Sequence record: OL856099
Length of the DNA: 64,000 nt
Reading direction: 5' to 3' (one strand)
Origin: Shigella phage CWP003
Under the pieces are notes generated by a model. That model searched no databases and had not been told where the DNA came from. It saw only the letters and a list, made by a program, of their open reading frames with translations. This document shows positions 1 through 64,000 of this stretch, piece after piece; the stretch's first letter is position 1, and each line of letters starts with the position of its first letter. The position numbers were made by a program, and so were the translations under genes.

Positions 1-1295
1 ACCAGTTTGACATCAACTTGTCAGACTTCGACAGCATCATCATGAACCAGTACCAGCTTGTGGCCGCAATCGCAAAAGTTCCGTCGACCAAACTGCTTGG
101 GACTTCGCCAAAAGGCTTTAACGCCACTGGTGAATTCGAGATGGTCAGCTATCACGAAGAGTTGGAAACGTGCCAGCAGCATGACCTGACAAAAATTCTC
201 GACCGCCATTACAAAATCCTTCTCAAATCAGAAGGGGTGAATGTCGATGTTAAGGTTGCATGGGAACCAGTTGGCTCACTTACTGCTACTCAACTTGCAG
301 AAATCAATGATAAGCGAGCCAACACTGGCAAAACTCTTATTGATGCTGGCGTCATTTCTCCTGATGAAGAGCGCGACCGCATCAAAGACGACAAAAACAG
401 CGGCTACAACCGTCTGCCGGAAGACGCAGCAGAAGAAACCCCAGGGATGTCTCCAGAGAATATGGCATTGCTTGGCAAGTCTGCTGGTGAAGTCCTGCAA
501 GGTAAGGCCGATATTGAACAGGCGAAAGCTGATGTCGTTAAGATGGGCGGCCAGTTCTATAGCGAAACAGGTATTATGCCAGAGGGTGCCGCGCGTGGTG
601 AGTTGGCGGAAAACCCTGACAAAGCGCCTGTCGAAATCAACATGGACGATACCGATGATGAATCAAGCCATCAGGTTGATGTCCTAACGCAGTTGAAAGA
701 AGGGCTGGAGGGTATTGCGGATTACTACCTGAAAGAAGGTCAGGATGTGGATTTTGACCCTCAAAAAGATTCACGGTCGGTGCAACCGTCTACCCTTCCA
801 AGCGTTAAAGGACACGTCGTCAACTTACGCCACAACGTGGGTAAAATGGACGCAGCATCATTACCTAAGATGAAGTTGCACGGAATGATTCTTGGCATTG
901 AGAATCCGCGAAACAGCATTCGTAGAGGAAACAGCCTTGACGGTGAATGGGCCGTGAAGATGCCGCACCACTACGGATTCATCAAGGGCACCAAGGGCGC
1001 AGACGGTGATGAAGTCGACTGTTTTGTGGGTCCAAATCTTAAGTCGCCGAAAGTCTTTATCGTGAACCAAAACGATAACTACTCTGGCGAGTTTGATGAA
1101 CACAAGTGTATGCTTGGATTCGATTCAGCAGAAGAAGCGAAAGAAGCTTATCAAGCATCATTTGGTAACGGTTGGAACGGATTCGACTCAATCCACGAAT
1201 TAGATGTGAACTCATTCAAGGAGTGGTTGAAGGGTGATTGCTCTCAAGCATACGGAGCACTCAATAATCCTACTAATTCACCGAAGCAAGGTTGA
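1..1295 (+). CDS. portal-like head protein, 5' end outside window, with C-terminal inorganic-pyrophosphatase-like region
   Basis: Frame is open from window edge (no stop upstream of nt 18) to TGA 1293-1295; sits directly upstream of MuF-like gene; C-terminal part contains YGFIKGTKGADGDEVDCFVG, matching the family I pyrophosphatase D-x-D-x-x-D signature. Confidence 0.45.
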   Translation, partial: QFDINLSDFDSIIMNQYQLVAAIAKVPSTKLLGTSPKGFNATGEFEMVSYHEELETCQQHDLTKILDRHYKILLKSEGVNVDVKVAWEPVGSLTATQLAEINDKRANTGKTLIDAGVISPDEERDRIKDDKNSGYNRLPEDAAEETPGMSPENMALLGKSAGEVLQGKADIEQAKADVVKMGGQFYSETGIMPEGAARGELAENPDKAPVEINMDDTDDESSHQVDVLTQLKEGLEGIADYYLKEGQDVDFDPQKDSRSVQPSTLPSVKGHVVNLRHNVGKMDAASLPKMKLHGMILGIENPRNSIRRGNSLDGEWAVKMPHHYGFIKGTKGADGDEVDCFVGPNLKSPKVFIVNQNDNYSGEFDEHKCMLGFDSAEEAKEAYQASFGNGWNGFDSIHELDVNSFKEWLKGDCSQAYGALNNPTNSPKQG

Positions 1296-1296
1296 T

Positions 1297-2148
1297 ATGG
1301 CTTTTAAAGCTTCGAAAAAACGTGAACGCCGCGCACCCGATAGAGTCGGGCGCGGCAGTCCGATAATCCCATCAAACGCTATTGCGATGGCCTACCGTCG
1401 TGAGATGAAAGGTCTTTGCTATGCGATGATTGATGACTATCAGGCAGGAATTTCAGAGTGGCTTGAAAAGAAGCAGGTGCAGAAGTTCTTTGCGCAAGAC
1501 TCTGCTGATTCAACATTCCAAACTCTTATGAAACGTCTGCAGCTGAAATGGGCAAAGGCGTTTGCTCGTGTTGGGTCGAAGATTGCCGCTGATTTTATCA
1601 AGTCGGTTGAAAAGGGGGCTACTTCTGCTACATTCGCCAGCCTTAAGTCCGCAGGCATAGAAGCGCCAAAGGCCACATATAACAAATTCGTTGAGAACAC
1701 TCTTAGAACAAGCGAGACGTTTAACACGACTCTAGTGACTAAGGTCGGCGAGGATATTCACAACAGAGTGTACGAAGCAGTCATGCTTTCGCTGACTTCG
1801 CCCGACCCAGCCCAGCAAGGCACGTCAGGCATTCAGGCGGCGCTGCGAAACGTAAAACACTTCTCTGCAAAGAGAGTCGACTTAATCGCTAAAGACCAGA
1901 CAAGCAAATTGTATTGCGTTCTAAGCGATGAAAGGATGCGCCAGAATGGAGTTGAAGAATTTGAATGGGCGCACTCAGGAGCAGGAAAGGAGCCGCGAAT
2001 CTCTCATGAACATGTCGACGGAATGAGATTCAAACTTGATGACAAGCGTCTATGGGAAGTGGGCGGAGAGTTGAAGTTCAAAAAGGGTGACATCGGTCCT
2101 CCTGGATGGGCGATACACTGCAAGTGCAGAAAAATACCAATCATTTGA
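1297..2148 (+). CDS. phage head morphogenesis protein (Mu F-like / SPP1 gp7-like minor head protein)
   Basis: ATG 4 nt after upstream stop; C-terminal HVDGMRFKLDD...GPPGWAIHCKCR resembles the MuF domain; position after portal-like gene. Confidence 0.6.
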   Translation: MAFKASKKRERRAPDRVGRGSPIIPSNAIAMAYRREMKGLCYAMIDDYQAGISEWLEKKQVQKFFAQDSADSTFQTLMKRLQLKWAKAFARVGSKIAADFIKSVEKGATSATFASLKSAGIEAPKATYNKFVENTLRTSETFNTTLVTKVGEDIHNRVYEAVMLSLTSPDPAQQGTSGIQAALRNVKHFSAKRVDLIAKDQTSKLYCVLSDERMRQNGVEEFEWAHSGAGKEPRISHEHVDGMRFKLDDKRLWEVGGELKFKKGDIGPPGWAIHCKCRKIPII

Positions 2149-2155
2149 GGTCATT

Positions 2156-3076
2156 ATGACGATACCAATCAGCACGTTTCCTCTATCTGGACAAACGCCA
2201 GTATTGCCTGCTGTATATGCTAACGGTTTGGCGATTGTTTCGGAATTCACATCCGATAAAAACCTGATTGTTCCATTGAGTCCGCCATTGGCGTCTGGAT
2301 ACAATTCAGTTGGCCAGTTCTTTATGATCGGTAATGATGGCGATTCTACCAGCAAGCCGAATCTGACACTTTCAGTTCCCAAAATGAACATAACAGACGT
2401 GCAGACTGGTTTAACTGCATCTACGATCACCATCGCTTTTGGAGAAGCAGTGATTATAGGCATGGAGTCTGGAGGGTCCAAGAATGCTGTCGCCGTTAAG
2501 GTAGTCAAATCCAGCAGCAACCAATACACACTACCAGCGGCAACGGCTTCTGTTCTTGGCGGCGTCAAAATAGGAAGTGGCATAAGCGTTGCAGGTGACG
2601 GTACAATTAGTGTGACTCAATACTCATTACCGATTGCATCAGCATCAACCTTGGGTGGCATAAAGGTAGGAACGACACTATCAATTGATGGTTCTGGCGT
2701 CCTTAATGCTGCTGCAAGCACTGTGCAGAACGCAAGCAACAGCGTAAGCAATCCTCCGACAACTCTGGTGAATCTGGCAACCTTAAACCTGCCTGCAGGG
2801 AAATGGCTTGTGACAGCAAGTCAGTTGACTGTCGCGACAGCAGGAGTTCAAGCGAATACCGGAATTACAGTCAAGCTGTCAACAAGTAATTCAGATATTA
2901 CGGATGATGCATTTACAATGTCAGCTGGCATTCGGGCTGCAGGTCGTTTCGGCGGCAATATCCCAACAAAGATAATTACTCTTGCCGCGCCTGGCAACGT
3001 GTATCTAAACTATCAATGCACAGACGCATTGACATCTACCGTTTACGGACAGATCACCGCAATTAAGTTGAACTAA
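2156..3076 (+). CDS. structural protein with internal tandem repeats (fibre-like)
   Basis: ATG at 2156 after GAGG; repeated segment YTLPAATASVLGGVKIGSGISVAGDGTISV / YSLPIASASTLGGIKVGTTLSIDGSGV. Confidence 0.45.
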   Translation: MTIPISTFPLSGQTPVLPAVYANGLAIVSEFTSDKNLIVPLSPPLASGYNSVGQFFMIGNDGDSTSKPNLTLSVPKMNITDVQTGLTASTITIAFGEAVIIGMESGGSKNAVAVKVVKSSSNQYTLPAATASVLGGVKIGSGISVAGDGTISVTQYSLPIASASTLGGIKVGTTLSIDGSGVLNAAASTVQNASNSVSNPPTTLVNLATLNLPAGKWLVTASQLTVATAGVQANTGITVKLSTSNSDITDDAFTMSAGIRAAGRFGGNIPTKIITLAAPGNVYLNYQCTDALTSTVYGQITAIKLN

Positions 3077-3086
3077 AGAGGAAGTT

Positions 3087-3224
3087 ATGCAAAAGATTAT
3101 TCAGTCACGTTACGTTAAAGTGCGAAATATTAATTGCAACTCTTTGCTTTCTTGGAAATGGGCTGTTTACGACTCGATGCTGATTGGCGTTTTAGTTGCT
3201 GGAGTGCTTTTTAATATTCACTGA
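3087..3224 (+). CDS. small membrane protein (45 aa)
   Basis: ATG preceded by AGAGGAAG; hydrophobic C-terminal segment MLIGVLVAGVLF; below the ORF-table size cutoff. Confidence 0.25.
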   Translation: MQKIIQSRYVKVRNINCNSLLSWKWAVYDSMLIGVLVAGVLFNIH

Positions 3225-3270
3225 ATCGCCTGGCAATGGATTGCCGCAGGATTTTACGCGTATAATGACG

Positions 3271-3531
3271 TATCATCCGTATCAAGTAAGTAGTTGTTTT
3301 CAAAAGAATCTTACGGATGATACGGATGATACGCGTTGCCGCGATACTTTATAGGAATTCAAATAAATTAATTTAAAATTATATATCTAATTTAATTTTA
3401 TTTTTTTATAAACTCTTATATATGAAAAGTATCCGTATCATCCGTATCATCCGTAGCACACCAGTGATAGCGCGGCTTATACACTGATACGGATAAAAAT
3501 ACGCCTCATTTTATCCGTATCATCCGTATCA
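3271..3531. repeat. iteron-like array of 9-bp unit ATCCGTATC (both orientations) flanking an AT-rich core at 3355-3425
   Basis: GTATCATCCGTATC 3271-3284; inverted copies 3314-3334; three tandem units 3432-3458; further copies 3488-3496 and 3514-3531. Confidence 0.6.
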
Positions 3532-3588
3532 CACTAATTAAGGCGCGGCTATATCGGTTGTTATACATATTCAAACCATAATTATTGT

Positions 3589-3617
3589 TTGCCTAAGTTT
3601 TTTTCATTAGATATAAT
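3589..3617 (+). promoter_or_regulatory. sigma70-type promoter upstream of scaffold/capsid genes
   Basis: TTGCCT, 17-nt spacer, TATAAT, about 30 nt upstream of start at 3647. Confidence 0.45.
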
Positions 3618-3646
3618 ACACAATACTTATTTGAGGGTGGATGCGA

Positions 3647-5059
3647 ATGCAAACGGCACGCGAAATTGACAAAAATGGATTCTTGACGATTGTGGGTTGT
3701 CCCATTTCGTCATTTGGCATTTTTGATTATTCTGCAGGTCAGGTTGGACTTGATGGTGATCCGAATCGCATCGTAAAAGTTTATCGCCCAGAGTCAGCGG
3801 TGAAAGACCCCGAAGCGATAGATTCATTCAAAAATATCCCTTTCATCGACAATCACGAAATGCTTTCTGGATTCGAAGGTGATGAGGATAACACAGCACC
3901 CGAAGAGTATGGCGTTGATGGCGTTCTAACTGGCAATGTTTATTATGACAAGCCATGGATGCGCGGCGACCTTAAAGTTTTTAGCCGTCGTCTGAAGAAA
4001 GCCATCGATTCTGGAAAGGTTGACTTGTCTTTGGGCTATGACTGTGAATTCATCATACAGTCTGGAGAGTTTGACGGGCAGCCGTATGAAGTGGTACAGA
4101 CAACTCTTCGCGGCAACCACATTGCTCTCGTGGACGTTGGTCGAGTACCAGGTGCACGGGTGCTGGATGGTCGTTGCTTTGACCATCTTTGTTTGACGAC
4201 TGTAACACCATCCAACGAGGATTTAGACATGCCAAAACCGTTAAAAGGTAAAGCGCGTGATAATGCTGTTGAACAGCTGAAATCACTGATCCCTGCGCTC
4301 GAACAATTTCTGAATGAAGAGAGCACCGAAGCTGCTCATCAGGACGAAGTTGAAGTGAAAGCAGAAGAGAAGGATTCAACCGAAGAACGTGAAGAAGTGA
4401 TGGTTGATCCAGAAGTTAAAGCAGAAGCTGAAGAGACTCCAGAAGGTGAAGAGAAGTTTGAAGTTGAATCTGAATCTCACGCTGGCGGCGAGCTTCCGCA
4501 ACTGATCAGCCAAATCGAAGCACTTATTGCAAAACTGAAAGGTGGCGCGGTAGGTGATGAAGAAGAAGTTGAAGCCGAAGTCAAAGACGAAGAAGTTGAA
4601 GTCAAGGCTGAAGATGTATCACCTTGCGACAAAGCTGAAGATGTGGTTAGCGGCCTGCAAAACAGCAACGTAAAGGGGGCTTCGGTCGAAAAAGATGACA
4701 AACCGACAAAAGCGGCGAAAGCGTCGCCAGGTCCAGCAAAAGGGGAACACTCAATGGCATCTGATTCAGCAGTTGCTGCTTTCTACGCTGATTCTGCTCG
4801 TAAGAATAGCCTCTACCAGCGCCTGTCTAAAGTTGTTGGTGCCTTTGATCATGCAACTATGGACTCCAAGTCCGTAGCGAAATATGGCGCTAAAAAGTTA
4901 GGCTTGAAGTGCGTTGATGGTGCTGAGTTTGACGTGGTGGATAATTATCTGCGCGGCGTTGAACACGGTCAAAAACAGCGTGTAGTCGCAAAACAAAAGG
5001 CCGCTGCGGATTCTGCAGCAACTGACGAAGCATTTGAAGCTTGGTTGAAAGGGGAATAA
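3647..5059 (+). CDS. scaffolding / prohead protease-like protein with acidic E/V/K-rich repeat region
   Basis: GAGGGTGG RBS 6 nt before ATG 3647 (alternative ATG 3641); long acidic low-complexity stretch typical of scaffolds; position before capsid gene. Confidence 0.5.
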   Translation: MQTAREIDKNGFLTIVGCPISSFGIFDYSAGQVGLDGDPNRIVKVYRPESAVKDPEAIDSFKNIPFIDNHEMLSGFEGDEDNTAPEEYGVDGVLTGNVYYDKPWMRGDLKVFSRRLKKAIDSGKVDLSLGYDCEFIIQSGEFDGQPYEVVQTTLRGNHIALVDVGRVPGARVLDGRCFDHLCLTTVTPSNEDLDMPKPLKGKARDNAVEQLKSLIPALEQFLNEESTEAAHQDEVEVKAEEKDSTEEREEVMVDPEVKAEAEETPEGEEKFEVESESHAGGELPQLISQIEALIAKLKGGAVGDEEEVEAEVKDEEVEVKAEDVSPCDKAEDVVSGLQNSNVKGASVEKDDKPTKAAKASPGPAKGEHSMASDSAVAAFYADSARKNSLYQRLSKVVGAFDHATMDSKSVAKYGAKKLGLKCVDGAEFDVVDNYLRGVEHGQKQRVVAKQKAAADSAATDEAFEAWLKGE

Positions 5060-5061
5060 AT

Positions 5062-5679
5062 ATGACTTTCCAAACTAGTGTAGGCCGTCAATATACAACT
5101 GGCTTTCCTGGCGACATCGTTCGCGACGGCCCACAGCGTGGGAAGCCAGGTCGAATCGTTAGCGCCAACGACGGTGCAAACGTAAACGCCATCAGCCGTG
5201 TGTTTGGTTTTAAAGCTGACGTATCTTTAATGGGTACTGGCCAAACCAAAACTTTGGGCGCGCAGGACTTTGAAGTTGAGCTGGGCGGCACCAACTACTA
5301 CGGCATCCTCGGCAATAGCAAGCGTTATGCGCTGTATGGCAACTCTACTGGTCCTTTGGGCGCCAGCATGGTTCTGCCTCAATATAGCGAAGGCGAGTTC
5401 TACGATATGTGCACGGGCCTCGTAGTTGAAGTATTCAACCCTGGCACCAGTCCGCAGACGCTGAACTACGGCGACCTGCTCGCTTATGTACCTAAAGGCA
5501 TCTCAAGCGTGAACAACCCGAACAACTTGCCTATCGGTGCAATTATCGCCTATACTGGCTCACTGCCAACTGGCATGGTTGCCATTCCAGGCGGTATCGT
5601 GATTGACCCGACTGCTATTGCCCTTTCCGGCCCAAGCGTCCAGTCTTCCACTTATACCATTGTACAATTGACTCGTTAA
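5062..5679 (+). CDS. capsid-associated hypothetical protein
   Basis: AAGGGG RBS; lies between scaffold and major capsid genes. Confidence 0.4.
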   Translation: MTFQTSVGRQYTTGFPGDIVRDGPQRGKPGRIVSANDGANVNAISRVFGFKADVSLMGTGQTKTLGAQDFEVELGGTNYYGILGNSKRYALYGNSTGPLGASMVLPQYSEGEFYDMCTGLVVEVFNPGTSPQTLNYGDLLAYVPKGISSVNNPNNLPIGAIIAYTGSLPTGMVAIPGGIVIDPTAIALSGPSVQSSTYTIVQLTR

Positions 5680-5693
5680 TAGGCAGGTGAATA

Positions 5694-6833
5694 ATGACTC
5701 GCATTAGCCAAACACACTCTCGCCTCCCAGCGAGCAAGGTGCGCCCTTTTGATATGCAATCCGTTACCGACGCGGCTGTTTCCCAGCTTGCTCGTATCGG
5801 TATTGTGTTTGATTCCGCGATTGTGCGTGATCAGATTGAGCACTTAAACCGTGCAGGCGCTTTCCGCGTAGGTGACGCCGCGTTTACCGCGCCGCAGACC
5901 ACGCCATCAATCCCGACCCCGCTGCAGTTCCTGCAACAGTGGCTGCCTGGCTTCGTCAAAATCATGACCGCTGCCCGTAAAATTGACGAGCTGGTTGGTA
6001 TTGACACCGTTGGTCAGTGGGAAGATGCAGAAATCGTTCAGGGCATCGTTGAACCAGCTGGCACCGCAGTTGAATATGGTGATTTCACCTCTATTCCTCT
6101 GGCAAGTTGGAACGTGAACTTTGAACGTCGTTCCATCGTTCGCGGTGAAATGGGCATGGCAGTCGGCATGCTGGAAGAAGGCCGCGCGTCTGCGATGCGT
6201 CTGAACTCCGCAGAGACCAAGCGCCAGCAGGCTGCTGTATCTCTGGAAATCATGCGTAACGCAATCGGCTTCTATGGTTGGTACAACGGGAACAACCGCA
6301 CGTTCGGCTTCCTGAATGATCCAAACCTGCCAGCGGCGATGACTTCAAACACCACTTCCGGCTGGGCTACTGCGACCTTCCAACAGGTGACTGCAGACAT
6401 CCGTTTGATGGTCCGTCAAATTCGTGTAAACTCTCAGGATCAGATTGATCCAGAGAAGGTTGACATGACTCTGGCGTTGCCGACCAACTCTATTGATTGG
6501 CTGTCAAACACCACCGACTTCGGTATTTCTGTACGTGACTGGATCACCCAGACTTATCCGAAGATGAAGATCAAATCTGCACCGGAACTCAACGGCGCAC
6601 TTGGCAGTGACCCGACTTTCCTGAACGTGGCATATCTGTATGCTGATCACATCGATTCCTCGATTGATGGCTCAAGCGATGATGGTTCCGTATTCAGTCA
6701 GCTGGTCCAGACTAAGTTCATGACTCTGGGCGTTGAGAAACGTGCTAAGAGCTACGTTGAAGACTACGCAAACGCAACAGCAGGCGTTCTGCTCAAGCGT
6801 CCTTTCGCAGTCGTCCGTATGACTGGTATCTAA
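5694..6833 (+). CDS. putative major capsid protein
   Basis: AGGTGA RBS; 379 aa; position after scaffold; stable hairpin directly downstream. Confidence 0.5.
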
Positions 6834-6858
6834 TTGCTGTGATTACACAGTAAAACAC

Positions 6859-6888
6859 ATGGGGCGTGGTCGAAAGGCTTCGCCCCAT
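6859..6888 (+). terminator. GC-rich hairpin after capsid gene (terminator or transcript-stabilising element)
   Basis: ATGGGGCG...CGCCCCAT stem; no clear U-tract. Confidence 0.3.
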
Positions 6889-6948
6889 ATCAATAGACCT
6901 CAAGGGCTGTAGGGGCTTATCTGAGGCTTATATAAATAGGACTACAAA

Positions 6949-7413
6949 ATGCCAAAATACATCGTTTCAACTATGTCTATGTCAGTCAACTACACTTTCT
7001 ATACGGAAGTGAAAGAAAACCCGAACGCAAAAGCTGGTTCAGGCGCGCTTCCAAATATTCGCAAACAGATTCTGATTAAGGGCGGCGCTGGTCTTACTTC
7101 GGCAACTTCCGGCTTTGGTGAAATGGCAAAAGGCGCTGATGGGGCACCTTTGTGGACTCCTGAAGGAATCGTCACCGTTGTAAGCGATGCTGATTTTGAA
7201 CATCTAAAAGATCATCACGTATTCAAGCAGCACCTTGAAAAAGGTCTGGTTAAAGTGGTTAACCACGACATCGTTGGCAATCACAAAGCTGTTGCTAAAG
7301 AAGTGCGCAGCATGTCAGATGACCCGTTCGCACCTATGACGCGTGAAACTGCTGACAAGCGCATCAAGGTTAAATTGAGCGGCGAACAAGAAAATGATTT
7401 GTTCCGCGTTTAA
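6949..7413 (+). CDS. hypothetical head protein
   Basis: ORF in structural operon. Confidence 0.45.
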   Translation: MPKYIVSTMSMSVNYTFYTEVKENPNAKAGSGALPNIRKQILIKGGAGLTSATSGFGEMAKGADGAPLWTPEGIVTVVSDADFEHLKDHHVFKQHLEKGLVKVVNHDIVGNHKAVAKEVRSMSDDPFAPMTRETADKRIKVKLSGEQENDLFRV

Positions 7414-7427
7414 ATAAGGTGAATGCC

Positions 7428-7883
7428 ATGTCATTAGATTACGAAAAGTTCAGAATAAAATTTCCACAGTTTGCTGATCAGGTAAAATTCCCTGACACAA
7501 CGCTTCAAGTATTCTATGACATGGCATGTGAATTTATTGAATCACAAGACAGTCCTTGTCGTGTTTTAAATGGCAGTAAATTGGAGCTGGCATTGGAATA
7601 TATGACGGCTCATCTTTTATGCATAGCCACAGACCAACAGGTGTCTGTGTCTTCTGGTGACGGAGTTGAACAAGGCGGCTTCGTGACTGGTGCAACAATC
7701 GGTGACATCACCGTGAATAAGGTAGCGCCGCCAGCAAGTGATGGTTGGGAATACTGGCTTTCAAGCACTCCTTATGGCATGGCGCTTTGGGCGTTTCTGC
7801 AAGCACTGGCTGTCGGCGGCTTGTCGTTTGGCGGTCTTCCAGAGCGCGAAGGATTTCGTAAAATTGGTGGGGTATTCTGGTGA
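7428..7883 (+). CDS. hypothetical head-tail joining protein
   Basis: AAGGTGA RBS before ATG 7428 (table ORF starts at GTG 7419). Confidence 0.45.
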   Translation: MSLDYEKFRIKFPQFADQVKFPDTTLQVFYDMACEFIESQDSPCRVLNGSKLELALEYMTAHLLCIATDQQVSVSSGDGVEQGGFVTGATIGDITVNKVAPPASDGWEYWLSSTPYGMALWAFLQALAVGGLSFGGLPEREGFRKIGGVFW

Positions 7884-8266
7884 GGATTCCTGGCGTAAAC
7901 TTATATCGAGTTGCGACAAAGGTCATCGGTCGCCAACCGATTCAATATTACATGTACAAGGGGCGCACTCTTGATAAAATGCGCAACTACGTTACAACTT
8001 ATGAAGAACCAATCACGCTACTTGCTTCGGTGCAGGCTGTTCTTCGAAATCAATACGTCGAGCTTGGATTAGAGCTTCAAAAGAACTATGTCAAAATCTG
8101 GGTAGACAAAGACATTGTTGACCTTGACCGCGATGCTTCCGGCGACTATTTTGTGTTTGGTGGGAAAACGTATAAAATGGAAGATGAAACGACATGGTTT
8201 GACCAAGATGGTTGGACGTCTTGCCTTGCCGTGGAAGTAAAACAAAGCTTTCCAGTGTCTACTTGA
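7880..8266 (+). CDS. hypothetical head-tail joining protein
   Basis: GTG start overlapping upstream stop; GGTGGGG RBS. Confidence 0.45.
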   Translation: MRIPGVNLYRVATKVIGRQPIQYYMYKGRTLDKMRNYVTTYEEPITLLASVQAVLRNQYVELGLELQKNYVKIWVDKDIVDLDRDASGDYFVFGGKTYKMEDETTWFDQDGWTSCLAVEVKQSFPVST

Positions 8267-8267
8267 G

Positions 8268-8849
8268 GTGCATATGACAGATGTCGACCTGATTGACATG
8301 CTGGCAACGAGAATTGAAGAAGGTCTGGCGGCGTATAGTCGTGCAGACCTTTCTGCTGTTCCGGTCCAGAAAAAGTATCAACCGACTCAACAGGGCATTC
8401 CGACTGGTGATCAAATTTGGTTTAACCTTTTATTCTCAGTTCCTTTTGGATGGTCCATGAGGAAAAGTGAATTTGTCAATGATGAGTCTCAATTCGTAAA
8501 CGGCAAATTTAAAGATATTGAAGATCAGATATACGCAACACGTTTTCAAATCAGCGGCTTATTTCCAGAAGTTCCTGGCAATCCAGAAAAGCCTACTGCT
8601 AATGACGTGTTGACTTATTTGGCAAGATTCATAACTCATAAAGCTAATCTGAGAGATTGGTTCAAAAAGCATCAGGCATCAGTATATCGAATCGACATGA
8701 ATAATAATGAAAAGTTTTATGATGACATGTCACAATTCGAATCATTCCCTTCTTTTGATTTAGTAATACTTCACAGAAACGCAATTTCAATTGATACTCC
8801 TGCAGTGGCAAGAGCTGTTAATAATGATTTGGGTGACGTTCCGGTGTAA
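8268..8849 (+). CDS. hypothetical structural protein
   Basis: ORF tightly packed in structural operon. Confidence 0.45.
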   Translation: MHMTDVDLIDMLATRIEEGLAAYSRADLSAVPVQKKYQPTQQGIPTGDQIWFNLLFSVPFGWSMRKSEFVNDESQFVNGKFKDIEDQIYATRFQISGLFPEVPGNPEKPTANDVLTYLARFITHKANLRDWFKKHQASVYRIDMNNNEKFYDDMSQFESFPSFDLVILHRNAISIDTPAVARAVNNDLGDVPV

Positions 8850-8850
8850 T

Positions 8851-9336
8851 ATGACAAAATCAAAAATGATAGAAAAACAGATTAAGGCACTTCAATCTAT
8901 GAAGGGTCTTACTGTTGAGGCAGGATGGTTTGATTCTACCAGATACCCTTCAGAAACTGGTGGAGAAGGCATGCTGGTGTCAGAAGTCGCGCGGCTTAAC
9001 GAGTTTGGTCACATAGCCGTTTTGAACTTTGGACAAGGCCCAGTCAGGGTAGAAGTGCCACCCAGACCATTCATGAGATATGCCTATGAATTATTCGTTA
9101 GTGAGCGCAGTGAAATAGAGAATAAAATTGCTAAAAAGATTTTTTCCGGTAAAATAGACGCTAGACAGGCATTGGGTCAAATTGGGCTTGCGATGGAAGC
9201 AAAGATTGTCGAATCAATTAAAAACGGACCGTGGCAACCAAACGCCAGATATACTGTACGTGTGAAGGGATTCGACAAGCCTTTGATTCACACTAGCCTC
9301 ATGTGGCAATCTGTCAGCAGCCAAGTCATTAAATAA
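8851..9336 (+). CDS. hypothetical structural protein
   Basis: ATG 2 nt after upstream stop; table ORF 8791 starts inside upstream gene. Confidence 0.45.
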   Translation: MTKSKMIEKQIKALQSMKGLTVEAGWFDSTRYPSETGGEGMLVSEVARLNEFGHIAVLNFGQGPVRVEVPPRPFMRYAYELFVSERSEIENKIAKKIFSGKIDARQALGQIGLAMEAKIVESIKNGPWQPNARYTVRVKGFDKPLIHTSLMWQSVSSQVIK

Positions 9337-9348
9337 GAGGACACCGAC

Positions 9349-10887
9349 GTGATCAGTCAATCTCGTTATATTAAAATTGTATCAGGGGTCGGAGCAGGCG
9401 CGGCTGTTGCAGTTCGCAAACTGTCGCTTCGCGTCATGACTTCTAATACAGTTCTGCCGCCAGGCATTGTAGCAGAATTTTCAACGGCTGATGCTGTTGG
9501 ATCATATTTCGGTTATTCTTCCGAAGAATATAAGCGCGCAGCATTATATTTTGGATTCATCAGCAAGCAAATTAACTCGCCTGATTCAATCAGCTTCTCG
9601 CGTATTGTTTCAACTGCGATTCCAGCAATGGTCATCGGTGATACTGAGCCTAAAGTGCTTGCTACGTTCCAAGCATTCACTGGCGCTATTTTAAGCATCA
9701 CTTATGATGGCACAGACTACCTGACTGACGCAATTAACCTTTCAGCAGCAACAAGTCTGGCGAATGTGGCTGAACTTCTGGAAACGGCAATCAATACTAA
9801 ATTTGCAGCAGAAGGGGGCACGTCGGTGCCTGCACTTGCTGATGCAGAAGTGTATTGGAACGCTAATACTCAGCAGTTCACGCTGGAAGCAGCGCCGTCG
9901 ACCGCTGGCGCAGGCAATCTGTCTATCAACGTCACAGGCCAACCGACCGACCCGTCTCAAGCATTAGGTTGGACCACCACTGGCACCGTAACCGTTGCAG
10001 GCCAGGGCGTTTCAAGTCCGGTAGAAGCCATCGCGGCATCTGTGGAAATCTCCAACAACTTTGGCTCATTCCTTTTTGCTGGGGCTGACCGAACTCTGGA
10101 AGAAATTACCGCTGTGGCAGCGTGGACTCATTCGCAGAATAATATGTACATGTATTTATTCTCGACTTCGTTCGCTAATATCGGGTCATACTACACCGCT
10201 CTGAAAGGGTACTCAGGCGTTGGCATGATGATTCGCGCAACTAACCTTGCAAACGATTACATCGACCAAGCACCTGCTGAAATCCTCGCGGCGACAAACT
10301 ATAATACTGTGAATGCGACTCAAAACTACATGTATTATCAGTTTGATACTCGCAACGTGACTGTTTCAACTGACTCTCGTGCAGACACTGCTGATCAAAA
10401 CCGTGCTAACTACATCGGTGCAACTCAGCAGGCCGGACAAACCTTGGCATTCTTCCAGCGCGGCGTATTGATGGGCGGGTCTACCGCAGCAGTTGACATG
10501 AATACTTATGCCAACGAGATGTGGCTTAAATCTGCTATCACTTCTCAGCTGTTCAGCATGTTCTTGAATCTTGGTCGCGTGCCTGCAAACGAAGAAGGTA
10601 AAGCGACTGTACAAGCAATGATTCAAGTTGCTGTTGACAATGCGAAGGTTAACGGCACCATCTCTGTTGGCAAGGCGCTGACTGAGATTCAGAAACAATA
10701 CATCACGCAAACTTCCGGTGACAGCACTGCTTGGCGGCAGGTTGAAACTATCGGTTACTGGCTGACTGTAGATTTTGATACTGAAACCACTTCCGATGGG
10801 CGCACCGAATACTATGCAACATACACGCTAATCTACTCTAAAGATGATGCTGTGCGTCGCGTTGAAGGTCGTGACGTCCTTATCTAA
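9349..10887 (+). CDS. tail sheath protein
   Basis: GTG start after AAGAGGA; 512 aa; followed by tube gene; resemblance to sheath family recalled from memory, not searched. Confidence 0.55.
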   Translation: MISQSRYIKIVSGVGAGAAVAVRKLSLRVMTSNTVLPPGIVAEFSTADAVGSYFGYSSEEYKRAALYFGFISKQINSPDSISFSRIVSTAIPAMVIGDTEPKVLATFQAFTGAILSITYDGTDYLTDAINLSAATSLANVAELLETAINTKFAAEGGTSVPALADAEVYWNANTQQFTLEAAPSTAGAGNLSINVTGQPTDPSQALGWTTTGTVTVAGQGVSSPVEAIAASVEISNNFGSFLFAGADRTLEEITAVAAWTHSQNNMYMYLFSTSFANIGSYYTALKGYSGVGMMIRATNLANDYIDQAPAEILAATNYNTVNATQNYMYYQFDTRNVTVSTDSRADTADQNRANYIGATQQAGQTLAFFQRGVLMGGSTAAVDMNTYANEMWLKSAITSQLFSMFLNLGRVPANEEGKATVQAMIQVAVDNAKVNGTISVGKALTEIQKQYITQTSGDSTAWRQVETIGYWLTVDFDTETTSDGRTEYYATYTLIYSKDDAVRRVEGRDVLI

Positions 10888-10934
10888 ATAATTGCCGCCG
10901 TAACTGGCGGCCATCTCTCTGAGAGGAATCTGTA

Positions 10935-11402
10935 ATGATTAACGTTTCCGGTTTTGGCGCTTCGATTCGTTTAGTGGCATCAAACACTTTTCCAAATGGT
11001 GTAACTCTTTCTGATTTCGCAGATGATGCTGATCCGATTGACGCGCCTGATCTTCAAATCTCTGAAGCGGCAATGGGATTGAACGGTGACTTGGTAGTCT
11101 GGAACCGTGCCAACCCTCTTGAAGTAGGCGTCAACATCATCCCTACTTCTGAAAGCGATGTAAACTTAGATGTTCTGGCAGCGGCTAACCGTGTAGGCAA
11201 GCGCAAGAACTCTGCGAAAGACGTGATCACCCTTATTCTGACCTACCCTTCTGGCATGGTCATCACACTGAACAAGGGAACTTTGACTACTGGTTCAGTG
11301 ATTCCTGGCATCCAGTCTCAGGGTCGTGTAAAAACACGTCAATATCGCTTTAAGTTTGAGAACGTAGTCAAAACTGGCGTGAGCAACCAAGAGATTTTAT
11401 AA
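10935..11402 (+). CDS. tail tube protein
   Basis: GAGAGGAA RBS; about 155 aa directly after sheath; paralog at 12353. Confidence 0.5.
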   Translation: MINVSGFGASIRLVASNTFPNGVTLSDFADDADPIDAPDLQISEAAMGLNGDLVVWNRANPLEVGVNIIPTSESDVNLDVLAAANRVGKRKNSAKDVITLILTYPSGMVITLNKGTLTTGSVIPGIQSQGRVKTRQYRFKFENVVKTGVSNQEIL

Positions 11403-11731
11403 TGTATCAAATACCACTTGACAGCGTACCTAACCAGAATATCAGCTTTAACGTTGACGGTGCTTATTGGCAGCTGCACATATTCGCCGCAATTGAGCAC
11501 ATGTGCGCAGATGTTTACCGCAATGGCGAATTGTTGATTCAGGGGGTACGTTGTTTTGGTGGTATACCAATGGTGCCTTATAAATATCTCATGATTGGGT
11601 ACGGCAACTTTATTTTTGACAGCGTACCCGATTATGAGCATTTTAACTCTGGCGGCTGTAATTTATATTACATGTCAGAATCTGAGTTGGCTGAATTCCA
11701 GAAAACTGCTGAAGCGGAGTTTGCAATTTGA
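11402..11731 (+). CDS. hypothetical tail protein
   Basis: ATG overlapping upstream stop. Confidence 0.4.
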   Translation: MYQIPLDSVPNQNISFNVDGAYWQLHIFAAIEHMCADVYRNGELLIQGVRCFGGIPMVPYKYLMIGYGNFIFDSVPDYEHFNSGGCNLYYMSESELAEFQKTAEAEFAI

Positions 11732-12084
11732 CAACTCTAACGATTGAAGTTAATGATAACAATGACCTTTTTCTGCCTGATGGAAGAAATTTGAATATTC
11801 TGTCAGGAGAAAAGGCCATGGTACAAGTTATCAAGGCGGCGCATCAAATGCGACTTGGTGAAGACTTGTACGATGTTGAAAACGGAGTCGATTATTTAGG
11901 CACTGTTTTCAAATCGCCCGTTGATGAAGACGGTGCGAGAAAGTCGATTGCAGATGCTATTCTGAAGAAAGCAGACGTTGCCGGAATCGACTCATTGACT
12001 GTCACCATCCAAAACGGTATTCTTGGATTCACCGCTGAAGTGGTGACTATTTATGGCGAACGTATAAAGGTGAGTAATCAATAA
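11728..12084 (+). CDS. hypothetical tail protein
   Basis: start overlaps upstream stop. Confidence 0.4.
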   Translation: MTTLTIEVNDNNDLFLPDGRNLNILSGEKAMVQVIKAAHQMRLGEDLYDVENGVDYLGTVFKSPVDEDGARKSIADAILKKADVAGIDSLTVTIQNGILGFTAEVVTIYGERIKVSNQ

Positions 12085-12350
12085 TGGCACAAGTAATTCA
12101 TTTTGCTAATGGCGTCATGAAATTTGGCGAAAAATTTGAAGACGCATCGGAATTATTCAAAAAGACTTCAAACCCTGTTGCGGAGAAGAAAGAACAGGTT
12201 GAAGAGAAGGCAGTAGAATCGAAAGTTGATTTCGATTCAATGAGCGTCTCTGAATTGAAGGCTTATGCAAAGGAACATGAGATTGACATTAAAGGTCTTT
12301 CTTATAAGGATGAAATTCTTGCAGCAGTTAAATCTGCATCTGCGGAGTAA
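12084..12350 (+). CDS. small protein with C-terminal HeH/SAP-like (Rho-N-like) motif
   Basis: C-terminal MSVSELKAYAKEHEIDIKGLSYKDEILAAVKSA resembles helix-extension-helix nucleic-acid-binding motifs. Confidence 0.4.
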   Translation: MAQVIHFANGVMKFGEKFEDASELFKKTSNPVAEKKEQVEEKAVESKVDFDSMSVSELKAYAKEHEIDIKGLSYKDEILAAVKSASAE

Positions 12351-12352
12351 AC

Positions 12353-12850
12353 ATGGTCAATATTAGTGGATTTGGCACAAGCATTAGAATTGTCGCTCTC
12401 CAATCTTTTCCTGTTGGGCTGAATATCAGTTCTTTGTCTGATGACCAGGATTCGCTAATTATTGAGGAAGTTGAATCAGTAGGCTATCAACTTACTTATG
12501 ACGGCGGCATTTGTATTTATGACAAGGCCGCCGTCGTTCGCGTATCCATTGCAGTGATCCCAAACACTGAAGACGACATAAACCTAAAGCTTTTGCTTTC
12601 CGCTCGTAAAGGCGGATTCAAGTGGCTTCCTATACAGGATGTCACATCAATGCTTATTACATATCCTGATGGCGGCAGAGTAGCATTTTCGAACGGGACC
12701 ATCATCAGCGGTCCGCTTGGCGACTCCATTGAGCAATCAGGTCGTCGCAAGACAAACAGATACACATTCGTGTTTGCCAGCTACGGCGGCGCACAGAGTA
12801 CATCGCAAATTGCAAAAGGCGTGGTGCAGAGCATATTGGGGTCAATTTAA
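12353..12850 (+). CDS. tail tube protein paralog
   Basis: N-terminus MVNISGFGTSIRIVA aligns with MINVSGFGASIRLVA of 10935 gene; shared ITYP(D/S)G and NRY/RQY segments. Confidence 0.5.
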   Translation: MVNISGFGTSIRIVALQSFPVGLNISSLSDDQDSLIIEEVESVGYQLTYDGGICIYDKAAVVRVSIAVIPNTEDDINLKLLLSARKGGFKWLPIQDVTSMLITYPDGGRVAFSNGTIISGPLGDSIEQSGRRKTNRYTFVFASYGGAQSTSQIAKGVVQSILGSI

Positions 12851-13383
12851 TGGCTATCGATTTATTGTCATATAGTCTTTCAAACAGAAGCTTCAAAATA
12901 AGAAGCTTCAACCTTGGGGAAGTGTCAACGCTTGGTTGGGCTATTGTTAACGTAAAAATAAGACTCCAAGCAAAGATATTCAAAAACCAAAGGGAAGACG
13001 GAAGCTATATCGTCGATGGCAGAGTCAAAATGCCTAGAATATTGACTGTGACTGTAATAGCACAGACAAAAAGCGCGTCCGACGCAATCACAAAGATGTT
13101 GCAGAACAGGTCCACGATATACACAATAAATTCTCGTGGGCTAATATTTGAACGTATGGTGCTGCAAAATAACAATTTCAGCCAAGATGCTGACAATATA
13201 ACTTCACAACCCATACAACTGGTATTCCACGAAATATTAACACAGCAGGATGTGTCTATTCAAACAGCGCAAGCAGCCGACTCAACTGTCATCGAGCGCG
13301 GCATAGCTTATATAAAAGAAACCACTGCCAGCGTCACTGGCGTTGCAACAAAGGTGATGAATGGCATCAAGGGGATGTTCTGA
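12850..13383 (+). CDS. hypothetical tail protein
   Basis: ATG overlaps upstream stop. Confidence 0.4.
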   Translation: MAIDLLSYSLSNRSFKIRSFNLGEVSTLGWAIVNVKIRLQAKIFKNQREDGSYIVDGRVKMPRILTVTVIAQTKSASDAITKMLQNRSTIYTINSRGLIFERMVLQNNNFSQDADNITSQPIQLVFHEILTQQDVSIQTAQAADSTVIERGIAYIKETTASVTGVATKVMNGIKGMF

Positions 13384-13943
13384 TGGACTTTGTTTCGATT
13401 CTGCTCTCTGGTCAATCTTTGACCATAACGAATGAGTCAACAGGGATTTCTGTATGGACAAAGCTTTCTCCAGTATCTGCAGAAATAACATCACCAGCAG
13501 AAACCACTCAATTTCCACTTGCTGGAACGGCAATGCAGGTGGTGGAAGTATCAAGCACATCCTCAGTAAGCAATCTACAGGCGGCAAAAGTAATAATGCC
13601 AGCGCACATGGCGCTAAACGTAATTTGCAACGACCAATCGACTATTGAAAACATAATTAATACATTCGACAATGATGAAGTTACATTTTCAATAACTTCT
13701 CGAAGCATAATTGCAAGCAAAATGTCGATGTCTGATGTTGAAATAACTCAGTCAGAAGAAAACCTGAATGGAGTCTCAATTGTAATAACATTTGAACAGA
13801 CGTCATTTAGTATTCAAGGAAGCTTTGACCCTAAACAGTCCGCAGATGAATCGTCAAATGGCGTTGCCATTAAAGAGCCAGTCAGTTTGACTACAACTGT
13901 GAGTTCGTTATATAATAAAATAAAATCAACAGTAGGAATATAA
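13383..13943 (+). CDS. hypothetical tail protein
   Basis: ATG overlaps upstream stop. Confidence 0.4.
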   Translation: MDFVSILLSGQSLTITNESTGISVWTKLSPVSAEITSPAETTQFPLAGTAMQVVEVSSTSSVSNLQAAKVIMPAHMALNVICNDQSTIENIINTFDNDEVTFSITSRSIIASKMSMSDVEITQSEENLNGVSIVITFEQTSFSIQGSFDPKQSADESSNGVAIKEPVSLTTTVSSLYNKIKSTVGI

Positions 13944-13944
13944 A

Positions 13945-14361
13945 ATGAAGATCACCAATAAACAAACTGGTCGTAAAGTAGAAATTAAAATCAGCAAAAT
14001 GACTGCGATGGAAGGTTGGAACATACAGCGCCGATTCATCGAATTTGCAATGTCAAAAGACCCTGCATTTCGTTCAGAATACACAATGGAAGTATTAAGC
14101 TTTGCAAAGGTTGAACTTGATGTAGGGCAAGAAATTCCTCTGAGCACTGGCGCACTTATTGACAACCATCTTGGCGACTGGGAAAACTTGAAATTGGTTT
14201 TCGAAGCGGTGTTGATGGAAAACGGAATAAACCCAGAGACTCATGCTGAACGTGAAGGATACTGGGAACAAGCTGGCGGCGAAATGGCTGCAGCATTCAT
14301 TGGCGAATCGATGCGATTAATCGCGCCATTCCTCAGCGGCGAGACTCCAAACAAGGGGTAA
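13945..14361 (+). CDS. possible tail assembly chaperone
   Basis: position immediately upstream of tape measure gene; no frameshift site identified. Confidence 0.35.
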   Translation: MKITNKQTGRKVEIKISKMTAMEGWNIQRRFIEFAMSKDPAFRSEYTMEVLSFAKVELDVGQEIPLSTGALIDNHLGDWENLKLVFEAVLMENGINPETHAEREGYWEQAGGEMAAAFIGESMRLIAPFLSGETPNKG

Positions 14362-14364
14362 ACT

Positions 14365-16545
14365 GTGTCTGACTCATTAGAAAAATTTGTTCTTCAATAT
14401 ACGGTGGACTTGAAAGAGTCCATCAATCGTCTTGAGCAATTGCAAGATAAGGTTGATCAGACAAATAAAAAGGCAAAGTCCGCTGGCAAAGACTTCACCG
14501 GAGCATTCAAAGATGTGTTCGGTGAGCTGAAGCCTCTCACAGCTGAACTGGGGTCTATTGACGGAATCCTTGCGCGGCTTACTTATCGCTTTGCCGCGCT
14601 CGTCCCTGTTGTCGCAGGATTGGCTGTCGTAGTCAAATCTATCGTTGATGTTCGAAAAGAATACGAAGCGCAAAGGAAGCTTGGATTTGAAGCAGGTCTT
14701 TCACCAATTGGCGTAGAGCAATTACAGCGGCAATTGAATGAAAGTTCAGGCGGAGTTCTTGGTGCGCAAGGGTCAAGGGATTTAATCAGCAAGGCTTCTA
14801 ATCTCGCATTCAATGCATACACCAACCCCGATGTGATGAACAAGGATAACTTGCTGCTGAACAAGATGGGGACCAGTCCTTTCAACAGTAACGGCGGCAT
14901 CAAAGACACAAACCAGCTGCTTGATGAAATTGGCACAAAGCTGAGAAGTGTGAATGAGCAAACCGCTCGTGCTATTGGTGCTCTGGCAGGTTTTACCGCC
15001 GATGAAGTCCGTGCGCTTCGTGAGCGAAATCAATCAGTCAAAGAAAGCACCCGTATAAGCGACGAAGAAACGGCGAAGCTGCAAAGACAGCAGGCTGCGC
15101 TTGAAACGATACGAAACAGCATGGGCCAAATTCAAGAAGACTGGCGACGCATTGAACTGGTAATCGGCGAGAACGTGATGCCAGCATTCTCGACGCTTGT
15201 CAGCAAGACTGCCGATACAGTCGAAGGATTCCAGATGATGTTCCAAAGAATGTCTGATGGATGGTCTGAATTTGTCGACAATTTCATCGCTGACTTGAAG
15301 CACCCGTTTGATAAACAGGCGGCTGTCAACGAGCGCCACGAGCGTGCCGTTGACAGATGGATCACACAGATGGCAGACGGCGATGTGAAACGTCAGAGGA
15401 ACCAGGAGCAAAACGCGGCTGAACAACGCTCTGCGCAAGCACTTTTCACTCGCGACATCAACCTGTTTTCAAGCGCCGTTTCAACCTTTGCTGGTGTTAT
15501 TGATGAGCGACAAGCGTGGGCTGCATGGGCTGGTGAGATAGGACGAAGCGCAGGCCAATCCGCAATGCCTGGAACGCCAGCACTAAGCACTGGTGCGACC
15601 GTAGGTAACAACTTGGGGTCAGGCAATCCGACTGCATATGACTCAATCTATGAGGAAGCATCCAAGCGTTATGGAATCCCTGTTGCGATGATGAAGGCCG
15701 TAACAGAAGTCGAATCTGGATTCAACCCAAATGCCGTAAGCGGAGCAGGCGCGACCGGACTGATGCAAATAATGCCTTCCAACTTCAAGGGTCTTGGCAT
15801 CACAGACGGTAACGACCCAAGACAAAACATTATGGGCGGCGCTCAACTTCTCAAGGAATATTTAACTGCTGCCAATGGCGATTGGAATCTTGCTCTGACG
15901 ATGTATCACGGCGGATACGACCGCAGCGGATGGGGAAAGAACACCCGTGCATATCCTGGCAAGGTCATGGCTGCTCTCGAACGACAGGCGAATGGAGAAT
16001 ACGCCACGGGAGCGCCGCAAGGTGCACCAGTTACTCCAGTGCTTAGCGGTAGCGGAGCAGAAGCGCCGAAAGGAAGCTATGCACCAGTACAAGGCCAATC
16101 CCGCCAAACGGTGCAATACAGACAGTTGCAAGAAGCCATTGCAGGATACCTAAACGTGCCAGTTGAGCAGCTGATGCAAGGGCAAGTTAACAAAGGTGAT
16201 ATTGACTTTGCTCAAACTTACCTTAAACTTGGAACGCAAAGGGATTATATTAAAAACATGCAGCTGGCTTCAACTCCAGGTGTAAGACCGAACATTCAGG
16301 CCGAAGCGATGAAGAATGCTCGTCTTGCGGCATTCCAGCTTGAGGCGTTCCAGAAATACGGCGGCGACCTCTCCGCGAATAGTCGACCTGGTGGGCGTGA
16401 TATTACTATGGGTCAGAAAAACGTTGTCATCAACGTCAACGGCGCTCAAGACCCACGAAGCACGGCTATTGAGACTAAGCGCGTGCTTGAACAAGATGAT
16501 ATCAACGACATAAACAACCTTACTGCTACACCTTTGAAGTGGTGA
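14365..16545 (+). CDS. tail tape measure protein with lytic transglycosylase (SLT-like) domain
   Basis: GTG start; helical N-terminal region; segment YGIPVAMMKAVTEVESGFNPNAVSGAGATGLMQIMPSNF typical of lytic transglycosylases. Confidence 0.6.
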   Translation: MSDSLEKFVLQYTVDLKESINRLEQLQDKVDQTNKKAKSAGKDFTGAFKDVFGELKPLTAELGSIDGILARLTYRFAALVPVVAGLAVVVKSIVDVRKEYEAQRKLGFEAGLSPIGVEQLQRQLNESSGGVLGAQGSRDLISKASNLAFNAYTNPDVMNKDNLLLNKMGTSPFNSNGGIKDTNQLLDEIGTKLRSVNEQTARAIGALAGFTADEVRALRERNQSVKESTRISDEETAKLQRQQAALETIRNSMGQIQEDWRRIELVIGENVMPAFSTLVSKTADTVEGFQMMFQRMSDGWSEFVDNFIADLKHPFDKQAAVNERHERAVDRWITQMADGDVKRQRNQEQNAAEQRSAQALFTRDINLFSSAVSTFAGVIDERQAWAAWAGEIGRSAGQSAMPGTPALSTGATVGNNLGSGNPTAYDSIYEEASKRYGIPVAMMKAVTEVESGFNPNAVSGAGATGLMQIMPSNFKGLGITDGNDPRQNIMGGAQLLKEYLTAANGDWNLALTMYHGGYDRSGWGKNTRAYPGKVMAALERQANGEYATGAPQGAPVTPVLSGSGAEAPKGSYAPVQGQSRQTVQYRQLQEAIAGYLNVPVEQLMQGQVNKGDIDFAQTYLKLGTQRDYIKNMQLASTPGVRPNIQAEAMKNARLAAFQLEAFQKYGGDLSANSRPGGRDITMGQKNVVINVNGAQDPRSTAIETKRVLEQDDINDINNLTATPLKW

Positions 16546-16549
16546 TCAT

Positions 16550-17422
16550 TTGAAAAAGAGAATCCTTAAAGTCACCTTATCCATGCCGGATGGCACAAGC
16601 CAAGTTCTTGATGAAGGATTGATGCTCAGATGCCGAATCAAAAAGGCAGCACTTTCCGTTCAGAATAAGGCCACGATTGAAGTCGCAGGATTGACAGGGT
16701 ACTTGAGAGAGTACCTGCTTTCCAACTTCACGGCATTCAACAAACGTCTGCGTGATCAAGGTCAGTTGGCGGCGAACTATGTTAACGTGACTATTGAAGC
16801 TGGATACAGAGAGGGGAGCGTAATCAGCAGCAACTTGGTATACAAGGGACAGGTGACGACGGTGGAGATAACAGCGCCGCCGCCGAATATCGTCATCAGA
16901 ATCACGTGTTACACAAACCAAATAAACAGAACGAAGTTCATAACTCAAGCCGCGCCATCCAACCCGACTTTCAAAGAGTTTGTGGAATGGTCTGCAAAAC
17001 AAATGGACATCGATACTGTTATTTGTGATACGTCGATTAACAATCAGCGACTTGTGAATCCAGGAAGGACGACATATGTTGCTGCTGCGCTGCTGCTTGA
17101 GATCCAGAACTATCAACGCAACTCCATCGCGGCATACATTGATGACGATACGTTAATTGTTAAGGATAAAGACAAAATTCTAAATCCAGACCAGATTACA
17201 GTCATTGAGGAATTTGTCGGAATACCGATGTGGAACGAGTGGGGTGCAGACTTCACTTGTATGTATAACGCAGATTTGAAGCTTGCACAAGGTGTTAAAT
17301 TCAAATCAGTCTTAAACCCAAGCTTGAACGACACCACATTTGTCATCATGCAACTTGAATATGATTTAGCAAGTCGTGATGATATATTTACGGTGACGGG
17401 CGGCGTTGCACCATCGGCATAA
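16550..17422 (+). CDS. tail / baseplate hub-region protein
   Basis: apparent TTG start after GGTGA; follows tape measure. Confidence 0.4.
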   Translation: MKKRILKVTLSMPDGTSQVLDEGLMLRCRIKKAALSVQNKATIEVAGLTGYLREYLLSNFTAFNKRLRDQGQLAANYVNVTIEAGYREGSVISSNLVYKGQVTTVEITAPPPNIVIRITCYTNQINRTKFITQAAPSNPTFKEFVEWSAKQMDIDTVICDTSINNQRLVNPGRTTYVAAALLLEIQNYQRNSIAAYIDDDTLIVKDKDKILNPDQITVIEEFVGIPMWNEWGADFTCMYNADLKLAQGVKFKSVLNPSLNDTTFVIMQLEYDLASRDDIFTVTGGVAPSA

Positions 17423-17424
17423 AT

Positions 17425-17946
17425 ATGAGAAAGAATAAAGTAATTGACTTGTTTGGCGTTACTTATGAAATTCATCAATTCAGCGCAATAGATGCATTCG
17501 AAATGGTGGACGACATAAGCATATTAACTCCACTTGAATTATTGAGTGAATGTTATGTCATCAAATATGACGGGTCCAAAGTAAGGCTTAATTCTGAAAA
17601 AGTAATTAGTGAGGAAGTGAAAAGCATACCTAATCACTTGCCGCCTAATCTTGTGTTGAAAGTATTAATGGAAGCCGTTAAAAAGCACAACTTTGGATTC
17701 CTTAGCGATTGGAAAGGCACCAAGATTCCAAATAGATTCTTGGCGGATGCACCGACAGTAGAGCCTAATTATCTTGAGCCAATGGTTGCAAGTCTAATAA
17801 ATAACGGCCTTGCCTCTTTAAAGGAGTTGGAAGAATACTATTCATTGCGTGATGCATTTGCCATGTTTGATGGTTTAATAGCAAAATCACTTAATGAAGC
17901 CTACTCAAACGAAGCTGCCATTAAAGAATCAAAGTCAAATCGCTAA
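17425..17946 (+). CDS. hypothetical baseplate protein
   Basis: ATG 3 nt after upstream stop. Confidence 0.4.
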   Translation: MRKNKVIDLFGVTYEIHQFSAIDAFEMVDDISILTPLELLSECYVIKYDGSKVRLNSEKVISEEVKSIPNHLPPNLVLKVLMEAVKKHNFGFLSDWKGTKIPNRFLADAPTVEPNYLEPMVASLINNGLASLKELEEYYSLRDAFAMFDGLIAKSLNEAYSNEAAIKESKSNR

Positions 17947-17956
17947 AATATTGCTT

Positions 17957-18005
17957 ATAGACTCCTTATAGATTATAATTTGTTGATCAGATATAAGGAG
18001 TCTAT
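17957..18005 (+). promoter_or_regulatory. 14-bp inverted repeat enclosing the RBS and start codon of the 18004 gene
   Basis: ATAGACTCCTTATA 17957-17970 pairs with TATAAGGAGTCTAT 17992-18005; loop contains TATAAT. Confidence 0.35.
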
Positions 18006-18732
18006 GATGGCAGAAAAGTTAACCCAACTTACAAGCCCCAACCAAACTGACAAATCAAGTATGTTTGCCGCGCTTCAGGGAATGCTGGACCGTGGCAAGT
18101 ATACCACTGATGGTATGATTCCTGCGCAAGTAATATCTTATGACCGCAAGAAAAATTTAGCAGTCATAAAACCTGTTATTCATTTCGTAAGTCTTGATGA
18201 TAAGCCAGTGGAGCGTCAACCTTTGGTGTCAATTCCGGTACTGGCAATCGGCGGCGGCGGATTCGTGATCAACTTCCCTTTGAAGGAAGGGGACTTGGGC
18301 TGGATATTCGCTGGCGACCGCGAGTTGTCGACATTCCTTGAAGAATTGAAGCCGACTGCGCCTACCAATGGCCGTGTAAAAACTTTCGCTGATGGACTGT
18401 TCATACCGGATGTATTCCGAAAATACACCATAAGCGGAGAGGATGCAGGGTCAATGGTAATTCAATCCCTCAGCGGCGCTGTGAGAATTGCACTAAGCGA
18501 TGACTCAATAAACATAACTGCGTCTGCTGGAGTAAACGTCAAGACCCCGATAACCACTATCGATCAACAATTGATAGTAAATGGAAAGGCAACATTCAAT
18601 GGTGGGATAGAAGGCAAAGAAGGAACGACGGCAACGCTTCCGACTGGTACAACGGTCGGCGGCATTGATGTATCCACTCACGGGCATATCGGTAACGGGC
18701 CTGGAAACAGAACTGGGAATATGATAGAATGA
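18004..18732 (+). CDS. baseplate spike / gpV-like protein
   Basis: AAGGAG RBS before ATGATG; Gly-rich GGGGF segment; position before J-like gene. Confidence 0.4.
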   Translation: MMAEKLTQLTSPNQTDKSSMFAALQGMLDRGKYTTDGMIPAQVISYDRKKNLAVIKPVIHFVSLDDKPVERQPLVSIPVLAIGGGGFVINFPLKEGDLGWIFAGDRELSTFLEELKPTAPTNGRVKTFADGLFIPDVFRKYTISGEDAGSMVIQSLSGAVRIALSDDSINITASAGVNVKTPITTIDQQLIVNGKATFNGGIEGKEGTTATLPTGTTVGGIDVSTHGHIGNGPGNRTGNMIE

Positions 18733-20000
18733 GTGCACAATATTCTTACATAGTAAGCACTGGTGTGATCACCATTGACACGGCAGATTTATTGGCTGAT
18801 GTTCAAGGTGAATGGATTGAGTCTTTAGGGGTCGGGCTTGATGTTGATGCTTCGACGCCGCAAGGCACGCTAATCGCAACAGAAACGTTGGCAAGAACTT
18901 CAGTGATGAAGAACAATGCCGAATTGGGAAGTCTCATCAACCCTAACTACTCATATGGAGTATATCTTGATGCAATCGCGGCGCTTCTTGGTATCGAGCG
19001 CACAAAGAACGTAAGCACGATGTTGAAAGGTGTGACTGCAGAGGGAACGCCGCTGCTGGAAATTCCTGCTGGAAGTCTTCTTACTGATTCAAATGGTACA
19101 TACTGGTATGTTCTGGAAGACGTTCAAATCACTTCGACTGGCAAGACAAGCAATATGACTCTTGCGTCAAAAGATTATGGATCATTCACTGTTACGCCTG
19201 ATGAAGAGTTTACAGTGGTGCAAGGTTATGATGTCATCGGATGGTCAAGAACTTATTCAACGTCGGCAACAACGACCGTGCCAGGAACACAATACATGAG
19301 CGACGGAGCATTAAAGGCCGCTCGTGTTAAGCGTCTTTACCAGCAGGGCATTGCATCGCTTGGTGCCATTCGCGCTCGCGCCATGTCGGTCGACGGTGTA
19401 GAATCTGTGATGGTCGTTGAGAACGACACAGGAGCGCCTGGAACGGTGCGCGGCATCACCTTCTCAACGCCTAACGGTGTTTGGGTGTGCGCAAGCGGAA
19501 CATTTGACAAGCAAGTGTTTGCGGAGACGATATTCAAGGCGAAGATGGGCGGTCAACCTTGGGACTTTGGCGCTGCTAATCAAGGTGATCCGGTAAACTC
19601 GCCTGATGGAATCGAAGTGGTCGATGCAGAATCACAACTGTCTTATTTCGTCAAATTCAACACTGCAGTGATATATGATTTGTATGTTGATATAACCGTT
19701 TCAAGAGGAACGGCTACCGCTGATGCTGAGTCTATTATTGCCGCTGTACTGAATTACGGCAATGGCAATTTTAACGGTGAGCAGGGGTATACAGTAGGGC
19801 AATCTCAATCTTCTTTTGAAATTGCTTCAGCAGTATCCTGCGAATATCCAGGACTTTACATCAAAGATTGCAAAATTGCAGCAGTCAAAAGCGGACAGGC
19901 AGCGCCAACTTATCCTTCCGATTATGGCAGCGAGTGGATTGCCAATCCATGGGATAAGGCCAATACCATGCGCGGCTTCATCAACGTTAAATTTGTGTGA
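18729..20000 (+). CDS. baseplate J-like protein
   Basis: start overlaps upstream stop; size and position. Confidence 0.4.
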   Translation: MSAQYSYIVSTGVITIDTADLLADVQGEWIESLGVGLDVDASTPQGTLIATETLARTSVMKNNAELGSLINPNYSYGVYLDAIAALLGIERTKNVSTMLKGVTAEGTPLLEIPAGSLLTDSNGTYWYVLEDVQITSTGKTSNMTLASKDYGSFTVTPDEEFTVVQGYDVIGWSRTYSTSATTTVPGTQYMSDGALKAARVKRLYQQGIASLGAIRARAMSVDGVESVMVVENDTGAPGTVRGITFSTPNGVWVCASGTFDKQVFAETIFKAKMGGQPWDFGAANQGDPVNSPDGIEVVDAESQLSYFVKFNTAVIYDLYVDITVSRGTATADAESIIAAVLNYGNGNFNGEQGYTVGQSQSSFEIASAVSCEYPGLYIKDCKIAAVKSGQAAPTYPSDYGSEWIANPWDKANTMRGFINVKFV

Positions 20001-20006
20001 GGAACT

Positions 20007-22745
20007 ATGCAAAAGTTTGACACAAACCTGTTGCAAAACCTTAAGTGGATGCAGAACAACGCGCCAAACATCACATCTTTGGTTCAGAAGAAGAGTGACT
20101 GGTATGAGCGATATCAAGATCAGTTTTGGATTGACTGGTACAAGAACATATTCAACATTGATACTTGTGATGCAATGGGCATCTATATTTGGTGTGACAT
20201 CCTATGCATACCAAGGGATTTTGTTGACTTAAGCAACTATGAGCACAACTGGGCGTTTGGACCCACACGCGACAACTTCGAAGGGCCGGACAATATCGGC
20301 GGCAACTTCTTTGGTGCTGGCGGAAAGGTTGTGAAAAACATCGAAGAAGCCCGCATCCTTCTGAAGCTTCGTTATCTGACGCTTACAAGTGATGGCCGCA
20401 TAGAAAGCATCAACCGTATGCTTAAGTGGATTTTCAACCGTGGAGAAGATTGGGATTACTCTTCATCGCGCTACGCATATGTGACAGATAATACTCAAGG
20501 CGCGGTGTCTTCTTCTGAAGCAACAAACGGCTCATTCCTTCTGTACGACTGGCAGGGGTCAACTGAGATTCAGCACGATTATAAACAAGTTCTTTTGAGC
20601 CACGGCAACAACGCAGGACTTACCATAAGTGGGGTGGCAGGGACCGTTTCGCGAATGGCACACCCAGACTGGTATTCATGGGGCAATGGTTCCGGCGCTG
20701 GTATTGTCGGCGGCGATACACGACAATATGGCGGCCCTGACTATTACGGCCAACTGTGCGGTGACTACCCAGGAGAGGCCATAGAGAATTTCGCCAACGC
20801 AGTACGGGTCATCAAGACCGCTTCCAGCGGCGAGCCTGTGTATTCTTTGGCCAATAATCCAAGCGCCCAATCTATTGCGCTTCCTTCTCAGGCTGGTGTC
20901 AACGTTTGCTATAGCTTCTACATAAAAGTGCTTTCTGAAAACGTGGCTTCTGTTTCCGTAACAGAGAACAGTGATGCATCGAGTAATGGAAAACTTTTCG
21001 ACCCAGTGACTGGGCAGTTCAATCTTGACTCTTCTTTGAGTTATTTCATCACAGGCAAGTTCGACGGTGTGAGAAGGGAATCAAACCGTGGTGGCATCAA
21101 GGCAATCGGCGGCGATTGGTACAGAATCTGGATTGTAGAGCAAACTGCAAACGCTACGGCTGGGGTGAAAACAAGCTTTTCAATTGAGTTGAAAGCAACT
21201 GCCGCTGGATCAACCCAGACTCGCGAATTGCCTGAAGGGTCTGATGCGCTTCTTTTTGGATACTCCATTTGTGTTTGCGACCCTGTTCAAAATCCTAATG
21301 GGCCTGAGCCTTATTTCTATGGGACTCAAAATCCTCCTGCAGATGGAACGGCAATCCTGTCTGTTACGGCAGGAACGCTCAACAACATATCTTGCGCAAA
21401 CGGTCCGTTGACCACAAGGGATGGCGTGGTAGGTGAATCATTCATGCAGCCTGGTTCATCGCTTGCATACTCTGGTTCAATCGGCGGCTACCCGTACCCA
21501 GGAAACGCAACATTGATTGCAGAGACAGATGGAATCAGACGCTCATGGAACGTTAGCCGACTGGACGGCGTACCGCCGCCGCCGACCGCTGACTATTACA
21601 TGGAATATGTCATCGGGCCTTATTTCGCCAACAACTTATCCGACAACTTTAAGACGCTAGTTGGCGACAGGAATGAAGGATTCTTGCCAGCAAATGCCGG
21701 AATACGTTGGCAGCTTTACCAAGAAGTCGCAGACTTATCTGATATTGATTTGACCGTCAGCAACATAACAGACACGCGAGTAGGATTCGAAACGGAAGGT
21801 GTCGCATGGATTAACACTGACGGCATCATCAGAGTTGGCGGCATAAACGAGTGGCCGTTGAACAACTTCAAAGGTGTTATACGACAGCTTGAATCTTTGA
21901 AAGGTGTGAACCAAGTTATCGACGGCGCACTTGTCAACGACTATTCAATCTCAAAAGCATCAAGAGATGACTTTGGTCGTGAAATCCCACGTGCTGCGAT
22001 CACAAACTACTGGCGATACACACAGCCCAATGACGGCACATCTTTTGGAAATATCGTCAAGGACGGAGATAACACGGTAACGGCGACGCCAATCAGCGGT
22101 GTGCCCAACCAGTTCCCATCATTCAAGCTTTCCGCTACAATAGGGACTGTGCCAGCGTCCGGCTATGCACGTGCTGTACTTGCTACTAAATACACTGGCA
22201 ACCTGACTGGTCCTTTGTCATTTATCGCAATAGTTAAAAACAACACGGTAAACGGTCAAAAACTTTTCGTAACCGTACCGGATGGTATGGGCGGCTATAT
22301 CCCTAAATTCTACAGCATAGGCGCAGGTGATTTGCAACGCATCGAAATTGACCTTGCCGCTGAGATTGTTGCAGGAACGACTTGGGATGGTTCGACAGGT
22401 GGAATCAGCATTGGTTTGATATCAGGGAAAGACTTGCCGACCGAAGTCGGTACGACTCTTGAACTTGATATTTTAAGCTTGATGCTTGTTTCTGGTAATA
22501 CGATGAATGCGCTTGCGATTTCAACAAGCGAAGACTTTGCAAAGAAAACTGCAACTTCTATATACATCAAAAACCCAGGGTCACTGGCGACTGGAGTTCA
22601 ATTGATAGCTTCGAATGGGGATGTTGTAGCGACAGTAAACTTTCCAAGAAGTGCTGCTGGCGGTTATGTTTCAAGCATGAATATAACTGACTCAACTGGT
22701 GATTGGGCATCAACCCTTTTATCAAAAATTAAATACATCGTGTAG
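20007..22745 (+). CDS. large tail fibre / baseplate wedge protein
   Basis: GAGGAA RBS; 912 aa; position. Confidence 0.45.
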   Translation: MQKFDTNLLQNLKWMQNNAPNITSLVQKKSDWYERYQDQFWIDWYKNIFNIDTCDAMGIYIWCDILCIPRDFVDLSNYEHNWAFGPTRDNFEGPDNIGGNFFGAGGKVVKNIEEARILLKLRYLTLTSDGRIESINRMLKWIFNRGEDWDYSSSRYAYVTDNTQGAVSSSEATNGSFLLYDWQGSTEIQHDYKQVLLSHGNNAGLTISGVAGTVSRMAHPDWYSWGNGSGAGIVGGDTRQYGGPDYYGQLCGDYPGEAIENFANAVRVIKTASSGEPVYSLANNPSAQSIALPSQAGVNVCYSFYIKVLSENVASVSVTENSDASSNGKLFDPVTGQFNLDSSLSYFITGKFDGVRRESNRGGIKAIGGDWYRIWIVEQTANATAGVKTSFSIELKATAAGSTQTRELPEGSDALLFGYSICVCDPVQNPNGPEPYFYGTQNPPADGTAILSVTAGTLNNISCANGPLTTRDGVVGESFMQPGSSLAYSGSIGGYPYPGNATLIAETDGIRRSWNVSRLDGVPPPPTADYYMEYVIGPYFANNLSDNFKTLVGDRNEGFLPANAGIRWQLYQEVADLSDIDLTVSNITDTRVGFETEGVAWINTDGIIRVGGINEWPLNNFKGVIRQLESLKGVNQVIDGALVNDYSISKASRDDFGREIPRAAITNYWRYTQPNDGTSFGNIVKDGDNTVTATPISGVPNQFPSFKLSATIGTVPASGYARAVLATKYTGNLTGPLSFIAIVKNNTVNGQKLFVTVPDGMGGYIPKFYSIGAGDLQRIEIDLAAEIVAGTTWDGSTGGISIGLISGKDLPTEVGTTLELDILSLMLVSGNTMNALAISTSEDFAKKTATSIYIKNPGSLATGVQLIASNGDVVATVNFPRSAAGGYVSSMNITDSTGDWASTLLSKIKYIV

Positions 22746-22755
22746 AGGAACGGCA

Positions 22756-24540
22756 ATGCCAACACTTATTAACAGACCTTTCGCGCAAAGCGGTGATGTA
22801 TCCGTGGTGCCGGATGCAAGCCCAAGCGGTTACGTGAACTTCCAGCGCGGCTACACACCTGACTATGCGCTTGCCCTGGAGGCTGGAAACGTCGCCGCGA
22901 AAGCTGTTGAGCGCGAATCCATGAACTGGTTGCTGAATTTGATTACAGACAACCTTATGTTTATTCAAGATCATGGCGCTCAACAATATTTCTCTTCTGA
23001 CTTGAAGCCGGATGGATACCCGAAAAACGCCATCGTAGTAAGCAACTCTGGAACGCCTTCAGCGCCTGAGTGGCGCATCTTTCAAAGCGTGGTCGACGGC
23101 AACACAAGCGCCGTACCAGCCAACGGAGAAACGGAATCTTGGCAGGAATTAACGCTGCCCAGCGAAGCGCGAAAATACATTCCGATGCCTGCTGGCGGCG
23201 ATGCGCAAAACCCGTACTTTGTTCGTGGATTGATTTCAAGTTTTGTGGACTTCGATAATATCACGACTTCCACAACTATCGTGATTCAATCCGATTCCGT
23301 CGCCGCTCTGTGCTCTAACATCCCGAATGCGGTTGGCGCAACGAAGGTTGCAGGTCGGCTGCAGGTCTGCGCTTGGCAGGTCGATGCGCAGACCTTTGCC
23401 TTGCAGCAATATACATCAATGAATGGCTATTTGTTTACTCGCTCTTATGCTTCTGGTGCTTGGAGTGCTTGGATTCAAAATGCCACTGTTCAAGACGTGC
23501 AAATTGGAACGCCGAATCTTGCATCAGGTAAAGGAGCGCAAGACATAATCCTTACCGTCCCAGCAGGTTATTCATGGCCTCCGTCAGCAGGTAGTCGCCT
23601 GACAATCGTCAATGATGTAACGACTACCGGACCTGTCACAGTGACCATTGGTGTAAACAAAGTTGCCGTTCTTGGATTCGACGGCAGCGAGTTGCCAGCT
23701 GGCGCTATCGTAGGCCTGTTGCCATTCACCATCATCTATGACGGCACTGTTTGGCGTCTTCTTCAGGCATTCGGCGCGGCGCAAATCGGCGTTGATGCTA
23801 CGGAGCCGCAGCAGTTTGTTACCAAAAGGCAACTTGACGCGCTTGCCGCGAAGTTGATTACCATGGGCGACGTATTCGAAGTTGGTGAGACTCGATTCCT
23901 TACCAACGGTACTAACCCAAACACTAAACTGGGCGCTTACGGTCAGGTATGGACAAGGTTGCCTGATAACATGGTGATTCGCACGTCTGGCACGGCGCGA
24001 AACGGTCTTGATACAGGCGGTGCAGACTCTGTTACTCTTACCGCTGCAATGCTTCCACTCCACAATCACAGTGTGAACATTACCACGCGACAAAGTGGTC
24101 CATGGTCAAATACCACTGGAGACGCAGGCAACCATAACCATATAGGTGATACAAGCCAAAACGGTGCTCACTCTCACGGTATGGATGCGGCTGGCAACCA
24201 CCATCACGACAGTGGATGGGGCGAGGCGTTTGCCGACCAAGCTCGATACGGAGTTTATGATGGAACAAACAACAACATTGGAAGCAGAAAGACGGATTAT
24301 GATAACTACAAGTTCAACACTTCAACTAACGGCAACCATGTCCACAATATTCAATCTTCTGGTTCACACACCCATGGCTTGAATATTCAATTTTCCGGCA
24401 ATCACAGCCACAGCTATACACTTCCCGCTCACACTCACGATGTGGTCGGTAACACTGGCGATGCAGGACAGTCCGTGCCGACGGCTGTTGCTACTTTGCC
24501 GCGATACGTTGTTTTGAATGGCTGGTACAGAAGCGCATAA
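22756..24540 (+). CDS. tail fibre protein with C-terminal HxH repeats
   Basis: GAGGAA RBS before ATG 22756; C-terminus carries repeated H-x-H motifs (NHNHIG, HSHG, NHHHD, HVHN, HTHG, HSHS, HTHD) as in metal-binding fibre tips. Confidence 0.55.
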   Translation: MPTLINRPFAQSGDVSVVPDASPSGYVNFQRGYTPDYALALEAGNVAAKAVERESMNWLLNLITDNLMFIQDHGAQQYFSSDLKPDGYPKNAIVVSNSGTPSAPEWRIFQSVVDGNTSAVPANGETESWQELTLPSEARKYIPMPAGGDAQNPYFVRGLISSFVDFDNITTSTTIVIQSDSVAALCSNIPNAVGATKVAGRLQVCAWQVDAQTFALQQYTSMNGYLFTRSYASGAWSAWIQNATVQDVQIGTPNLASGKGAQDIILTVPAGYSWPPSAGSRLTIVNDVTTTGPVTVTIGVNKVAVLGFDGSELPAGAIVGLLPFTIIYDGTVWRLLQAFGAAQIGVDATEPQQFVTKRQLDALAAKLITMGDVFEVGETRFLTNGTNPNTKLGAYGQVWTRLPDNMVIRTSGTARNGLDTGGADSVTLTAAMLPLHNHSVNITTRQSGPWSNTTGDAGNHNHIGDTSQNGAHSHGMDAAGNHHHDSGWGEAFADQARYGVYDGTNNNIGSRKTDYDNYKFNTSTNGNHVHNIQSSGSHTHGLNIQFSGNHSHSYTLPAHTHDVVGNTGDAGQSVPTAVATLPRYVVLNGWYRSA

Positions 24541-24548
24541 GGTGATTT

Positions 24549-25193
24549 ATGATTAATGCAAACGTAATATCTAAAGGGACCGGATGCAGCATGGATGTTG
24601 CAGAGAAATGGGTGGACCATTTCAAGCAGGCTTGTGAGCACTACGGAATCAAAAGCAAGAATGCCATCGCGGCATTCCTTGCAAACGTAGGAGTAGAGAC
24701 GGGCAGCTTGAAGACCTTTGTGGAAAATCTCAACTACTCTGCTCAAGGTCTTGCCAATACATGGCCTAGTCGTTACAGCGTCAACGGTCGCTCTGGAAGT
24801 GCCCCGAACTCATTGGCCCTGTCGATTGCCCGTAAACCTGTGGAAATCGCCAATAATACATATGCAAACCGCATGGGCAACGGTTCAGTAGCATCTGGCG
24901 ACGGTTGGAAGTACCGTGGCCGTGGTGCCATTCAGCTGACTGGAAAGGCCAACTATGCGGAATATACGCGTCAATCAGGCTATGATGCATTGAACAATCC
25001 TGATATTCTGACTGAACCAAAATACATTGCTGACAGCGCGGCATGGTTCTTTAAGAATAGCGGCTGTATTCCTCTTGCGGATGCAGGAAATTTTGATTCA
25101 ACCGTTAAGCGGATTAACGGGGCCGCGCCGAACGCAGCAAACCACGGCGAGTTGCGAAGAAAGCGTTACAAGGATGCATTAGCAGTTATGTAA
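24549..25193 (+). CDS. endolysin, glycoside hydrolase family 19-like
   Basis: AAGGTGA RBS; motifs NVGVETGSL and YRGRGAIQLTGKANY characteristic of GH19 muramidases; no signal peptide. Confidence 0.7.
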   Translation: MINANVISKGTGCSMDVAEKWVDHFKQACEHYGIKSKNAIAAFLANVGVETGSLKTFVENLNYSAQGLANTWPSRYSVNGRSGSAPNSLALSIARKPVEIANNTYANRMGNGSVASGDGWKYRGRGAIQLTGKANYAEYTRQSGYDALNNPDILTEPKYIADSAAWFFKNSGCIPLADAGNFDSTVKRINGAAPNAANHGELRRKRYKDALAVM

Positions 25194-25196
25194 GAA

Positions 25197-25218
25197 AAAG
25201 GCCCATATGGGCCTTTGT
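25197..25218. terminator. bidirectional rho-independent terminator between convergent genes
   Basis: AAAAAGGCCCATATGGGCCTTTGTTT hairpin with flanking A/T runs. Confidence 0.5.
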
Positions 25219-25449
25219 TTATTTTACGGCTTCAACTTGGACGGGCGGAGCGGAACTTGTATCAATGTCTGGCAAGTCGAAGTAATACCCCGCCATACCA
25301 ATTGCACCCACAATCGCGGCCCGTGCCACCTTGTTGCTAATTGACTCCCCAATAAGCTTTACCAACAGGGATAAGATTTGAGACGTCAAAGCCTTTTTCA
25401 GCCTTTTGTTTTCTTCCAAATCTTTCTGCATAACTACCACCCATGTCAA
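25219..25449 (-). CDS. small membrane protein (holin or moron product candidate)
   Basis: one hydrophobic segment AAIVGAIGMAGYYF; start overlaps upstream stop. Confidence 0.4.
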   Translation of the reverse strand: MTWVVVMQKDLEENKRLKKALTSQILSLLVKLIGESISNKVARAAIVGAIGMAGYYFDLPDIDTSSAPPVQVEAVK

Positions 25450-25988
25450 CGCACTTCCTGTGTCTTAACATTACCTGAAGCATCTCTCAAGGGCAGTGGA
25501 TAGTAGGCCATTTGGTAGTCTGATACGCCTTCAATGTGATAAAACACGATTACGTCTTTGCTGTTGATGAGCATGTTAACGACATCTGATTTATCTTCTG
25601 GAGTGAGTATTAGTGCGCCGCCTGTCCTGCTGTCTACTGCAACAGGGTATGTCTTGTCGACAAGGCCGCTGTCCAATGTATTATACCTGACAACGATTTC
25701 AGGGGCATCAACTTTTGCCATTGACATTCCGAACACAAACGACACGACCTGCCGACCGCGATCATTCATTACGCACATCTTTTCTTTGTCAAATCTTTCT
25801 TTTATTACGTCGTATTTATTCCAGCAAAACTCAAATGACTGCCCATTGTTAAAATATCTTGTCAAAACTTTTGCACTTCCATTCGGCGGCGTAAACATAT
25901 TTTCAGCCGATGCAGTCTTGGTGAAGAATATAACTGTCAGCATAGCCATGATGATGATCAAAACAATCTTTAATTTGTTCGCTTTCAT
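25446..25988 (-). CDS. secreted / periplasmic protein with signal peptide
   Basis: AAAGGTGA RBS; N-terminus MKANKLKIVLIIIMAMLTVIFFTKTASA-EN is a typical Sec signal; own promoter (TTTACT-16-TATACT) upstream. Confidence 0.5.
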   Translation of the reverse strand: MKANKLKIVLIIIMAMLTVIFFTKTASAENMFTPPNGSAKVLTRYFNNGQSFEFCWNKYDVIKERFDKEKMCVMNDRGRQVVSFVFGMSMAKVDAPEIVVRYNTLDSGLVDKTYPVAVDSRTGGALILTPEDKSDVVNMLINSKDVIVFYHIEGVSDYQMAYYPLPLRDASGNVKTQEVR

Positions 25989-26070
25989 TATAATTCACCT
26001 TTTGATTATGAATATTAATAGTATAGGCTTAAGGTTTTGAAAGTAAATACGCCGAAAGTAAATAAAAGAA

Positions 26071-26092
26071 AAGCCGGAAATTTCCGGCTTTA
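26071..26092 (-). terminator. rho-independent terminator after ligase operon
   Basis: AAAGCCGGAAATTTCCGGCTTT hairpin followed on the minus strand by a T-run. Confidence 0.45.
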
Positions 26093-26163
26093 TGTATACA
26101 CTGTATATTAAATTCTAGAAAACGGCGCGATAGATTATACGCAACAATTATTTATCCAGTGTG

Positions 26164-27138
26164 TTAAAAATACTCCATATCGGTAATATCACGGAAGCAC
26201 TTATACAAGGCAGAGCGCGGCACGTCAACTATGCCAAAGTTAAAGAATTTATATGTCAAATACTTGTTTCGATAATTCTCGCGATTCTCCCAAAGCATTT
26301 TTCTCTCTGCCATAGGCATTGAACCAGCGGAGACGCGGAAGGGAATCATTTCACCTTTCTCATCAACATATTTTGGATTGACAACCACAAATGATCCAAG
26401 GTATCCTTTTGCAACTAAGCCTTCAGCCTCTTTCGAACGCTTAGTGCGACCCAACTCATCAATGAATGCTTCGTTGTTATTCTCCATCATCTCAACGAAG
26501 TCTATGATCAGTCCTTCTTCATCGGTCCACGGCTTGTCCTTCCACACATCACGTGACTTTGGCGTCGCGCGGCCATGCTTGTATTTGCCCGTCCAAGACT
26601 TGCCATACAAGCCTTCATAGCCAAGCTGGTCTGCTTCGATTTGCATCGCCGCGTACTGTTCCATATTTTCGATGTTTCGATATTCGAGAGCGCGAAGGAA
26701 TGGGCGTCGACCATGGTTGATGAGGTGCTGATTGACTTCAGCAACTCTAGCGCGATAGTTTGCATAACGCTTTTCAAAAGGCAAATCAGGGTCGCTGAAG
26801 TCATCAAACACCCACCATGTAAAGTTAGTGATTGCATCAGTGTTCATGCATGCAGTATAGGCCTGTTGCATGACGTTCTTGTCATTCGGATTACCGTCAA
26901 TTAGCTCTCCATCAAGTCCGTGAATCAATTCACCCAAGAATAGGAACTCTTTTTTGATTTGAATGTTGCGCAGTGCCATGCCGGATGTGCCCATTGGCAA
27001 GTTGTCATACGCCATCGCGCGTATTCCATCGACCTTGAAGGATAATCCGCAAGGCAGCGGCACATCTTCGCCGCGCTCGATGATTTGTTTACGCTGGCAA
27101 CCTTTCATTGGTTTTAATGCTTTGATTTCTCCTGCCAT
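26164..27138 (-). CDS. ATP-dependent DNA ligase
   Basis: AAGGAG RBS before second ATG; nucleotidyltransferase motif I SFKVDGIRAM; DGELI and EGLVAK motifs. Confidence 0.6.
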   Translation of the reverse strand: MAGEIKALKPMKGCQRKQIIERGEDVPLPCGLSFKVDGIRAMAYDNLPMGTSGMALRNIQIKKEFLFLGELIHGLDGELIDGNPNDKNVMQQAYTACMNTDAITNFTWWVFDDFSDPDLPFEKRYANYRARVAEVNQHLINHGRRPFLRALEYRNIENMEQYAAMQIEADQLGYEGLYGKSWTGKYKHGRATPKSRDVWKDKPWTDEEGLIIDFVEMMENNNEAFIDELGRTKRSKEAEGLVAKGYLGSFVVVNPKYVDEKGEMIPFRVSAGSMPMAERKMLWENRENYRNKYLTYKFFNFGIVDVPRSALYKCFRDITDMEYF

Positions 27139-27731
27139 CACTCAAACTCCTTATTCATCACTTGTTCCAGCGCATAGGCATAAGCCTGATCAGTCGATTT
27201 AATAAACGTTCCGTTGTACATCACACCTTTACGGTCCTTGATGTCTTCATAGGCGGCTTGAGCGCAATCAGACAGTCGAAGTCCATAATCATGCGCTACG
27301 CCGGAAAGATAATCGACTGCGGCCATGATAGTGACATCAATATCCATGCTTTGATTTTTAGCAATGGCGTCACCAAGCCGTCCGAGAGTCTTCGCCAAGC
27401 GAAGGATAAAGGAATGAGGGTGAGCGCCTTTGTCAGCGCAACCGCCTCCGTTGATGTCTTCGATTTTTGCACCATTTTGCGCGGCAAGAATAGTTAACAC
27501 AACAAGGCAATCACCGATGTCGTCCTTGATTGCGGCTTGCAAATCACAAATGGCCTGCTCTGTATATCCGATTTCAGGGTCAAAGAACACAAGGTCATGG
27601 AGTTGATCCACGTGGTCGGTCAACTCCCCAAACTCGCTAATAAGCTTCGGGTATTGGTCTTTAAGGCCGCAACCTTTGATGATGTTACGGTCAGAAGCCC
27701 ATTGGCGAATGTTTGCATAAATCTGGTTCAT
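27138..27731 (-). CDS. MazG-like nucleoside triphosphate pyrophosphohydrolase
   Basis: KLISEFGEL and IGDCLVVL segments fit the MazG EExxE-type helical fold. Confidence 0.5.
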   Translation of the reverse strand: MNQIYANIRQWASDRNIIKGCGLKDQYPKLISEFGELTDHVDQLHDLVFFDPEIGYTEQAICDLQAAIKDDIGDCLVVLTILAAQNGAKIEDINGGGCADKGAHPHSFILRLAKTLGRLGDAIAKNQSMDIDVTIMAAVDYLSGVAHDYGLRLSDCAQAAYEDIKDRKGVMYNGTFIKSTDQAYAYALEQVMNKEFE

Positions 27732-28246
27732 TTATTTTCCTTTGATGCGTTGAATTGGTCGATTTTAATTTTAGCCTGATTATAAGTATCAATCAAGCTA
27801 TTAACTTTCTCTTTTAATCGGTTCGTTTCTGCGGCGAACTGAACAAGAAATCGGACATCCTCTTCTGATAGTCCACAGTTTCCTTCTGGGATAGAGAGGC
27901 GTCCAGTGGTCGCAGAGTAGGGCACACTCCTGAGTAATTCACGGGAACAGCTGAGTTGCTCGCGCAGCTTGATATTCCCAGACTTGTAACGAGCAATAGT
28001 GTCATCAGCAACCAGTTGCGCTTCCTGGCGACCCTTCTCATATGCCGATGCCGATTCAACCTGTAAAGATGCAATTTGCTCTTCGAGTGCATTTATCTTG
28101 TCCTTACGCTCATTAAGCGATGTCAGATATTGATTGTCCTTGGCCAGTGATGCGTTGGTTTGCTGAAGGTCTTCAACGTATGATCCAGCGGCGAACGCGC
28201 CAACAAGGGCCAGAATCTTCAGTAGCGGTACAATTCTTTCTATCAT
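27728..28246 (-). CDS. Rz: i-spanin (Rz-like)
   Basis: N-terminal transmembrane segment, coiled-coil periplasmic region, conserved Cys residues; lipoprotein ORF embedded in +1 frame. Confidence 0.55.
   Translation of the reverse strand: MIERIVPLLKILALVGAFAAGSYVEDLQQTNASLAKDNQYLTSLNERKDKINALEEQIASLQVESASAYEKGRQEAQLVADDTIARYKSGNIKLREQLSCSRELLRSVPYSATTGRLSIPEGNCGLSEEDVRFLVQFAAETNRLKEKVNSLIDTYNQAKIKIDQFNASKENK
27814..28041 (-). CDS. Rz1: o-spanin (Rz1-like lipoprotein) embedded within the Rz frame
   Basis: MRRVARKRNWLLMTLLLVTSLGISS-C lipoprotein signal with lipobox; wholly inside 27728-28246 in a different frame. Confidence 0.5.
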   Translation of the reverse strand: MRRVARKRNWLLMTLLLVTSLGISSCASNSAVPVNYSGVCPTLRPLDASLSQKETVDYQKRMSDFLFSSPQKRTD

Positions 28247-28264
28247 GATGCACCAGATAAATAA

Positions 28265-28286
28265 AAGGCCGCCAATCGGCAGCCTT
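28265..28286 (-). terminator. hairpin terminator after SSB-like gene
   Basis: AAGGCCGCC-AATC-GGCAGCCTT stem-loop with T-run on the minus strand. Confidence 0.35.
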
Positions 28287-28303
28287 GTTGATTTGATTGT
28301 CGA

Positions 28304-29164
28304 TTAAAACTCTTCTGCGTCGGTCGGAGTTTCATTGACAGGACCAGCGGCACCACTTGCTTCTTCCTGCTTGCTGCGGTCAATGTTAACGTTGCCGCCA
28401 ACCACGTCGTTGTGGAATGCTTTGGCGACTTCGTACAGGCCTTTGTCCTGCACCAGACCTTCCAGCTCAAACTTCAGGACGGACCAGGTGTTGCCGTCTT
28501 TGGACTGAGACGCAGTACCCATGCGAACGATGTTCATGAAGGTCGGCGGCGTTTTCAGGCCCTGCGGAGTCTGAACTTTCTTCTGCTGCAGAGCGGTCAT
28601 CAGCATGCGAGACGGCTTGATCATGGAAGAAGTCAGAGACAGCATTGCACTACCAAATTCACCAGTTTCTTCGTTCAACAGAATCACGAAGTGGTTACGT
28701 GTATCTGCGTAGTAAGGTGATTTCTTCTCGTGCACCTTGCCGTTTTCGTCTGGCACAAACACCTTACCGTTGATCTCAACAGCGCGGCCTGCCGCGACTT
28801 CTGCATCAACGTGCTCTTTGGTGAATTCACCTTTAAAGCCTTTATCGTCGGACTCGCGACCGCCCCAAAGGATGAAGGTGCGTTTGAATGCGCAAGGGAT
28901 GATCTGCACGCCCTTCTTGCCGTCATACAATTCACCAGTAACGGTGTTGTACAGCATACCAGCTTTTGCGCCAGGAACGTGTTTTGGATCATCTTCGTCG
29001 ACCATCGGAGACATCTTTTGCAGTACGACGATAAAAGGAATGGCATAAGCGTCGGCATCGGCACCTTCAAAACCAGCGCCAAAATCGGTCATATCGACAA
29101 AATCAGCCATAGCGGACATCTGGGTGTTTTTTGCTGCAACTTCGGTAGTTTCTTTCTTAGACAT
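28304..29164 (-). CDS. single-stranded DNA-binding protein-like
   Basis: acidic C-terminal tail ending TDAEEF (acidic tail with terminal Phe as in E. coli SSB and T7 gp2.5); in replication operon. Confidence 0.45.
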   Translation of the reverse strand: MSKKETTEVAAKNTQMSAMADFVDMTDFGAGFEGADADAYAIPFIVVLQKMSPMVDEDDPKHVPGAKAGMLYNTVTGELYDGKKGVQIIPCAFKRTFILWGGRESDDKGFKGEFTKEHVDAEVAAGRAVEINGKVFVPDENGKVHEKKSPYYADTRNHFVILLNEETGEFGSAMLSLTSSMIKPSRMLMTALQQKKVQTPQGLKTPPTFMNIVRMGTASQSKDGNTWSVLKFELEGLVQDKGLYEVAKAFHNDVVGGNVNIDRSKQEEASGAAGPVNETPTDAEEF

Positions 29165-29223
29165 TTGGTGTTTTCCTATAGTATCAAGTTTCGTGGCAAC
29201 CTGATTTCAAGATAAAGGTTAAA

Positions 29224-29781
29224 TTACTTTTTGCTTTTAGGCAAGGTTATTTTAGCTTCTTTATACTCAAAAACGCTAATATCTTCACTAACTGGATTAC
29301 CCGCTTCCAGCTGTTCTTTAACAAATGACTTCAGTGTAGCAGAATGAACGCCTTGTTTCAACGTGGCTTCAACACCGTCTTCACGCAGCGCGGCAACAAT
29401 CTCTTGCGCTTGCTCGATTTCTTCGCGACCGAACTCAGCCGTGACGCTGGACTTGATCAAGCCGCCGTAACCGTTGTTGACGAGCCAATCGAATACCTTC
29501 AATTCATTTTCTTTCTTGATTGAAGCATTTACTTTTGACTCGACCTTGATTTTGGTCTTGTCTTCAAGCTTGATTTCGGACACGCCAAGCTCATCCATGA
29601 CGCCAGGAAGCAGAACAGTTTTGATTTCACTGATGCGCTGCTTTTGCATATCAGCTTCATCTTCAAGCTCTGTCAAAGCTTCTTGGCGTTCTGCCAATTC
29701 CGATACTAAGCGCGCAAGGCGCTCTTGAATGCTCTCAGGAGCGACCTGCGGCAAATCATCTTCCCAATTAATATTGCTCAT
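29224..29781 (-). CDS. hypothetical protein (replication module)
   Basis: AGAAGGTAA RBS; coiled-coil-like N-terminus. Confidence 0.45.
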   Translation of the reverse strand: MSNINWEDDLPQVAPESIQERLARLVSELAERQEALTELEDEADMQKQRISEIKTVLLPGVMDELGVSEIKLEDKTKIKVESKVNASIKKENELKVFDWLVNNGYGGLIKSSVTAEFGREEIEQAQEIVAALREDGVEATLKQGVHSATLKSFVKEQLEAGNPVSEDISVFEYKEAKITLPKSKK

Positions 29782-30041
29782 ATTTTACCTTCTTGCATTA
29801 GCCCTTCAACACGGGTCATTTGATAACGTTCAGGTTTCCAAGCCGCCAAAGCCTTCTCAGCGCCTTTTAAAGTCTTATATGCCTTGATGCCAGGCATAAT
29901 TACGGTATTCACCCCAGCACCGTTGCCATAATCAAACTCTTTTACAACGCGGAACATGCCGTCAATTTCTTTGACCAAAAGACGTTTGAACGCGATTGCG
30001 CCAGTAGCTTCATTTTTGTAACGTTCAAGGATGCGTACCAT
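29778..30041 (-). CDS. hypothetical protein
   Basis: AGAGGA RBS; start overlaps downstream gene. Confidence 0.4.
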   Translation of the reverse strand: MVRILERYKNEATGAIAFKRLLVKEIDGMFRVVKEFDYGNGAGVNTVIMPGIKAYKTLKGAEKALAAWKPERYQMTRVEGLMQEGKI

Positions 30042-30115
30042 TTTGTATTCCTCTATTTCGTTTCGATGAAGTAATTATGACTCATCTTCCGTGACAAGTC
30101 AAATTATTTTTGATA

Positions 30116-31639
30116 TTAATTCATCTTTTTGCCGTCGAGGATGTGATCAGCAAGCATTGACTTCATACTGAGTGAACGCTGAATTTCTTCGTCGATGGTA
30201 TCAACACCAATAAAATCAACATACAACACGCTTGATTTGGTGCCGATGCGGTGATTTCGGTCTTCGGATTGTTTGCGCAGCTCGTTGTCGTAGTTGCAAG
30301 AATAATAAATTGCCAAGTCAGCGGCGGTAAGCGTGATGCCGATGCCTGCCGCTGCAGCGTGGCAAACCAATACCTGTGTTCCACCATTCGCGACTGTGTT
30401 CTTCTGGAAGTCATCAATTAAGAACTCGCGCTGCTCTTTGGACGTTTCACCGTTGTATACACCAGTGACCACGCCTTCAGACTCAAGCCAGTCCTTAATC
30501 TGGTTCATCTCTTCCTTAAAGATGGCCCAAACGATGAATTTGCGCTCTGGGTCGTCTTCCAGCACCCCTTCCACATAATCCTTAAAGGCCGTGAATCGTG
30601 GGTTGTCTTCCATGTAGACCATCTCATCATACACCTTAACAAAACCGGATGTCACCTGCTTCATCTTAGTGCGCGACGCGATCATCTCAAACTTGACGTT
30701 TTCTTCTTCGCCCTTGTATTCCATCAAATAGTTGTACTCATTCTTGAGTTCATCGTAAACATCGCGTTGTTTAGGCGACAACTCGAAGTCAATAAACTTG
30801 TACACCTTCTCTGGAAGGTCAGGCAAGTATTCTGCTTTTGTTGCACGAAAATAGTGCGGTTCCATCAGCCGGATAAGCTTGTCAAGGTTCTTGTACATCG
30901 GTCGGCCAAACTGGTCTTTGCGCGGCACTTGCGGAATCCCATAGCCATTGCCGCCGATTTTCTTGAGGATGGCTTGCATCTCTGGGTCGTGCGCTTCAAG
31001 CAGCACAGTGAATTCAGAGTTAAAGGCACGGAATGATTTGGTGCCGAGCAATCCTGCTTCAAGGAAGTGGTATTGCATGTAAATATCCGCAGGCGAGCGC
31101 GGCAACGGCGTGCCAGAAAGGATTCGACGGGCCTTTGCCAGCCGTCCCAATTCCACAACCTTGATGGAGCGTTTGGCTGTGTTATTCTTGATGCGCGTTG
31201 ATTCGTCGATGATCATCAGGCAGCGGTACTTCTTCAAGACCGACTCGATGTGTTGATAACCGACTGGTGTGTTGACAGTATCGATGTTGAATGAGAAGAT
31301 GCGCGCAGGCACTTCGCCTTCGGGGTAGTGATCAGCAAACATCTTCTCCCAAAGCGCCTTGCCCTTTTTAGTTTTCATCTTGTCGTTGCCGCGCCAGTAG
31401 TGCCCAATCCACTTGATGGAAAGGTGCTCTGGCGCTTCACGACGAATCCAGTTTGAGTGGACACCGTTTGGAGCGATGACTACCATGGCATCGAACGCGC
31501 CAGCGGTGAAGTGCTTTTCAAACTCTGCCAAAGCGGTCCAAGTTTTACCAAGACCCTGTTCCATGAAATAGGCAAAGTATTTTCTGCGGCCTGCTTTATC
31601 AAGCGCCAGAAGCTGGTGGCGCATCCCTTGTGTTTTCAT
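30116..31639 (-). CDS. SNF2-family helicase
   Basis: helicase motifs including GLGKT-like P-loop and MIIDESTRIKN (DExx box); C-terminal helicase domain. Confidence 0.6.
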   Translation of the reverse strand: MKTQGMRHQLLALDKAGRRKYFAYFMEQGLGKTWTALAEFEKHFTAGAFDAMVVIAPNGVHSNWIRREAPEHLSIKWIGHYWRGNDKMKTKKGKALWEKMFADHYPEGEVPARIFSFNIDTVNTPVGYQHIESVLKKYRCLMIIDESTRIKNNTAKRSIKVVELGRLAKARRILSGTPLPRSPADIYMQYHFLEAGLLGTKSFRAFNSEFTVLLEAHDPEMQAILKKIGGNGYGIPQVPRKDQFGRPMYKNLDKLIRLMEPHYFRATKAEYLPDLPEKVYKFIDFELSPKQRDVYDELKNEYNYLMEYKGEEENVKFEMIASRTKMKQVTSGFVKVYDEMVYMEDNPRFTAFKDYVEGVLEDDPERKFIVWAIFKEEMNQIKDWLESEGVVTGVYNGETSKEQREFLIDDFQKNTVANGGTQVLVCHAAAAGIGITLTAADLAIYYSCNYDNELRKQSEDRNHRIGTKSSVLYVDFIGVDTIDEEIQRSLSMKSMLADHILDGKKMN

Positions 31640-32058
31640 GACAATTCCTCTAAATACTTGATGATGTGATGAATAGTGCCCTTCACGATTATCTCACGTT
31701 GAACGTCTGCAATATTATAACGCTTTAATTCAATCGAAGGGTGGACTAAATAAAACATCTTCTCAGAATCGACTTTAAGCAAAACAAATGATGGGTATTT
31801 CCAATCATTCCACGAAGAAAGAAAGCTGCACTGACCTTTCTCAAATGCATTTCTGAAAGGTGCAGTGGTGGCCCTTGCAGGCCACGATTCAAAGAACTTC
31901 ATTTCAAGCCAAAAGCCGCGCCCTTTCCGGTTGGTGCCGATTACGTCCGGCACACCATCACCCGTCATTGATTCGATTCTTTGAAGCTTCAAGATTGATT
32001 CTGAATGCTTCTTCAAAGGCACGAATATGTATTTCTGTTCACGGTTATTTGTTGCCAT
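31636..32058 (-). CDS. VRR-NUC-like PD-(D/E)xK nuclease
   Basis: PDVIGTNRKGRGFWLEMK fits the PD...E.K nuclease motif; adjacent to SNF2 helicase. Confidence 0.5.
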   Translation of the reverse strand: MATNNREQKYIFVPLKKHSESILKLQRIESMTGDGVPDVIGTNRKGRGFWLEMKFFESWPARATTAPFRNAFEKGQCSFLSSWNDWKYPSFVLLKVDSEKMFYLVHPSIELKRYNIADVQREIIVKGTIHHIIKYLEELS

Positions 32059-34942
32059 CTGGATACACCTGTTTGATCACGTCGACGATAAACATGTCAA
32101 TACCTTCAAGCTTGCGGCCTTTCATCAGAAAGAATGCGCCGTTCCCGACGTTCTCTGCAATGTACTTACCGTATTTCTGGAACTTCTCTGGGCGAATCCT
32201 GAAGCGCATTGGCGAGTCGGTCGAATCGTCCTTGCACATAAGGTCAATGAACTGAGTCTCAAGCTTGTTTCCATACTGGTCAAACTCTGCGTAGCGGCCA
32301 TCAGCTTGAAGACCCTTTTTAAGTTTGCCGTGCTTTGTATAAATGCCGCGCTCAAGACGTTTACGGATGCGTGTCGCTTCGTTCTCGTCAGCCAGCACTT
32401 TCTTGGTCAACTTGCCGATTACTATTGCACGCTCGTCATCGCCGACTTCCTTCATCTGGCGTATTGAAGCACCGGAAGTAACGCCAATCAGATAGGGGTC
32501 ATTATACGCCCAGCCAAACTTGGTGTGCATCTCTGTAAGGTCGCCGTATTTGACTTCAGCATTGGCCAATGCATCCTTTTGTTTTTGCGTTAAGGTTCCG
32601 GCTTCACGCGCTTCGATGTACTTCATCGCCTTCACCATTCCGTACCCTTTGGCATTCATTATGCCGCCGATTAGCTTTCCGTTAGCGATGGTCCAGTTCA
32701 TTGAAGAGTGATCAGGGTCGATTGGCACATAATCCACGCCTTCCTTTGCAAGTTCACGTAATATCGCAATCGTCTGGTCTTCGTCCTTAGCAGCGCGTAA
32801 GCAAGCAGCGGCAAATTCCAACGGGTAGTGTCGTTTAAGCCACAAGGTCCAGTAAGTCACGACCGCGTATGACACGGAGTGTGACTTGTTAAAGCCCCAT
32901 GACCCGAACGTCGCCATCGCCTGCCAAAGCTTTCTTGCATCCGCTTCCGGTACGCCGTTATTTATTGCGCCTGCAACGAAGTCTTCGCCAAGCTTGTTAA
33001 AGTATTCCTCACCCTTACGACCTGACATCGCCTTACGCACAGCTGACGTTTTCGCCCAGTCGAATGAACCAATCTCTTTAACCACGGCCATGATTTGCTC
33101 TTGGTAAAGAAACACGCCATAAGTCTCTTTTAAGTACGGCTCAAGCTGCGGCACGTCGTACTCAATCGGCGCACGTCCTGCCGCGCGTTCAATGTATTTC
33201 TGGGCCATACCGGACGACAACGGGCCAGGTCGGCCAAGTGCTGTCAGGTTATCGATTTTGTTAAAGTTATCAACGTGCACAAAGTTGGTCACTGAGCGTA
33301 CAGCGTCGCCTTCAAACTGGAAGATGCCTGACATCTTGTTTTCGTTAAGGATGTCAAGGACGCTTTGGTCATCAAGCTTGATTCCGTACAGCGTTTCAGC
33401 ATCTATCACGCCAGTATCAGAAATGATTCCGAGGGTGCGAAGACCCAATGCATCAAGCTTCAAAAGGTTAAGGTATTCGCTGTCAGGCTTATCAATTTGT
33501 GCAATCCCTTCCGCCGTTACCGTACAGTAATCAGAGATTGGGTCATTACAAACGATGATTCCCGCTGCGTGAACGCCAGTGTGGGAAGGGTGAATCTCAA
33601 GGTCACCCATGCATCGCGCGGCATCGGGATATTTAGCCACAAACTCTTGGCCCGTGGTCGTTGTTGCAAAGGTGTCCTCCAGGCCGTGGCCATAACGGGC
33701 GTCACCGGATGAGTATTCAAGCAATGCGTTTTTAATGTTGGCCGTTTCGTGATATCCAATGTTGAATTTCTTACCAACCTGAGCCATTACTGAGTTGGCC
33801 TTAAGCGTGTTGATGTTGCCAAGTTTTGCAACGTTCATTTCGCCGTATTTTTCTTTAAGGTAATCAAACACCATATAGCGTTTGGTATCCTCAAAGTCAA
33901 TATCAATATCAGGAAGGTCTGCGCGGCTTACGTCAATGAATCGGGCAAACAGTAGCTTATACGGGATTGGGTCGACCTCCGTGATGCCGAGGCAATAACA
34001 AACCAGTGAACCAGCCGATGAGCCGCGAGCGGGTCCGACGAGCATTTTTGTTTTTGCGAATCGTACAAGGTCCGCTACCACCAGAAAGTATGAGTCGAAA
34101 TCTTTCAGCTGAATCTGGTGAATCTCTTCGTTGAATCGGTCCTCATATTCCTGAGTCCATTCTTTGATGTGACCTGCCTTAAGGCGGTACTCCATCCCCT
34201 CACGAGCAAGCTTTACCATGTCACCAGCAAGGTGGATAATCGGTGCCTTGCGCAGCTTCAGGTCAAGCCCAACGATTCCATTTGCAATATCAACCGCATT
34301 GGCCGTTGCTTGATTCAACTCGTCTTCGGTCAGGATTCCTTTAAGCTGTTTGCGCAAGTCTTCCGCGTCAACGATGCAGTGCGGCTTAACCGTGTCTCGA
34401 ACTTCCCATGCATAAGCAAAGTCAACGTGCTCAGGTGAAGGCATGTGGTTGTATCCGGTTAAAACCAGCGGCCTTCCGTTGCTGCGGTGAGCCAATACCT
34501 GGCGCTTGGCCAAAAGGAACGATGATGGGTTGACGTCTATATAATCATAGTCCTCTGGCCGCAGCAGCTCCACGGCCCCGCCACAGAATTTAACGACGCC
34601 ATCGAGCGCCCCGAACTCTGCACGGGTCAGTCCGCCGCGCTGTGTTGCAAGCGTGGTCGCGTTGTAAAAGGATTTCAGGTCAAGCGCCAATATCCAAGCC
34701 TTCGGTTTGAATCCCTTTTTCGGGTCCGCATCAGGGTCAATGATTGGAATCTCCATACCGAACATAGGCTTGATATCATTCTTCTGACATTCCTTTTCCC
34801 ATCGAACGTGACCCCATGTATTGTTATCAACTAATGCCGCGACTTCGCAGCCCAACTCTTTGAGCCGTGCTATAATTTCAGGATGCCGTCCATATACTTC
34901 TTTGAACGTGTAACCGCTGCGAACTCTCAATTGTGGAAACAT
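32045..34942 (-). CDS. dnaE: DNA polymerase III alpha subunit-like replicase
   Basis: 965 aa; N-terminal PHP-like QLRVRSGYT; large polymerase-sized ORF beside a proofreading exonuclease. Confidence 0.75.
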   Translation of the reverse strand: MFPQLRVRSGYTFKEVYGRHPEIIARLKELGCEVAALVDNNTWGHVRWEKECQKNDIKPMFGMEIPIIDPDADPKKGFKPKAWILALDLKSFYNATTLATQRGGLTRAEFGALDGVVKFCGGAVELLRPEDYDYIDVNPSSFLLAKRQVLAHRSNGRPLVLTGYNHMPSPEHVDFAYAWEVRDTVKPHCIVDAEDLRKQLKGILTEDELNQATANAVDIANGIVGLDLKLRKAPIIHLAGDMVKLAREGMEYRLKAGHIKEWTQEYEDRFNEEIHQIQLKDFDSYFLVVADLVRFAKTKMLVGPARGSSAGSLVCYCLGITEVDPIPYKLLFARFIDVSRADLPDIDIDFEDTKRYMVFDYLKEKYGEMNVAKLGNINTLKANSVMAQVGKKFNIGYHETANIKNALLEYSSGDARYGHGLEDTFATTTTGQEFVAKYPDAARCMGDLEIHPSHTGVHAAGIIVCNDPISDYCTVTAEGIAQIDKPDSEYLNLLKLDALGLRTLGIISDTGVIDAETLYGIKLDDQSVLDILNENKMSGIFQFEGDAVRSVTNFVHVDNFNKIDNLTALGRPGPLSSGMAQKYIERAAGRAPIEYDVPQLEPYLKETYGVFLYQEQIMAVVKEIGSFDWAKTSAVRKAMSGRKGEEYFNKLGEDFVAGAINNGVPEADARKLWQAMATFGSWGFNKSHSVSYAVVTYWTLWLKRHYPLEFAAACLRAAKDEDQTIAILRELAKEGVDYVPIDPDHSSMNWTIANGKLIGGIMNAKGYGMVKAMKYIEAREAGTLTQKQKDALANAEVKYGDLTEMHTKFGWAYNDPYLIGVTSGASIRQMKEVGDDERAIVIGKLTKKVLADENEATRIRKRLERGIYTKHGKLKKGLQADGRYAEFDQYGNKLETQFIDLMCKDDSTDSPMRFRIRPEKFQKYGKYIAENVGNGAFFLMKGRKLEGIDMFIVDVIKQVYPDGNK

Positions 34943-35484
34943 TATTTACTCCAGATGTCATATACGCCAATTTGTTGGCAGACTTTGTGCAGTAATATTA
35001 CGTCGTCTAATGCACGGTGTTTCTGTTCATATTTTCCGAAATATAATTCATACAGCTCTTGAAGCTTAACTCTTCGGCCAAAAATAGGCAAGGTTTGCTC
35101 GACTGTACAAATGTTTATTTCTGGAAAATTAACATCACCAAGTGTAAGACCTTCGCGCTGTAGTGCATAATCAAGAATGTTCTTATCGAACGCATGGTTG
35201 TGCGCGATAGTTGCATCAGTCTTCTTGAAGATTTCTTTTAGCTGCGGAACGAAATGGATGAATGGTGGATTGCACTCAAGGTCTTCATTTGTTAATCCGG
35301 TAATCTTTGTGATGATTTCTTCAATCACAATTTCAGGATTAATTATGAACTCGAAAGTTTCAAGAATCTCTTTTCCATCCGTCAACAGGCCTGCAAATTC
35401 AATAGGGCGCGGCTGCATCCCAAGCGGCGCTTTCGGGTGCACGGTTAATCCGGTTGTTTCGAAGTCATAAGGGAGAAATAACAC
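34942..35484 (-). CDS. DnaQ-like 3'-5' exonuclease (DEDDh)
   Basis: GTG start after GGAGG; Exo I motif LPYDFETTGL, Exo III-like HNHAFD. Confidence 0.65.
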   Translation of the reverse strand: MLFLPYDFETTGLTVHPKAPLGMQPRPIEFAGLLTDGKEILETFEFIINPEIVIEEIITKITGLTNEDLECNPPFIHFVPQLKEIFKKTDATIAHNHAFDKNILDYALQREGLTLGDVNFPEINICTVEQTLPIFGRRVKLQELYELYFGKYEQKHRALDDVILLHKVCQQIGVYDIWSK

Positions 35485-35538
35485 ATTAGCCTCCTACAAA
35501 AAGGCCGCCCATTAGGACGGCCACAGATTCACGATTCG

Positions 35539-36090
35539 TTATACAGTGTACGGAGTACCGTCTTGATTCAACCGCACGATGAACTTAAGGTCGACACCAA
35601 TGATTTCACGCGTATCAAAGATCACATAGTTGTAACGACGCTGACCAGCAATGTTTGGGTTGGTGTGAGAGTCGGTCACAACTTCCTGCGCAACCTGAAT
35701 GCCTTCTTCTTTAAAGAACTTGCGCCATTCAGCAAGTTCAGCGGCAGTCACGTGCATACCAAGATGGCTAACCTGATTGTCGTGCGCATCGATGTATTCG
35801 ATGTTTTCGTGAATCCAGTTGCAACCTTTTGTATAGTCAAGAATTTCAAGCTCAAGAGGCTTACCAGCTCCGCCATCGGTGCCGTTGCCAGCCTGATAGT
35901 TGAAGCGCAAGTCAGCTTCGTTGGTGCAATCGCCGCGCTGACCCTTAAAGACATCAGCTTCAAATACGCGACCAGTAGCAACAACGTGATCATGGAACCA
36001 TTCTGTCAGGCCGATTTTAGCCAGGAAATTCTGTGCGCGCTGAGCACCTGGAATTGACAGGGCGATTTGTTCAATTTTAAAATGTGGCAT
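35539..36090 (-). CDS. hypothetical protein, possibly VOC/glyoxalase-like
   Basis: AAGGAAA RBS; weak resemblance only. Confidence 0.3.
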   Translation of the reverse strand: MPHFKIEQIALSIPGAQRAQNFLAKIGLTEWFHDHVVATGRVFEADVFKGQRGDCTNEADLRFNYQAGNGTDGGAGKPLELEILDYTKGCNWIHENIEYIDAHDNQVSHLGMHVTAAELAEWRKFFKEEGIQVAQEVVTDSHTNPNIAGQRRYNYVIFDTREIIGVDLKFIVRLNQDGTPYTV

Positions 36091-36180
36091 TTTGTTTCCT
36101 TAATTAAATATTATTGATTAATTACTGTGTTGTCTTCGTCCTGTTTTTCAGGAGCAGCGACAACTTCAAATGTTCTTGAT

Positions 36181-36864
36181 TTATTTACCAAATGGAATAT
36201 CAGTACCAGACATAAAGCGCCATGCGCCCGTAATTAAGATATGGCGAATGAAGTCAGCAATTACTTGCGGCTCAGTCTCCAATCCATTCATCAGCGCCTT
36301 TTTCTGGTATTCAGCAGCATACTCAGGAGTCCAGCCGCGAGTCGCGCAAACAGCATCTTCAATCTGTTTGGACATGCCAGTACCACGTAGCTTGTTAGGA
36401 CTAATAGAGAATACCGTGATCCCGTATTTAGGCGTAAGCTCGTGAGCCATCTGCTTGCTAATCATGAGCGCAGCAGCCTTGGAAGCATTATAACACAAGC
36501 TGGACGTCATAGGAATATGCGCAGCGTTGGAAACGATGTTGATCACAAAACCTTTGTTGTCAATAAGACTTTTCAGCGCGGCCTGAGTCGTGTTGACGAA
36601 AGAGAAGGCGTTGGTGTGCATAACGCGATTGAACTCTTCGTAGTTAACATCTTCGAACCAGTTGTTGGAGTTGACGCCAGCGCAGTTGATCAAGCCTTCT
36701 ACGTCGTATTGAGAGAGAAGCTCTTTCATCTGTTTCGCGTTACGGATGTCATAGCCGTTCTCCAAATCAATACCGACAACTTCATGACCGTAAGCGCCAA
36801 GGGTGTCAAAAATGGATTTACCAAGACCGGAATTGCAGCCAGTTACAACAATTACTTTTTTCAT
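36181..36864 (-). CDS. short-chain dehydrogenase/reductase (SDR)
   Basis: N-terminal VVTGCNSGLGKS (TGxxxGxG) and catalytic YNASKAA (YxxxK). Confidence 0.7.
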   Translation of the reverse strand: MKKVIVVTGCNSGLGKSIFDTLGAYGHEVVGIDLENGYDIRNAKQMKELLSQYDVEGLINCAGVNSNNWFEDVNYEEFNRVMHTNAFSFVNTTQAALKSLIDNKGFVINIVSNAAHIPMTSSLCYNASKAAALMISKQMAHELTPKYGITVFSISPNKLRGTGMSKQIEDAVCATRGWTPEYAAEYQKKALMNGLETEPQVIADFIRHILITGAWRFMSGTDIPFGK

Positions 36865-36929
36865 TTATTTATCCTTTTTGGACTTCGTTTCGATGAGATA
36901 AATATAACTCATCGAAACGCACAAGTAAA

Positions 36930-37802
36930 CTATTTATTGAAATTAATATTATGGGTGTTGACAAGACGTTCACACATGGCGCTGTAAACACCATCATCGT
37001 GTATTGAGTCTTCGTGCTTCAGGCCGCTGATTGCGAAGCGTGTAAGCTTGACAATCTTAAGCTCGAACAGATGCCACATGTGGTAGTCTTCCGGCGTTTT
37101 CAACGTCACGCCATTAGGGAAAAGCACCTGCATAACCTGACCTACCATCACAGCGTTATCGCCATAGACCGCGTTGCGCTCACGGAAGGTTGCTGCCATC
37201 GCATCAAGAATATCGGCGGCAGTTGCCGGAGATTGTTCAACTTCCACAGCCTTAGTCTCTTCTTGCCCTGTTGCACTTGGATCAATTGCTAATTGTTGCA
37301 CCACTTCACCTGCCTTGCAAAGATTAAATGTAAAAGCGATTTTATTTTGAGCAACGGAATTATAATACAATGCTTCATCTTGCATCCGCGCGAGTACGTC
37401 TTGTCGGTCGTCGAATACATTGATGATTCGATAATCGCCGTGCCGCAATGCGTGCGACAGCCATGCAGATTTCATAATAGTTGATGGACGTTTGTCGCCA
37501 TAGTCTCTCATCTTGATTGTAAATTCATCAAAAGGGAAAACATTGTCCAGACGTTCAAAAGTCACTTGTCTGTATTTTTCTGGCCTTGCAGTCCAATATT
37601 CAACCGCCTCACCGCGAAGAGAGGCCGACTCTACTGCTGATGCAATGTGAGGATAGAACTGATCATAACCAATACCGCTGTGATAATCATCATAGTCTGA
37701 CAACGGACCTGCCACCTTGATGCGGTCTAAGCGCCAACGGTCATCAAACAGCGTTCCGTCAAGGTCGAATACGTTTAAGATTTCGCTGTTTTTAATGCTC
37801 AT
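36930..37802 (-). CDS. HAD-superfamily phosphatase-domain protein
   Basis: HAD motif I VFDLDGTLFDD near N-terminus; C-terminal half unassigned. Confidence 0.55.
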   Translation of the reverse strand: MSIKNSEILNVFDLDGTLFDDRWRLDRIKVAGPLSDYDDYHSGIGYDQFYPHIASAVESASLRGEAVEYWTARPEKYRQVTFERLDNVFPFDEFTIKMRDYGDKRPSTIMKSAWLSHALRHGDYRIINVFDDRQDVLARMQDEALYYNSVAQNKIAFTFNLCKAGEVVQQLAIDPSATGQEETKAVEVEQSPATAADILDAMAATFRERNAVYGDNAVMVGQVMQVLFPNGVTLKTPEDYHMWHLFELKIVKLTRFAISGLKHEDSIHDDGVYSAMCERLVNTHNINFNK

Positions 37803-38602
37803 CCTTTTGATACTCCATCTTTAGCAACTGGATTGTTGGTGATTGGCATCGCACTCCAAAACTGGATGCGCAACTCTTCTTGCTGTGCCGTGGTATCCAT
37901 CCAATCACGATACCAAGGGCAATGGGCTTTACCGTGACGAGGAAATGCGCACTTACCCATACCAATGCATTGCGGCTGCAGTAATGGATTCGCCCAAGGG
38001 TGCACCTTGAGGACTTCCGCAACCATTGCGCGGAATACTTCTTGATACTCTCCTTGCGTGCGCGTGCACAAGCGGTTTGACGCCATCTGCTGCAGCGTGC
38101 GCAAGTTGAACTTTGCCATGATATGCGTTTGCATATTAGAAGGCAACACGGCACGTGCATCTTGAATCTCTGCGCCAGCCGCGCGAAGCTCTTGATACAA
38201 AGCGTCGATAGTCGCCATCGCATCATCCCACTTCTCTGCCAGTTCAGCTGCCTTCTCGTCATGGCGAGTCCATCCCTTTGGATCATCCTCTGGGTAAGTG
38301 AATTTAGCAGGACGAATCGCATCAAATGCAGACGACTCCTGAGCGCGGCTGGTGCGTTCTTGATATGCGCCTGTGCGTGTGCGTACCATCTGATGGGTCA
38401 TGTTCTTTGATACAGCTGTGATATCAAAGATATAGTCCACAAAGTCAAAAGGCGACTTGATTGTATCAAGCATGTAGCGCCAATGCTCTTGCTTCTCTGA
38501 TTCCGTCATCTCAGAGACAGGCTTACCAGTCATGCGCGTGTTCTTTGTTTCCAGCAAAAGGTCAAGTGCATCTTGGGTGTATCGAATTAATTCAACTTTC
38601 AT
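37799..38602 (-). CDS. thyX: ThyX-like (flavin-dependent thymidylate synthase family) protein with variant motif
   Basis: SPFDFVDYIFDI...HQMVRTRTGAYQERTSR parallels the ThyX SPFEH...HQLVRHR...S.RY region, with Thr in place of the motif His. Confidence 0.5.
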   Translation of the reverse strand: MKVELIRYTQDALDLLLETKNTRMTGKPVSEMTESEKQEHWRYMLDTIKSPFDFVDYIFDITAVSKNMTHQMVRTRTGAYQERTSRAQESSAFDAIRPAKFTYPEDDPKGWTRHDEKAAELAEKWDDAMATIDALYQELRAAGAEIQDARAVLPSNMQTHIMAKFNLRTLQQMASNRLCTRTQGEYQEVFRAMVAEVLKVHPWANPLLQPQCIGMGKCAFPRHGKAHCPWYRDWMDTTAQQEELRIQFWSAMPITNNPVAKDGVSKG

Positions 38603-38615
38603 TTTAATTGTCCTA

Positions 38616-39062
38616 TTAACGGTAATTCACTAGTTGCTGATCACCAGAGAAGGTGCAATGATAAACGAATTGTGCGTTATAAAGCAACTGAAAACTTTTC
38701 TTTGGTTCATTATTAGAACTCATTGATGTAAAGATTTCTGCACCAGAACGGTTTTCACCAATCAGATTGATAAAGCCGCCAGTTGAACGAGGTTGAACGA
38801 AAGTGAAACGTTGCATCCACGGAGTCCGGTTGACACCTTTTCCGGTGAATCCTTGAATCTGAATATTCAGACCTTCTTGCTCATTCACACCGATGTAAGT
38901 GGTAATCTTCGCACCAGTCGTTGCTGCGGTCTTACCGTCCATCGCTTCGCAATCGTAAACAGCGATTGAATCGGAAGTACGGATGGCGGCTTCAGTCGCT
39001 TCCATATACATGGTGCCGAGAATAGCAGTTGCGGCAAGCGCGATTCCAGTGATTCGTTTCAT
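38616..39062 (-). CDS. secreted small protein with signal peptide
   Basis: AGAGGA RBS; MKRITGIALAATAILGTMYMEATEA signal-like N-terminus; two Cys. Confidence 0.5.
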   Translation of the reverse strand: MKRITGIALAATAILGTMYMEATEAAIRTSDSIAVYDCEAMDGKTAATTGAKITTYIGVNEQEGLNIQIQGFTGKGVNRTPWMQRFTFVQPRSTGGFINLIGENRSGAEIFTSMSSNNEPKKSFQLLYNAQFVYHCTFSGDQQLVNYR

Positions 39063-39127
39063 TTTCGTTTCCTCTATGAGTTCTGCTTCAATGATTAAAG
39101 TATACGCCCATTGAAGCAGAAAGCAAA

Positions 39128-40123
39128 TTATTTATTAGCAATATAAGCAAATTTTTGATAGTTATTTGCTTTGATGAGTTTTTCGACTTCAACAAGGTCA
39201 TGAGCGACGTCATCAAGCAAGATATTGCGCCAGGTCGCGAATCGACCGACACTAAACACGTTTAAATCCATAGTCAGCTGCAGGAGTAGGGCGTGTCGCA
39301 AGTCTTTCGGAATGTCGACAATCTTGCCATATTTCTGGTCGACCTTTTCAACTTCTTCAAGAGCAATGTCACTCCATGAAAGGCCAAAGGCCGTCAACAC
39401 TTCGTCGACTTCTGCGCGCAGCTTCATGTCACGGTAACGAGTGATGCCGCCTGCGGCTTCAACTGCAGCTTCACTCACGCTGACCAAAGGAATTGTTTCA
39501 ATGATAAGCGTGTCACCAGTAATTGATGCGCGGTAAGTTCTGACGGAGTAGTCAGGGAAGTAAATTGTCTGATACAAATCACACTTACGTTTAATCTTAA
39601 AGCGGTAAACGCGAATGTTTGCTTTATCAAATGAGAAATCAAGCTTTTGATCAATTCCAGCAAGCTTCATCATGACTGGCAGCGGCGACGTGTTGATGAT
39701 TGGCGTCTCGCTATAGCCGCAAAGAGTATCAACCGGAGTATTAAAGAATATGCGGTCACCCAGTTTGTCGACAAGCTGATCATAAAAGTCATCAGGCGCA
39801 ATATAACGCGTTGCAGTCTTAAGCTTCATGATTGAACGGCTGCCAAATTGATTGGTGACCTTCATGGAATACATATTGGCAAGGTTGATTGGGCAATGGT
39901 CGTGATAGTAGTTGCCGCGAAAATACACAGCCTTGTCAACTGTCACGGCCTTAAAAGGGATTCCGGTAATACGGCTTACTTCTTCGCCGCGAAAGCGTAG
40001 CAGCGCCTTGTGCTGTTGCGCTCGTTCCCCTGCTTCGTACACAATAGAGTTCGGGAAGTGACACGCGGTGATAAGTCCTGCCAATCCGCCGCCGATAATC
40101 ATTACAGGTTGTTTCATGTTCAT
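39128..40123 (-). CDS. FAD/NAD(P)-binding oxidoreductase
   Basis: N-terminal Rossmann motif VMIIGGGLAGL; AAAGGA RBS. Confidence 0.6.
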   Translation of the reverse strand: MNMKQPVMIIGGGLAGLITACHFPNSIVYEAGERAQQHKALLRFRGEEVSRITGIPFKAVTVDKAVYFRGNYYHDHCPINLANMYSMKVTNQFGSRSIMKLKTATRYIAPDDFYDQLVDKLGDRIFFNTPVDTLCGYSETPIINTSPLPVMMKLAGIDQKLDFSFDKANIRVYRFKIKRKCDLYQTIYFPDYSVRTYRASITGDTLIIETIPLVSVSEAAVEAAGGITRYRDMKLRAEVDEVLTAFGLSWSDIALEEVEKVDQKYGKIVDIPKDLRHALLLQLTMDLNVFSVGRFATWRNILLDDVAHDLVEVEKLIKANNYQKFAYIANK

Positions 40124-40255
40124 TTGTCCTTTGTGGGTGATATGAGAAGTATAATAGCTAAATTATTTTACAGCAACAAGTCATTTTATTTAGTACAGAT
40201 GAAAAAAGACCCACAACAAGTGTGGGTCAATTACCGCTGCATAACCGTCCTAAGG

Positions 40256-41095
40256 TTATTCCGCTTGATCACCGTCTTCGGCATCTTCGTTGGGTTCAAC
40301 ATCGACAAACTCGATGTGGCCCATCTCTTCCAGCTTGCTCAGGTAGGAGCGAACGGAAGCGCCAAACAGTTGATCTTTAACTTTTTCGCCCAGCTCATCG
40401 ATAGACTGCGCCACGCCAACTTCGCCTTCTTTGATCGCCGCCAGAACGCGTCCACGGGTGGAATGCTCTTGCGGCTGGCTCAGGCCATTGCCAGTGTAGA
40501 TGAAGTGAGTAGCTTTTGCACGACGTTGACCGTTTGCCTTTTTAGCGGCCTTACGTTCTGCGATGGCTTTGCGACGTTCTTCAGCTTCTTTCTTACGCTG
40601 TTCTTTCTGTTGTTCTGCAGCTTCTTTCGCCGCAATCTTAGCAGCTTCACGCTCTGCCTTGCGTTTCGCTTTAGCTTCTTCTTTGGCCTTCTCTTTTTCG
40701 GCCTTCGCTGCAGCACGGGCTTGATCACGCTCTGCTTTCTTAGCAGCAGCTTGTTCAGCTTTCAGGCGCTTGGCTTCTTCTTTAGCCTTTGCCTTTTCGA
40801 TTTCTTTTGCTGCTTTAGCGGCTTCACGCTCTGCTTTCTTAGCAGCAGCCTTTTCTGCACGCTCTTTAGCTTTCTTAGCTGCTTCTTCAGCACGCTTCTG
40901 AGCCTTCTCATCAGCAGCCTGCTTGCGTTTCAGGGCAGCTTCTTCACGCTTGGCTTGTTTTTCCTGCTCACGCTTCTGGCGTTTTTCTTCGGCTTCTTTC
41001 TTTTTAGCCAGACGTTTTTCTTCAGCCACGCGACGGCGTTCTGCTGCAGCTGCTTGCTTTTCTTCTTTAGATAATACTTTGATTGCTTCGGCCAT
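40256..41095 (-). CDS. K/A/E-rich low-complexity helical protein with small C-terminal globular domain
   Basis: about 200 aa of AKKAEREAAKAAKE-type repeats; RBS TAAGGAC before ATG at 41095 (table ORF starts at GTG 41101). Confidence 0.5.
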   Translation of the reverse strand: MAEAIKVLSKEEKQAAAAERRRVAEEKRLAKKKEAEEKRQKREQEKQAKREEAALKRKQAADEKAQKRAEEAAKKAKERAEKAAAKKAEREAAKAAKEIEKAKAKEEAKRLKAEQAAAKKAERDQARAAAKAEKEKAKEEAKAKRKAEREAAKIAAKEAAEQQKEQRKKEAEERRKAIAERKAAKKANGQRRAKATHFIYTGNGLSQPQEHSTRGRVLAAIKEGEVGVAQSIDELGEKVKDQLFGASVRSYLSKLEEMGHIEFVDVEPNEDAEDGDQAE

Positions 41096-41254
41096 ATTCA
41101 CAGTCCTTAAATAAATTAGTTTATTTTATATTCCCCGTTTGGGATAACTTAATTATGCCTTCAGTCGCCGCCAGTAGCAACTAAAAACTCTGGCGGCAAT
41201 GCCACTTTAATTAAACTGATTTTCAGTTTTATTTTTCGTAAATTTACGTCAACA

Positions 41255-42439
41255 TTAACGCGCTTTCAAATCACGGTACACGGTCAGATTCTTCTTAGCG
41301 CGGGTGATGGCTGTGTACATCATCTTGGCATACGGAACGCCGCGCAAGATTTCTTCTAGCACGCACACATTGTCCCACTCGCTGCCTTGCGATTTGTGCA
41401 CCGTTATGACATAGCCATAGTCCATGCCTCCAACAGCGCGTTGAGCCTCTTTGCGCACTTCCTGATCAGTAGAGAAGGAAAGAGGATTTATCTTCACCTT
41501 TATATCTTTGCCATCGGTAAGCGAGCGCAAATTGACATACATGATTTCATTAGACTCGTCTTCATCCCTTTCAAAGTCCGGTACTGGCTCATAACTAATA
41601 ACAATCCCTTGCTCGCCATTACAGAATCCTGGACCGTGTTGATTGAATGTGCAAATAACTTTCTCGCCGATTCCTGGCATTGGCGTTATACGTCCGCTCA
41701 CTTGGCGCAATAATGAATTCCATTTATCTTTGGTGCTATTATAAGAGCAAATAATTTGATCATCTTCGCCCATGAATTTCTTCAGTGCGGTAACGCGCGG
41801 CGATTCAGCCAACACCTTTACGTCATCGTATTCACGCGGAGGAAGTCGGTTGCCCTGTCGCACGAAGAAGGAAGCGCGGATTATGTTTGACTCTTTCCCC
41901 TGCCGCATGATTTCGGTTAACAGTACGTCAACGGCATCTTCAGTGAAGTAGGCGGCGGCTTTTACCGGAGGGACTTGTCCAATGTCGCCTAATGCCAGGA
42001 CAGGGATGCGGTGATCAAGAAGGCGCTCTGTGTCCCACTCACCGACCATTGAAGCTTCATCAAGGACGACAAGGTGCGGCCTTTCATCAAGCGTTGACTT
42101 TCTTGCGAAGATTGGTTCATTGTCATCGTTAACGCCGCGCACGTTATAGATGAACTGGTGAAGGGTCTTAGCGCCACGACAACCTTTTTGCTTTAATCGG
42201 CTGGCGGCCTTTCCGGTCGGCGCAATATAAATGGCACCGTACTCACCGACACAACGGCGCACAATCTCACGCGCAATAGAGGTTTTACCTGTTCCTGCAT
42301 AGCCAGCGATGAAAAACACGCGCTTCGTCGTTTTACCGTCCTGCAATCGCTTGTACCATGCAACGGCCTTTTCGATGGCATCAATCTGTTGCGCGTTGAA
42401 CTGAATCACTGGCTCATTATTAAATTCTGGAATGTTCAT
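41255..42439 (-). CDS. Dda/RecD-like SF1 DNA helicase
   Basis: Walker A GYAGTGKTS, Walker B VVLDEASMV, C-terminal VITVHKSQGSEWD motif. Confidence 0.7.
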   Translation of the reverse strand: MNIPEFNNEPVIQFNAQQIDAIEKAVAWYKRLQDGKTTKRVFFIAGYAGTGKTSIAREIVRRCVGEYGAIYIAPTGKAASRLKQKGCRGAKTLHQFIYNVRGVNDDNEPIFARKSTLDERPHLVVLDEASMVGEWDTERLLDHRIPVLALGDIGQVPPVKAAAYFTEDAVDVLLTEIMRQGKESNIIRASFFVRQGNRLPPREYDDVKVLAESPRVTALKKFMGEDDQIICSYNSTKDKWNSLLRQVSGRITPMPGIGEKVICTFNQHGPGFCNGEQGIVISYEPVPDFERDEDESNEIMYVNLRSLTDGKDIKVKINPLSFSTDQEVRKEAQRAVGGMDYGYVITVHKSQGSEWDNVCVLEEILRGVPYAKMMYTAITRAKKNLTVYRDLKAR

Positions 42440-42765
42440 TATAACTCCACTACGCTTTCAAGGTCCAGATATACTGGAATAAAATGGCAATCTTCTTTTC
42501 GTTCAAACATCTCACCGTCAACGTGACTGAAGAAAACAGTCGTGTTTGGTATCTTCCACCCTTTCTCGTCGCGCACCAGGTACGCCATGGATTCAACAGG
42601 GATGTAAAGCGATACCGGATTTGCGGCAAAGATGAATTTGATTCTGTCTGGTTGACCCAGGAATCGCATAATTGTAAGACTTGAATTCAGTCTTGTATTA
42701 AGGAAGGACTCAACGATTCCGACGTGTGTCGCACGTTCGCGTTGCTTCGTATCTTTTTCGTTCAT
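42439..42765 (-). CDS. hypothetical protein
   Basis: first gene of minus-strand operon. Confidence 0.4.
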   Translation of the reverse strand: MNEKDTKQRERATHVGIVESFLNTRLNSSLTIMRFLGQPDRIKFIFAANPVSLYIPVESMAYLVRDEKGWKIPNTTVFFSHVDGEMFERKEDCHFIPVYLDLESVVEL

Positions 42766-42868
42766 TTCAGGCGACCTTTGTTAGTGCGGAAATATTTTCT
42801 GATAGTATAATTGCAGATATAGTATAAAGCAAAGTAAATCGAAATTGTGAACTAAATGGTAAATATTG

Positions 42869-42896
42869 TTGACTTTGTATCACTCAATATTATACT
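42869..42896 (+). promoter_or_regulatory. sigma70-type promoter for early plus-strand operon
   Basis: TTGACT, 16-nt spacer, TATACT in the divergent intergenic region. Confidence 0.45.
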
Positions 42897-42925
42897 GCAG
42901 GTATTGATCACCGAAGGAAAGAAAG

Positions 42926-44008
42926 ATGGCTAGTTTAAGAGAAGAAGCAAAAATAATCGAAGAGTTTTTGACGGAACTCCAAAGAGGCATTCCAGAAGAT
43001 GAACGCGTCATGACCGTGTTTGCTCCTGAAGCAACAGTGCAGACTGACGAGCGCGGCAAAAAGATTAACAGCAGCTTCTGGCCTAAGCCTTGGAAGCTTG
43101 GCAAGCCGCTGATGCAACATCAGAACGGTTACGCCTGCATAAGTTCAATGCGTAAGTCTCCCAACCCAAAGACAGGCGAGATGCGATACTGGCGCACGGA
43201 ATCGGCTTTCGGTCATGGCATGGCGATGATGGTCGACGACATCGGACACGGTAAAGGGTCCAAAGGCGATTTGGATTTGGAGTTCTTTTTCGAGCGCCTA
43301 AAACCAACCGTCATTGTCGAGACTTCGCCGAACAACCACCAGCTGTGGTACTTCTTTAAAGACCCGATTGACCATCTTATCCAGTTCAAGGCATTTCTTG
43401 GGTCTTTCGTAAACATGGTACTCAAGAAGGGCGGCGACAACACGATTAAAGATGTGACGCGCGTTGGCCGTGTTCCTGGGTGTATCAACAACAAACGTGT
43501 GACTCACGACGGACCTTACAAATATGTCGATGAGAACGGCGACCCGTTCCGCTGCCGACTTGTTCATGCAGACTACTCTTTGCGCTACACAATCGAAGAG
43601 ATTTGCCAAGCCTTCGGTTTCCACGTCGTTATGCCGCAAAAGCGTGAAATTCAAATCGACGTTGACGAATACAAATATGACGCTGTTTGGTATAAGATAG
43701 CCCAGCAAATCCTTGCGCGCAATAAGATGGGCGAAGGGTCCGATGGCGATGTGGTTGAAAACATGTCAGGTAAATGCCGCATCATCTGTCCTTGGGGTGA
43801 AGAGCACACCAACGGCGACCCATACGGCGCTTATTTTCGCGGCCCAATCCCTGGCGCTGAACATGAATTCGTTTTCGGTTGCGCTCACGACTGCCACCGG
43901 AAAGGGGAAGGCAAGAAAGGATGGACCGCTTTTGTTGAAGCAGTAGTTATGCCTTATATTGAGAATCAACTTGATATGATAAATCGTCGCGCAGGTGGCA
44001 TAAAATAG
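42926..44008 (+). CDS. putative DNA primase (primase-polymerase-like) with C-terminal Cys/His cluster
   Basis: AAGGAAAG RBS; acidic MMVDDIGHG segment; CPWGEEH...GCAHDCH cluster; upstream of P-loop helicase-like gene. Confidence 0.4.
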   Translation: MASLREEAKIIEEFLTELQRGIPEDERVMTVFAPEATVQTDERGKKINSSFWPKPWKLGKPLMQHQNGYACISSMRKSPNPKTGEMRYWRTESAFGHGMAMMVDDIGHGKGSKGDLDLEFFFERLKPTVIVETSPNNHQLWYFFKDPIDHLIQFKAFLGSFVNMVLKKGGDNTIKDVTRVGRVPGCINNKRVTHDGPYKYVDENGDPFRCRLVHADYSLRYTIEEICQAFGFHVVMPQKREIQIDVDEYKYDAVWYKIAQQILARNKMGEGSDGDVVENMSGKCRIICPWGEEHTNGDPYGAYFRGPIPGAEHEFVFGCAHDCHRKGEGKKGWTAFVEAVVMPYIENQLDMINRRAGGIK

Positions 44009-44066
44009 TTTGCTTTTATTTTTCTAGCAACTATAATCATTTTATGAACTGAAGCAGAGGTGATTT

Positions 44067-44213
44067 ATGCAAAGCGAAGAATTGAACATCGAGCTTGAAG
44101 GTCTGTTAAATTCGTTAGAACCTAAGCACGTAGAGCTTCCCACCCTTGAAGGTGTCATGGCTCACCACCAATCGGCTGCGGCCAAACACTACTCTGAATT
44201 TGTTAAGGAATAA
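44067..44213 (+). CDS. small hypothetical protein (48 aa)
   Basis: GAGGTGA RBS; below ORF-table cutoff. Confidence 0.3.
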   Translation: MQSEELNIELEGLLNSLEPKHVELPTLEGVMAHHQSAAAKHYSEFVKE

Positions 44214-44215
44214 AA

Positions 44216-44506
44216 ATGAACGAACCAAAAATGATGACCACTGAAGAAGCACAAAAACTTCGCGTGGAGAACGAGCTGAAGCTTGTCAATGAAATTCTTC
44301 CTCTGTTTAAAGGCTATGCGGTTGAAGAAGTCGTTGGCGCAATCCTTAATGTGTCGACTCACGTGGCGATGAATCTGAATGCAGAGCGTTTCAATACTTT
44401 GCTGACGATCAACAACTTTACTGTCAGTGCGACATTTACCGTTGAGCCAGTCAATTTTGAAGAGGCTGCAGCCGCGATTCAACAACAGAGAAATCAAGAG
44501 GTGTAG
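44216..44506 (+). CDS. hypothetical early protein
   Basis: ATG 3 nt after upstream stop. Confidence 0.45.
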   Translation: MNEPKMMTTEEAQKLRVENELKLVNEILPLFKGYAVEEVVGAILNVSTHVAMNLNAERFNTLLTINNFTVSATFTVEPVNFEEAAAAIQQQRNQEV

Positions 44507-44507
44507 C

Positions 44508-44771
44508 ATGGGCGCTTTCCGCAACGAGTTCATTTGGAACGTTACAAGCAGTCTTTCGACTTGTCCTAACTGTACGAGCGATGTTATCAAGGTGCGGCAG
44601 CATCGCAATGCAGAGGAAGGTGCCTGGGAGGACGGCGACCTTGTAGAGTGCCAGTGCTGCTCTCACGAAGGCGTGGTGGAGCTTTACGCCGGAGAAGGTT
44701 GCCCACCAGCAGACCGTTCAGCACGCGTTGAATGGGATGCGACAGACTCCATCGGTGATACTCAACAGTAA
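44508..44771 (+). CDS. small Cys-rich (zinc-ribbon-like) protein
   Basis: CPNC...CQCC cysteine pairs; ATG 2 nt after upstream stop. Confidence 0.4.
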   Translation: MGAFRNEFIWNVTSSLSTCPNCTSDVIKVRQHRNAEEGAWEDGDLVECQCCSHEGVVELYAGEGCPPADRSARVEWDATDSIGDTQQ

Positions 44772-44789
44772 ATTTAGGTATAGATACAT

Positions 44790-44894
44790 ATGAAAGCCGT
44801 AAAGAAATACACATTAATCATTTCCCTTGTAATCATCCTGGGGCTATTATATGTATTGGATATGGCATATTATTTGGCAGGGGTGAGTAAATGA
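44790..44894 (+). CDS. small hydrophobic membrane peptide (34 aa)
   Basis: MKAVKKYTLIISLVIILGLLYVLDMAYYLAGVSK; stop overlaps next start (ATGA); not in ORF table. Confidence 0.3.
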   Translation: MKAVKKYTLIISLVIILGLLYVLDMAYYLAGVSK

Positions 44895-45181
44895 ATATTG
44901 TAATTCTTTATGGTGAGAATATCAGCGATGACGACATCGAAGTTGCCGTTGATGTTTACGGTATCGATGAGGTGAAACGTGTTGAAGAAATTAATGGCTC
45001 AAATCTTAATGAGATTGCCAAAGAAGCTGGTTGCCCTTCTGAAGAGATTCTGGTGGTTACTAACGATGACCTGTCTTCTATGGATTGTTTGCGTCGCATC
45101 TTCACCGATTGCCAATACCTTCATTCTGTTCAGTCAGTAAACAAATTGAGAAAGGCATACGCTGACCAATTTCCTTGCTGA
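44891..45181 (+). CDS. hypothetical acidic early protein
   Basis: ORF followed by terminator hairpin. Confidence 0.45.
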   Translation: MNIVILYGENISDDDIEVAVDVYGIDEVKRVEEINGSNLNEIAKEAGCPSEEILVVTNDDLSSMDCLRRIFTDCQYLHSVQSVNKLRKAYADQFPC

Positions 45182-45235
45182 TAGTTCACCAGTTATATTG
45201 CTTTAAACTGAGTTTTACTATATTAATATACAACG

Positions 45236-45262
45236 CCAGATTTCTGGCGTTTATTTACCGCA
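45236..45262 (+). terminator. rho-independent terminator
   Basis: CGCCAGA-TTTC-TGGCG hairpin followed by TTTATTT. Confidence 0.4.
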
Positions 45263-45317
45263 CCCTGAAAGGATATATCCATGCAACAATATAACAAAGC
45301 CGTATCAGGAGGATTAA

Positions 45318-46988
45318 ATGTCAATTGAACATGACAATCTTCCAGAGGATACAGGTGATGAATTTGGTGCAATCTTTGACGAAATTCAAGACGCTGGTGT
45401 TTCAGAAGAAATGCAAGCGGCAGAGCAGCAAGGCACCAGAGCTAAAATCAGCCTACAGCACAAGGCTGTTGAGAAAGATGCAGAGCGCATGGAATGCTAC
45501 GGTGAAGAAGACTTGGTTGAAAGAGCACGTTTGCTCGCCTCACTTCAGGTAATCAAGTTCCCTCATTATAAACCGACGAAAGATGATTTTGTTCTTCAGG
45601 CGGACCGGACGAGTGACATGAACCGTTATGCGGTTTTCGACGCGTTGTTTGATAAGGGAAGCGGCATCGTCCCATTCCCTCACAAAGATACTTTTCGTGG
45701 ACGCTTAGTCGACCATCGCGGCGAAACATTCACCGACCGGACGTTGGAAGTCACAGAGATAGTTGCCGCTGTCGATGCAGCAGGCCTGTCCAACCCAAAC
45801 TCACGTCAGGTCGCTCAATCCTATAAGGAATGGGCCATGCGTTATCAGCGCGACGACCTGATGGACTTCTTCTACAAGAAGCTTCCTGAATGGGACGGTA
45901 CTGCGCGCATTGAGAAATACCTTATCGAGCTATTCCGACCGTTCGATACAGAGTTAAACCGACAAATCGGTGTGTATTTTTGGCTATCGCTCTATAACCG
46001 CCTGACCAACCCTGGCTGTCAAGCGCCAATCTCCATCGCGCTCATCGGCGGCCAGAACGCAGGGAAGAGTTATTTTAGTAAGCTGCTTTGCGAAGCTATT
46101 ATGAACGACCGCCACGCAACACCGATTCCGTTGAACTTGGCCGCGCAGAACTTCAACCCGTTCTTGCGAGCTATTACGGGTCGCTCAATTATCGCGAACG
46201 TTGGCGAGATGACGGGCTTTAAAAAGGCCGACATCGAAAACATGAAGGCATTCCTGACTAAGACGGAAGATGACCTGGACTTCAAATTTGAAGACACGCA
46301 GGTCAAACCACGCCAGTGGATTGCTATCATGGACGGCAACGAATACGCAGGCATGCAGCGTGACGATACGGGCAACCGTCGTGTGTATCCTATCTTTGTT
46401 GGCCAACTCGCCGACAAGGACGGGCAACCGAACTGGTCAAAAGACTTCCAAGCTGACCTTTCCACTTTGAAAGAAGACGTTTGGCAACTGATGGCTGAGT
46501 GTGCTGCGTGGATGGAGAAGCACGGCGAAGCAGGTTACAACGCGTTTGTCGGTGAAACGTCTCGCATGCTTACTGAGTTCAGTAAGAACGAAATGGAACG
46601 CGCTCGCGGCGTTATCCGTGATGAGATGGTCGACAACGACCTTGTTGAAGTCGTCATTACCGCGCCTTATGACCGACATCACAGCGGACGCTGGCACATC
46701 ACCAGTGGTGCAATCGCTATGGGATTCAGAGCTAAGTGCGGCAAGTCGCCTTTCTCACGTACCCTTGCGCCGCACATGTCGAAGCTTGGATTTGAGCCTG
46801 CAACCTATCGCAACCAGCGCGGCTACTTTACGCCGCTGATTAAGAATGAAGCAGGGGAATACATTTCTGACTTGATGACTATCTTAGCGTATCTTATTCG
46901 CGACGAGTCTGACCCTGAAGATATTGAATTCTTGAAGAAGGTTATTGAACGCAAACGTTCTTTAGGAAGAGATAAGGATGAATTCTGA
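45318..46988 (+). CDS. P-loop NTPase, primase-associated helicase-like
   Basis: CAGGAGGA RBS; Walker A IALIGGQNAGKSY; 556 aa; follows primase-like gene. Confidence 0.5.
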   Translation: MSIEHDNLPEDTGDEFGAIFDEIQDAGVSEEMQAAEQQGTRAKISLQHKAVEKDAERMECYGEEDLVERARLLASLQVIKFPHYKPTKDDFVLQADRTSDMNRYAVFDALFDKGSGIVPFPHKDTFRGRLVDHRGETFTDRTLEVTEIVAAVDAAGLSNPNSRQVAQSYKEWAMRYQRDDLMDFFYKKLPEWDGTARIEKYLIELFRPFDTELNRQIGVYFWLSLYNRLTNPGCQAPISIALIGGQNAGKSYFSKLLCEAIMNDRHATPIPLNLAAQNFNPFLRAITGRSIIANVGEMTGFKKADIENMKAFLTKTEDDLDFKFEDTQVKPRQWIAIMDGNEYAGMQRDDTGNRRVYPIFVGQLADKDGQPNWSKDFQADLSTLKEDVWQLMAECAAWMEKHGEAGYNAFVGETSRMLTEFSKNEMERARGVIRDEMVDNDLVEVVITAPYDRHHSGRWHITSGAIAMGFRAKCGKSPFSRTLAPHMSKLGFEPATYRNQRGYFTPLIKNEAGEYISDLMTILAYLIRDESDPEDIEFLKKVIERKRSLGRDKDEF

Positions 46989-47635
46989 TGAATAAAGCAA
47001 TCAACATCGCTAAATTCTTTCAACATCTCGGTGAACTGAACAAAGAGAGTGACGTTCACGGAGAAGAAATGAACCGGATGATTTCAACCGTGTTGCGTGG
47101 TTTTGGTTACGATAAGGACTCAATCACCTGTAAGCGCACGAAGCTTGTCGATGAGACATACCTTTACTACGTTGAATTGCGCGTAGGCAAAGATTTGATG
47201 ATCATCGACCCTAAATTGGAAGGGGCGCACTGTTTTGGCGCTCACCCTCGTGCGAGTGAATTCAAGGGTCGCGGTCGCAACCGACTCCAGAAGCTTGATG
47301 ATGCAGGCGACCTGAACATCTCGATGTTCCTCAAAGAGTTCCTTGCTCTGCCGAAGGTTGCATCTTCAACGGGCCGTGATGACCTGTGCAAGATTGGATT
47401 CAGAACTAAAGATTTGCGCAATGCGCTACGCAAGAAGGGATTTGTGCCTTCTTATGATAACGTCGCCGCGCTGATGGCTTCCATGGAGGAAGCTGAAGCA
47501 ATGGACAAGGTGCGCGGCTATTTCCTGAATACAGGCTACACAATGTATGAGTGGCACACCAAAGGATTGACGGTCGCCGACTTCATCTATTCATTAGAGC
47601 AGAAGTATGTACGCAATATGCAGGCCACAGGATAA
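46988..47635 (+). CDS. hypothetical protein
   Basis: ATG overlapping upstream stop (ATGA). Confidence 0.45.
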   Translation: MNKAINIAKFFQHLGELNKESDVHGEEMNRMISTVLRGFGYDKDSITCKRTKLVDETYLYYVELRVGKDLMIIDPKLEGAHCFGAHPRASEFKGRGRNRLQKLDDAGDLNISMFLKEFLALPKVASSTGRDDLCKIGFRTKDLRNALRKKGFVPSYDNVAALMASMEEAEAMDKVRGYFLNTGYTMYEWHTKGLTVADFIYSLEQKYVRNMQATG

Positions 47636-47674
47636 TTATCATCAAAATATTTGCTTTTCTGACGAGGTGATATT

Positions 47675-47899
47675 ATGATTAATTTAGACAGGATTGAGTT
47701 AGCACTTAGTACCTTAATCAAATATTACCAGTTTGCTTTTAAGGCTAGTTTATTTGGCTTGTTCAATCCTCATCAAGCAGCAAAGGCGCGAAGCAATGCC
47801 AACCGCCTGCGCTGCACTGGTATAGTCATCCACGACCGGATATTGACAGAGGGTAGATTCAGCCATGAATACACAAGGGAGAATAACAAAGCAACGTAG
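47675..47899 (+). CDS. hypothetical small protein
   Basis: GAGGTGA RBS. Confidence 0.35.
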   Translation: MINLDRIELALSTLIKYYQFAFKASLFGLFNPHQAAKARSNANRLRCTGIVIHDRILTEGRFSHEYTRENNKAT

Positions 47900-48074
47900 A
47901 GCTTTACAAGTCCTCATCCACTACCTGACACGCCTTTATCCAACGGCGCACGAGCAGAATCCATCAACTGGTCACCTGTTTAAGCGCCGTAACCTTTCGT
48001 TGAAAACATTCGCTTTAATCCAATACGACCGCTACCTGGACGGGCGCTACTGTGGCCCGAAGGACTCACTATGA
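47865..48074 (+). CDS. hypothetical small protein
   Basis: GAGGGTAG RBS; overlaps upstream ORF by 35 nt. Confidence 0.35.
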   Translation: MNTQGRITKQRRALQVLIHYLTRLYPTAHEQNPSTGHLFKRRNLSLKTFALIQYDRYLDGRYCGPKDSL

Positions 48075-48349
48075 TTACTACATACAAAGTGTTCTTTGTC
48101 AAGTGCACATCATCGATTGATGACCAGTTTACTGCTGGAAAGAATTATCCCGTGATTTCTGAGTCAAGACTAGATATAATCTTGAACGATCATGAAATCT
48201 ATGAGCCGATGCCAGCAACTGCGTTTGATGTTATCGGTCACGTTCGGATTAAGACGAATATTGAAACGATGCATGACCCGTTGTTCAAGAAGCAGATTAA
48301 GAATGCCATGCAAGACTTTTGCGCAGCAATGTTTAAATACTATAAGTGA
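48071..48349 (+). CDS. hypothetical small protein
   Basis: ATGA start/stop overlap. Confidence 0.4.
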   Translation: MITTYKVFFVKCTSSIDDQFTAGKNYPVISESRLDIILNDHEIYEPMPATAFDVIGHVRIKTNIETMHDPLFKKQIKNAMQDFCAAMFKYYK

Positions 48350-48356
48350 GTTGAAG

Positions 48357-48578
48357 ATGAGAAAGAAAACTCTTAAGGCTGGGGACCGCATCCGTTGGAT
48401 GTCAGGACAGAATATGCGCGCAGGCACCATCCTTGAGCTGGATCAATACCTTACTGATTCGCGTGGTCGCAATCACTATCGCGTTCGAATCGATACGGTA
48501 AAAGAAGATGACAAGTCACTGGTTGGTGAAGTGGTCATCGTTACTCCACGTCAAATTAAGGCGGCTTGCGAAGCATGA
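48357..48578 (+). CDS. hypothetical small protein
   Basis: ATG at 48357 within table ORF 48192-48578. Confidence 0.4.
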   Translation: MRKKTLKAGDRIRWMSGQNMRAGTILELDQYLTDSRGRNHYRVRIDTVKEDDKSLVGEVVIVTPRQIKAACEA

Positions 48579-48732
48579 ATAAATTTCAGTTCAAAGATAA
48601 CAAGATCAGTAAAGCAGACGCAATCAAGCAGCTTCGCCGCGTACTTGAAGCCAGCGGCCATACAAAAGAGCGTGCACGCGTCTTAGCCAAAGAACATTAT
48701 AAACGTTTTGTGTCACAAATCAGAGGTTGACC

Positions 48733-49080
48733 ATGGCTCATGTTAAAGATGAAACGCTGTATGGCGCAGAGATTAAGAAGCGCGTGCGTGAGATGGCTGA
48801 AGGCGGTACGTTGATACCGTCGCGAGTCCGCTGCGACCACGTGATTGGCGTGTCCGGTACGAAGGAGATGGGCGTGTTGGTAAAAGACATTCGCGTTGGC
48901 GATGTCATGGTCATCGACCGACAAGCGCGAGTTGTTATCCAGGTGCAACCGAACGATGATGAAGGATGTGTCCTATTGAAGCTGAAGAAGCTTTCATCCA
49001 GCCCAGCAAAGGCCGTCATCAAGAAGGTCTGGCCCGAAGGATTACGCAAACTCATTCGTCGACCAGTGGAGAATGCATAA
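48733..49080 (+). CDS. hypothetical small protein
   Basis: ATG at 48733 after GAGG. Confidence 0.4.
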   Translation: MAHVKDETLYGAEIKKRVREMAEGGTLIPSRVRCDHVIGVSGTKEMGVLVKDIRVGDVMVIDRQARVVIQVQPNDDEGCVLLKLKKLSSSPAKAVIKKVWPEGLRKLIRRPVENA

Positions 49081-49358
49081 TGAATAAAGATACCTTCAAC
49101 GAAAGATTGGCGAAATTTGAAAAAGAGCAAGGTGAAAGGCCGTTAAAAGTACGTTTGAATGTTGATAGAAATTACGGTTTGGACATTCAGACTTATAGCT
49201 TGTGGCTGGTAGGTCGTTCGAGCTTTGACGATGCATTAATAATGGGAGTTGACACGCTTTTCTTAGAAAGATTTAAAAGCAATAAAAAGGCTATCGATTG
49301 CTTATCACGATATGAAAAATGGCTTGTTAAGTATTATAAAGAACGGGAGAATGTATAA
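49080..49358 (+). CDS. hypothetical small protein
   Basis: ATG overlapping upstream stop. Confidence 0.4.
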   Translation: MNKDTFNERLAKFEKEQGERPLKVRLNVDRNYGLDIQTYSLWLVGRSSFDDALIMGVDTLFLERFKSNKKAIDCLSRYEKWLVKYYKERENV

Positions 49359-49594
49359 TGGAAGATTATATTAATTCTATGTACATGGCATTCTATGTCG
49401 TGCAACTTCCCAATGGCGCGGTATTTTATGGCGAGTATACCTTTGACGTTCAATATGACGTCTCAGAGCGTACAGTGTTAACAAGGGAGTTGATTGCGGA
49501 CCTTAAGGACGACATCAAGCGCGTCGCGCGGCAGCAGTTCAATTTGGATGACACCGTCATCGTTCGAATTACCGGAATAACAGAGGTGCAGTGA
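49358..49594 (+). CDS. hypothetical small protein
   Basis: start overlaps upstream stop; GGGAGAA RBS. Confidence 0.4.
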   Translation: MEDYINSMYMAFYVVQLPNGAVFYGEYTFDVQYDVSERTVLTRELIADLKDDIKRVARQQFNLDDTVIVRITGITEVQ

Positions 49595-49923
49595 TGACCC
49601 GTGATCAGATACTCGCCGCGCATGAGCGTGGGTTGATAAAGGAAGTGTGGAAGAAGGCCAATGCCTTTGCTGATTCTTATTACTTCTTAAAGAAGTGCAT
49701 CAAGCAAAACGCAAAGATGGATAACACTGTATTGACATTCAACCTTTTGTCTAACGGAGCGAAGCTTGATGCAATATGCGGTTGCAGAATTGCCAGTGTG
49801 ATGTTTGAACGAGGTGCTCACAAAGACTCTTTCTTCTATCAATTCTCTCACCGGACGGGTGATACAAAGATAACAAGGACGCGTGAAGAGCTGGAGATTG
49901 ACCTACTCCACTATGTAAAATGA
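49591..49923 (+). CDS. hypothetical small protein
   Basis: ATGA overlap. Confidence 0.4.
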   Translation: MMTRDQILAAHERGLIKEVWKKANAFADSYYFLKKCIKQNAKMDNTVLTFNLLSNGAKLDAICGCRIASVMFERGAHKDSFFYQFSHRTGDTKITRTREELEIDLLHYVK

Positions 49924-49928
49924 ATATC

Positions 49929-49976
49929 AAAAAGGTGAGCTAAATGCTTGCCTTTTCTTTTATCAATACTTATACT
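49929..49976 (+). promoter_or_regulatory. conserved promoter box, copy 1
   Basis: CAAAAAGGTGAGCTAAATGCTTGCCTTTT, then TTGCCT-17-TATACT; near-identical copy at 51441. Confidence 0.4.
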
Positions 49977-50008
49977 CTTTTCATCAAGACTAACAAGCGA
50001 GGTGAATT

Positions 50009-50257
50009 ATGGAACGTTATATAGATGCAGAGTGCTTGATAAGTGCAGGTTTGAATGAGGCTGTAGAAGGAAGTAAATATGCCATCTGTCAATCTGATTA
50101 TCCGTACAAAGATACTTTTTGGATTGAATTTGGATCAAAAGGGAGTAAGCACCACGTCACTTATGACGTTTGGAAAGCACCAAGCGGACTTTTTTACATT
50201 TTAAAACGTCATTGCCAGCCAGAGTCAGGCGCATTGGCCATATTCAAGGAGGTGTGA
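50009..50257 (+). CDS. hypothetical small protein
   Basis: GAGGTGA RBS. Confidence 0.4.
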   Translation: MERYIDAECLISAGLNEAVEGSKYAICQSDYPYKDTFWIEFGSKGSKHHVTYDVWKAPSGLFYILKRHCQPESGALAIFKEV

Positions 50258-50259
50258 TT

Positions 50260-50577
50260 ATGATTTACTTAGGCATCGACAAGGAACAAGACGAGCGGTT
50301 AGGAAGCGTATTAAACGTGGACTTAAACACATCTGTACACATCAAGCCTTGGCCAGAGGCGCACCCCGACGTAGTTGTACCCGTTGCGCCTTGGGCGCGT
50401 TACGTTGCCATTGACAATGATGGACTTGTCCATTGTTACTCAGAAAAGCCGACATACTTCGAAAAGTATCACCAATGGCTTATGACTGGATGGGCATTGG
50501 TGCGCTGTTGCGGCGAAGTCGGTCTGGAAGGCTGGAGCTTCGAGGCCAGTGAATCGTGTGTCGAGGTGCAATTATGA
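50260..50577 (+). CDS. hypothetical small protein
   Basis: AAGGAGG RBS before ATG 50260. Confidence 0.4.
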   Translation: MIYLGIDKEQDERLGSVLNVDLNTSVHIKPWPEAHPDVVVPVAPWARYVAIDNDGLVHCYSEKPTYFEKYHQWLMTGWALVRCCGEVGLEGWSFEASESCVEVQL

Positions 50578-50792
50578 ATGCCGCGCTGGGTAAGTTGTCT
50601 TTTAACAAGCGCAATGAGCTGCGCATGGTATCGCGCTTTCAACAAACGCATTTATCACTAATCAAGATTGCAAACAAGGCCTACTCTCTAAATTGTCCTG
50701 AAGAAGAATGGAAAGAATTGAATGAGCGTCGTAAACAATTACAAAAGGCTGCATTCAAGCTGCAGCAATATGCTATGGAGTATGCAAAATGA
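50574..50792 (+). CDS. hypothetical small protein
   Basis: ATGA overlap. Confidence 0.4.
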   Translation: MNAALGKLSFNKRNELRMVSRFQQTHLSLIKIANKAYSLNCPEEEWKELNERRKQLQKAAFKLQQYAMEYAK

Positions 50793-51181
50793 GAATGAAA
50801 CGTTGCCCGTATTGCCACGATGTGATGCGTCTATCACACGAAGGATTTGTTAATCACATGAATGGCTGTGATAAGAATCCTAGAAATGAAAGCAACCTTG
50901 AAGAAAGAATGTTTCTGGTGTCATTCAAGTATTCAGCTTATGACGCGCAACTGGCTTACGGTGCGAGCGGTGCACCAAGTGCTATTAACTGCCCAACGAC
51001 ATTGAGAAGTGACATCGACTCAATCCAACTTGCGGCTTGGATTAACGTTAAGGAAGGAATCACGCCGCACTTTATCGCGCGCATCCAATCCCAGATTCTA
51101 CAAATCAAGCGCGAATACAACCGTGACATCACTGAAGTGAAGGTGCTTTCCATTACGCCGATGAATAAGGAGTTGCCGTGA
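50789..51181 (+). CDS. hypothetical protein with N-terminal Cys/His zinc-binding-like motif
   Basis: CPYCH...H...C near N-terminus; ATGA overlap. Confidence 0.4.
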   Translation: MRMKRCPYCHDVMRLSHEGFVNHMNGCDKNPRNESNLEERMFLVSFKYSAYDAQLAYGASGAPSAINCPTTLRSDIDSIQLAAWINVKEGITPHFIARIQSQILQIKREYNRDITEVKVLSITPMNKELP

Positions 51182-51438
51182 ACAAGGGTCCGATGACTAA
51201 GTTAGCCGTTGCCGCGCGGAAGCTTCGACAAGCCGTTAATGGGTCGCGGCCCGTGGTGTTAACACTCGACGATGCAAAGGCACTGGTAGAGCTACTCGAC
51301 GAGCACAACCGACGCAAGAATCTGGAGAACACATTACGCTGGCGCGTCACTCCAGCCGGGCGGGAGAGCGAGAAGAAAGCTTACTTGCGACGCAAACTAA
51401 GGTCAGTCGGCCTCCACGAAGAGGCGAAGAAGATTTGA
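51178..51438 (+). CDS. hypothetical small basic protein
   Basis: GTGA overlap; Lys/Arg-rich. Confidence 0.4.
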   Translation: MNKGPMTKLAVAARKLRQAVNGSRPVVLTLDDAKALVELLDEHNRRKNLENTLRWRVTPAGRESEKKAYLRRKLRSVGLHEEAKKI

Positions 51439-51440
51439 TT

Positions 51441-51488
51441 CAAAAAGGTGAGCTAAATGCTTGCCTTTTTATTTACCTGTATTATACT
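51441..51488 (+). promoter_or_regulatory. conserved promoter box, copy 2
   Basis: same box as 49929; TTGCCT-16-TATACT. Confidence 0.4.
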
Positions 51489-51516
51489 TATTTCATCAAG
51501 CAAAGGAGAATTGATT

Positions 51517-51822
51517 ATGAGTTATGACGAAAGGTTTGGCAGAAGCGGATTATTTCATGACGCTGTACACAAAGACAGCCAAGATGTTGTCTGCGTAGCA
51601 TTTAATGAATCTTATTACGGCGTGTTCAAGCCGTTTAAGGTCGGTGAGACATACGAATTGTTTCACGGCTGGTTGACGCGTCGCAACAACTTGCCTGATA
51701 TGGAAGTATGGTGGATAGAATACAAGGGTCAGGCTCATCGGTGCAAAGTTGTAGAGATGCACGGCGTCAAATACTATCAATCTATTATCAGCGGCTTTGT
51801 TTTTAAAGAGGGTGAGCTATGA
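51517..51822 (+). CDS. hypothetical small protein
   Basis: AAGGAG RBS before ATG 51517. Confidence 0.4.
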   Translation: MSYDERFGRSGLFHDAVHKDSQDVVCVAFNESYYGVFKPFKVGETYELFHGWLTRRNNLPDMEVWWIEYKGQAHRCKVVEMHGVKYYQSIISGFVFKEGEL

Positions 51823-52124
51823 GTACAGAAGCAATGAAGAAAAAGGTTTTGAACGCTTTGCAAGAAGCCGTGAACTGTGGTGCCATTAAAACGTTCACAG
51901 AAAGGAACGTCGGTGAAGTGACGGTGCACGGATTTAACAATAACAAAAATGGAATTGCAGCCATCATGCTTTTAAAGAATAGCGATGACACATTCATCCT
52001 TTACGTTGGCGGATATGAGCTTATCGTTGATGATTTGTTTATCACTTGCGCTGACGGCCTTAACCCGATGTTAACGTTCGAGCGTCGCGGCATCCGTGTT
52101 GCAACATTTGGAGGGAAGTTATGA
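51819..52124 (+). CDS. hypothetical small protein
   Basis: ATGA overlap. Confidence 0.4.
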   Translation: MSTEAMKKKVLNALQEAVNCGAIKTFTERNVGEVTVHGFNNNKNGIAAIMLLKNSDDTFILYVGGYELIVDDLFITCADGLNPMLTFERRGIRVATFGGKL

Positions 52125-52306
52125 GTACCGAAGTCCACAACGCATCAGCCTTGGTAAGCTTTTACCGTAACAAAGGCGTGTCGCTCGTTAAAACGCCGCA
52201 AGGGATGTTGTTCTTTGGCACGCGATTCCTGAAAGCATCGGAGCGTGAAACGCTGTCCAAGTTCGACCAGAAAACATTACACGCAGTTTGGAGAAGACAA
52301 CAATGA
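52121..52306 (+). CDS. hypothetical small protein
   Basis: ATGA overlap. Confidence 0.35.
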   Translation: MSTEVHNASALVSFYRNKGVSLVKTPQGMLFFGTRFLKASERETLSKFDQKTLHAVWRRQQ

Positions 52307-52596
52307 GACTAAGCCTAGCGCAAATTCAAACATTGTACCGAATGGAAGATGGAACGCCATACATGCTGCGCGGCGACCGCAAGAAGGCTTATGAAAAGCG
52401 GCCATCACTGTTCCACGACATCAATGCGCCGTCAATCCCTGTCTTATTCCGGTTGGGCCTTGTTGATTGGGCAGCGCCAGGAGAGAAAGACCCGACGCGC
52501 TATTCATCCGTGGTGATGACAAAAGCAGGTCGCGCGGCATTAAAAGAAATTAAAGAGAGTATGGCTGGAGGTAAATATTATGGCATCAAATCTTAA
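52303..52596 (+). CDS. hypothetical small protein
   Basis: ATGA overlap at 52303. Confidence 0.4.
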   Translation: MRLSLAQIQTLYRMEDGTPYMLRGDRKKAYEKRPSLFHDINAPSIPVLFRLGLVDWAAPGEKDPTRYSSVVMTKAGRAALKEIKESMAGGKYYGIKS

Positions 52597-52816
52597 AGCC
52601 CGTTTATTATTCATCAAGCCGCATGTGCCGTATAAGATTAGCAAACGCACCTGGCTTAATATTTACAACCGCAGCGGCGACCGTTGCTTGTACAAGGCGA
52701 AGCGACGCAAGAAGGTATATTTAAAAGCGGTGATGTCGAAGCCCGTCGATGCATTCACCATCGGCGAAAATGAATTGTCAATCGGCTATCAAATTGAACT
52801 CGGAGTAAAGAAATGA
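52580..52816 (+). CDS. hypothetical small basic protein
   Basis: GGAGG RBS; overlaps upstream by 17 nt. Confidence 0.35.
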   Translation: MASNLKARLLFIKPHVPYKISKRTWLNIYNRSGDRCLYKAKRRKKVYLKAVMSKPVDAFTIGENELSIGYQIELGVKK

Positions 52817-53322
52817 AAATCGAACAACTCGAAGCAGTATTGGAAATGGCCGTAAAGGCAGGCGCAATCAAAAGCTATCGTCGCGAGAAGTCAGATAGCG
52901 ACAGGGTGTTTTGTCGCAACTTCTATATCGTCGGCAACCTTAACGACCACTACGCCATCGAGTGGTATATTAACATAATGACCCTTAAGTCGCGCACAAT
53001 GGAGCTTTGGTGCGATGACATCTGTCTTTCGAATACTCACCCAAGCTATGATGTCGCCCTGGCATTCTATCACGGAAGCCGTCAACCTGTCGCCCACATC
53101 GGTGAGAAGCATGAGCATCTTAAGGCGCAACCAGAGGAATCAATGGAAGGCTGGATTGAATGGGCTGGCGGCGAGAATCCGGTGCCTGGTAAGAAGGTCA
53201 AGTATAAGTTGCGCGACGGCGATGAATCAAGAAAGCCTGTTCTTTCAGATGATTTGAGATGGGAGATGGTTGACGATTCTTATGCAGCTGACATCATCGC
53301 TTATCGCGTCGTGGAGGAATGA
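52813..53322 (+). CDS. hypothetical protein with C-terminal GGENPVPG domain (paralog of 54206)
   Basis: C-terminus WAGGENPVPGKKVKYKLRDG...DIIAYRVVEE shared with 54206-54781. Confidence 0.45.
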   Translation: MKIEQLEAVLEMAVKAGAIKSYRREKSDSDRVFCRNFYIVGNLNDHYAIEWYINIMTLKSRTMELWCDDICLSNTHPSYDVALAFYHGSRQPVAHIGEKHEHLKAQPEESMEGWIEWAGGENPVPGKKVKYKLRDGDESRKPVLSDDLRWEMVDDSYAADIIAYRVVEE

Positions 53323-53663
53323 TGGAAGAGCAAGAAGGCCGTGAACTAACGTTCGACGAGCAAATGAAAGAGCTTCAGCGCACATCGCCTCTGCGCGGTA
53401 AGGTTGTTGACATTGAGGCGAGCGAATCCAATCTCACCAAGTGGCGGCTCAAGTGCACCAGCACAAGCAAGGATATGTTAAGCTTCAAAGTCGGTCAGAC
53501 TTATTTGCTTTATGAGGCAAAAGGACTTATTATTGATGGAAGGCAAATTGTCTTCACGGTCGTCAACGGGATGCGTTGGTTCGTGAAGCGTGATGTCGAG
53601 GGTCGTGACATGTTTGTCGCAGGCTTTCCAGAAGCAAGATTCCAATTGGAGAAGATTAAATGA
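53319..53663 (+). CDS. hypothetical small protein
   Basis: ATGA overlap. Confidence 0.4.
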   Translation: MMEEQEGRELTFDEQMKELQRTSPLRGKVVDIEASESNLTKWRLKCTSTSKDMLSFKVGQTYLLYEAKGLIIDGRQIVFTVVNGMRWFVKRDVEGRDMFVAGFPEARFQLEKIK

Positions 53664-53992
53664 AATTGAAATGGTATGTGGACCCTGAGCCAACAGGCCA
53701 ATACAGGTCATTCCAACGTCGCGGCTGGCCGACTTGTTACAACGGTAATCCCGATAAAGAAGATTGCGAGCTGCTTGCCGCCATCGTAAGCCTCGACCAT
53801 CACGGCTATGAAGGCCACTACGCGAGAGCAACCAACCTTCGGCTCAAGGTGCGCATCCATTTCAAGGTCGCAGGCGAGGACCGCACCGGACTCTCCAAGG
53901 AAGAGTTCAGCAGCATCGCTGAAGCAAAGGCATGGCTCAAGGCATTCTATAAGAACAACCCTAAATTCTATCCAACTAAGGATGCGTCATGA
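53660..53992 (+). CDS. hypothetical small protein
   Basis: ATGA overlap. Confidence 0.4.
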   Translation: MKLKWYVDPEPTGQYRSFQRRGWPTCYNGNPDKEDCELLAAIVSLDHHGYEGHYARATNLRLKVRIHFKVAGEDRTGLSKEEFSSIAEAKAWLKAFYKNNPKFYPTKDAS

Positions 53993-54222
53993 CCGATAAA
54001 CAATACGCAGTCGGGCAGCGTGACATCGAGCAACTCGACGAGGGCGGCTATTATACGCGCCACATCTATGCCATGACGCATGAAGGACTTTACAGCAAGT
54101 CTGACATCGCTGCTGAACTGGCCCATCGTGACTTGCAAATTGACATGTTGCGTCTTGCTCTTGAGAAGCAAACACAAATCGCCATCGAAATTTTGGAGAA
54201 GTTAAATGATACAACGTTATGA
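53989..54222 (+). CDS. hypothetical small protein
   Basis: ATGA overlap. Confidence 0.4.
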   Translation: MTDKQYAVGQRDIEQLDEGGYYTRHIYAMTHEGLYSKSDIAAELAHRDLQIDMLRLALEKQTQIAIEILEKLNDTTL

Positions 54223-54781
54223 TGTTGATTATTGCACGCAGCACGCTTGCACATGCGAAGTTGTAAAGGATGATGAAGGCGGCTATGTTGAATATGAGGA
54301 CTATGCCGCGTTGGAAGCGAAATACAGTGAAGTAAAAAGTCGCGTCGAGCTGGAAGCGAAACATAGTGAAGTTAAAACGTATGCAGTAAACTGCAACGAC
54401 GCGTGGCTTAATACAAAGGGTGATGACACCTCTGGTTCATATGTCAAGTTTTCTGATTATGCCGCGCTGGAAGCGAAATATAGTGAAGCGCAACGCGAGT
54501 TGGTTGCATTACGCTCACAGGTCCGTGATGCATCGGCGCTCGTTAAGCAGTTGCACGATGTTGTTGCTACTATAGTCGTGGATGTTGATGCGCCGAAGGA
54601 AGAAGCGTGGACCGTGTGGCACGGTGGAGAGAATCCGGTGCCTGGGGAAATGGTTGAATACAAGCTGCGCAATGGAGAAGATAAAGTGCTGTCAAGACTC
54701 TCTGACCATCTTCACTGGGGTCATATAGGCGCGTTAAAGGGCAGCGACATCATCGCTTATCGGGTCGTTAAGGAGGGGTGA
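54206..54781 (+). CDS. hypothetical protein with internal DYAALEAKYSE repeat and C-terminal GGENPVPG domain
   Basis: GGAGAAG RBS; internal duplication at nt and protein level; C-terminal paralogy to 52813 gene. Confidence 0.45.
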   Translation: MIQRYDVDYCTQHACTCEVVKDDEGGYVEYEDYAALEAKYSEVKSRVELEAKHSEVKTYAVNCNDAWLNTKGDDTSGSYVKFSDYAALEAKYSEAQRELVALRSQVRDASALVKQLHDVVATIVVDVDAPKEEAWTVWHGGENPVPGEMVEYKLRNGEDKVLSRLSDHLHWGHIGALKGSDIIAYRVVKEG

Positions 54782-55314
54782 TGGGTAACAATGCAGGATG
54801 GGGCAAGCCGCGATACTCCAAACTTGCCCACTACTTTGACAATGGCGAACAAATCAGCTTGTGCGGCAAATTCAATAAGGGCAATACGGAGTTGACCGAC
54901 TCTCAAGAAATGGAGTCAAGTTTAACAATTGGTGATTGCGCGAAGTGTCGCAAGGCATTATATGAATTATTAACTCTAAAGGGATTGAAAGTTGCAAAAT
55001 CAAGGGATGAATGGGTCATGAACGTCTGTGAAGGGAATACAGAATTAATGGATGAATGGCTAAAGACGGATGCGGTCAATGCCATATTCAAAAGGAATTA
55101 TAAGACCTGTATGCGTTACAAGATGAAAGATGATATTATTTTTATGGTATTATCTTATTCAAGGAACACAACGGACGTCAAAAAGCTTCGACAATATCGC
55201 CACAAGGTCATGTGTGAATTGCGCCGTTTAGGAGTGATTGTTGATAATAATGTCATTAAAACGGAGTTGGAGAAGCGGGATAAAAGGAATGGTGACTGGA
55301 AGGTCAGCGGATAA
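54778..55314 (+). CDS. hypothetical protein (last gene of early operon)
   Basis: GTGA overlap; followed by 850-bp non-coding region. Confidence 0.45.
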   Translation: MMGNNAGWGKPRYSKLAHYFDNGEQISLCGKFNKGNTELTDSQEMESSLTIGDCAKCRKALYELLTLKGLKVAKSRDEWVMNVCEGNTELMDEWLKTDAVNAIFKRNYKTCMRYKMKDDIIFMVLSYSRNTTDVKKLRQYRHKVMCELRRLGVIVDNNVIKTELEKRDKRNGDWKVSG

Positions 55315-55580
55315 AGAACACTGTATTGCGTGTTTTGAATAATGGGATGTGTACAATTGGTCGCTTTACGCGGCCTTTTGTTGTTGTTTGGGTCGTGTTT
55401 CGTGATTGAATAATTATGAGGCGATGTTTTATTTATTAATTGTGCGGAAATATTTAGAAATATATATAGACAGGATTGTTAATATTTTAATAGTGTATGG
55501 CTATCGGTCCGTGGTGTTTGTTAGGAATTATCTATGGATTGAAATTTTAGTGTCGTGAAACGTGGTGTTTGAACATATTT

Positions 55581-55937
55581 GATACGCGTAAAATACGGCT
55601 AAAAATTAAGCGTATCATGGCTGCAGGCCGCGCCGTTCCTGGATTCCTCTTTTCCAAATTGGTACACCCTTACGTCATGATACGTCATGGTTTTTTATCC
55701 GTATCAGTGTACAGCCCTTGCCGCGCCTGGCTTGTACATTAATCTTACGGATGATACGGATAAAACTGGGCATCGTTATATATATAATTTGAAAAATTAA
55801 TTAACTCCATTTTGAATTAATTTAAATTAATTTTTTTCTACATCCTCATACTTATGTTAATTTATATATAACGTATTATCCGTAAGATATAAGTAAAAAC
55901 AAAGACTTGCGGCAATACGGATGATACGTCATGATAC
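55581..55937. repeat. second iteron-like array (GATACGGAT / ATCCGTATC units, GTCATGATACGTCATG variants) around an AT-rich core at 55770-55870
   Basis: CTTACGGATGATACGGATAAAAC 55744-55766 and TTTATCCGTATCA 55696-55708 closely match segments of the 3271-3531 array; AT-rich core shares ATTAATTTAAA(T)TA. Confidence 0.6.
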
Positions 55938-56103
55938 GCTTCAACCAGCCAGTAGCGGCTAAGTCATTGATTTGCATAACAAGCGGCGAAAGGGATGGAC
56001 TTCTTTTATACGTATCAAACAGTACACCACGCACCACGGTCCGATATTCATTCAGCACTATGATTTATGTACGTTTACAGCCAATTTGAACATCAATCTG
56101 CAC

Positions 56104-56132
56104 TTGAATATAATGTTCAATCATTATATAAT
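56104..56132 (+). promoter_or_regulatory. sigma70-type promoter for gene 56167
   Basis: TTGAAT-17-TATAAT. Confidence 0.45.
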
Positions 56133-56144
56133 TCACACTATTAA

Positions 56145-56168
56145 TTTGCACTATGGGATTTGCACTAT
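56145..56168 (+). promoter_or_regulatory. two tandem TTTGCACTAT motifs between -10 element and start codon (operator-like)
   Basis: copies at 56145-56154 and 56159-56168, the second overlapping ATG 56167. Confidence 0.45.
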
Positions 56169-56640
56169 GAGTCAAGATTATGTAGCAATGCCTGAAGACT
56201 TTGAAGACCCGCGATTTGCAGAGCATAATCAGGCATTATTCGATGAGTTCATCGACCTTGTTATTCAGGGCCATGACATGCGCGCAGCTTTTGCACTAGT
56301 ATTTGGCATGGAGGTTGCGACCGATAACTACACTGGCCAGCGAATCCTGTGCACTCAGCGCAATCCGTACTACAAGATGCGCTACAAAAAGCGTATGGAA
56401 GAGATGCCATTGAAGGAATTGTGGAGCGTAAAGAGTTCCATTCACAATTTAGTGAAGCTTGTGCGTGATCCAGAAGTCGCAGCATCAGCCAAGCTTAATG
56501 CCATTCGTGAACTGAATATCATCTACGGCATTACGATGATTGATGAAAACGGCAATAGTAAAATGGGCCGTTCCATGGATGATTTCTACAAGGATTTTGG
56601 AGAGGCGGCCAAAGAGGGTGAGCAATTCTCCCGCCACTAG
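56167..56640 (+). CDS. hypothetical protein (157 aa)
   Basis: ATG at 56167 within table ORF 55972-56640; GGGA 8 nt upstream; promoter at 56104. Confidence 0.45.
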   Translation: MSQDYVAMPEDFEDPRFAEHNQALFDEFIDLVIQGHDMRAAFALVFGMEVATDNYTGQRILCTQRNPYYKMRYKKRMEEMPLKELWSVKSSIHNLVKLVRDPEVAASAKLNAIRELNIIYGITMIDENGNSKMGRSMDDFYKDFGEAAKEGEQFSRH

Positions 56641-56644
56641 CCAA

Positions 56645-57038
56645 TTTGCACTATAAAACGGCCCTAGAACACATTTTCTCCACTTCTAGGGCCATCGGTA
56701 ATACGACGGGGAAGGCTGCAACCATAAACGCGTTAGAAAGTGTATTATTATAAGTCATCTTTTAGTCACTTTACGTAACAATTTACGACCTTCCGCCGTC
56801 CAGTCGAACGACTCCACCAGCAAATTTGCACTATAACCTAAGACGATGCGCCCTTTCTCGTTATCTACCCGCCAACAAGTCTCAAATAGCATTCGATTTG
56901 CACTATTAACTATCGCCGCAACGCGCGTTGGGTAAGCGCAATTTGCACTATGGTCATAAAGGGATAAGGTGCGACCACTTCCGATGGACAACGTAGCGAT
57001 GAGAATAAGCGTATTCATAAGCCACCAATTTGCACTAT
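56645..57038. repeat. array of five (A)ATTTGCACTAT motifs in about 400 bp
   Basis: copies at 56645, 56825, 56897, 56942, 57029; variants at 57334, 57344, 57613. Confidence 0.6.
56660..56693 (+). terminator. perfect 10-bp stem hairpin after gene 56167 (terminator or RNA element)
   Basis: GGCCCTAGAA, 14-nt loop, TTCTAGGGCC; no U-tract. Confidence 0.35.
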
Positions 57039-57039
57039 G

Positions 57040-57061
57040 AAAAGCGACCCCGAAGGGCCGC
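57040..57061 (-). terminator. rho-independent terminator for minus-strand gene 57069-57695
   Basis: on minus strand GCGGCCC-UUCG-GGGUCGC hairpin followed by UUUU. Confidence 0.5.
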
Positions 57062-57068
57062 CATTCGA

Positions 57069-57695
57069 TTAGATAATCTGGAAGGTGTAGGACTTGTTGC
57101 CGAACTCGAAGTTCAAGCGTCCCGCTTCTTTAAGCTTCATGCGGAAGCGAATGTGCTTGCTATCCGGTAAGCCCAGCGCGGCGAACGCTACGCGGACTGA
57201 TTTGAACTCGCCTACACCCTCGACCATAACGGCGTTACGGGTGAGACGCTTTTGCGCCACTTCCTTGTTATCCCAACTTTTTGCAATACCTTCGCTATTC
57301 GAACGGCGATGGGAAGGAGTTCCATTTTGCACTACGCAACTTGCACTATCGTTTAGGCCGCTTTTAACGAAGGCTTCATACTCTTCGTCGGTCATCGCGT
57401 CGAGTTCTTCCTGGGTCGGCTCGGCCTTTTTGACGACCGCACGCGCCTTATGCGTTTTTACATCGCTGGACACTTCCTCGCGCGGCTTCGCGTCTGGGAT
57501 GGGCGATTCGTTGGACGGCTCATCGAGCGCGTTTAAGGACTCGATTAACGCGATTACGCGAGTCTCGGCGGTCCGGCGGTCCGCAAACTTCTTAATCGGT
57601 TTTGAGCCGGAATTTGCATTATAGAATGCAACGAGGTCGGCGGTCTTAGTTGCGATAACGTCGCCGCTAGTAGAAAAGCGATTTAAGCTAACCAT
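57069..57695 (-). CDS. hypothetical protein (island gene)
   Basis: AGGAG RBS 8 nt before ATG; CpG-rich codon usage distinct from rest of window. Confidence 0.5.
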   Translation of the reverse strand: MVSLNRFSTSGDVIATKTADLVAFYNANSGSKPIKKFADRRTAETRVIALIESLNALDEPSNESPIPDAKPREEVSSDVKTHKARAVVKKAEPTQEELDAMTDEEYEAFVKSGLNDSASCVVQNGTPSHRRSNSEGIAKSWDNKEVAQKRLTRNAVMVEGVGEFKSVRVAFAALGLPDSKHIRFRMKLKEAGRLNFEFGNKSYTFQII

Positions 57696-57775
57696 AATAA
57701 ACTCCTATTTGTTAGGGCGCTAGGCGCGAAAGAATTTTATTAAAGCGCCGCGCACGACGCTCTAAAAATCCTCTC

Positions 57776-58090
57776 TTACTCTTCGTCGTCTTCGATTAAT
57801 TCGAGGGCGAAGGCGTAAGCTTTGCTATCGTAATTAACTAAAACGGCGAGTTCGAACTCGTTAATAAACGCCGTTTTACCGCATAAATTTAATTCCGCAT
57901 CGACTTCGAAGAATCCGTTTTCGTCGCGCTCTAAGCGAGAAGCAGCGAGTTGCTCGATTACCGTCGCGTCGTTAATTTCTTCGCCTAAGCGAACGCCGGA
58001 GAATTTCGCGAGAATTTCGCCGTAAGTAAGCGTAACGCCCTGGACTTCGGCGGTTGCGTTTTCGAGGGTAAAGCGGGTAACGATAGCCAT
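57776..58090 (-). CDS. small acidic protein (island gene)
   Basis: AGGAG RBS; 104 aa, Asp/Glu-rich; own sigma70-type promoter. Confidence 0.5.
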   Translation of the reverse strand: MAIVTRFTLENATAEVQGVTLTYGEILAKFSGVRLGEEINDATVIEQLAASRLERDENGFFEVDAELNLCGKTAFINEFELAVLVNYDSKAYAFALELIEDDEE

Positions 58091-58158
58091 AACAAACTCC
58101 TAGTTGGGAGAGGCGTTAACGACCTATTCGTTAACTCATCCCGTCCCGATATGAGTAC

Positions 58159-58186
58159 ATTATAATATAGTGTAGAAAAAAGTAAA
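58159..58186 (-). promoter_or_regulatory. sigma70-type promoter (minus strand) for 57776 gene
   Basis: reverse complement reads GTGCTTTACT-16-TATAAT. Confidence 0.5.
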
Positions 58187-58230
58187 GCACTTTTTCGATA
58201 AAAATGCGATAAATTATTTTATCTTTTTTC

Positions 58231-58258
58231 TTTACTTCTTCGTACACTCGCGTATACT
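58231..58258 (+). promoter_or_regulatory. sigma70-type promoter for 58315 gene
   Basis: TTTACT-16-TATACT within CTTTACTTCTTCGTACACT box. Confidence 0.5.
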
Positions 58259-58314
58259 TGTTTATATCGAGACGGGCGATGGCCCTTTCTTCTACTAGCA
58301 TCGGGAGCTTTATT

Positions 58315-58617
58315 ATGACTACTTTAATCTCTTCCATCCTTACTTACGACGAAGACCGCTTAACCGTTCGCTCTCTTATCGCCGCCGTTAACGCGGAACT
58401 CGAAACTAGCATTATTAAAGCGCGCGCCGTCGCCTTCGTCGGCCTTTCCTTCGACGATATTAAGTATGCAGAGTATAGCGCCATTCGCGTCGTTACTACC
58501 GACGATAACGCCGTTACCCTTATCGAGACGGTTACGCCTCGCGGCGAAGCGTTAATTATCGTCGAGTATATCGACGTAGAAGGCGATAAAGCTTATAAAT
58601 ATTTTATCGCAGAATAA
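58315..58617 (+). CDS. small acidic protein (island gene)
   Basis: GGGAG RBS 7 nt before ATG 58315; 100 aa. Confidence 0.5.
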   Translation: MTTLISSILTYDEDRLTVRSLIAAVNAELETSIIKARAVAFVGLSFDDIKYAEYSAIRVVTTDDNAVTLIETVTPRGEALIIVEYIDVEGDKAYKYFIAE

Positions 58618-58629
58618 CGAAAAAAGTGC

Positions 58630-58658
58630 TTTACTTCTTCGTACACTAAGACTATAAT
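58630..58658 (+). promoter_or_regulatory. sigma70-type promoter for 58726 gene
   Basis: TTTACT-17-TATAAT in same CTTTACTTCTTCGTACACT box; conserved leader TTTATATCGAGA. Confidence 0.55.
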
Positions 58659-58725
58659 GTTTTATATCGAGAGGGGATGAGGTAGCGAATAGGTCGCTAC
58701 CCTCCCGACTAACTAGGAGAATATT

Positions 58726-59016
58726 ATGATTACTTTAGCCGCTATCCGTTCCGCTCGCGTCGAAACTTCCGAAAACTCTAACGTATTTGGCGAAAAACTT
58801 AAAAACGTTTATCTCTTTAACGTAGATGCGACTATCGAAGAGCTTCATAGTCCTATCGATTTTAGCGAATTTACGGAACTCGAAGAGGAAGATATTACTA
58901 CCTTCCGCGTTACTATCGAAGGTAAGGTTTATTTTGCTACGGAGTTCGGCGGCGAATATCTCGCGGTATCCGAAGGCGAAGGCCGTTACTCTTTCTTTAA
59001 AATCGTCTCCTTATAA
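58726..59016 (+). CDS. small acidic protein (island gene)
   Basis: AGGAG RBS; 96 aa, Glu-rich; terminator downstream. Confidence 0.5.
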   Translation: MITLAAIRSARVETSENSNVFGEKLKNVYLFNVDATIEELHSPIDFSEFTELEEEDITTFRVTIEGKVYFATEFGGEYLAVSEGEGRYSFFKIVSL

Positions 59017-59035
59017 TACCCTTCCGTTACTAATA

Positions 59036-59060
59036 GGCCGCGCTTAGTCGCGGCTTTTCT
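59036..59060 (+). terminator. rho-independent terminator
   Basis: GCCGCG-CTTAGT-CGCGGC hairpin followed by TTTT. Confidence 0.5.
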
Positions 59061-59531
59061 TCGTCCCTATCTCGATGCGCTTCTCCGCGAAAACTCCTTT
59101 ATCCTTCCCTTCTTCGTCGCATAATCTTCGTCGAGATGCGCCTTAGTTCGCATAACAGGTATTACGTTAAATGGAGAACATCGCGTAAGTCCTTGTTTTA
59201 TATAGACACCTATATCGGACCGTTAGGGAGGGTCGCGTAAGTCGTTGTTTTATAAAGGCGCAAAACTTTCCCTTCGTTCCGAACTAAAACGAGAAATATG
59301 CCGACCCTTCGCCCGAAAATAGTACGCGTGCGAAATTACCGACATCTAGAATAATCCCCACCGATATTATCCTGCGCGCAATCATTCGCTTTCGAATCAT
59401 TATGCTTCATATTATTATGCGTCGAATCATTAGCTTTCGAATTGTAACGCTGGAAACTGTAACGGCGATTGATTATTGCGTTCGTGTGGTTTTTAGGGCA
59501 TGGGTCTTTTGGTGCGTTTTGGTACTTGATG

Positions 59532-59644
59532 AAATTTGCAGTACACTAATCAAAATACGACACATTTGGTCCACTAACTTTTCAAAGAAAAAGTCCTAGA
59601 CAGTACCGTACTATTTTGTGCCCACAGTAAATTTGCAGTACACT
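59532..59644. repeat. pair of perfect 16-bp direct repeats AAATTTGCAGTACACT
   Basis: copies at 59532-59547 and 59629-59644; related to the TTTGCACTAT family. Confidence 0.55.
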
Positions 59645-59713
59645 CCTGCGCGGCAGGCAAAAGAAAGGGCCGCCACAGCGACCCACGATTCACGGTTAAA
59701 TCAACAACACCCA

Positions 59714-60094
59714 TTATTCACTCTTATGGGCATCACCAAAGCCATCCGCAATCTGGCTGATCAATGATTCAATGGACACAGTTTTACCAATTGATCGAGC
59801 GGTAATAGCAAGCATATTATCAATCAAACCATGATTAGATGCATATGTTCCAGGTTTTGAATCATCTTCAGAACAGCCAAAAAGCTGATCGCGAAGACTT
59901 TCAAGAGAACGCTCAATATTTTCCAGCTTCTCTTCTAAATCGGATTGGCGACGTAAAACCCATGTTAAGTCGCGGCTGCCGACTTCCAACCCATCAGAAT
60001 CGCAAGCTGGAACGTCAATTTTGATGCTGCCACCAAAGGCCATTCCGCTGCCTTTAGCATATGTATTGTGAATAGAATCATTTTTATTTGACAT
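59714..60094 (-). CDS. hypothetical protein
   Basis: start taken at internal ATG (MSNKNDS) at 60094 of table ORF 59714-60124. Confidence 0.4.
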   Translation of the reverse strand: MSNKNDSIHNTYAKGSGMAFGGSIKIDVPACDSDGLEVGSRDLTWVLRRQSDLEEKLENIERSLESLRDQLFGCSEDDSKPGTYASNHGLIDNMLAITARSIGKTVSIESLISQIADGFGDAHKSE

Positions 60095-60167
60095 ATCATT
60101 ACCTTTCATGAGGGTGATTAACAATAACTATAATAAAGCCGCATATCGCGGCATTCAAATCGGTTTA

Positions 60168-60416
60168 TTAATTGTAACGATTGGATTCATCAATCGATAC
60201 CAACTGTGCTGGGTCGCCGGATACGGTCGAGCCAATGATGCCCATCTGCTGAAAGAACTCTGAATAAACTTCCTTCCAGTACTTACGCGCTGCTTTCTGG
60301 GCTTGTCCTTTTCGCTTGAAGCTTTTACCTTGAAAGATGAAACGGTCGCTTGCCGCTCGATACTCCACCACACCTTCCAGCCATTGTAAGAATGCTACTG
60401 ATTCATTTTGATTCAT
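60168..60416 (-). CDS. hypothetical small protein
   Basis: ORF in minus-strand operon. Confidence 0.4.
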   Translation of the reverse strand: MNQNESVAFLQWLEGVVEYRAASDRFIFQGKSFKRKGQAQKAARKYWKEVYSEFFQQMGIIGSTVSGDPAQLVSIDESNRYN

Positions 60417-60423
60417 GTTAACC

Positions 60424-60819
60424 TCAACATTTTAATAAGAAAGCACCCAACCAACTTTCCTCAACCTCGCGGCCAGTAGCCACACGGTCGGTTTTTGCTA
60501 TGGGTCTGGATTCGCCGCAGGGTAATCCGTCTTGTAGTTGTGTACTATTGCCAATTCTCACCAGAACCTTTCCATCAGGGTCGATATAAGCGCGACAACC
60601 CATGATTTCGAGTCGTTGTAGACACTGGCGAATCGTTTTCAGCCTTTCACCGGACCGGATAGAGCGCGGTCGCGACCGCTGACCATTCTTATTCACTGTC
60701 CGCTTCACAACCGGAATCTCATTGGTGCGCTGCGCTTTCGGTCGGTAGTAGGCTTCTTCGCCAGGAGTCGCACCTGGCGTCAATTCGCGCTTGAGAGCCT
60801 TTTCAATATCGATGATCAT
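60424..60819 (-). CDS. hypothetical basic protein
   Basis: start at ATG 60819 (MIIDIEK) overlapping upstream small ORF stop. Confidence 0.4.
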   Translation of the reverse strand: MIIDIEKALKRELTPGATPGEEAYYRPKAQRTNEIPVVKRTVNKNGQRSRPRSIRSGERLKTIRQCLQRLEIMGCRAYIDPDGKVLVRIGNSTQLQDGLPCGESRPIAKTDRVATGREVEESWLGAFLLKC

Positions 60820-60821
60820 GA

Positions 60822-60920
60822 TTATGCCGCTGCAGCGTAAACAATTGCATAAGCGATACCAAACAGCGCGGCAATACATACCGTGCCCCAAAATGCAAAG
60901 CGCCGTGATTCTTTATCCAT
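60822..60920 (-). CDS. small membrane peptide (32 aa)
   Basis: MDKESRRFAFWGTVCIAALFGIAYAIVYAAAA; GGTGGA RBS; not in ORF table. Confidence 0.3.
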   Translation of the reverse strand: MDKESRRFAFWGTVCIAALFGIAYAIVYAAAA

Positions 60921-61122
60921 TATCCACCGCCCCAATATCCTTCAAGAACTTGTGCAAGTCGCCTTTCTTATTAAGCTTTTGCATAGTTTTGATATCATCA
61001 AGTGATATGCCTTGATCGCTTTGTTGTTTGTCAATGCAGACAATGCCGCCTTTCTTAGCCTTGATTGTCATGCCTTTGGCTTCAATACTTTTTACGAAAT
61101 CGGACAATAATTTAATTTCCAT
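60913..61122 (-). CDS. hypothetical small protein
   Basis: ATG at 61122 overlaps upstream stop (TAATG). Confidence 0.4.
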   Translation of the reverse strand: MEIKLLSDFVKSIEAKGMTIKAKKGGIVCIDKQQSDQGISLDDIKTMQKLNKKGDLHKFLKDIGAVDNG

Positions 61123-61412
61123 TAGAATCTTCTCCCACATCCATAAAAATTAAACACTAATTTTGCCATGTCATCTTGTGAAATCACGTTGTAGTGTTTA
61201 GGCAAATTGCTTTCTGACAATGCCTTCTGGGCTTCTTCTTCTGTCTCAAACAAAGGGATGCACCAATTAACTGCGTCGCCAGAATCATTGCTATCAACTT
61301 GTTTCAAGAAAACCAAGCGGTTGTCTTCAGGATCAATTCCGCAAATCACATATTTAGGCAGCGCCTTTGCTTTTTGGGCCTTATCAATGTCTTCAAATTT
61401 CATTTCATTCAC
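61122..61412 (-). CDS. hypothetical small acidic protein
   Basis: follows tail fibre gene on minus strand. Confidence 0.4.
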   Translation of the reverse strand: MNEMKFEDIDKAQKAKALPKYVICGIDPEDNRLVFLKQVDSNDSGDAVNWCIPLFETEEEAQKALSESNLPKHYNVISQDDMAKLVFNFYGCGRRF

Positions 61413-61486
61413 CTCACTTGTTAACGTATAATGAGTATAACTTAATAGCGCATAAAGTAAAGGCGCTTTTCAGCGCCTTGAGTGAA

Positions 61487-63820
61487 TTATTTCGCTGCTT
61501 TTAGCGCGGCTATCTCTGCCTCTAGTGACTCGACCTTCTTCATCAACTCCTGCACCACGTGCATCGTATCCAAAAGCATAGGTGTTGTGTCAAGTTCTTT
61601 TTGTTCAACAATTTCTCCTGGATTGCTGCCAACATACTTACGCGTCTTAACATATAAAGGCTCAACGACCTCTGCTTGCTGTGCAATAATGCCATGCCGA
61701 ACTCGATTTTGTTCGTCATTGTCATAAATGAACTCTACAAATTCCAGTCCTTTAATATTAGAGTATGATTTATCAACTCCAACAGGGGCGATGCCGTGTT
61801 TTACACGTGAGTCAGAAGTGCCATTTTTTGTATAACTGAAGTTACCGTAATCGGTTGAACCATATATTTGACCATCAATGTCAAAAAAGTAACGGCAAAA
61901 TTTTCCGTTATCTCCACCGACTACCACGCAAGCTATGCCGAATGCATCATTCCCTGGTAAGTACATATGGTATCCAACCTTGGTCGGATAGCCATTAGGC
62001 TTGATTCCTCCGAGAGAATAGCCGCGCACCAGAGTATCTGATCCACTCGCGATGGCCACTCTGTCCATTCCGTTAGTGGTCAGGTTTGCTGCCGAGGCAT
62101 CCGTGATGCCATTCCATGTCCCCAAATTTGTATACATGCGGAATGGGTTGGTCTTCCCTGACTGTCGGAAGTCAACTGTTCCATCCTCATAAAACTTATA
62201 AGAATGTTTTGAAGCCCCTTCTGCCTCTACGACGGCACAACTAGAAGAACCCCATGAAGAACTTGAGTACAGGCGTGCAAACTGTGATGAACTAGGATTG
62301 CTATATTTTGACTCTACTTTCCCGCCGACAACCACAGTGCCTGCCACTGGTGCGCTTGAGTCTGCATTTATTACGCTCCAAGACGTATTCGCGGCAACAA
62401 ATCCACCCGATGCACGAATAACCCAGACTCCTACGAAGTTACGCGGAACAATTTCCGCTGCTGAACGACCATAAACAGGACTGCAGCGAGAGGCGTCAAA
62501 GTTTGTTTGTATGAATCTTGACCCAGAGCCTGCTGCCGCAGGAGAGTCACCCGAAGTTATTGACTGAAAAGCACCATTAGTCGCCACTTGGCTTGGCGCA
62601 GAAGCCAATGTCACCATTGTGTGCGGCGCTGCGTAAGTTATATTTGGAGCGCCTGATTCAGACACAACCCCGTTGGACGATGAATTCCCGCCGTCACCCC
62701 TTCCAAATAAGGCCTGTATGGAACCAGTCTGCACCCCGTTGCGGTCTGGCACACGGAATGTCGTTGTTCCGTTACCCAGAGAATACTTGCCGCGTTTTGC
62801 TGGGTTGGCAAGCCAGTCAGCATCGGCAATAGGTGACAGCATCTGAGCATAAGCCCAAAGTTCAGGCCAATCCGCTCGATTCAATAACTGTCCATCAGAA
62901 ACGACTTCATACGGTTGAATATATGCACGACTGTCGCGTAAGTGGAAGTCACCAACGCCATAGTTCATGACACCGTTCATGCTTGGGCCAACGGTGCCTG
63001 TGTTCACTAAGTTCTCAACCCAACGCTTAGTCGCAGCATCATAATCGTTTACCGGATCACCAGCAAGCGGAGTCGACCCTTGTGGACGGATGTTTAGCCA
63101 AGCCTGAGCGTTGTCTGCTGAGCCAGTACCGCCCATGGAAGTCGGGACAATGTTTTGATCAGCGACTGCGCCAAATCCAAAAGCGGACTTCATACCCTGA
63201 ATGGTAGTTTGCCCTGTCCCACCGTTTTCTACAGGGATTACATCCTTGTCGGTGTATATTTGCACCCAATTAGACCAAGCCGATGATGCAGCGGTGTATC
63301 TTCTTTGGTGCAGCGTGTTATTGGAATAAGTTGTATATCTTTGGATGCAACTTTCTGTGGCAACGCCTGTTTGTAGCACCTCAAGAACTCCCGCTTGTGC
63401 CACAGGGTAGTTAAGGGGTGCCGATGCGCCAGCATTTGCTGATTGGTGATATTGACCAAACCATGAACCAGTCAACGCATTAAGGTTGATGCCTGAGGGA
63501 ATCTCTCCAAAGTTTCGGACAGTACCCGTCAAAGTCGCAGCAGTTGTTCGAATGGAAAGTAAATCACCAGCTGCCCATGCACGCGCTTCAGTTCCTTCCT
63601 GTTCACGCTGCACGGTCAGGACGTTTCCAACCACGGCTGTTACTGTGACTATTTCAAATTGGAGGCCTGTTGCAGCGTCGACGATTGTCGCCACTACACG
63701 CTCGTTTGCGCCCAAGGTCGGAAAGCCTGACCCTGAGCGAATTGTGATTGTGGTGTCTGAAGTCGTCGTTGGTTGAGCCAGCGCGACCTCAAAGTTGTTT
63801 TTGAATATTAGCCTTGGCAT
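61487..63820 (-). CDS. tail fibre / tailspike with C-terminal peptidase-S74-like intramolecular chaperone domain
   Basis: C-terminal SDSRVKHGIAPV...RHGIIAQQAEVVEPLYV...coiled-coil end matches the Ser-Lys autoproteolytic chaperone domain of phage fibres. Confidence 0.6.
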   Translation of the reverse strand: MPRLIFKNNFEVALAQPTTTSDTTITIRSGSGFPTLGANERVVATIVDAATGLQFEIVTVTAVVGNVLTVQREQEGTEARAWAAGDLLSIRTTAATLTGTVRNFGEIPSGINLNALTGSWFGQYHQSANAGASAPLNYPVAQAGVLEVLQTGVATESCIQRYTTYSNNTLHQRRYTAASSAWSNWVQIYTDKDVIPVENGGTGQTTIQGMKSAFGFGAVADQNIVPTSMGGTGSADNAQAWLNIRPQGSTPLAGDPVNDYDAATKRWVENLVNTGTVGPSMNGVMNYGVGDFHLRDSRAYIQPYEVVSDGQLLNRADWPELWAYAQMLSPIADADWLANPAKRGKYSLGNGTTTFRVPDRNGVQTGSIQALFGRGDGGNSSSNGVVSESGAPNITYAAPHTMVTLASAPSQVATNGAFQSITSGDSPAAAGSGSRFIQTNFDASRCSPVYGRSAAEIVPRNFVGVWVIRASGGFVAANTSWSVINADSSAPVAGTVVVGGKVESKYSNPSSSQFARLYSSSSWGSSSCAVVEAEGASKHSYKFYEDGTVDFRQSGKTNPFRMYTNLGTWNGITDASAANLTTNGMDRVAIASGSDTLVRGYSLGGIKPNGYPTKVGYHMYLPGNDAFGIACVVVGGDNGKFCRYFFDIDGQIYGSTDYGNFSYTKNGTSDSRVKHGIAPVGVDKSYSNIKGLEFVEFIYDNDEQNRVRHGIIAQQAEVVEPLYVKTRKYVGSNPGEIVEQKELDTTPMLLDTMHVVQELMKKVESLEAEIAALKAAK

Positions 63821-64000
63821 TTTACGGTCCTCGTTTTGTCGACAACCGTATTATAGCCTTAATTTCTTTTGAGAGGAATATGACGGTTGCTGTCATTATT
63901 TGGTTTAATAATGAGCATAAAAACGATTAGAAAGATGATGGCTGATATACTTAATTCAATCAGCGCGGCCTGAGATATGGATTGATCTTCATGATACTGC

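Follow-up and report, generated by a model that had tools for sequence, protein, structure and literature searches.

The genome of Shigella phage CWP003 carries two paralogous modules, each made of short repeats, an A+T-rich core and further repeats, and homology with close relatives places the left physical end of the virion DNA at the centre of one of these cores. In the 64,000-nt stretch analysed here (sequence record OL856099, hereafter the window), site 1 is the module at 3.25-3.55 kb, upstream of the prohead protease gene, and site 2 the module at about 55.56-56.04 kb, upstream of the small terminase gene terS. We propose, with roughly even odds (about 0.5), that site 2 is both the left virion end, where packaging starts, and a replication origin of the SaPI Rep type, and that site 1 is a second origin that is left uncut. 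The paired modules are not described in the literature searched on these phages; this so far undescribed element is present in at least five genera of the PB1-like group.

The region matches 28 Escherichia and Shigella phage records at 90-97% identity, which identifies the window as Wifcevirus, a genus of 68-kb myoviruses distantly related to the Pseudomonas PB1-like phages (Pbunavirus). With a well-annotated relative as guide, the gene layout reads as follows.

Up to 1295: portal gene, by the guide relative
Up to about 25 kb, + strand: head and tail genes
3641-5059: prohead protease gene (DUF2213), following site 1
25-43 kb, - strand: replication genes
42926-44008, + strand: RepB-like primase (360 aa; Pfam PF16793, E 4e-36), in a rightward block that also holds the helicase gene and many small genes and ends at 55314
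45318-46988, + strand: VapE-like/SaPI Rep-like helicase (556 aa; Pfam PF05272, E 1.6e-28), candidate repeat-binding protein
54778-55314: last gene of the rightward block
55315-56166: 852 bp of non-coding DNA between the rightward block and terS
56167-56640, + strand: terS (157 aa; E 9e-33 to the phage E217 TerS structure 7UXE; TerS in the Mansfield annotation)

The 852 bp hold no ORF longer than 60 aa except a TTG-extended reading of the terS frame, which bears out an earlier reading made from the sequence only (the sequence-only reading) that some 850 bp here lack convincing ORFs. The small terminase of Pseudomonas phage E217, a homologue of the window's TerS, is structurally and genetically characterised, and downstream of terS lies the region that relatives carry as a direct terminal repeat.

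Both modules are written in a basic unit, TGATACG(GA), with a period of 9 bp (10 bp in the TACGTCATGA variant). Exact GATACGGAT has nine matches in the window, on both strands, all within 3275-3530 or 55697-55761; TGATACG has 21, against about eight expected for the whole window, with 17 in the two modules and only four isolated matches elsewhere. The repeat signal in the modules is well beyond chance. Longer words recur in the same orientation, as had been noticed before: CTTACGGATGATACGGAT at 55744 and 3310, and TTTATCCGTATCA at 55694 and 3510. No other 100-nt window in the 64 kb is as A+T-rich as the two cores (55776-55875, 86% A+T; 3342-3441, 85%), the runner-up having 77%; the description of site 2 as iterons in both orientations around an A+T-rich stretch is accurate. 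The comparison of the two regions that the sequence-only reading had called for gives 71% identity over about 400 alignment columns, and an unbiased self-BLAST of the window likewise pairs site 1 with site 2 (E 9e-8 and 4.5e-5). The modules share a common plan, in which inner arms of two to three tandem units with a 9-bp period face the core from each side and more units lie outside them in alternating orientation, each module as a whole forming a long imperfect palindrome that is followed by one or more sigma-70-like promoters (10 of 12 consensus positions) reading into the next gene. For site 2 and its surroundings the features are these.

55359-55375, + strand: terminator-like hairpin GGTCGCTTTACGCGGCC with a T run behind it, downstream of the 54778-55314 gene
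55494-55571: GT-rich tract with two exact CGTGGTGTTTG copies (55510 and 55561), inverted partner of the CACCACG tract at 56024-56040
55580-55617: outer left unit pair, TGATACGCG (+) and AGCGTATCA (-), forming an inverted repeat
55668-55706: CTTACGTCATGATACGTCATG (+, 10-bp period), then TTTTATCCGTATCA (-)
55720-55724, - strand: GCCGC, left copy of a polar GCGGC motif, with a second left copy at 55627-55631
55744-55765, + strand: inner left arm, CTTACGGATGATACGGATAAAA
55766-55871: A+T-rich core, 82-86% A+T, imperfect palindrome
55808/55809: match to the left end of relatives, start of the direct terminal repeat, between AATTAACTCC and ATTTTGAA
55872-55887, - strand: inner right arm, CGTATTATCCGTAAGA, inverted copy of the left arm
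55909-55941, + strand: GCGGC (55909-55913), then CAATACGGATGATACGTCATGATACGCTT, three + strand units
55955-55987, + strand: two more outward GCGGC (55955 and 55983), with one IHF-consensus match between them at 55960
56004-56040: TTTTATACGTATCAAA unit (-), then the ACACCACGCACCACGG tract, which mirrors the GT-rich repeats of the left side in inverted form
56086-56132, + strand: pair of overlapping sigma-70-like promoters directed at terS (10 of 12 consensus positions)

Within site 2, GTCATGATACGTCATG occurs at 55674 and TACGTCATGATACG at 55671 and 55925. The GT-rich imperfect repeats reported earlier come down to exactly two copies of CGTGGTGTTTG, the remainder being a loosely GT-rich stretch; this outer GT-rich/CACCACG flank is particular to site 2. 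The module also reaches further than the 55940 first given as its limit: units at 55912-55941 and 56004-56019 and the CACCACG tract carry it to about 56040. The inner left arm CTTACGGATGATACGGATAAAA is unchanged in seven other aligned Wifcevirus sequences despite three unrelated left flanks within the genus, each of which retains the inner arm, the context of the cut, one GCCGC and GT-rich repeats. Site 1 repeats the plan as follows.

3252-3284, mainly - strand: outer left units, ACGCGTATAATGACGTATCATCCGTATCA
3309-3336, + strand: inner left arm, CTTACGGATGATACGGATGATACGCGT, with left-side GCCGC at 3243 and 3338
3337-3427: A+T-rich core, 85-91% A+T
3428-3531: right side, with a right arm of three - strand units (3431-3458), GCGGC at 3472, TGATACGGATAAAA (+, 3485-3498) and TTTTATCCGTATCATCCGTATCA (-, 3509-3531), and a further GCGGC at 3545
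3589-3617, + strand: sigma-70-like promoter TTGCCT-17-TATAAT, reading into the prohead protease gene

Its arms include a perfect 22-nt inverted repeat (3312-3333 and 3434-3455) around a 100-nt core. Folded as single-stranded DNA, site 1 gives z = -8.8 and site 2 z = -3.5.

The position of the virion end in CWP003 is taken from relatives 92-97% identical to it. Three independently deposited records, those of Mansfield (determined with PhageTerm), WFC and Ro157lw, begin at the homologue of window base 55809, which puts the 55808/55809 junction in the palindrome's apical loop, some 6 bp off the dyad centre between the inner arms and 358 bp from the start of terS; the chance of an end falling within 10 bp of either module centre is roughly 6 in 10,000, given two modules in about 68 kb. 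The packaging enzyme's initiating cut would therefore be made at this junction, some 360 bp upstream of terS, and site 2 would be at least also a packaging start, since its core centre coincides by homology with the left virion end. Wifcevirus records have a defined direct terminal repeat of 3.5-3.8 kb (the WFC record includes the repeat, "about 3.7 kb"), whose right boundary corresponds to 59509/59510 in Mansfield and Ro157lw and to 59590 in WFC, a difference of 81 bp; that boundary shows no TGATACG units and no clear motif in common with the left end. In Serratia phage MTx a 3,566-bp repeat, again from PhageTerm, has its boundary at the left edge of the A+T-rich core of the homologous module. 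Pseudomonas phage Ab27 was opened at a "single fixed read termination" and has no direct terminal repeat (Essoh 2015, PMC4482731); this termination falls in the core, between the module's two homology blocks. All known ends in relatives lie in the terS-proximal module, and no record reports an end at site 1. Immediately inward of the end, Pantoea phage PA1 and MTx have clusters of exact Chi complements (CCACCAGC; seven in 1.8 kb and four in 1.3 kb, respectively), oriented so as to halt RecBCD should it enter from there; a single one is present in the window, at 56814. A metagenome scan with CTTACGGATGATACGGAT returned mostly chance matches and three Wifcevirus contigs, which end at neither core and therefore carry no independent evidence on the ends.

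The sequence-only reading had named absence of the repeats from related phages as a finding that would count against it; the paired modules are in fact kept throughout the 28 Wifcevirus records and also in four further genera. Distant relatives were found via TerS homologues (MTx, Ab27, PA1 and UALMA_PCSE1), an IMG/VR search with TerS yielding close relatives only, and in each relative examined an unbiased self-BLAST links two non-coding stretches, one upstream of terS and the other 16-20 kb beyond it, before the prohead protease gene. The units are as follows.

Wifcevirus (window): TGATACGGA
Contig L045, helicase 75% identical: ATGATACGT
Metagenome contig L046, helicase 56% identical: TCTTGCGGATA
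Pantoea phage PA1 (Kylevirus), paired modules: ATAACGGTT
Salmonella phage UALMA_PCSE1, paired modules: GCCGTTATAT / AATATCGGCT
Serratia phage MTx (Myosmarvirus), paired modules: ACTTTTCG
Pseudomonas phage Ab27 (Pbunavirus), paired modules: GTAATTTGG

There are two copies per genome in five genera, each genus with its own 9-10-bp unit, and within each genome both copies use the same unit and share 70-83% identity beyond it; the copies would therefore be kept alike by a shared binding protein, by gene conversion or by both. In FEC19 and ECML-117 site 2 has taken over its left half from site 1, an exchange between the two copies, and in MTx site 2 is without right-arm repeats. What is common to all genera with modules is a polar motif, GCGGC, that points away from the core: across all ten modules, 50 of 51 occurrences within 400 bp read GCCGC to the left of the core or GCGGC to the right, at distances of roughly 45-95 and 140-185 bp from the module centre and with the extended consensus T[CT]GCGGC[AT]A[TA]. 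Codon usage cannot produce this flip, because both flanking genes lie on the + strand. At site 2, and not at site 1, the core also has GGTG-type words on its left and CACC-type words on its right in all five genera. For the Pbunavirus site-1 core, the JG024 paper mentions only "AT-rich boxes" and a predicted sigma-70 promoter (PMC3008698).

The case for an origin rests on the resemblance of these modules to those of SaPIs, whose Rep proteins are initiator-helicases with a C-terminal winged helix that binds iterons of an origin just downstream of the rep gene (PMC9371898). In the SaPI ori (Ubeda 2007/2012, Qiao 2022, PMC9371898) an A+T-rich centre is bordered on either side by two or more iterons, those on one side running opposite to those on the other, with one hexamer thought to load per side. 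The phage modules likewise carry at least two repeats per side in opposite directions around an A+T-rich centre, with + strand units at 55744-55760, - strand units at 55870-55887 and more further outward at site 2, and with the inverted repeat at site 1; their repeat sequence is particular to the lineage, as in SaPIs, and a separate primase gene accompanies a VapE/Rep-like helicase with a predicted C-terminal winged helix. By sequence this helicase matches PDB entry 7PDS (E 4e-11), and its AlphaFold model (pLDDT 90.5) has as best Foldseek match the same entry, SaPI1 PriRep1 with dsDNA (E 8.6e-17, TM-score 0.6 on the target). In the model, residues 436-504 follow the winged-helix order of helix-strand-helix-helix-hairpin. 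Divergence within the protein is fastest in residues 451-556 (13-57% identity vs 56-85% in the ATPase core), which fits the genus-specific repeats; when covariation of the repeat sequence with this C-terminal domain was set against that with the TerS N-terminus, both were found to track phylogeny, which does not distinguish the helicase from TerS as the binding protein. In MTx, Ab27, the Salmonella phage, BcepF1 and L046 the helicase gene is followed directly by site 2, as a SaPI rep gene is by its ori.

The likeness has its bounds. The module repeats are 9-10 bp long, whereas those of SaPIs are 5-6 bp; there are two module copies per phage genome, one core is a virion DNA end, the conserved polar GCGGC motif is an addition, and the element belongs to a 68-kb lytic myovirus instead of a satellite. 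Unlike in SaPIs, moreover, the helicase gene of this phage does not adjoin the module and lies 8.7 kb upstream, the helicase end (46988) and the module start (about 55560) being 8.6 kb apart, with about 8 kb of small genes between the two in Wifcevirus; we therefore say that the module works like a SaPI ori and claim no membership of that class. On these grounds of layout and gene content, we envisage that the module would act as an origin of replication for a self-loading Rep helicase of the SaPI type: the C-terminal winged helix of the helicase would bind the TGATACGGA units, which point toward each other from the two sides of the core, a hexamer would load per side, the 86% A+T core would melt, and the RepB-like primase would start synthesis, with the outward T[CT]GCGGC[AT]A motifs on both sides as candidate start or loading signals. 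The terS-side copy, with its extra flanks (GTGGTG left, CACCAC right), would be the one used by the terminase, which may cut the terS-proximal core owing to those flanks or to its melted state, and the 3.3-kb copy, which precedes the prohead protease operon, would serve as a second, uncut origin. The sequence-only reading had already raised the possibility of two origins, for which the SaPI-type layout, the helicase and the primase now argue by analogy, but it missed the genome end and the packaging start. The cumulative GC skew that it recommended gives no origin signal; the skew follows gene strand and for that reason is uninformative for an origin.

Known host-dependent designs were also considered. 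DnaA boxes (TTWTNCACA) have three matches in the window and none in or near the modules, and with the boxes missing there a DnaA-dependent or lambda-type origin was set aside. A host factor is unlikely to be what binds the 9-mers, because the units differ between the Serratia, Salmonella, Pantoea and E. coli phages. For IHF there is a single consensus match only, which is uninformative, and Rfam covariance models at gathering score found no match across the window.

The serious rival, which we regard as possible rather than probable, is that the modules are packaging sites and nothing else, the TGATACGGA arrays being sites for the small terminase ring on either side of the cut, as in SPP1 (pacL-pacC-pacR) or P1 pac, and the 3.3-kb copy a non-cut decoy, a means for TerS to regulate the head genes, or a partner in a T4-style pac synapsis. 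The end maps to the core in three genera, terS lies directly downstream of site 2 in every genus examined, units repeated every 9-10 bp are well placed for consecutive helix-turn-helix domains of a ring, and the Chi-complement clusters of PA1 and MTx imply that a free DNA end there matters; the position of the terminus and the adjacency of terS are explained by a pure packaging site just as well as by an origin. As in SPP1 and P1 (TGATCA/G hexamers), the cut is flanked on both sides by short repeats, would be the first packaging cut and lies beside the small terminase gene, 358 bp from it; the fixed end itself comes from homology only (Mansfield, WFC and Ro157lw; Ab27). Unlike those headful systems with permuted ends, however, Wifcevirus is reported with a defined terminal repeat, its right end at the same homologous base in two records, and a second, uncut copy of the module stands 16 kb away. 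That copy is not a reported end, yet it is kept in five genera. According to a review (PMC9611059), the E217 homologue of TerS did not bind DNA appreciably in vitro. Wifcevirus and Pbunavirus share 40% identity in the TerS N-terminus though their repeats are unrelated, and the lack of right-arm repeats at site 2 of MTx also speaks against this reading. GATC (the Dam site) is absent from both modules, so that, set beside P1 pac with its GATC hexamers and Dam control, the module is not P1-like in regulation.

Less plausible, and in our view quite unlikely, is that the modules are operator arrays at which a phage transcription factor switches the two strong sigma-70-like promoters of terS and of the protease-scaffold-capsid operon; a single regulator binding at both places was the alternative offered in the sequence-only reading. 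Promoters matching 10 of 12 consensus positions do lie within 60-170 bp of both modules and read into late genes, likewise in relatives, and the sigma-70 promoter predicted for JG024 falls inside the Pbunavirus site-1 core (PMC3008698); against this, typical operators are far smaller than a palindrome that spans about 170 bp, has an 86% A+T centre and contains up to a dozen sites, the other late operons (terL, portal, tail) have no such arrays, and a genome end at the dyad centre is left unexplained. That the modules have no function at all, as leftover duplicated DNA or a relic of recombination, is highly improbable: the FEC19/ECML-117 exchange indicates that recombination between copies occurs, but position and architecture are kept across five genera while the sequence has fully turned over, the polarity of GCGGC is strict, and the arms are invariant beside unrelated flanks.

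Returning to site 2 as both origin and packaging start, we also consider a broader proposal, tentative and rather unlikely as it stands, in which a single cis element physically links replication to packaging throughout the PB1-like group (Wifcevirus, Pbunavirus, Myosmarvirus, Kylevirus and relatives). Here the Rep-like helicase and the RepB-like primase would initiate replication at the junction module, with the outward T[CT]GCGGC[AT]A as priming or loading signals; the terminase would recognise and cut the melted or forked structure, and the terminal repeat copied from the junction origin would supply the second repeat for each packaged genome. Such coupling would account both for the failure of purified TerS of this family to bind DNA and for the conflicting reports of Pbunavirus ends.

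Precedents for parts of this arrangement exist. T7 has origin-type elements at its concatemer junction (phiOR/phiOL) and a primary origin at 15% of the genome, and so resembles these phages in having an origin-like element at the terminal-repeat junction, a second one 15-30% into the genome and a terminal repeat that needs duplication during packaging; it differs in that its origins are phage promoters with A+T-rich DNA and no iterons, its repeat is 160 bp long and its helicase-primase is of another kind. Herpes simplex virus (oriS/oriL) and satellite phage P4 (ori/crr) likewise have homologous cis elements in more than one copy served by one initiator-helicase, with sites inverted around an A+T-rich centre in the former and two distant iteron loci in the latter, but their proteins and sequences are unrelated and in neither is the element at a genome end.

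Pbunavirus phages rank among those most often chosen for personalised treatment of Pseudomonas aeruginosa, and Wifcevirus phages are reported as unusually fast replicators. In the literature covered, the pac site of the Pbunavirus/Wifcevirus group is undefined and origins are guessed from GC skew alone: Pbunavirus relatives have been reported as headful, and the paper on phage Banzai calls the reports on Pbunavirus termini "contradictory" and places origins elsewhere by GC skew (PMC12390725). The present analysis supplies exact candidate sequences for a packaging start and two origins and names both a candidate binding protein, the helicase, and a conserved polar motif; any rebooting or engineering of these phages should leave the modules intact.

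As to the polar motif itself, GCGGC shows no polarity at genome scale, polarity being confined to the modules, and it is the most over-represented pentamer of the window (175 occurrences vs 43 expected), a genome-wide excess that is partly tied to codon frame.

The two paralogous modules of the window, site 1 and site 2, each a repeat / A+T-rich core / repeat arrangement, are marked by the most over-represented pentamer of the entire sequence, GCGGC, which occurs 175 times against an expectation of 43, with its complement GCCGC found 118 times (42 expected) and the extended forms GCGGCAA and TTGCCGC present at 6.6-7.5x their expected frequency. Part of the GCGGC excess in the window is tied to codon frame. 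We find no polarity of the pentamer at genome scale; around both modules it is strictly polar, and this holds in five genera. The module intervals, and one counterpart in two other genomes, are:

3243-3549, window: GCGGC-polar module at site 1
55627-55987, window: GCGGC-polar module at site 2
Counterpart of window 55742-55790 in FEC19 and ECML-117: site 2, left half

In these last two genomes (loci L008 and L009) site 2 has a left half (TCTTACGGATGATACGGATGATACGCGTCGCCGCTATACTTTATAC) that differs very little from the one of site 1, a sequence likeness that indicates recombination or gene conversion of one module with the other.

Directly upstream of site 1 lies a small conserved open reading frame of 45 aa (3088-3225), with counterparts in phages PA1, MTx and Ab27; the C-terminal half of its product is hydrophobic, and it looks like a membrane peptide rather than a DNA-binding protein. 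A lone GATACGGCT unit is also found 12 nt ahead of the start codon of the VapE-like helicase gene (45298-45306, - strand), where it could be an autoregulatory site or a chance occurrence (some eight TGATACG matches are expected per window). The helicase reading frame of Salmonella phage UALMA_PCSE1, which encodes a Walker A motif (GxxGVGKS), extends through the point at which the circular record begins, where it lacks annotation.

About 68552-69920 and 1-166, UALMA_PCSE1 record (loci L022 and L021): helicase frame
1465-3037, locus L019: Chi-complement cluster
About 180-1280, locus L013: Chi-complement cluster

In Pantoea phage PA1 (seven in 1.8 kb) and Serratia phage MTx (four in 1.3 kb), the DNA immediately inward of the left genome end holds a cluster of exact Chi complements (CCACCAGC), in an orientation by which RecBCD entering at that end would be stopped; the window holds a single one, at 56814 (- strand).

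No internal repeat of the window is stronger than an inverted one (58072-58219 / 58597-58743, 75% over 149 nt) whose arms lie within the terminal-repeat region, on either side of a short rightward gene pair. Four AATCATT[AC]GCTTTCG-like repeats (59385-59445) stand immediately to the left of the right terminal-repeat boundary as inferred, and TGGTGCG follows that boundary (59509-59516), as it does past the corresponding boundary of MTx, 13 nt later. Elsewhere, the small-gene block carries a direct repeat (49927-49988 / 51440-51500, 87% over 62 nt), and the - strand replication block a tandem duplication of ~90 nt (40671-40759 / 40770-40858, 76%).

Follow-up and report, generated by a model that had tools for sequence, protein, structure and literature searches.

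About ten copies of a 12-bp word, RATYYGCACTAY, lie in a single orientation around the gene for the small terminase subunit (terS), just inside the left physical end of the long direct terminal repeat (DTR) of a Wifcevirus, a PB1-related myovirus of E. coli. We assign a probability of roughly 0.45 to the reading that this array is a cis-acting, orientation-specific terminase recognition region, most likely bound by the small terminase protein, TerS, and comparable to lambda cosB or SPP1 pacL/pacR. To our knowledge, little is understood of the way in which phages with long, exact direct terminal repeats select their ends and duplicate them. Likewise, we know of no DNA target or recognition site for the E217/PB1 family of TerS proteins, a family that includes phages used therapeutically. 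In what follows, the window is the whole 64-kb stretch of DNA that was analysed.

The 11-mer ATTTGCACTAT is the commonest 11-mer of the window. It occurs seven times without mismatch, always on the plus strand and within 56144-57038 (starts at 56144, 56158, 56644, 56824, 56896, 56941 and 57028), when about 0.03 copies would be expected. With one mismatch allowed, ten matches are found against 1.95 expected, and ten were reached in 0 of 100 shuffles, the background against which a preliminary description of this DNA had proposed to count the motif. The cluster reported there is therefore real; its coordinates refer to the 10-mer TTTGCACTAT and hence exceed ours by one base. The variants it placed after the main cluster are likewise present, as plus-strand TTTTGCACTAC at 57325, ACTTGCACTAT at 57339 and ATTTGCATTAT at 57612. 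No further exact ATTTGCACTAT was found in the 64-kb window, nor in the ~4 kb of genome outside it as represented by the closest record, OZ035737. From 70 sites, the consensus is RATYYGCACTAY, and conservation is limited to these 12 bp. The motif is asymmetric and lacks dyad symmetry, and its copies are direct repeats throughout (Table 1).

Table 1. Features at the left side of the DTR, from left to right in window coordinates
Feature	Position	Strand	Remarks
DTR	55809..59509	n/a	by homology to the WFH and Mansfield records; left physical end at 55809, right boundary after 59509
Weak upstream copy TTCAGCACTATG	56050..56061	+	variable within the genus
Two overlapping sigma-70-like promoters into terS	56086..56132	+	each matches 10/12 consensus positions; TTGAAC-17-TATAAT at 56086-56114 and TTGAAT-17-TATAAT at 56104-56132
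Motif copy 1, AATTTGCACTAT	56143..56154	+	between -10 element and terS start; invariant in 14/14 Wifcevirus genomes
Motif copy 2, GATTTGCACTAT	56157..56168	+	14 bp after copy 1; overlaps terS ribosome-binding region and ATG (56167)
terS, small terminase, 157 aa, E217 type	56167..56640	+	profile and fold match to 7UXE
Motif-like copy CTTTTGCACTAG inside terS	56288..56299	+	encodes A-F-A-L; also in L007; may be held by the protein sequence
Decayed Chi complement CCACTAGC	56634		precedes motif copy 3
Motif copy 3	56643..56654	+	starts 3 bp past the terS stop codon
Hairpin, 10-bp stem, terminator of the minus-strand small ORF	56660..56693	-	z = -3.8; WFH annotates a minus-strand terminator
Conserved small ORF, 87 aa, signal-peptide-like N-terminus	56755..57018	-	36-58% identity across lineages (alignment A2)
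CCACCAGC, complement of E. coli Chi	56814..56821	+	abuts motif copy 4
Motif copy 4	56823..56834	+	T/C polymorphism within the genus, at a Y position of the consensus
Motif copy 5	56895..56906	+	
Motif copy 6	56940..56951	+	
Motif copy 7	57027..57038	+	non-coding, between small-ORF start and next hairpin; invariant in 14 genomes
G+C-rich hairpin, terminator for gene 57069-57695	57039..57066	-	WFH annotates a terminator here
Conserved neighbour gene, 208 aa, phrog_4730	57069..57695	-	contains three degenerate motif copies
Copy pair 14 bp apart, ATTTTGCACTAC and AACTTGCACTAT	57324..57349	+	second copy (57339) is exact ATTTGCACTAT in 11/14 Wifcevirus genomes; both copies replaced in 2
Degenerate copy AATTTGCATTAT	57611..57622	+	poorly conserved

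Could the repeats have arisen by chance or as the by-product of a repeated peptide? Copies 4-6 lie inside the 87-aa ORF in one frame (x-S-A-N), so that three copies encode S-A-N, and the spacings carry a weak period-3 signal, which reflects coding context. Against this, non-coding DNA holds four of the seven exact copies, and homologous copies in relatives use other frames: those in the disordered C-terminal tail of TerS use two (H-Y-P-P-A and A-L-Y-P), and in lineages L008 and L013 an extra copy encodes the start of the small ORF, M-I-V-Q-I, in a frame other than x-S-A-N. Since copies fall in non-coding DNA and in several reading frames, selection acts on the DNA and not on a peptide. Together with the shuffles and conservation in six lineages, these observations refute a chance or peptide origin, each of which the preliminary description had named as what would undo its reading; we leave such an origin practically no likelihood. 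Within Wifcevirus itself, only 4 of the 77 columns of the seven exact copies are variable, compared with 53 of 373 nearby (p = 0.018).

Comparison with related phages, as the preliminary description had suggested, revealed co-oriented copies in six lineages. Counted as YYGYACTAY on the terS strand and the other strand, the window has 10 and 0 (56146-57341), L007 8 and 0, L008 8 and 0, L012 11 and 0, L013 9 and 0, and Pantoea phage Kyle 11 and 0, a strand bias of at least 55 to 0. The five diverged lineages thus carry RATYYGCACTAY 8-11 times although their TerS proteins are just 42-70% identical. At the position of window copies 1 and 2, L007 has three tandem copies and Kyle has none upstream of terS; the conserved feature is therefore the array extending from terS to the convergent gene, and not an operator. 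Beyond these lineages the picture changes. In Serratia Myosmarviruses, with TerS 29-30% identical, the terS stop codon is followed at once by a triple repeat of a different sequence, 21 bases long, and no RATYYGCACTAY array was found in Pbunavirus. No equivalent array was found in BcepF1 or in the GC-rich metagenomic relatives L023 and L029, and L030 showed just a two-orientation GAACTTGCGG cluster upstream of terS. On covariation of the site with TerS, the relatives point both ways: another repeat occurs in Myosmarvirus and none in Pbunavirus, yet the motif is unchanged across TerS proteins of 42-70% identity. A scan of viral contigs for tandem copies returned at least 120 stretches; among the matches listed, the co-oriented clusters at fetched loci were Wifcevirus itself or repeats inside coding sequence, and one contig (L079) has its copies inside a 1928-aa ORF.

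The position of the array relative to the genome end follows from the records of two relatives. The WFH record, which has the DTR at both ends, and the Mansfield record (1..3673) each map to exactly 55809..59509; the Mansfield record had been opened at a DTR predicted by PhageTerm, a read-based terminus-prediction program. Terminal repeats of ~3.7 kb (PMC6563267) and 3,673 bp (PMC6753283) have been stated. With the DTR at 55809-59509 by homology, the array starts 335 bp inside the physical left end, and its last strong copy lies 1540 bp inside. Throughout the family, this end lies upstream of terS at a fixed, short distance: 358 bp in Wifcevirus, 387 in MyoSmar, 376 in MTx, 356 in Kyle and 601-603 in Pbunavirus. 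For the last, JG024 has its read-start peak at 59,376 and its terS start at 59,977; the first base of the Pa193 and Ab28 records corresponds to this peak. We conclude that packaging initiation is anchored beside terS across the family. Packaging modes within it contrast: the fixed-end DTR lineages have arrays, and the Pbunaviruses, reported as circularly permuted headful packagers, do not.

The gene at 56167-56640, which the preliminary description had put first among candidates for binding tests, turns out to encode TerS. A search with the profile of alignment A1 matched the E217 TerS decamer (PDB 7UXE) over residues 4-151 (hmmsearch, E = 1.3e-45), the AlphaFold model of the protein had 7uxe_A as its top Foldseek match (E = 4e-6, probability 1.00, 38% identity), and the identical protein in Mansfield is annotated as terminase small subunit. 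By sequence profile and predicted fold, it is an E217-type small terminase. As befits a TerS recognition site, the array lies near the genome end, flanks and overlaps terS, and occupies a single genomic locus.

A terminase recognition region could work as follows. In the concatemer, TerS rings would load on the RATYYGCACTAY sites, ~ten of them arranged head to tail from 56050 to 57350. Since the helix-turn-helix motifs of a cyclic oligomer all point in the same rotational direction, such a binder suits direct repeats better than inverted ones. Loading would mark the DNA as viral and bring the large terminase into position for cutting at the fixed left boundary, 55809, which lies 335 bp upstream. 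Packaging would then run rightwards through terS, a direction that we infer solely from the text description of JG024 coverage, and would stop on reaching the right DTR boundary in the repeat that follows. The two copies that cover the terS transcript start, ribosome-binding region and ATG might in addition allow TerS to repress its own synthesis in Wifcevirus and L007. Such autoregulation is possible, and plausible because excess TerS lowers the infectivity of E217 (PMC9611059). Spacings between copies are irregular, 12 to 608 bp, and no helical or ring-compatible period at 10-14 bp was detected, only the period-3 signal, so a simple wrap-around model is unsupported.

Several findings speak against a terminase site. 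The motif stays constant while TerS proteins are 42-50% identical and the repeats at the cut site vary; the latter could be the specific terminase site, leaving the motif to a host or phage factor that is conserved. Most of the array lies 0.8-1.5 kb from the cut, farther than cosB or pacR from theirs. The operator-like copies are absent in Kyle, and TerS of E217, the sole characterised homologue, had no detectable DNA binding, as no appreciable binding was seen in vitro (PMC9611059). In addition, the binder could be encoded by phrog_4730, whose conservation in the neighbourhood is just as high.

The last point leads to a different reading, in which another phage double-stranded-DNA-binding protein, either phrog_4730 or a small early protein encoded in the DTR, binds the array as a regulatory site or sink for the early DTR, unrelated to packaging, by repressing terS or silencing convergent transcription. 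We consider this unlikely, though it draws on several observations. Two copies lie between the -10 element and the terS ATG (three in L007), two copies are fused to minus-strand terminators, and the DTR has sigma-70-like promoters typical of early regions. At the first terminator, the complement of motif copy 3 supplies the T-run of the hairpin, and a copy adjoining the hairpin that corresponds to the one beside copy 7 is found in L007, L008, L012 and L013. Furthermore, phrog_4730 is a syntenic neighbour in every lineage. This last fact cuts both ways, as the gene is also present in Pbunavirus and Myosmarvirus, both of which lack the motif. No family, structure or DNA-binding-domain match to phrog_4730 was obtained in Pfam, PHROGs, NCBIfam and PDB sequence and profile searches, and its homologue search returned near-identical sequences only. 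The strict co-orientation and the lack of dyad symmetry are unexpected for a conventional repressor, and most copies are in or antisense to genes, far from promoters. Overlap with a promoter or transcript start, as expected of an operator, applies to 2 of the ~10 window copies, to three in L007 and to none in Kyle. Thus the operator-like pair of the preliminary description is placed as described there, between the -10 element and the start codon, but this position is not conserved.

The preliminary description had also held that the repeats are not a long promoter of the phage-RNA-polymerase type, and we agree. A T7/SP6-type promoter, which shares the CACTAT core, was rejected since conservation covers 12 bp and not ~23, the sequence following TAT varies and most copies run antisense to genes; an RNA-polymerase domain was absent from every ORF of RNA-polymerase size, and we found no RNA polymerase gene. 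A sigma-70 -10 element was rejected as well: the sixth base is not T in any of the seven hexamers starting at TAT, and, again, most copies face genes in antisense.

If instead the motif acted in RNA, as AUUUGCACUAU on rightward transcripts, it could be the site of a translational repressor or of an RNA-binding or processing factor, with one copy occluding the terS ribosome-binding region and AUG and the others on read-through RNA antisense to both minus-strand genes. Every copy does have the sense of transcripts from the terS promoters, an AUG closes four of the seven exact ones, and copy 2 covers the terS start. Yet just one of these AUGs begins a gene, copies past the hairpins would require read-through, the motif has no Rfam match and no structure, and the Kyle copies are mostly in or antisense to coding DNA and unrelated to start codons. 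An action in RNA is hence very improbable.

Among known packaging sites, the array can be compared first with lambda cosB. In lambda, the gpNu1 sites R3, R2 and R1 lie between cosN and the Nu1 gene. Here too, short repeated TerS sites would lie just inside the first-packaged end, between the cut and terS or overlapping terS, with packaging running from the cut through the sites into terS if the direction proposed above is correct. The differences are substantial. Lambda combines three sites of 16 bp, located no farther than ~200 bp from the nick, with an IHF site and 12-nt cohesive ends, in contrast to ~ten co-oriented 12-bp sites over 1.5 kb on both sides of terS, within a 3.7-kb DTR and with the cut 335 bp off. 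The TerS folds also differ, an E217-type decamer in Wifcevirus and a winged-helix dimer in gpNu1.

The pac region of SPP1 (pacL-pacC-pacR, bound by its TerS, G1P) offers a second likeness, with sites in the terS promoter region and inside or after the 5' part of the gene, and with a ring-shaped TerS. Because sites fall both upstream of and in or after the 5' part of terS, recognition and possible autoregulation would overlap as in SPP1. SPP1 differs in packaging by headful, with an imprecise end series, in having its sites within ~100-200 bp of the cut, and in binding partly via bent A-tract DNA; Wifcevirus has precise ends, an array that extends beyond the 3' end of terS and a sharp 12-mer. 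E217 and the Pbunaviruses share with Wifcevirus a homologous TerS, a terS gene far from terL and a packaging start a few hundred bp upstream of terS, and differ by their reported headful, circularly permuted packaging, by lacking a RATYYGCACTAY array and by the lack of appreciable in vitro binding noted for E217 TerS. P1 pac offers a further parallel: terminase recognition there needs many copies of a short word, clusters of the hexamer TGATCA/G, in or next to the terminase gene. The P1 hexamers, however, sit on both sides of the cut in a symmetrical arrangement and are under the control of Dam methylation. This geometry is closer to that of a second repeat family, TACGGATGATACG, which lies around 55809, than to that of the co-oriented array.

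An AT-rich core at 55775-55870 is flanked by repeats of a family other than the array motif; unlike the motif, the repeat family beside the cut site differs from lineage to lineage. The core gives the terminus an origin-like element. As replication-origin iterons, the array copies themselves lack regular spacing, and the AT-rich core has other repeats. The preliminary description had seen in the cluster a sink of binding sites for a phage protein, with partition, packaging and origin recognition as options. A cluster of such sites fits our data, with packaging among the options, while a partition or centromere-like site gains no support and an origin role fits the other repeats.

The array also shares its region with Chi. 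Chi-complement CCACCAGC clusters are present in relatives, at 10 to 0 on the motif strand versus the other in Kyle, 7 to 0 in L008 and 5 to 0 in L013. In the window, one such complement is found at 56814; Wifcevirus keeps the motif but has almost lost Chi, and the Serratia relatives keep Chi clusters and lack the motif, so the two are separable. The motif itself is not Chi, as its complement ATAGTGCAAAT differs from Chi, 5'-GCTGGTGG-3', and genuine Chi complements accompany it, oriented alike.

These observations bear on a reading in which the motif serves as a polar signal, recognised either on single-stranded DNA or by an enzyme that moves along the DNA, much as RecBCD reads Chi and FtsK reads KOPS. 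The reader could be a host nuclease or helicase that enters at the left genome end; a VapE-type primase-helicase or RepB-type primase of the phage acting in DTR duplication or recombination-dependent replication; or the translocating terminase itself, for which the motif would be a cue to slow down or terminate. The strand specificity is absolute in all lineages, and copies are interspersed with, and sometimes abut, Chi complements in the orientation active for RecBCD coming from the left end. The motif is kept in phages that infect different enterobacterial hosts, as would be the case for a host-determined signal, and the phage encodes RepB-type primase and VapE helicase domains. On the other hand, the motif differs from Chi, we could name no known polar signal like it, and we know of no enzyme with its specificity. 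Serratia relatives keep Chi clusters without it, and its clustering within 1.5 kb beside terS is better explained by a local function. On balance, we hold a polar signal of this kind to be decidedly unlikely.

The left 1.5 kb of the DTR might also form a composite genome-end module, in which the array would be the directional signal that turns a sequence-blind, E217-type headful terminase into a precise long-DTR packager. The module would consist of the origin-like AT-rich core, with its inverted repeats and the terminase cut, of the polar RATYYGCACTAY array and, in relatives, of a Chi cluster whose sites are oriented to act on RecBCD entering that end. Here the array may couple packaging, DTR duplication and RecBCD-driven recombination at one genome end. 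We regard this broader proposal as doubtful.

The array supplies a concrete DNA substrate for binding and cryo-EM work on decameric TerS, a sharply defined 12-bp word found ~ten times in one orientation around terS. It is also a substrate for engineering, for rebooting phage genomes, for packageable plasmids and for control of transduction. The array also allows headful Pbunavirus to be compared with fixed-end Wifcevirus, Kylevirus and Myosmarvirus, with one terminase in common. Were TerS not the binder, the array would represent a new type of genome-end element, a strictly polar signal that is interleaved with Chi and conserved among phages of several enterobacterial genera.

Two more distant sites, at 59532 and 59629, had been listed as related copies of the motif. 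Both carry AAATTTGCAGTACACT, but alignment of relatives shows a different element, in which the conserved part is TTTGGTACTT...GTACACTAATCAAAA and the TTTGCA part is not conserved; they were therefore rejected as members of the array. They form a separate element just past the right DTR boundary.

The motif ATTTGCACTAT occurs in seven exact copies in the window (56144, 56158, 56644, 56824, 56896, 56941 and 57028), all on the + strand, and is the window's most frequent 11-mer. With up to one mismatch there are 10 matches against 1.95 expected, a count reached in none of 100 dinucleotide-preserving shuffles, so the repeats reported in the preliminary description, and their excess over a shuffled background, are real. 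No copy is present in the genome part outside the window, for which the closest record, OZ035737, was used. Copies 1 and 2 come after two sigma-70-like promoters, whose ends are at 56114 and 56132, and copy 2 overlaps the ATG at 56167; the operator-like position first ascribed to these two copies is therefore accurate.

The gene that starts there (56167-56640) has no Pfam match. A profile of its product and five metagenomic homologues matches PDB 7UXE, the decameric small terminase (TerS) of Pseudomonas phage E217 (E = 1.3e-45); 7uxe_A is also the sole significant fold match of its AlphaFold model (mean pLDDT 72), and the identical protein in the Mansfield record is annotated as terminase small subunit. 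Homologue alignment favours the ATG at 56167, the start used by Mansfield and BASEL; the WFH annotation starts terS at an upstream TTG (55972, 210 aa). BASEL records call the product 'hypothetical protein', so most Wifcevirus entries carry no terS annotation.

Wifcevirus phages, E. coli myoviruses that are distant kin of the Pseudomonas PB1 group (Pbunavirus), match the region at 92-98% identity. In the WFH record each end carries the terminal repeat; the Mansfield record opens at a direct terminal repeat (DTR) predicted by PhageTerm. The two give identical window coordinates, 55809-59509. Reported lengths are ~3.7 kb (PMC6563267) and 3,673 bp (PMC6753283). Measured inwards from the physical left end of the virion DNA, the array therefore begins at 335 bp and its strong part ends at ~1.2 kb.

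We compared four contigs (L007, L008, L012 and L013; TerS 44-64% identical) and Pantoea phage Kyle (42%). Their flanking DNA cannot be aligned with the window, and the motif is nevertheless kept, with the YYGYACTAY sites of all six lineages confined to ~1.5 kb around terS and a consensus, over 70 sites, of R-A-T-Y-Y-G-C-A-C-T-A-Y. Since L007 has three tandem copies upstream of terS, 12-13 bp apart with the last on the ATG, and Kyle has none there, the conserved location, as judged from these loci, spans the 3' half of terS and the DNA up to the 3' end of the convergent gene. In the four contigs one copy adjoins the G+C-rich hairpin terminating that gene.

Coordinates, distances and site counts of features in the window and in related phages
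Feature	Genome or locus	Coordinates or distance	Sites, terS strand	Sites, other strand	Remark
Degenerate motif copy TTTTGCACTAC	window	57325
Degenerate motif copy ACTTGCACTAT	window	57339
Degenerate motif copy ATTTGCATTAT	window	57612
Weaker motif copy	window	56050			upstream of terS
Weaker motif copy	window	56288			within terS
YYGYACTAY	window	56146-57341	10	0	array region
YYGYACTAY	L007		8	0
YYGYACTAY	L008		8	0
YYGYACTAY	L012		11	0
YYGYACTAY	L013		9	0
YYGYACTAY	Kyle		11	0
Genome end upstream of terS	Wifcevirus	358 bp
Genome end upstream of terS	MyoSmar	387 bp
Genome end upstream of terS	MTx	376 bp
Genome end upstream of terS	Kyle	356 bp
Genome end upstream of terS	Pbunavirus	601-603 bp			JG024 read-start peak; Pa193, Ab28 record starts
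Right-terminus element	window	59510-59556 and 59620-59645
Right-terminus element	L014 (Kyle)	3604-3650
CCACCAGC region	L014 (Kyle)	255-1972
CCACCAGC region	L008	323-1824
CCACCAGC region	L013	411-1836
CCACCAGC region	L015	179-1276
CCACCAGC region	L009	5653-5993
TACGGATGATACG clusters	window	55746-55928 and 3269-3528

A repeated peptide had been named as one case against a DNA motif. Homologue alignment shows that minus-strand ORF 56755-57018 encodes a genuine small protein that is conserved, and the ORF holds three copies in a single frame, encoding x-S-A-N. Four of the seven exact copies, however, are non-coding, and relatives use other frames: in L008 and L013 the start of this ORF, M-I-V-Q-I, is encoded by a copy in a frame different from x-S-A-N, and in the disordered TerS C-terminal tail the motif is read as H-Y-P-P-A or A-L-Y-P depending on lineage. 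A peptide by-product is excluded, as is a chance cluster. Among 14 Wifcevirus genomes, variable columns number 4/77 in the seven exact copies versus 53/373 in neighbouring sequence (Fisher one-sided p = 0.018), and the only common polymorphism in these copies is T/C at 56827, a consensus Y position; selection therefore acts on the DNA word itself. The small protein (87 aa), encoded antisense to the array inside the DTR, has an N-terminus resembling a signal peptide, contains Cys, Trp and Arg residues that are invariant, and is hypothetical in BASEL and WFH annotations.

Across the family, terS is preceded at a short, nearly constant distance by the mature or preferred genome end. In Pbunavirus JG024, long reads show a start peak at 59,376 (PMC10913387), with terS starting at 59,977, and the equivalent position is where the records of Pa193 and Ab28 begin. 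JG024 is reported as circularly permuted, with a coverage dip left of the peak (PMC10913387), suggesting headful packaging that runs rightwards into terS, a direction inferred from that paper's text. The array is absent from the Pbunaviruses examined and from Serratia Myosmarviruses, which have PhageTerm-predicted DTRs; in the latter, three AAAAAATAAGCATGCTTTGTA copies follow the terS stop directly instead (L009 5526-5640; L015 965-1088). In the genomes compared, repeats adjoin terS in fixed-end lineages and not in the headful lineage. The AAAAAATAAGCATGCTTTGTA triplet, which contains the palindrome AAGCATGCTT, lies inside the Myosmarvirus DTR in the same place as the Wifcevirus array.

TerS-binding repeats adjoining terS are already known from lambda cosB, SPP1 pac and P1 pac. 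By analogy with lambda cosB or SPP1 pacR, we tentatively regard the array as a putative terminase recognition region (probability about 0.45); our confidence is limited because the spacings lack periodicity, most sites lie farther from the cut than recognition sites of known systems, and the same word is kept across quite different TerS proteins. In contrast to the three known systems, the array comprises ~10 strictly co-oriented 12-mers, covers 1.5 kb on both sides of terS, lies within a long DTR and belongs with a TerS family without a known site. A ring-shaped TerS would present its helix-turn-helix motifs in one rotational sense, which fits head-to-tail and not inverted repeats; dimeric repressors use inverted repeats. 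Once bound, TerS would tag the concatemer and place the large terminase for a cut at 55809, after which packaging would proceed rightwards. Copies 1 and 2 could additionally mediate repression of terS, consistent with E217, in which an excess of TerS is toxic and over-expression lowers infectivity (PMC9611059). E217 TerS, encoded ~58 kb away from terL, showed no appreciable DNA binding in vitro (PMC9611059), and the family therefore lacks a known recognition site. That another phage DNA-binding protein uses the array for early-gene control seems unlikely; one candidate is the conserved neighbour phrog_4730, which has no family or fold match in Pfam, PHROGs, NCBIfam or PDB sequence and profile searches. 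An operator acting at the RNA level is very improbable.

Within the first 2 kb of their DTR, the relatives have a strong excess of CCACCAGC on the terS strand; this sequence is complementary to E. coli Chi (GCTGGTGG). Counts on the terS strand versus the other are 10 to 0 (Kyle), 7 to 0 (L008), 5 to 0 (L013), 4 to 1 (MTx) and 4 to 0 (MyoSmar), with ~0.03 expected per 2 kb. Wifcevirus retains only one exact copy (window 56814-56821); decayed copies lie at 56634 and 57021 of the window. The orientation is the active one for RecBCD coming in at the left genome end, and the clusters may protect that end or stimulate RecBCD/RecA recombination between DTRs. Copies and motif are frequently contiguous; an example from the TerS tail is GCACTAYCCACCAGC. 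This interleaving and the motif's absolute strand bias would suit a polar signal recognised in single-stranded form or by an enzyme translocating along the DNA, an explanation we consider doubtful.

AAATTTGCAGTACACT, at 59532, lies 23 bp past the right DTR boundary. The preliminary description grouped it and the site at 59629 with the array, but the homologous element in L007, L008, L012 and Kyle retains TTTRGTACYT...GTACACTAATCARAA and lacks TTTGCA, so that grouping does not hold. By this comparison the 59532 site is a separate conserved right-terminus element, which in Kyle is equally far from the boundary of the 3,603-bp DTR, and it probably signals the termination cut at the right end. The pattern TTTRGTACYT-N5-AATTTSCA(C)AGTACACTAATCARAA starts ~10 bp past the right boundary in Wifcevirus, Kyle, L007, L008 and L012; GTACACT is present also in the Serratia phages MTx and MyoSmar, at their left terminus.

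A second repeat family, TACGGATGATACG, has nine exact copies and two more within two mismatches, versus 1.0 expected. Its two clusters, in paralogous regions (79% blast match), each flank a ~110-bp AT-rich core in inverted orientation. The left genome end (55809) falls within the core of one, and the other precedes the head protease/scaffold gene (3641). By analogy with SaPI or P4, the family resembles an origin made up of iterons and an unwinding element; alternatively, it resembles a P1-pac-like element for recognition of the cut site. Lineage-specific equivalents occur upstream of terS in L007, L008, L012, Kyle, Pbunavirus (CCGGTAATTAGGG) and the locus L030 (GAACTTGCGG). Mid-DTR, long imperfect inverted repeats (58088-58219 and 58597-58728; arms of 65 and 52 nt, 77-79% complementary) carry divergent sigma-70-like promoters, 58186-58159 (-) and 58630-58658 (+), and look like duplicated early promoter modules.

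Follow-up and report, generated by a model that had tools for sequence, protein, structure and literature searches.

A terminal-repeat gene island depleted of the CA:TG step in a Wifcevirus, a candidate immediate-early module

We found that the window (the whole 64-kb stretch of DNA analysed here), which comes from a Wifcevirus, a PB1-like E. coli myophage, holds a four-gene island from which a single base-pair step, CA:TG, has been purged 4- to 8-fold. A purge of this size is far beyond normal genome signatures, and our literature search found no published description of a terminal CA:TG purge. The explanation that we consider best, with somewhat less than an even chance of being right, is that the island is an immediate-early ('pre-early-like') module, in a phage whose genome ends are fixed, and that its DNA is sequence-stealthed by avoiding CA:TG.

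The purged zone extends from 57300 to 59400, with CA:TG odds ratios of 0.15-0.35 and 0-7 TG+CA per 100 nt against 14.3. Its core lies at 57500-59100; a weaker gradient begins at ~56650, and normal composition is regained by ~59450. The symmetrised odds ratio of CA/TG, computed in 600-nt windows, was 1.19±0.10 (minimum 0.90) outside the island and fell to 0.15 inside, CpG was 2.0-2.3 versus 1.09 elsewhere, and TpA was 1.1-1.5 versus 0.66. Counted per 300 nt, TG+CA numbered 4-12 in the core and 44±5 in the rest of the window, and ~40 TG/CA per kb of strand pair are still present in the core. This composition is unique within the window. Thus, the compositionally distinct island of the original prediction was confirmed, and the contrast is stronger than had been claimed. 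All eight TG/CA contexts were depleted, with CAG/CTG among the most depleted trinucleotides (in the window core, 4 were observed where 54 were expected; over three genera, the ratio to expectation was 0.16), and CpG, TpA, TCGA, and CTAG were all enriched. CpG richness and odd leucine codons had already been pointed out, and both are real –TTA 15, CTC 13, CTT 8, TTG 1, and CTG 1 in the island vs. TTG 174, CTG 188, and CTT 262 in the rest of the window, chi-square p = 8e-16– but the signal that underlies them is CA:TG avoidance.

The purge acts on duplex DNA, as four observations indicate. TG and CA are depleted equally on a single strand. The purge is present in codon phases 1-2, 2-3, and 3-1, and at the 3-1 junctions (6 TG and 4 CA in 300 codons) it is as strong as inside codons. 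Past the terminator, in DNA that is probably untranscribed, the depletion is weaker but still 2-3 fold. Finally, genes behind the same type of promoter elsewhere in the window have a normal TG+CA content (14.4-14.6 per 100 nt). The purge is strongest in coding sequence.

The enrichment of CpG, TpA, TCGA, and CTAG, the odd codons, and the scarcity of certain amino acids all result from CA:TG avoidance. We modelled a recoding of the same proteins with the codon usage of the genome and a penalty of e^-2 per TG/CA, which yielded CG 143, TA 99, and TCGA 15.5, against CG 161, TA 96, and TCGA 20 in the actual island. CpG enrichment was rejected as the primary signal, since a pure CA/TG penalty reproduces the CpG rise and the amino-acid losses match the obligate TG/CA codons. 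A mutational origin, by biased T:G repair or deamination, was rejected by reasoning: repair would lower TpA, yet TpA rises, and CG and TA are both up, as codon-constrained avoidance predicts. Regarding a hidden longer motif, the most depleted words (ACTG, CTGA, TGAA, and CAAG) are the cheapest to avoid in coding DNA, so no single longer motif stands out. DNA hypermodification was provisionally set aside; the relatives have no annotated modification genes, and the E217 counterpart of thymidylate synthase is of the ThyX type.

The island makes up the right two thirds of a direct terminal repeat of 3,701 bp (55809..59509) and adjoins one repeat boundary. In WFH, the left and right copies of this repeat are identical over 1-3701, and both WFH ends, together with the PhageTerm repeat of Mansfield (1-3673), map to positions 55809 and 59509 of the window. 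Thus, one copy of the island would lie a few hundred bases from the physical end of the virion DNA. The repeat also holds the gene of the small terminase subunit, terS (56167..56640, plus strand; Mansfield annotation, phrog_4783), yet its CA:TG content is normal. The repeat border at 59060..59509 is non-coding and repeat-rich, with a 25-nt sequence present twice at 59181-59257 and a 43-nt sequence present twice at 59364-59451. Rfam and tRNA scans of the island region gave no matches.

The four predicted open reading frames were confirmed, and we name them by product length: g208 (57069..57695) and g104 (57776..58090) on the minus strand, and g100 (58315..58617) and g96 (58726..59016) on the plus strand. 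They form two divergent units with three sigma-70 promoters, matched at consensus level, and two intrinsic terminators. The pattern TTTACT-N16/17-TATAMT occurs at 58159-58186 (minus), 58231-58258 (plus), and 58630-58658 (plus), with five matches in the window vs. 0.02 expected. Each of the three belongs to a promoter-plus-leader cassette. The g104 cassette (58088..58219, minus) combines a UP-like A/T tract, TTTACT-16-TATAAT, and a 5'UTR hairpin with the loop GAAUAGGUC (58121-58129); the g96 cassette (58597..58725, plus) repeats it in inverted orientation, with TTTACT-17-TATAAT and the same hairpin loop at 58687-58695. The g100 cassette (58202..58314, plus) carries TTTACT-16-TATACT and the leader TTTATATCGAGACGGG. 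All three near-identical promoters of the original prediction were therefore found, but only two of them have the AAGTGC part of their 'shared box'; the leader said to be common to both plus-strand genes, TTTATATCGAGA, is present. The leader hairpins of these sigma-70-type promoters are predicted to be stabilising. The leftward unit ends at an intrinsic terminator at 57040..57065 (minus), a GC hairpin with a T-run (fold -18 kcal/mol, z = -3.6) annotated in WFH, and the rightward unit at 59035..59056 (plus), annotated in WFH and Mansfield. Sigma-70-type promoters, terminators, location in the terminal repeat, and a divergent layout like that of T5/BF23 together point to immediate-early genes read by host RNA polymerase, as had been proposed.

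The products had been described as small and acidic, which holds for three of them; the fourth, g208, is a basic protein of 208 aa (pI 8.9, phrog_4730) and a member of a large phage family. According to the ORF list, g104 has 104 aa (pI 4.07, net charge -15), g100 has 100 aa (pI 4.39), and g96 has 96 aa (pI 4.40). The three acidic proteins (pI 4.07-4.40, net charge -8 to -15) are nearly without His, Gln, Cys, Trp, and internal Met; in g100, the start Met is the sole Met and the other four amino acids are all missing. The g208 protein has a conserved alpha/beta C-domain, and its N-domain is possibly a SAP/Rho_N-like nucleic-acid-binding domain. Its family was visible only in a 50%-clustered search –the first homologue search gave near-identical proteins only– and g208 is a core gene throughout the PB1-like clade, with 828 clusters at 50% identity. 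The g104 gene was in 10 of 28 Wifcevirus records, with a homologue in Pantoea phage Kyle. Most Wifcevirus records show only 58-70% identity in the fast-evolving g96, a paralogue of which stands in for g104 in Mansfield-type phages. Sequence searches against Pfam, PHROGs, PADLOC, and PDB gave no function for the island proteins, and the acidic ones matched no family. The predicted structure of g96 (one medium-confidence monomer model) had nothing significant in the PDB, and in the viral library it matched only g96 itself, plus one weak match. A relationship of the small acidic proteins to Ocr or ArdA was not found, by sequence or by fold.

Three genera have the purged block next to the same boundary of the repeat: Wifcevirus, Serratia Myosmarvirus, and that of Pantoea phage Kyle. 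In Wifcevirus, MyoSmar, MTx, and Kyle, less than 200 nt separate the end of the block from this boundary, and the small proteins of the three genera have mostly diverged past BLAST recognition. The zone is unique in the whole Bas98 genome and was not found in 62 of the 66 kb of Pbunavirus E217, a genus that does have g208 homologues. The 65-kb Pseudomonas phages of the Pbunavirus kind are described as circularly permuted (headful-packaging) in one paper, and this would mean that they have no fixed leading end. Since the boundary is the same in three genera, while the Pbunavirus relatives so described lack the block, it appears to be an ancestral, selected module and not an insertion. No CA:TG anomaly or comparable zone was found in the leading region of T7, and no distinct dinucleotide composition or comparable zone in the terminal repeat of SPO1. 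The literature on vB_Eco4M-7 and on intercalator defence made no mention of this region.

Selection on duplex DNA against the CA:TG step is continuing. Seven Wifcevirus islands, 87-98% identical, contain 115-139 TG+CA per 2.3-2.5 kb in each, and the low content is kept even in divergent g96 alleles and in the swapped-in paralogue. Isolates differ by swaps and losses of the small island genes. Where sites are polymorphic, TG/CA was the minor allele 28 times and the major one 10 times.

In the mechanism that we propose, three strong copies of a sigma-70 promoter plus leader would drive the two divergent units, each closed by its intrinsic terminator, to make the basic g208, with its possible SAP-like domain, and the paralogous small acidic proteins. 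The island would be active in the cell ahead of the protective early proteins or during their synthesis, like the first-step-transfer DNA of T5, so its protection would have to be carried in its own sequence. By its composition, the island DNA would avoid a step that some DNA-targeting activity needs, be it host restriction-type nucleases (Type III sites of the CAG type disappear) or an attack that the phage itself mounts on host DNA at the pre-early stage. Early proteins would then shield the rest of the genome, which is normal in composition and rich in restriction sites. Here, we infer the first-entering end, the entry pause, and the early expression of the island genes. Several points weigh against this mechanism: enough TG/CA remains in the core for cutting by a nuclease that recognises the bare dinucleotide, the terS-bearing third on the left of the repeat is unpurged though it would also enter early, and there are no homologues of T5 A1/A2, the direct comparison being that of A2 with g208 only. 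To our knowledge, CA:TG specificity is not known from any host or phage activity.

The layout is in line with that of T5 and BF23, where early genes lie within a long direct terminal repeat, in two inverse units with strong host-type promoters, and a repeat-rich non-coding stretch marks the inner repeat border (PMC10644984). The injection-stop region of T5/BF23 has the position that the 59060-59509 border has in this phage, and no sequence similarity to the T5 iss was found in that border. Broad restriction insensitivity despite many sites, with sensitivity tracking the sites within the repeat, would be a further likeness. The T5 repeat also has a dinucleotide signature of its own, with AG/CT and GA/TC depleted ~1.3 fold, whereas in this phage the single CA:TG step is depleted 4-8 fold and in two thirds of the repeat only. 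Other differences are the length of the repeat (3.7 kb vs. ~10 kb), the two-step transfer, which in T5 depends on the pre-early proteins A1 and A2 and would be hypothetical in this phage, no A1, A2, or dmp homologues found here, and the sensitivity to EcoP1I, which T5-like phages do not share.

Other systems are similar in part. With T7 gene 0.3 (Ocr), the island would share strong host promoters at the entering end and a small acidic anti-restriction protein made before the bulk of the genome is exposed, but it has no sequence or fold similarity to Ocr, and the T7 terminal repeat is 160 bp long and without genes. SPO1 carries many small early genes with their own strong host promoters within a 13-kb terminal redundancy (host-takeover module), in another host and phage family and in a repeat without distinct dinucleotide composition. 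Restriction-site avoidance shows that selection strips short words from phage DNA; it concerns palindromes of 4-6 bp genome-wide, whereas here a dinucleotide step is avoided in a local 2 kb.

Published restriction phenotypes fit the stealth reading. BASEL Wifceviruses resist EcoKI, EcoCFT_I, EcoRI, EcoRV, and EcoCFT_II despite 5-93 sites per genome and are sensitive only to EcoP1_I (PMC11990801). The repeat of Bas98-101 contains 5-7 AGACC (EcoP1I) sites, in both orientations, and 0-1 CACAG, 0 EcoRI, 0 EcoRV, and 0-1 EcoKI sites; the enzyme to which they are sensitive is thus one whose sites persist in the repeat. We take CACAG to be the EcoCFT_II site, which agrees with the site count of 93. 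This comparison of phenotype and site maps is correlative and has two informative enzymes only. Tequintaviruses resist Type I and II restriction unless there are active sites in the first-step-transfer repeat; EcoPI, however, fails to restrict T5-like phages even when their repeat carries active sites, which counts against the parallel (PMC10644984). Stealth would give a testable answer to a puzzle of the BASEL study, namely that Wifceviruses without known genome protection resist all tested systems except EcoP1I; the rule would be as in T5, that only terminal-repeat sites count. A generic 'vocabulary reduction' against all restriction enzymes was weakened as a candidate: the island lacks 45 of 64 six-base palindromes, as ordinary windows of the same size do (43.5±3.7), and the gain from the purge is modest for 5-mers and non-palindromic 6-mers. 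CA:TG purging is a poor general anti-restriction strategy, a further point against our mechanism.

Among the other explanations, one turns the phage's own weapon into the selective agent: a pre-early nuclease or DNA-binding shut-off factor, possibly g208, would hit CA:TG sites of the host, and the purged module would survive it at a stage when nothing but the repeat has entered, the remainder of the genome following, or gaining protection, later. A duplex-level, symmetric signal at a genome end would suit this, as would a basic g208 with a possible SAP-like nucleic-acid-binding domain and the very short latent period reported for Wifcevirus. Besides, host DNA is degraded in the course of T5 first-step transfer, with the phage DNA escaping in an unexplained way (PMC10644984), and the T5 repeat has a distinct dinucleotide signature. 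We nevertheless think self-immunity unlikely. Domain searches with five proteins encoded in the repeat revealed no nuclease, g208 homologues occur in Pbunavirus without a purged zone, and the idea requires a two-step entry that would be hypothetical; a weapon without a longer motif would also strike the TG/CA sites that remain, and no longer motif is fully absent beyond coding cost. Replication or recombination could instead favour a desert of primase starts, as E. coli DnaG uses CTG: the lagging strand would stay unprimed, and a long 3' single-stranded tail of the repeat would anneal or invade to form concatemers. CAG/CTG is among the most depleted trinucleotides, weak per-site selection suits a rate-type trait, and the zone lies at the end of fixed-end genomes and is missing in the Pbunavirus relatives described as headful-packaging. 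For this purpose, one purged strand would suffice, whereas both strands show an equal loss of TG and CA; all eight contexts are affected instead of one trinucleotide, the phage has its own primases, whose specificity may differ, and the amino-acid-level cost seems excessive, which makes this explanation quite improbable.

Selection at the level of RNA or translation would have early mRNAs avoiding UG and CA because of an endoribonuclease or toxin, internal NUG starts, or an altered early tRNA pool. Bacterial start codons are all NTG and MazF-type toxins cut ACA, coding sequence is the most strongly depleted, and amino acids with obligate TG/CA codons are nearly missing. We judge it very unlikely even so: sense-strand UG and CA are both depleted in genes of either orientation, codon junctions are as depleted as codons, the depletion continues past the terminator, and genes with the same promoter type elsewhere are normal. 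Finally, the original prediction had raised an insertion between TTTGCA(C/G)TA motifs, that is, a horizontally acquired island of DNA-mimic anti-restriction proteins with the composition of a foreign donor. The sharp composition contrast with the rest of the genome, the acidic proteins, the swapping and loss of small genes among isolates, and a restriction resistance without known mechanism would all agree with it. The motifs are real, but they form a direct iteron array, with at least seven copies on one side and two variants on the other, and no flanking pair. Seven exact ATTTGCACTAT iterons, all on the plus strand, lie at 56143..57040, with no exact copy elsewhere in the 64 kb; repeat analysis gave degenerate copies at 57338-57351 and 57611-57624, and the variant AAATTTGCAGTACACT is at 59532-59547 and 59629-59644, immediately outside the terminal repeat. 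This one-sided array, the clade-wide core gene g208, and a block at the same repeat boundary in three genera with mostly diverged small proteins speak against insertion, and the composition is kept in divergent alleles. The proteins resemble neither Ocr, ArdA, nor any solved structure, and a donor whose CA:TG odds ratio is near 0.2 is not known to us. As a whole, this reading is thus exceedingly improbable; a DNA-mimic role of the acidic proteins, taken by itself, would be conceivable. No integrase or transposase was found in the ORF list or by family search.

Returning to stealth by composition, a purge strong enough to strip five amino acids from proteins, and kept in three genera, suggests that either enterobacteria or these phages have a so far unrecognised reader of the CA:TG step. 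A bolder and rather improbable extension is that CA:TG avoidance represents an undescribed self/non-self discrimination in unmodified DNA, in which an enterobacterial defence or a phage pre-early weapon depends on the CA:TG step and the first-acting phage DNA escapes by composition alone. Terminal 'stealth zones' might then be general in fixed-end phages with a naked leading segment, with the weaker signature of the T5 repeat as a second example. For Wifcevirus, the assembly of genomes in vitro has already been published (PMC11074155). The four genes and their triplicated promoter-leader cassette are a likely host-takeover and anti-defence toolkit of a group noted for very fast growth, which is of relevance to therapy and engineering.

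The compositionally distinct island at 57040-59520 was confirmed, and its real nature is sharper than first described: the anomaly is an avoidance of the dinucleotide step CA:TG. The symmetrised CA/TG odds ratio dropped from 1.19±0.10 (minimum 0.90) outside to 0.15 in the island, and the purged core (57500-59100) kept 4-12 TG+CA per 300 nt vs. 44±5 elsewhere. All tri- and tetranucleotides containing TG/CA were depleted; TG and CA were depleted equally on a given strand, for genes of either orientation, and codon junctions were affected as strongly as codon interiors. When compared to the rest of the window, CpG was doubled, mostly through gains at codon junctions (NNC-GNN), and TpA was raised. 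The searches made found no literature description of such a purge.

We recoded the same island proteins using the codon frequencies of the genome itself, with or without a penalty per TG/CA. Without it, 83 TG and 64 CA were expected, vs. 20 and 21 in the real sequence; the penalty alone restored the real CG, TA, TCGA, CGCG, and TTAA counts. Thus, the CpG richness and odd Leu codons of the original prediction are real (Leu usage vs. the rest of the window, p = 8e-16), but they are by-products of CA:TG avoidance. The pressure extends to the protein level, since the three acidic products combined contain 1 His, 2 Gln, 1 Cys, no Trp, and no internal Met. GATC occurs once in the terminal repeat (55809-59509; 5.6 expected) and never in the island. 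By the recoding simulation, the island genes should contain 4-5 sites, so this scarcity is a small extra avoidance beyond CA:TG.

Selection against CA:TG is ongoing and acts on duplex DNA. Seven Wifcevirus islands, 87-98% identical and including g96 alleles whose proteins are about 60-65% identical and a g96 paralogue in the place of g104, each kept 115-139 TG+CA per 2.3-2.5 kb. Among the core transition polymorphisms, 36% switched a CA:TG step vs. 47% of the possible transitions, and the TG/CA allele was the minor one at 28 polymorphic sites vs. the major one at 10. This skew points to per-site selection that is weak but persistent. An origin of the signal at the mRNA, codon, or single-strand level is argued against by its strand symmetry, its presence at codon junctions, the 2-3 fold depletion that remains in the DNA beyond the terminator, and the normal composition of genes elsewhere behind the same promoter type. 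To our knowledge, no activity reads the CA:TG step, and no hidden motif of greater length could be singled out behind it, the most depleted words being the cheapest to avoid in coding DNA. The agent may come from either the host or the phage itself.

The window comes from a PB1-like myophage of E. coli, of the genus Wifcevirus. The 2,481 bases of the island were 99.5% identical to Wifcevirus WFH, and 28 Escherichia phage records presented at least 90% identity. The corresponding stretch of phage Mansfield falls within a direct terminal repeat of 3,673 bp (PhageTerm prediction), and the published repeats of WFC and WFH are ~3.7 kb. Mapped from both WFH ends and the Mansfield repeat, the terminal repeat spans 55809-59509 (3,701 bp). 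Therefore, the island is the right two thirds of the repeat and ends at its boundary.

The unpurged left third contains the small terminase gene. Around and downstream of it, ATTTGCACTAT recurs as seven exact iterons, each on the plus strand (56143-57040); degenerate copies lie inside g208 (57338-57351 and 57611-57624), and two AAATTTGCAGTACACT variants (59532-59547 and 59629-59644) are found 23 and 120 nt beyond the right repeat end. No exact ATTTGCACTAT copy occurs elsewhere in the window. These iterons may represent binding sites for the terminase or at an origin. Several inverted repeats of TGATACGGATAA and TTATCCGTA words (55693-55898) straddle the left repeat end (55809) and may be part of the terminase cutting site. 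The non-coding right border, 450 nt to the repeat end, contains two direct-repeat families, 25 nt twice (59181-59257) and 43 nt twice (59364-59451), where T5 and BF23 have their injection-stop region.

The four predicted ORFs, named here by their length in amino acids, were found in place: g208 (57069-57695) and g104 (57776-58090) on the minus strand, g100 (58315-58617) and g96 (58726-59016) on the plus strand. The three near-identical promoters were also recovered, at 58159-58186(-), 58231-58258(+), and 58630-58658(+); the window has five matches to TTTACT-N16/17-TATAMT vs. 0.02 expected. The two further ones, of TTTACT-N16-TATACT type, lie outside the repeat (26020-26047(-) and 61434-61461(-)), and the genes that they precede are normal in CA:TG. 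Island promoters are parts of a promoter-plus-leader cassette of ~130 nt in three copies, one inverted. The leftward unit runs from promoter and leader through g104 and g208 to a terminator (57040-57065). In the rightward direction, g100 and g96 each have a promoter of their own, and a terminator (59035-59056) follows them.

The g104 and g96 leaders (58088-58152(-) and 58664-58728(+)) are predicted to fold into an 8-bp 5'UTR hairpin with GAAUAGGUC in the loop region. The same loop, on a different stem, is found upstream of a Myosmarvirus island gene (sequence L006, 10716-10738; compare L089 and L090), so that three different lower stems, two in Wifcevirus leaders and one in Myosmarvirus, are each fully complementary. 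The hairpin matched no Rfam family; it may bind a protein or stabilise the mRNA. The make-up of the module varies: ECML-117 (L013, about 7960) lacks g104 and joins the cassette leader straight to g208, and in Mansfield-type phages a g96 paralogue replaces g104 (L001, Mansfield, 1971-2255). Two long ORFs, one antisense to g208 (57094-57624(+), 176 aa) and the other spanning the divergent promoters (58131-58337(-), 68 aa; partly annotated as a gene in some relatives), look like artefacts of the skewed composition rather than genes.

The products were expected to be acidic, which holds for g104, g100, and g96 (pI 4.07-4.40) but not for g208, which is basic (pI 8.9). The small acidic proteins group into a single loose family of three subfamilies (g96 to the Mansfield paralogue, E = 1e-7; g104 to a protein of Pantoea phage Kyle, E = 1e-4), found only in these phages in homologue searches. 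The medium-confidence structure model of g96 (pLDDT 73) shows an alpha+beta fold in which four strands make up a C-terminal sheet; it had no significant neighbours in the PDB or the viral library. We found no link from the island proteins to Ocr, ArdA, T5 A2, or known defence-related families; DNA mimicry by the small acidic proteins is possible but unsupported.

The g208 family is large (828 clusters at 50% identity), with homologues in Pbunavirus, Serratia, Pantoea, Xanthomonas, and other phages. Among 78 related loci, CA:TG-poor zones were found only in Wifcevirus, Serratia Myosmarvirus (SMP, MyoSmar, and MTx), and Kyle. In all of them the zone is 1.7-2.2 kb long (minimum odds ratio 0.15-0.29 in 600-nt windows), lies inside a terminal repeat of 3.56-3.7 kb, and ends <200 nt from one repeat boundary. 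The Myosmarvirus island holds a second g208-type gene copy, which is purged, and the complete Bas98 genome has one such zone only. No comparable zone was present in the 62 of 66 kb scanned of Pbunavirus E217; according to a paper that mentions Pbunavirus, 65-kb Pseudomonas phages of this kind have circularly permuted genomes. Thus, the island is an ancestral trait of the enterobacterial branch that goes with fixed genome ends, and the same position in three genera rules out the horizontal insertion suggested originally.

Among known systems, this module comes closest to the T5 and BF23 pre-early region, which has its early genes within the long terminal repeat, two inversely oriented units, and a non-coding border rich in repeats. 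Type I and II restriction fails against these phages unless the first-entering repeat carries active sites (PMC10644984). For the Wifceviruses of the BASEL collection, EcoP1_I was the exception to restriction resistance, even though EcoCFT_II has about as many sites (PMC11990801). Our counts match the published numbers: 82 AGACC, 5 EcoKI, 18 EcoRI palindromes, and 93 CACAG. CACAG is assumed to be the EcoCFT_II site, an assumption for which its count is the support. The repeat of Bas98-101 contains 5-7 AGACC in both orientations, 0-1 CACAG where about 5 would be expected, neither EcoRI nor EcoRV sites, and 0-1 EcoKI sites, as would be predicted by the T5 rule if only repeat sites count. CACAG-type sites are scarce in the repeat because of CA:TG avoidance. 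In Bas99 and Bas101 (L093 and L095), the A-run that precedes the g96 promoter differs by one base, which generates a single EcoKI site (AAC-N6-GTGC; repeat positions 2781 and 2811), and both are nevertheless EcoKI-resistant as published (PMC11990801).

From the restriction pattern, the T5 rule, and the CACAG loss, we read the block as a putative pre-early-like module, with DNA stealthed by composition and products that would protect the remaining genome. This reading would involve early timing, an order of DNA entry, and a pause in entry; the early-gene character proposed originally is supported by context. Against stealth by composition, six-base palindromes are no fewer with the purge (45/64 absent vs. 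43.5±3.7 in ordinary windows), the gains in absent 5-mers (66 vs. 31±6) and non-palindromic 6-mers (945 vs. 758±26) are moderate, and TG/CA steps are still numerous in the island. As a pre-early-like module, the island would represent the T5-type 'protected leading repeat' in a variant form whose sequence signature is unusually extreme.

A dinucleotide signature of its own was not found in the T7 leading end or the SPO1 terminal repeat. The T5 first-step-transfer repeat (NC_005859, L088; 1-10219) has one, milder than the Wifcevirus purge: compared to the next 10 kb, AG/CT is 0.79 vs. 1.12, GA/TC 0.80 vs. 0.98, CG 1.31 vs. 0.74, and GC 1.52 vs. 1.09.
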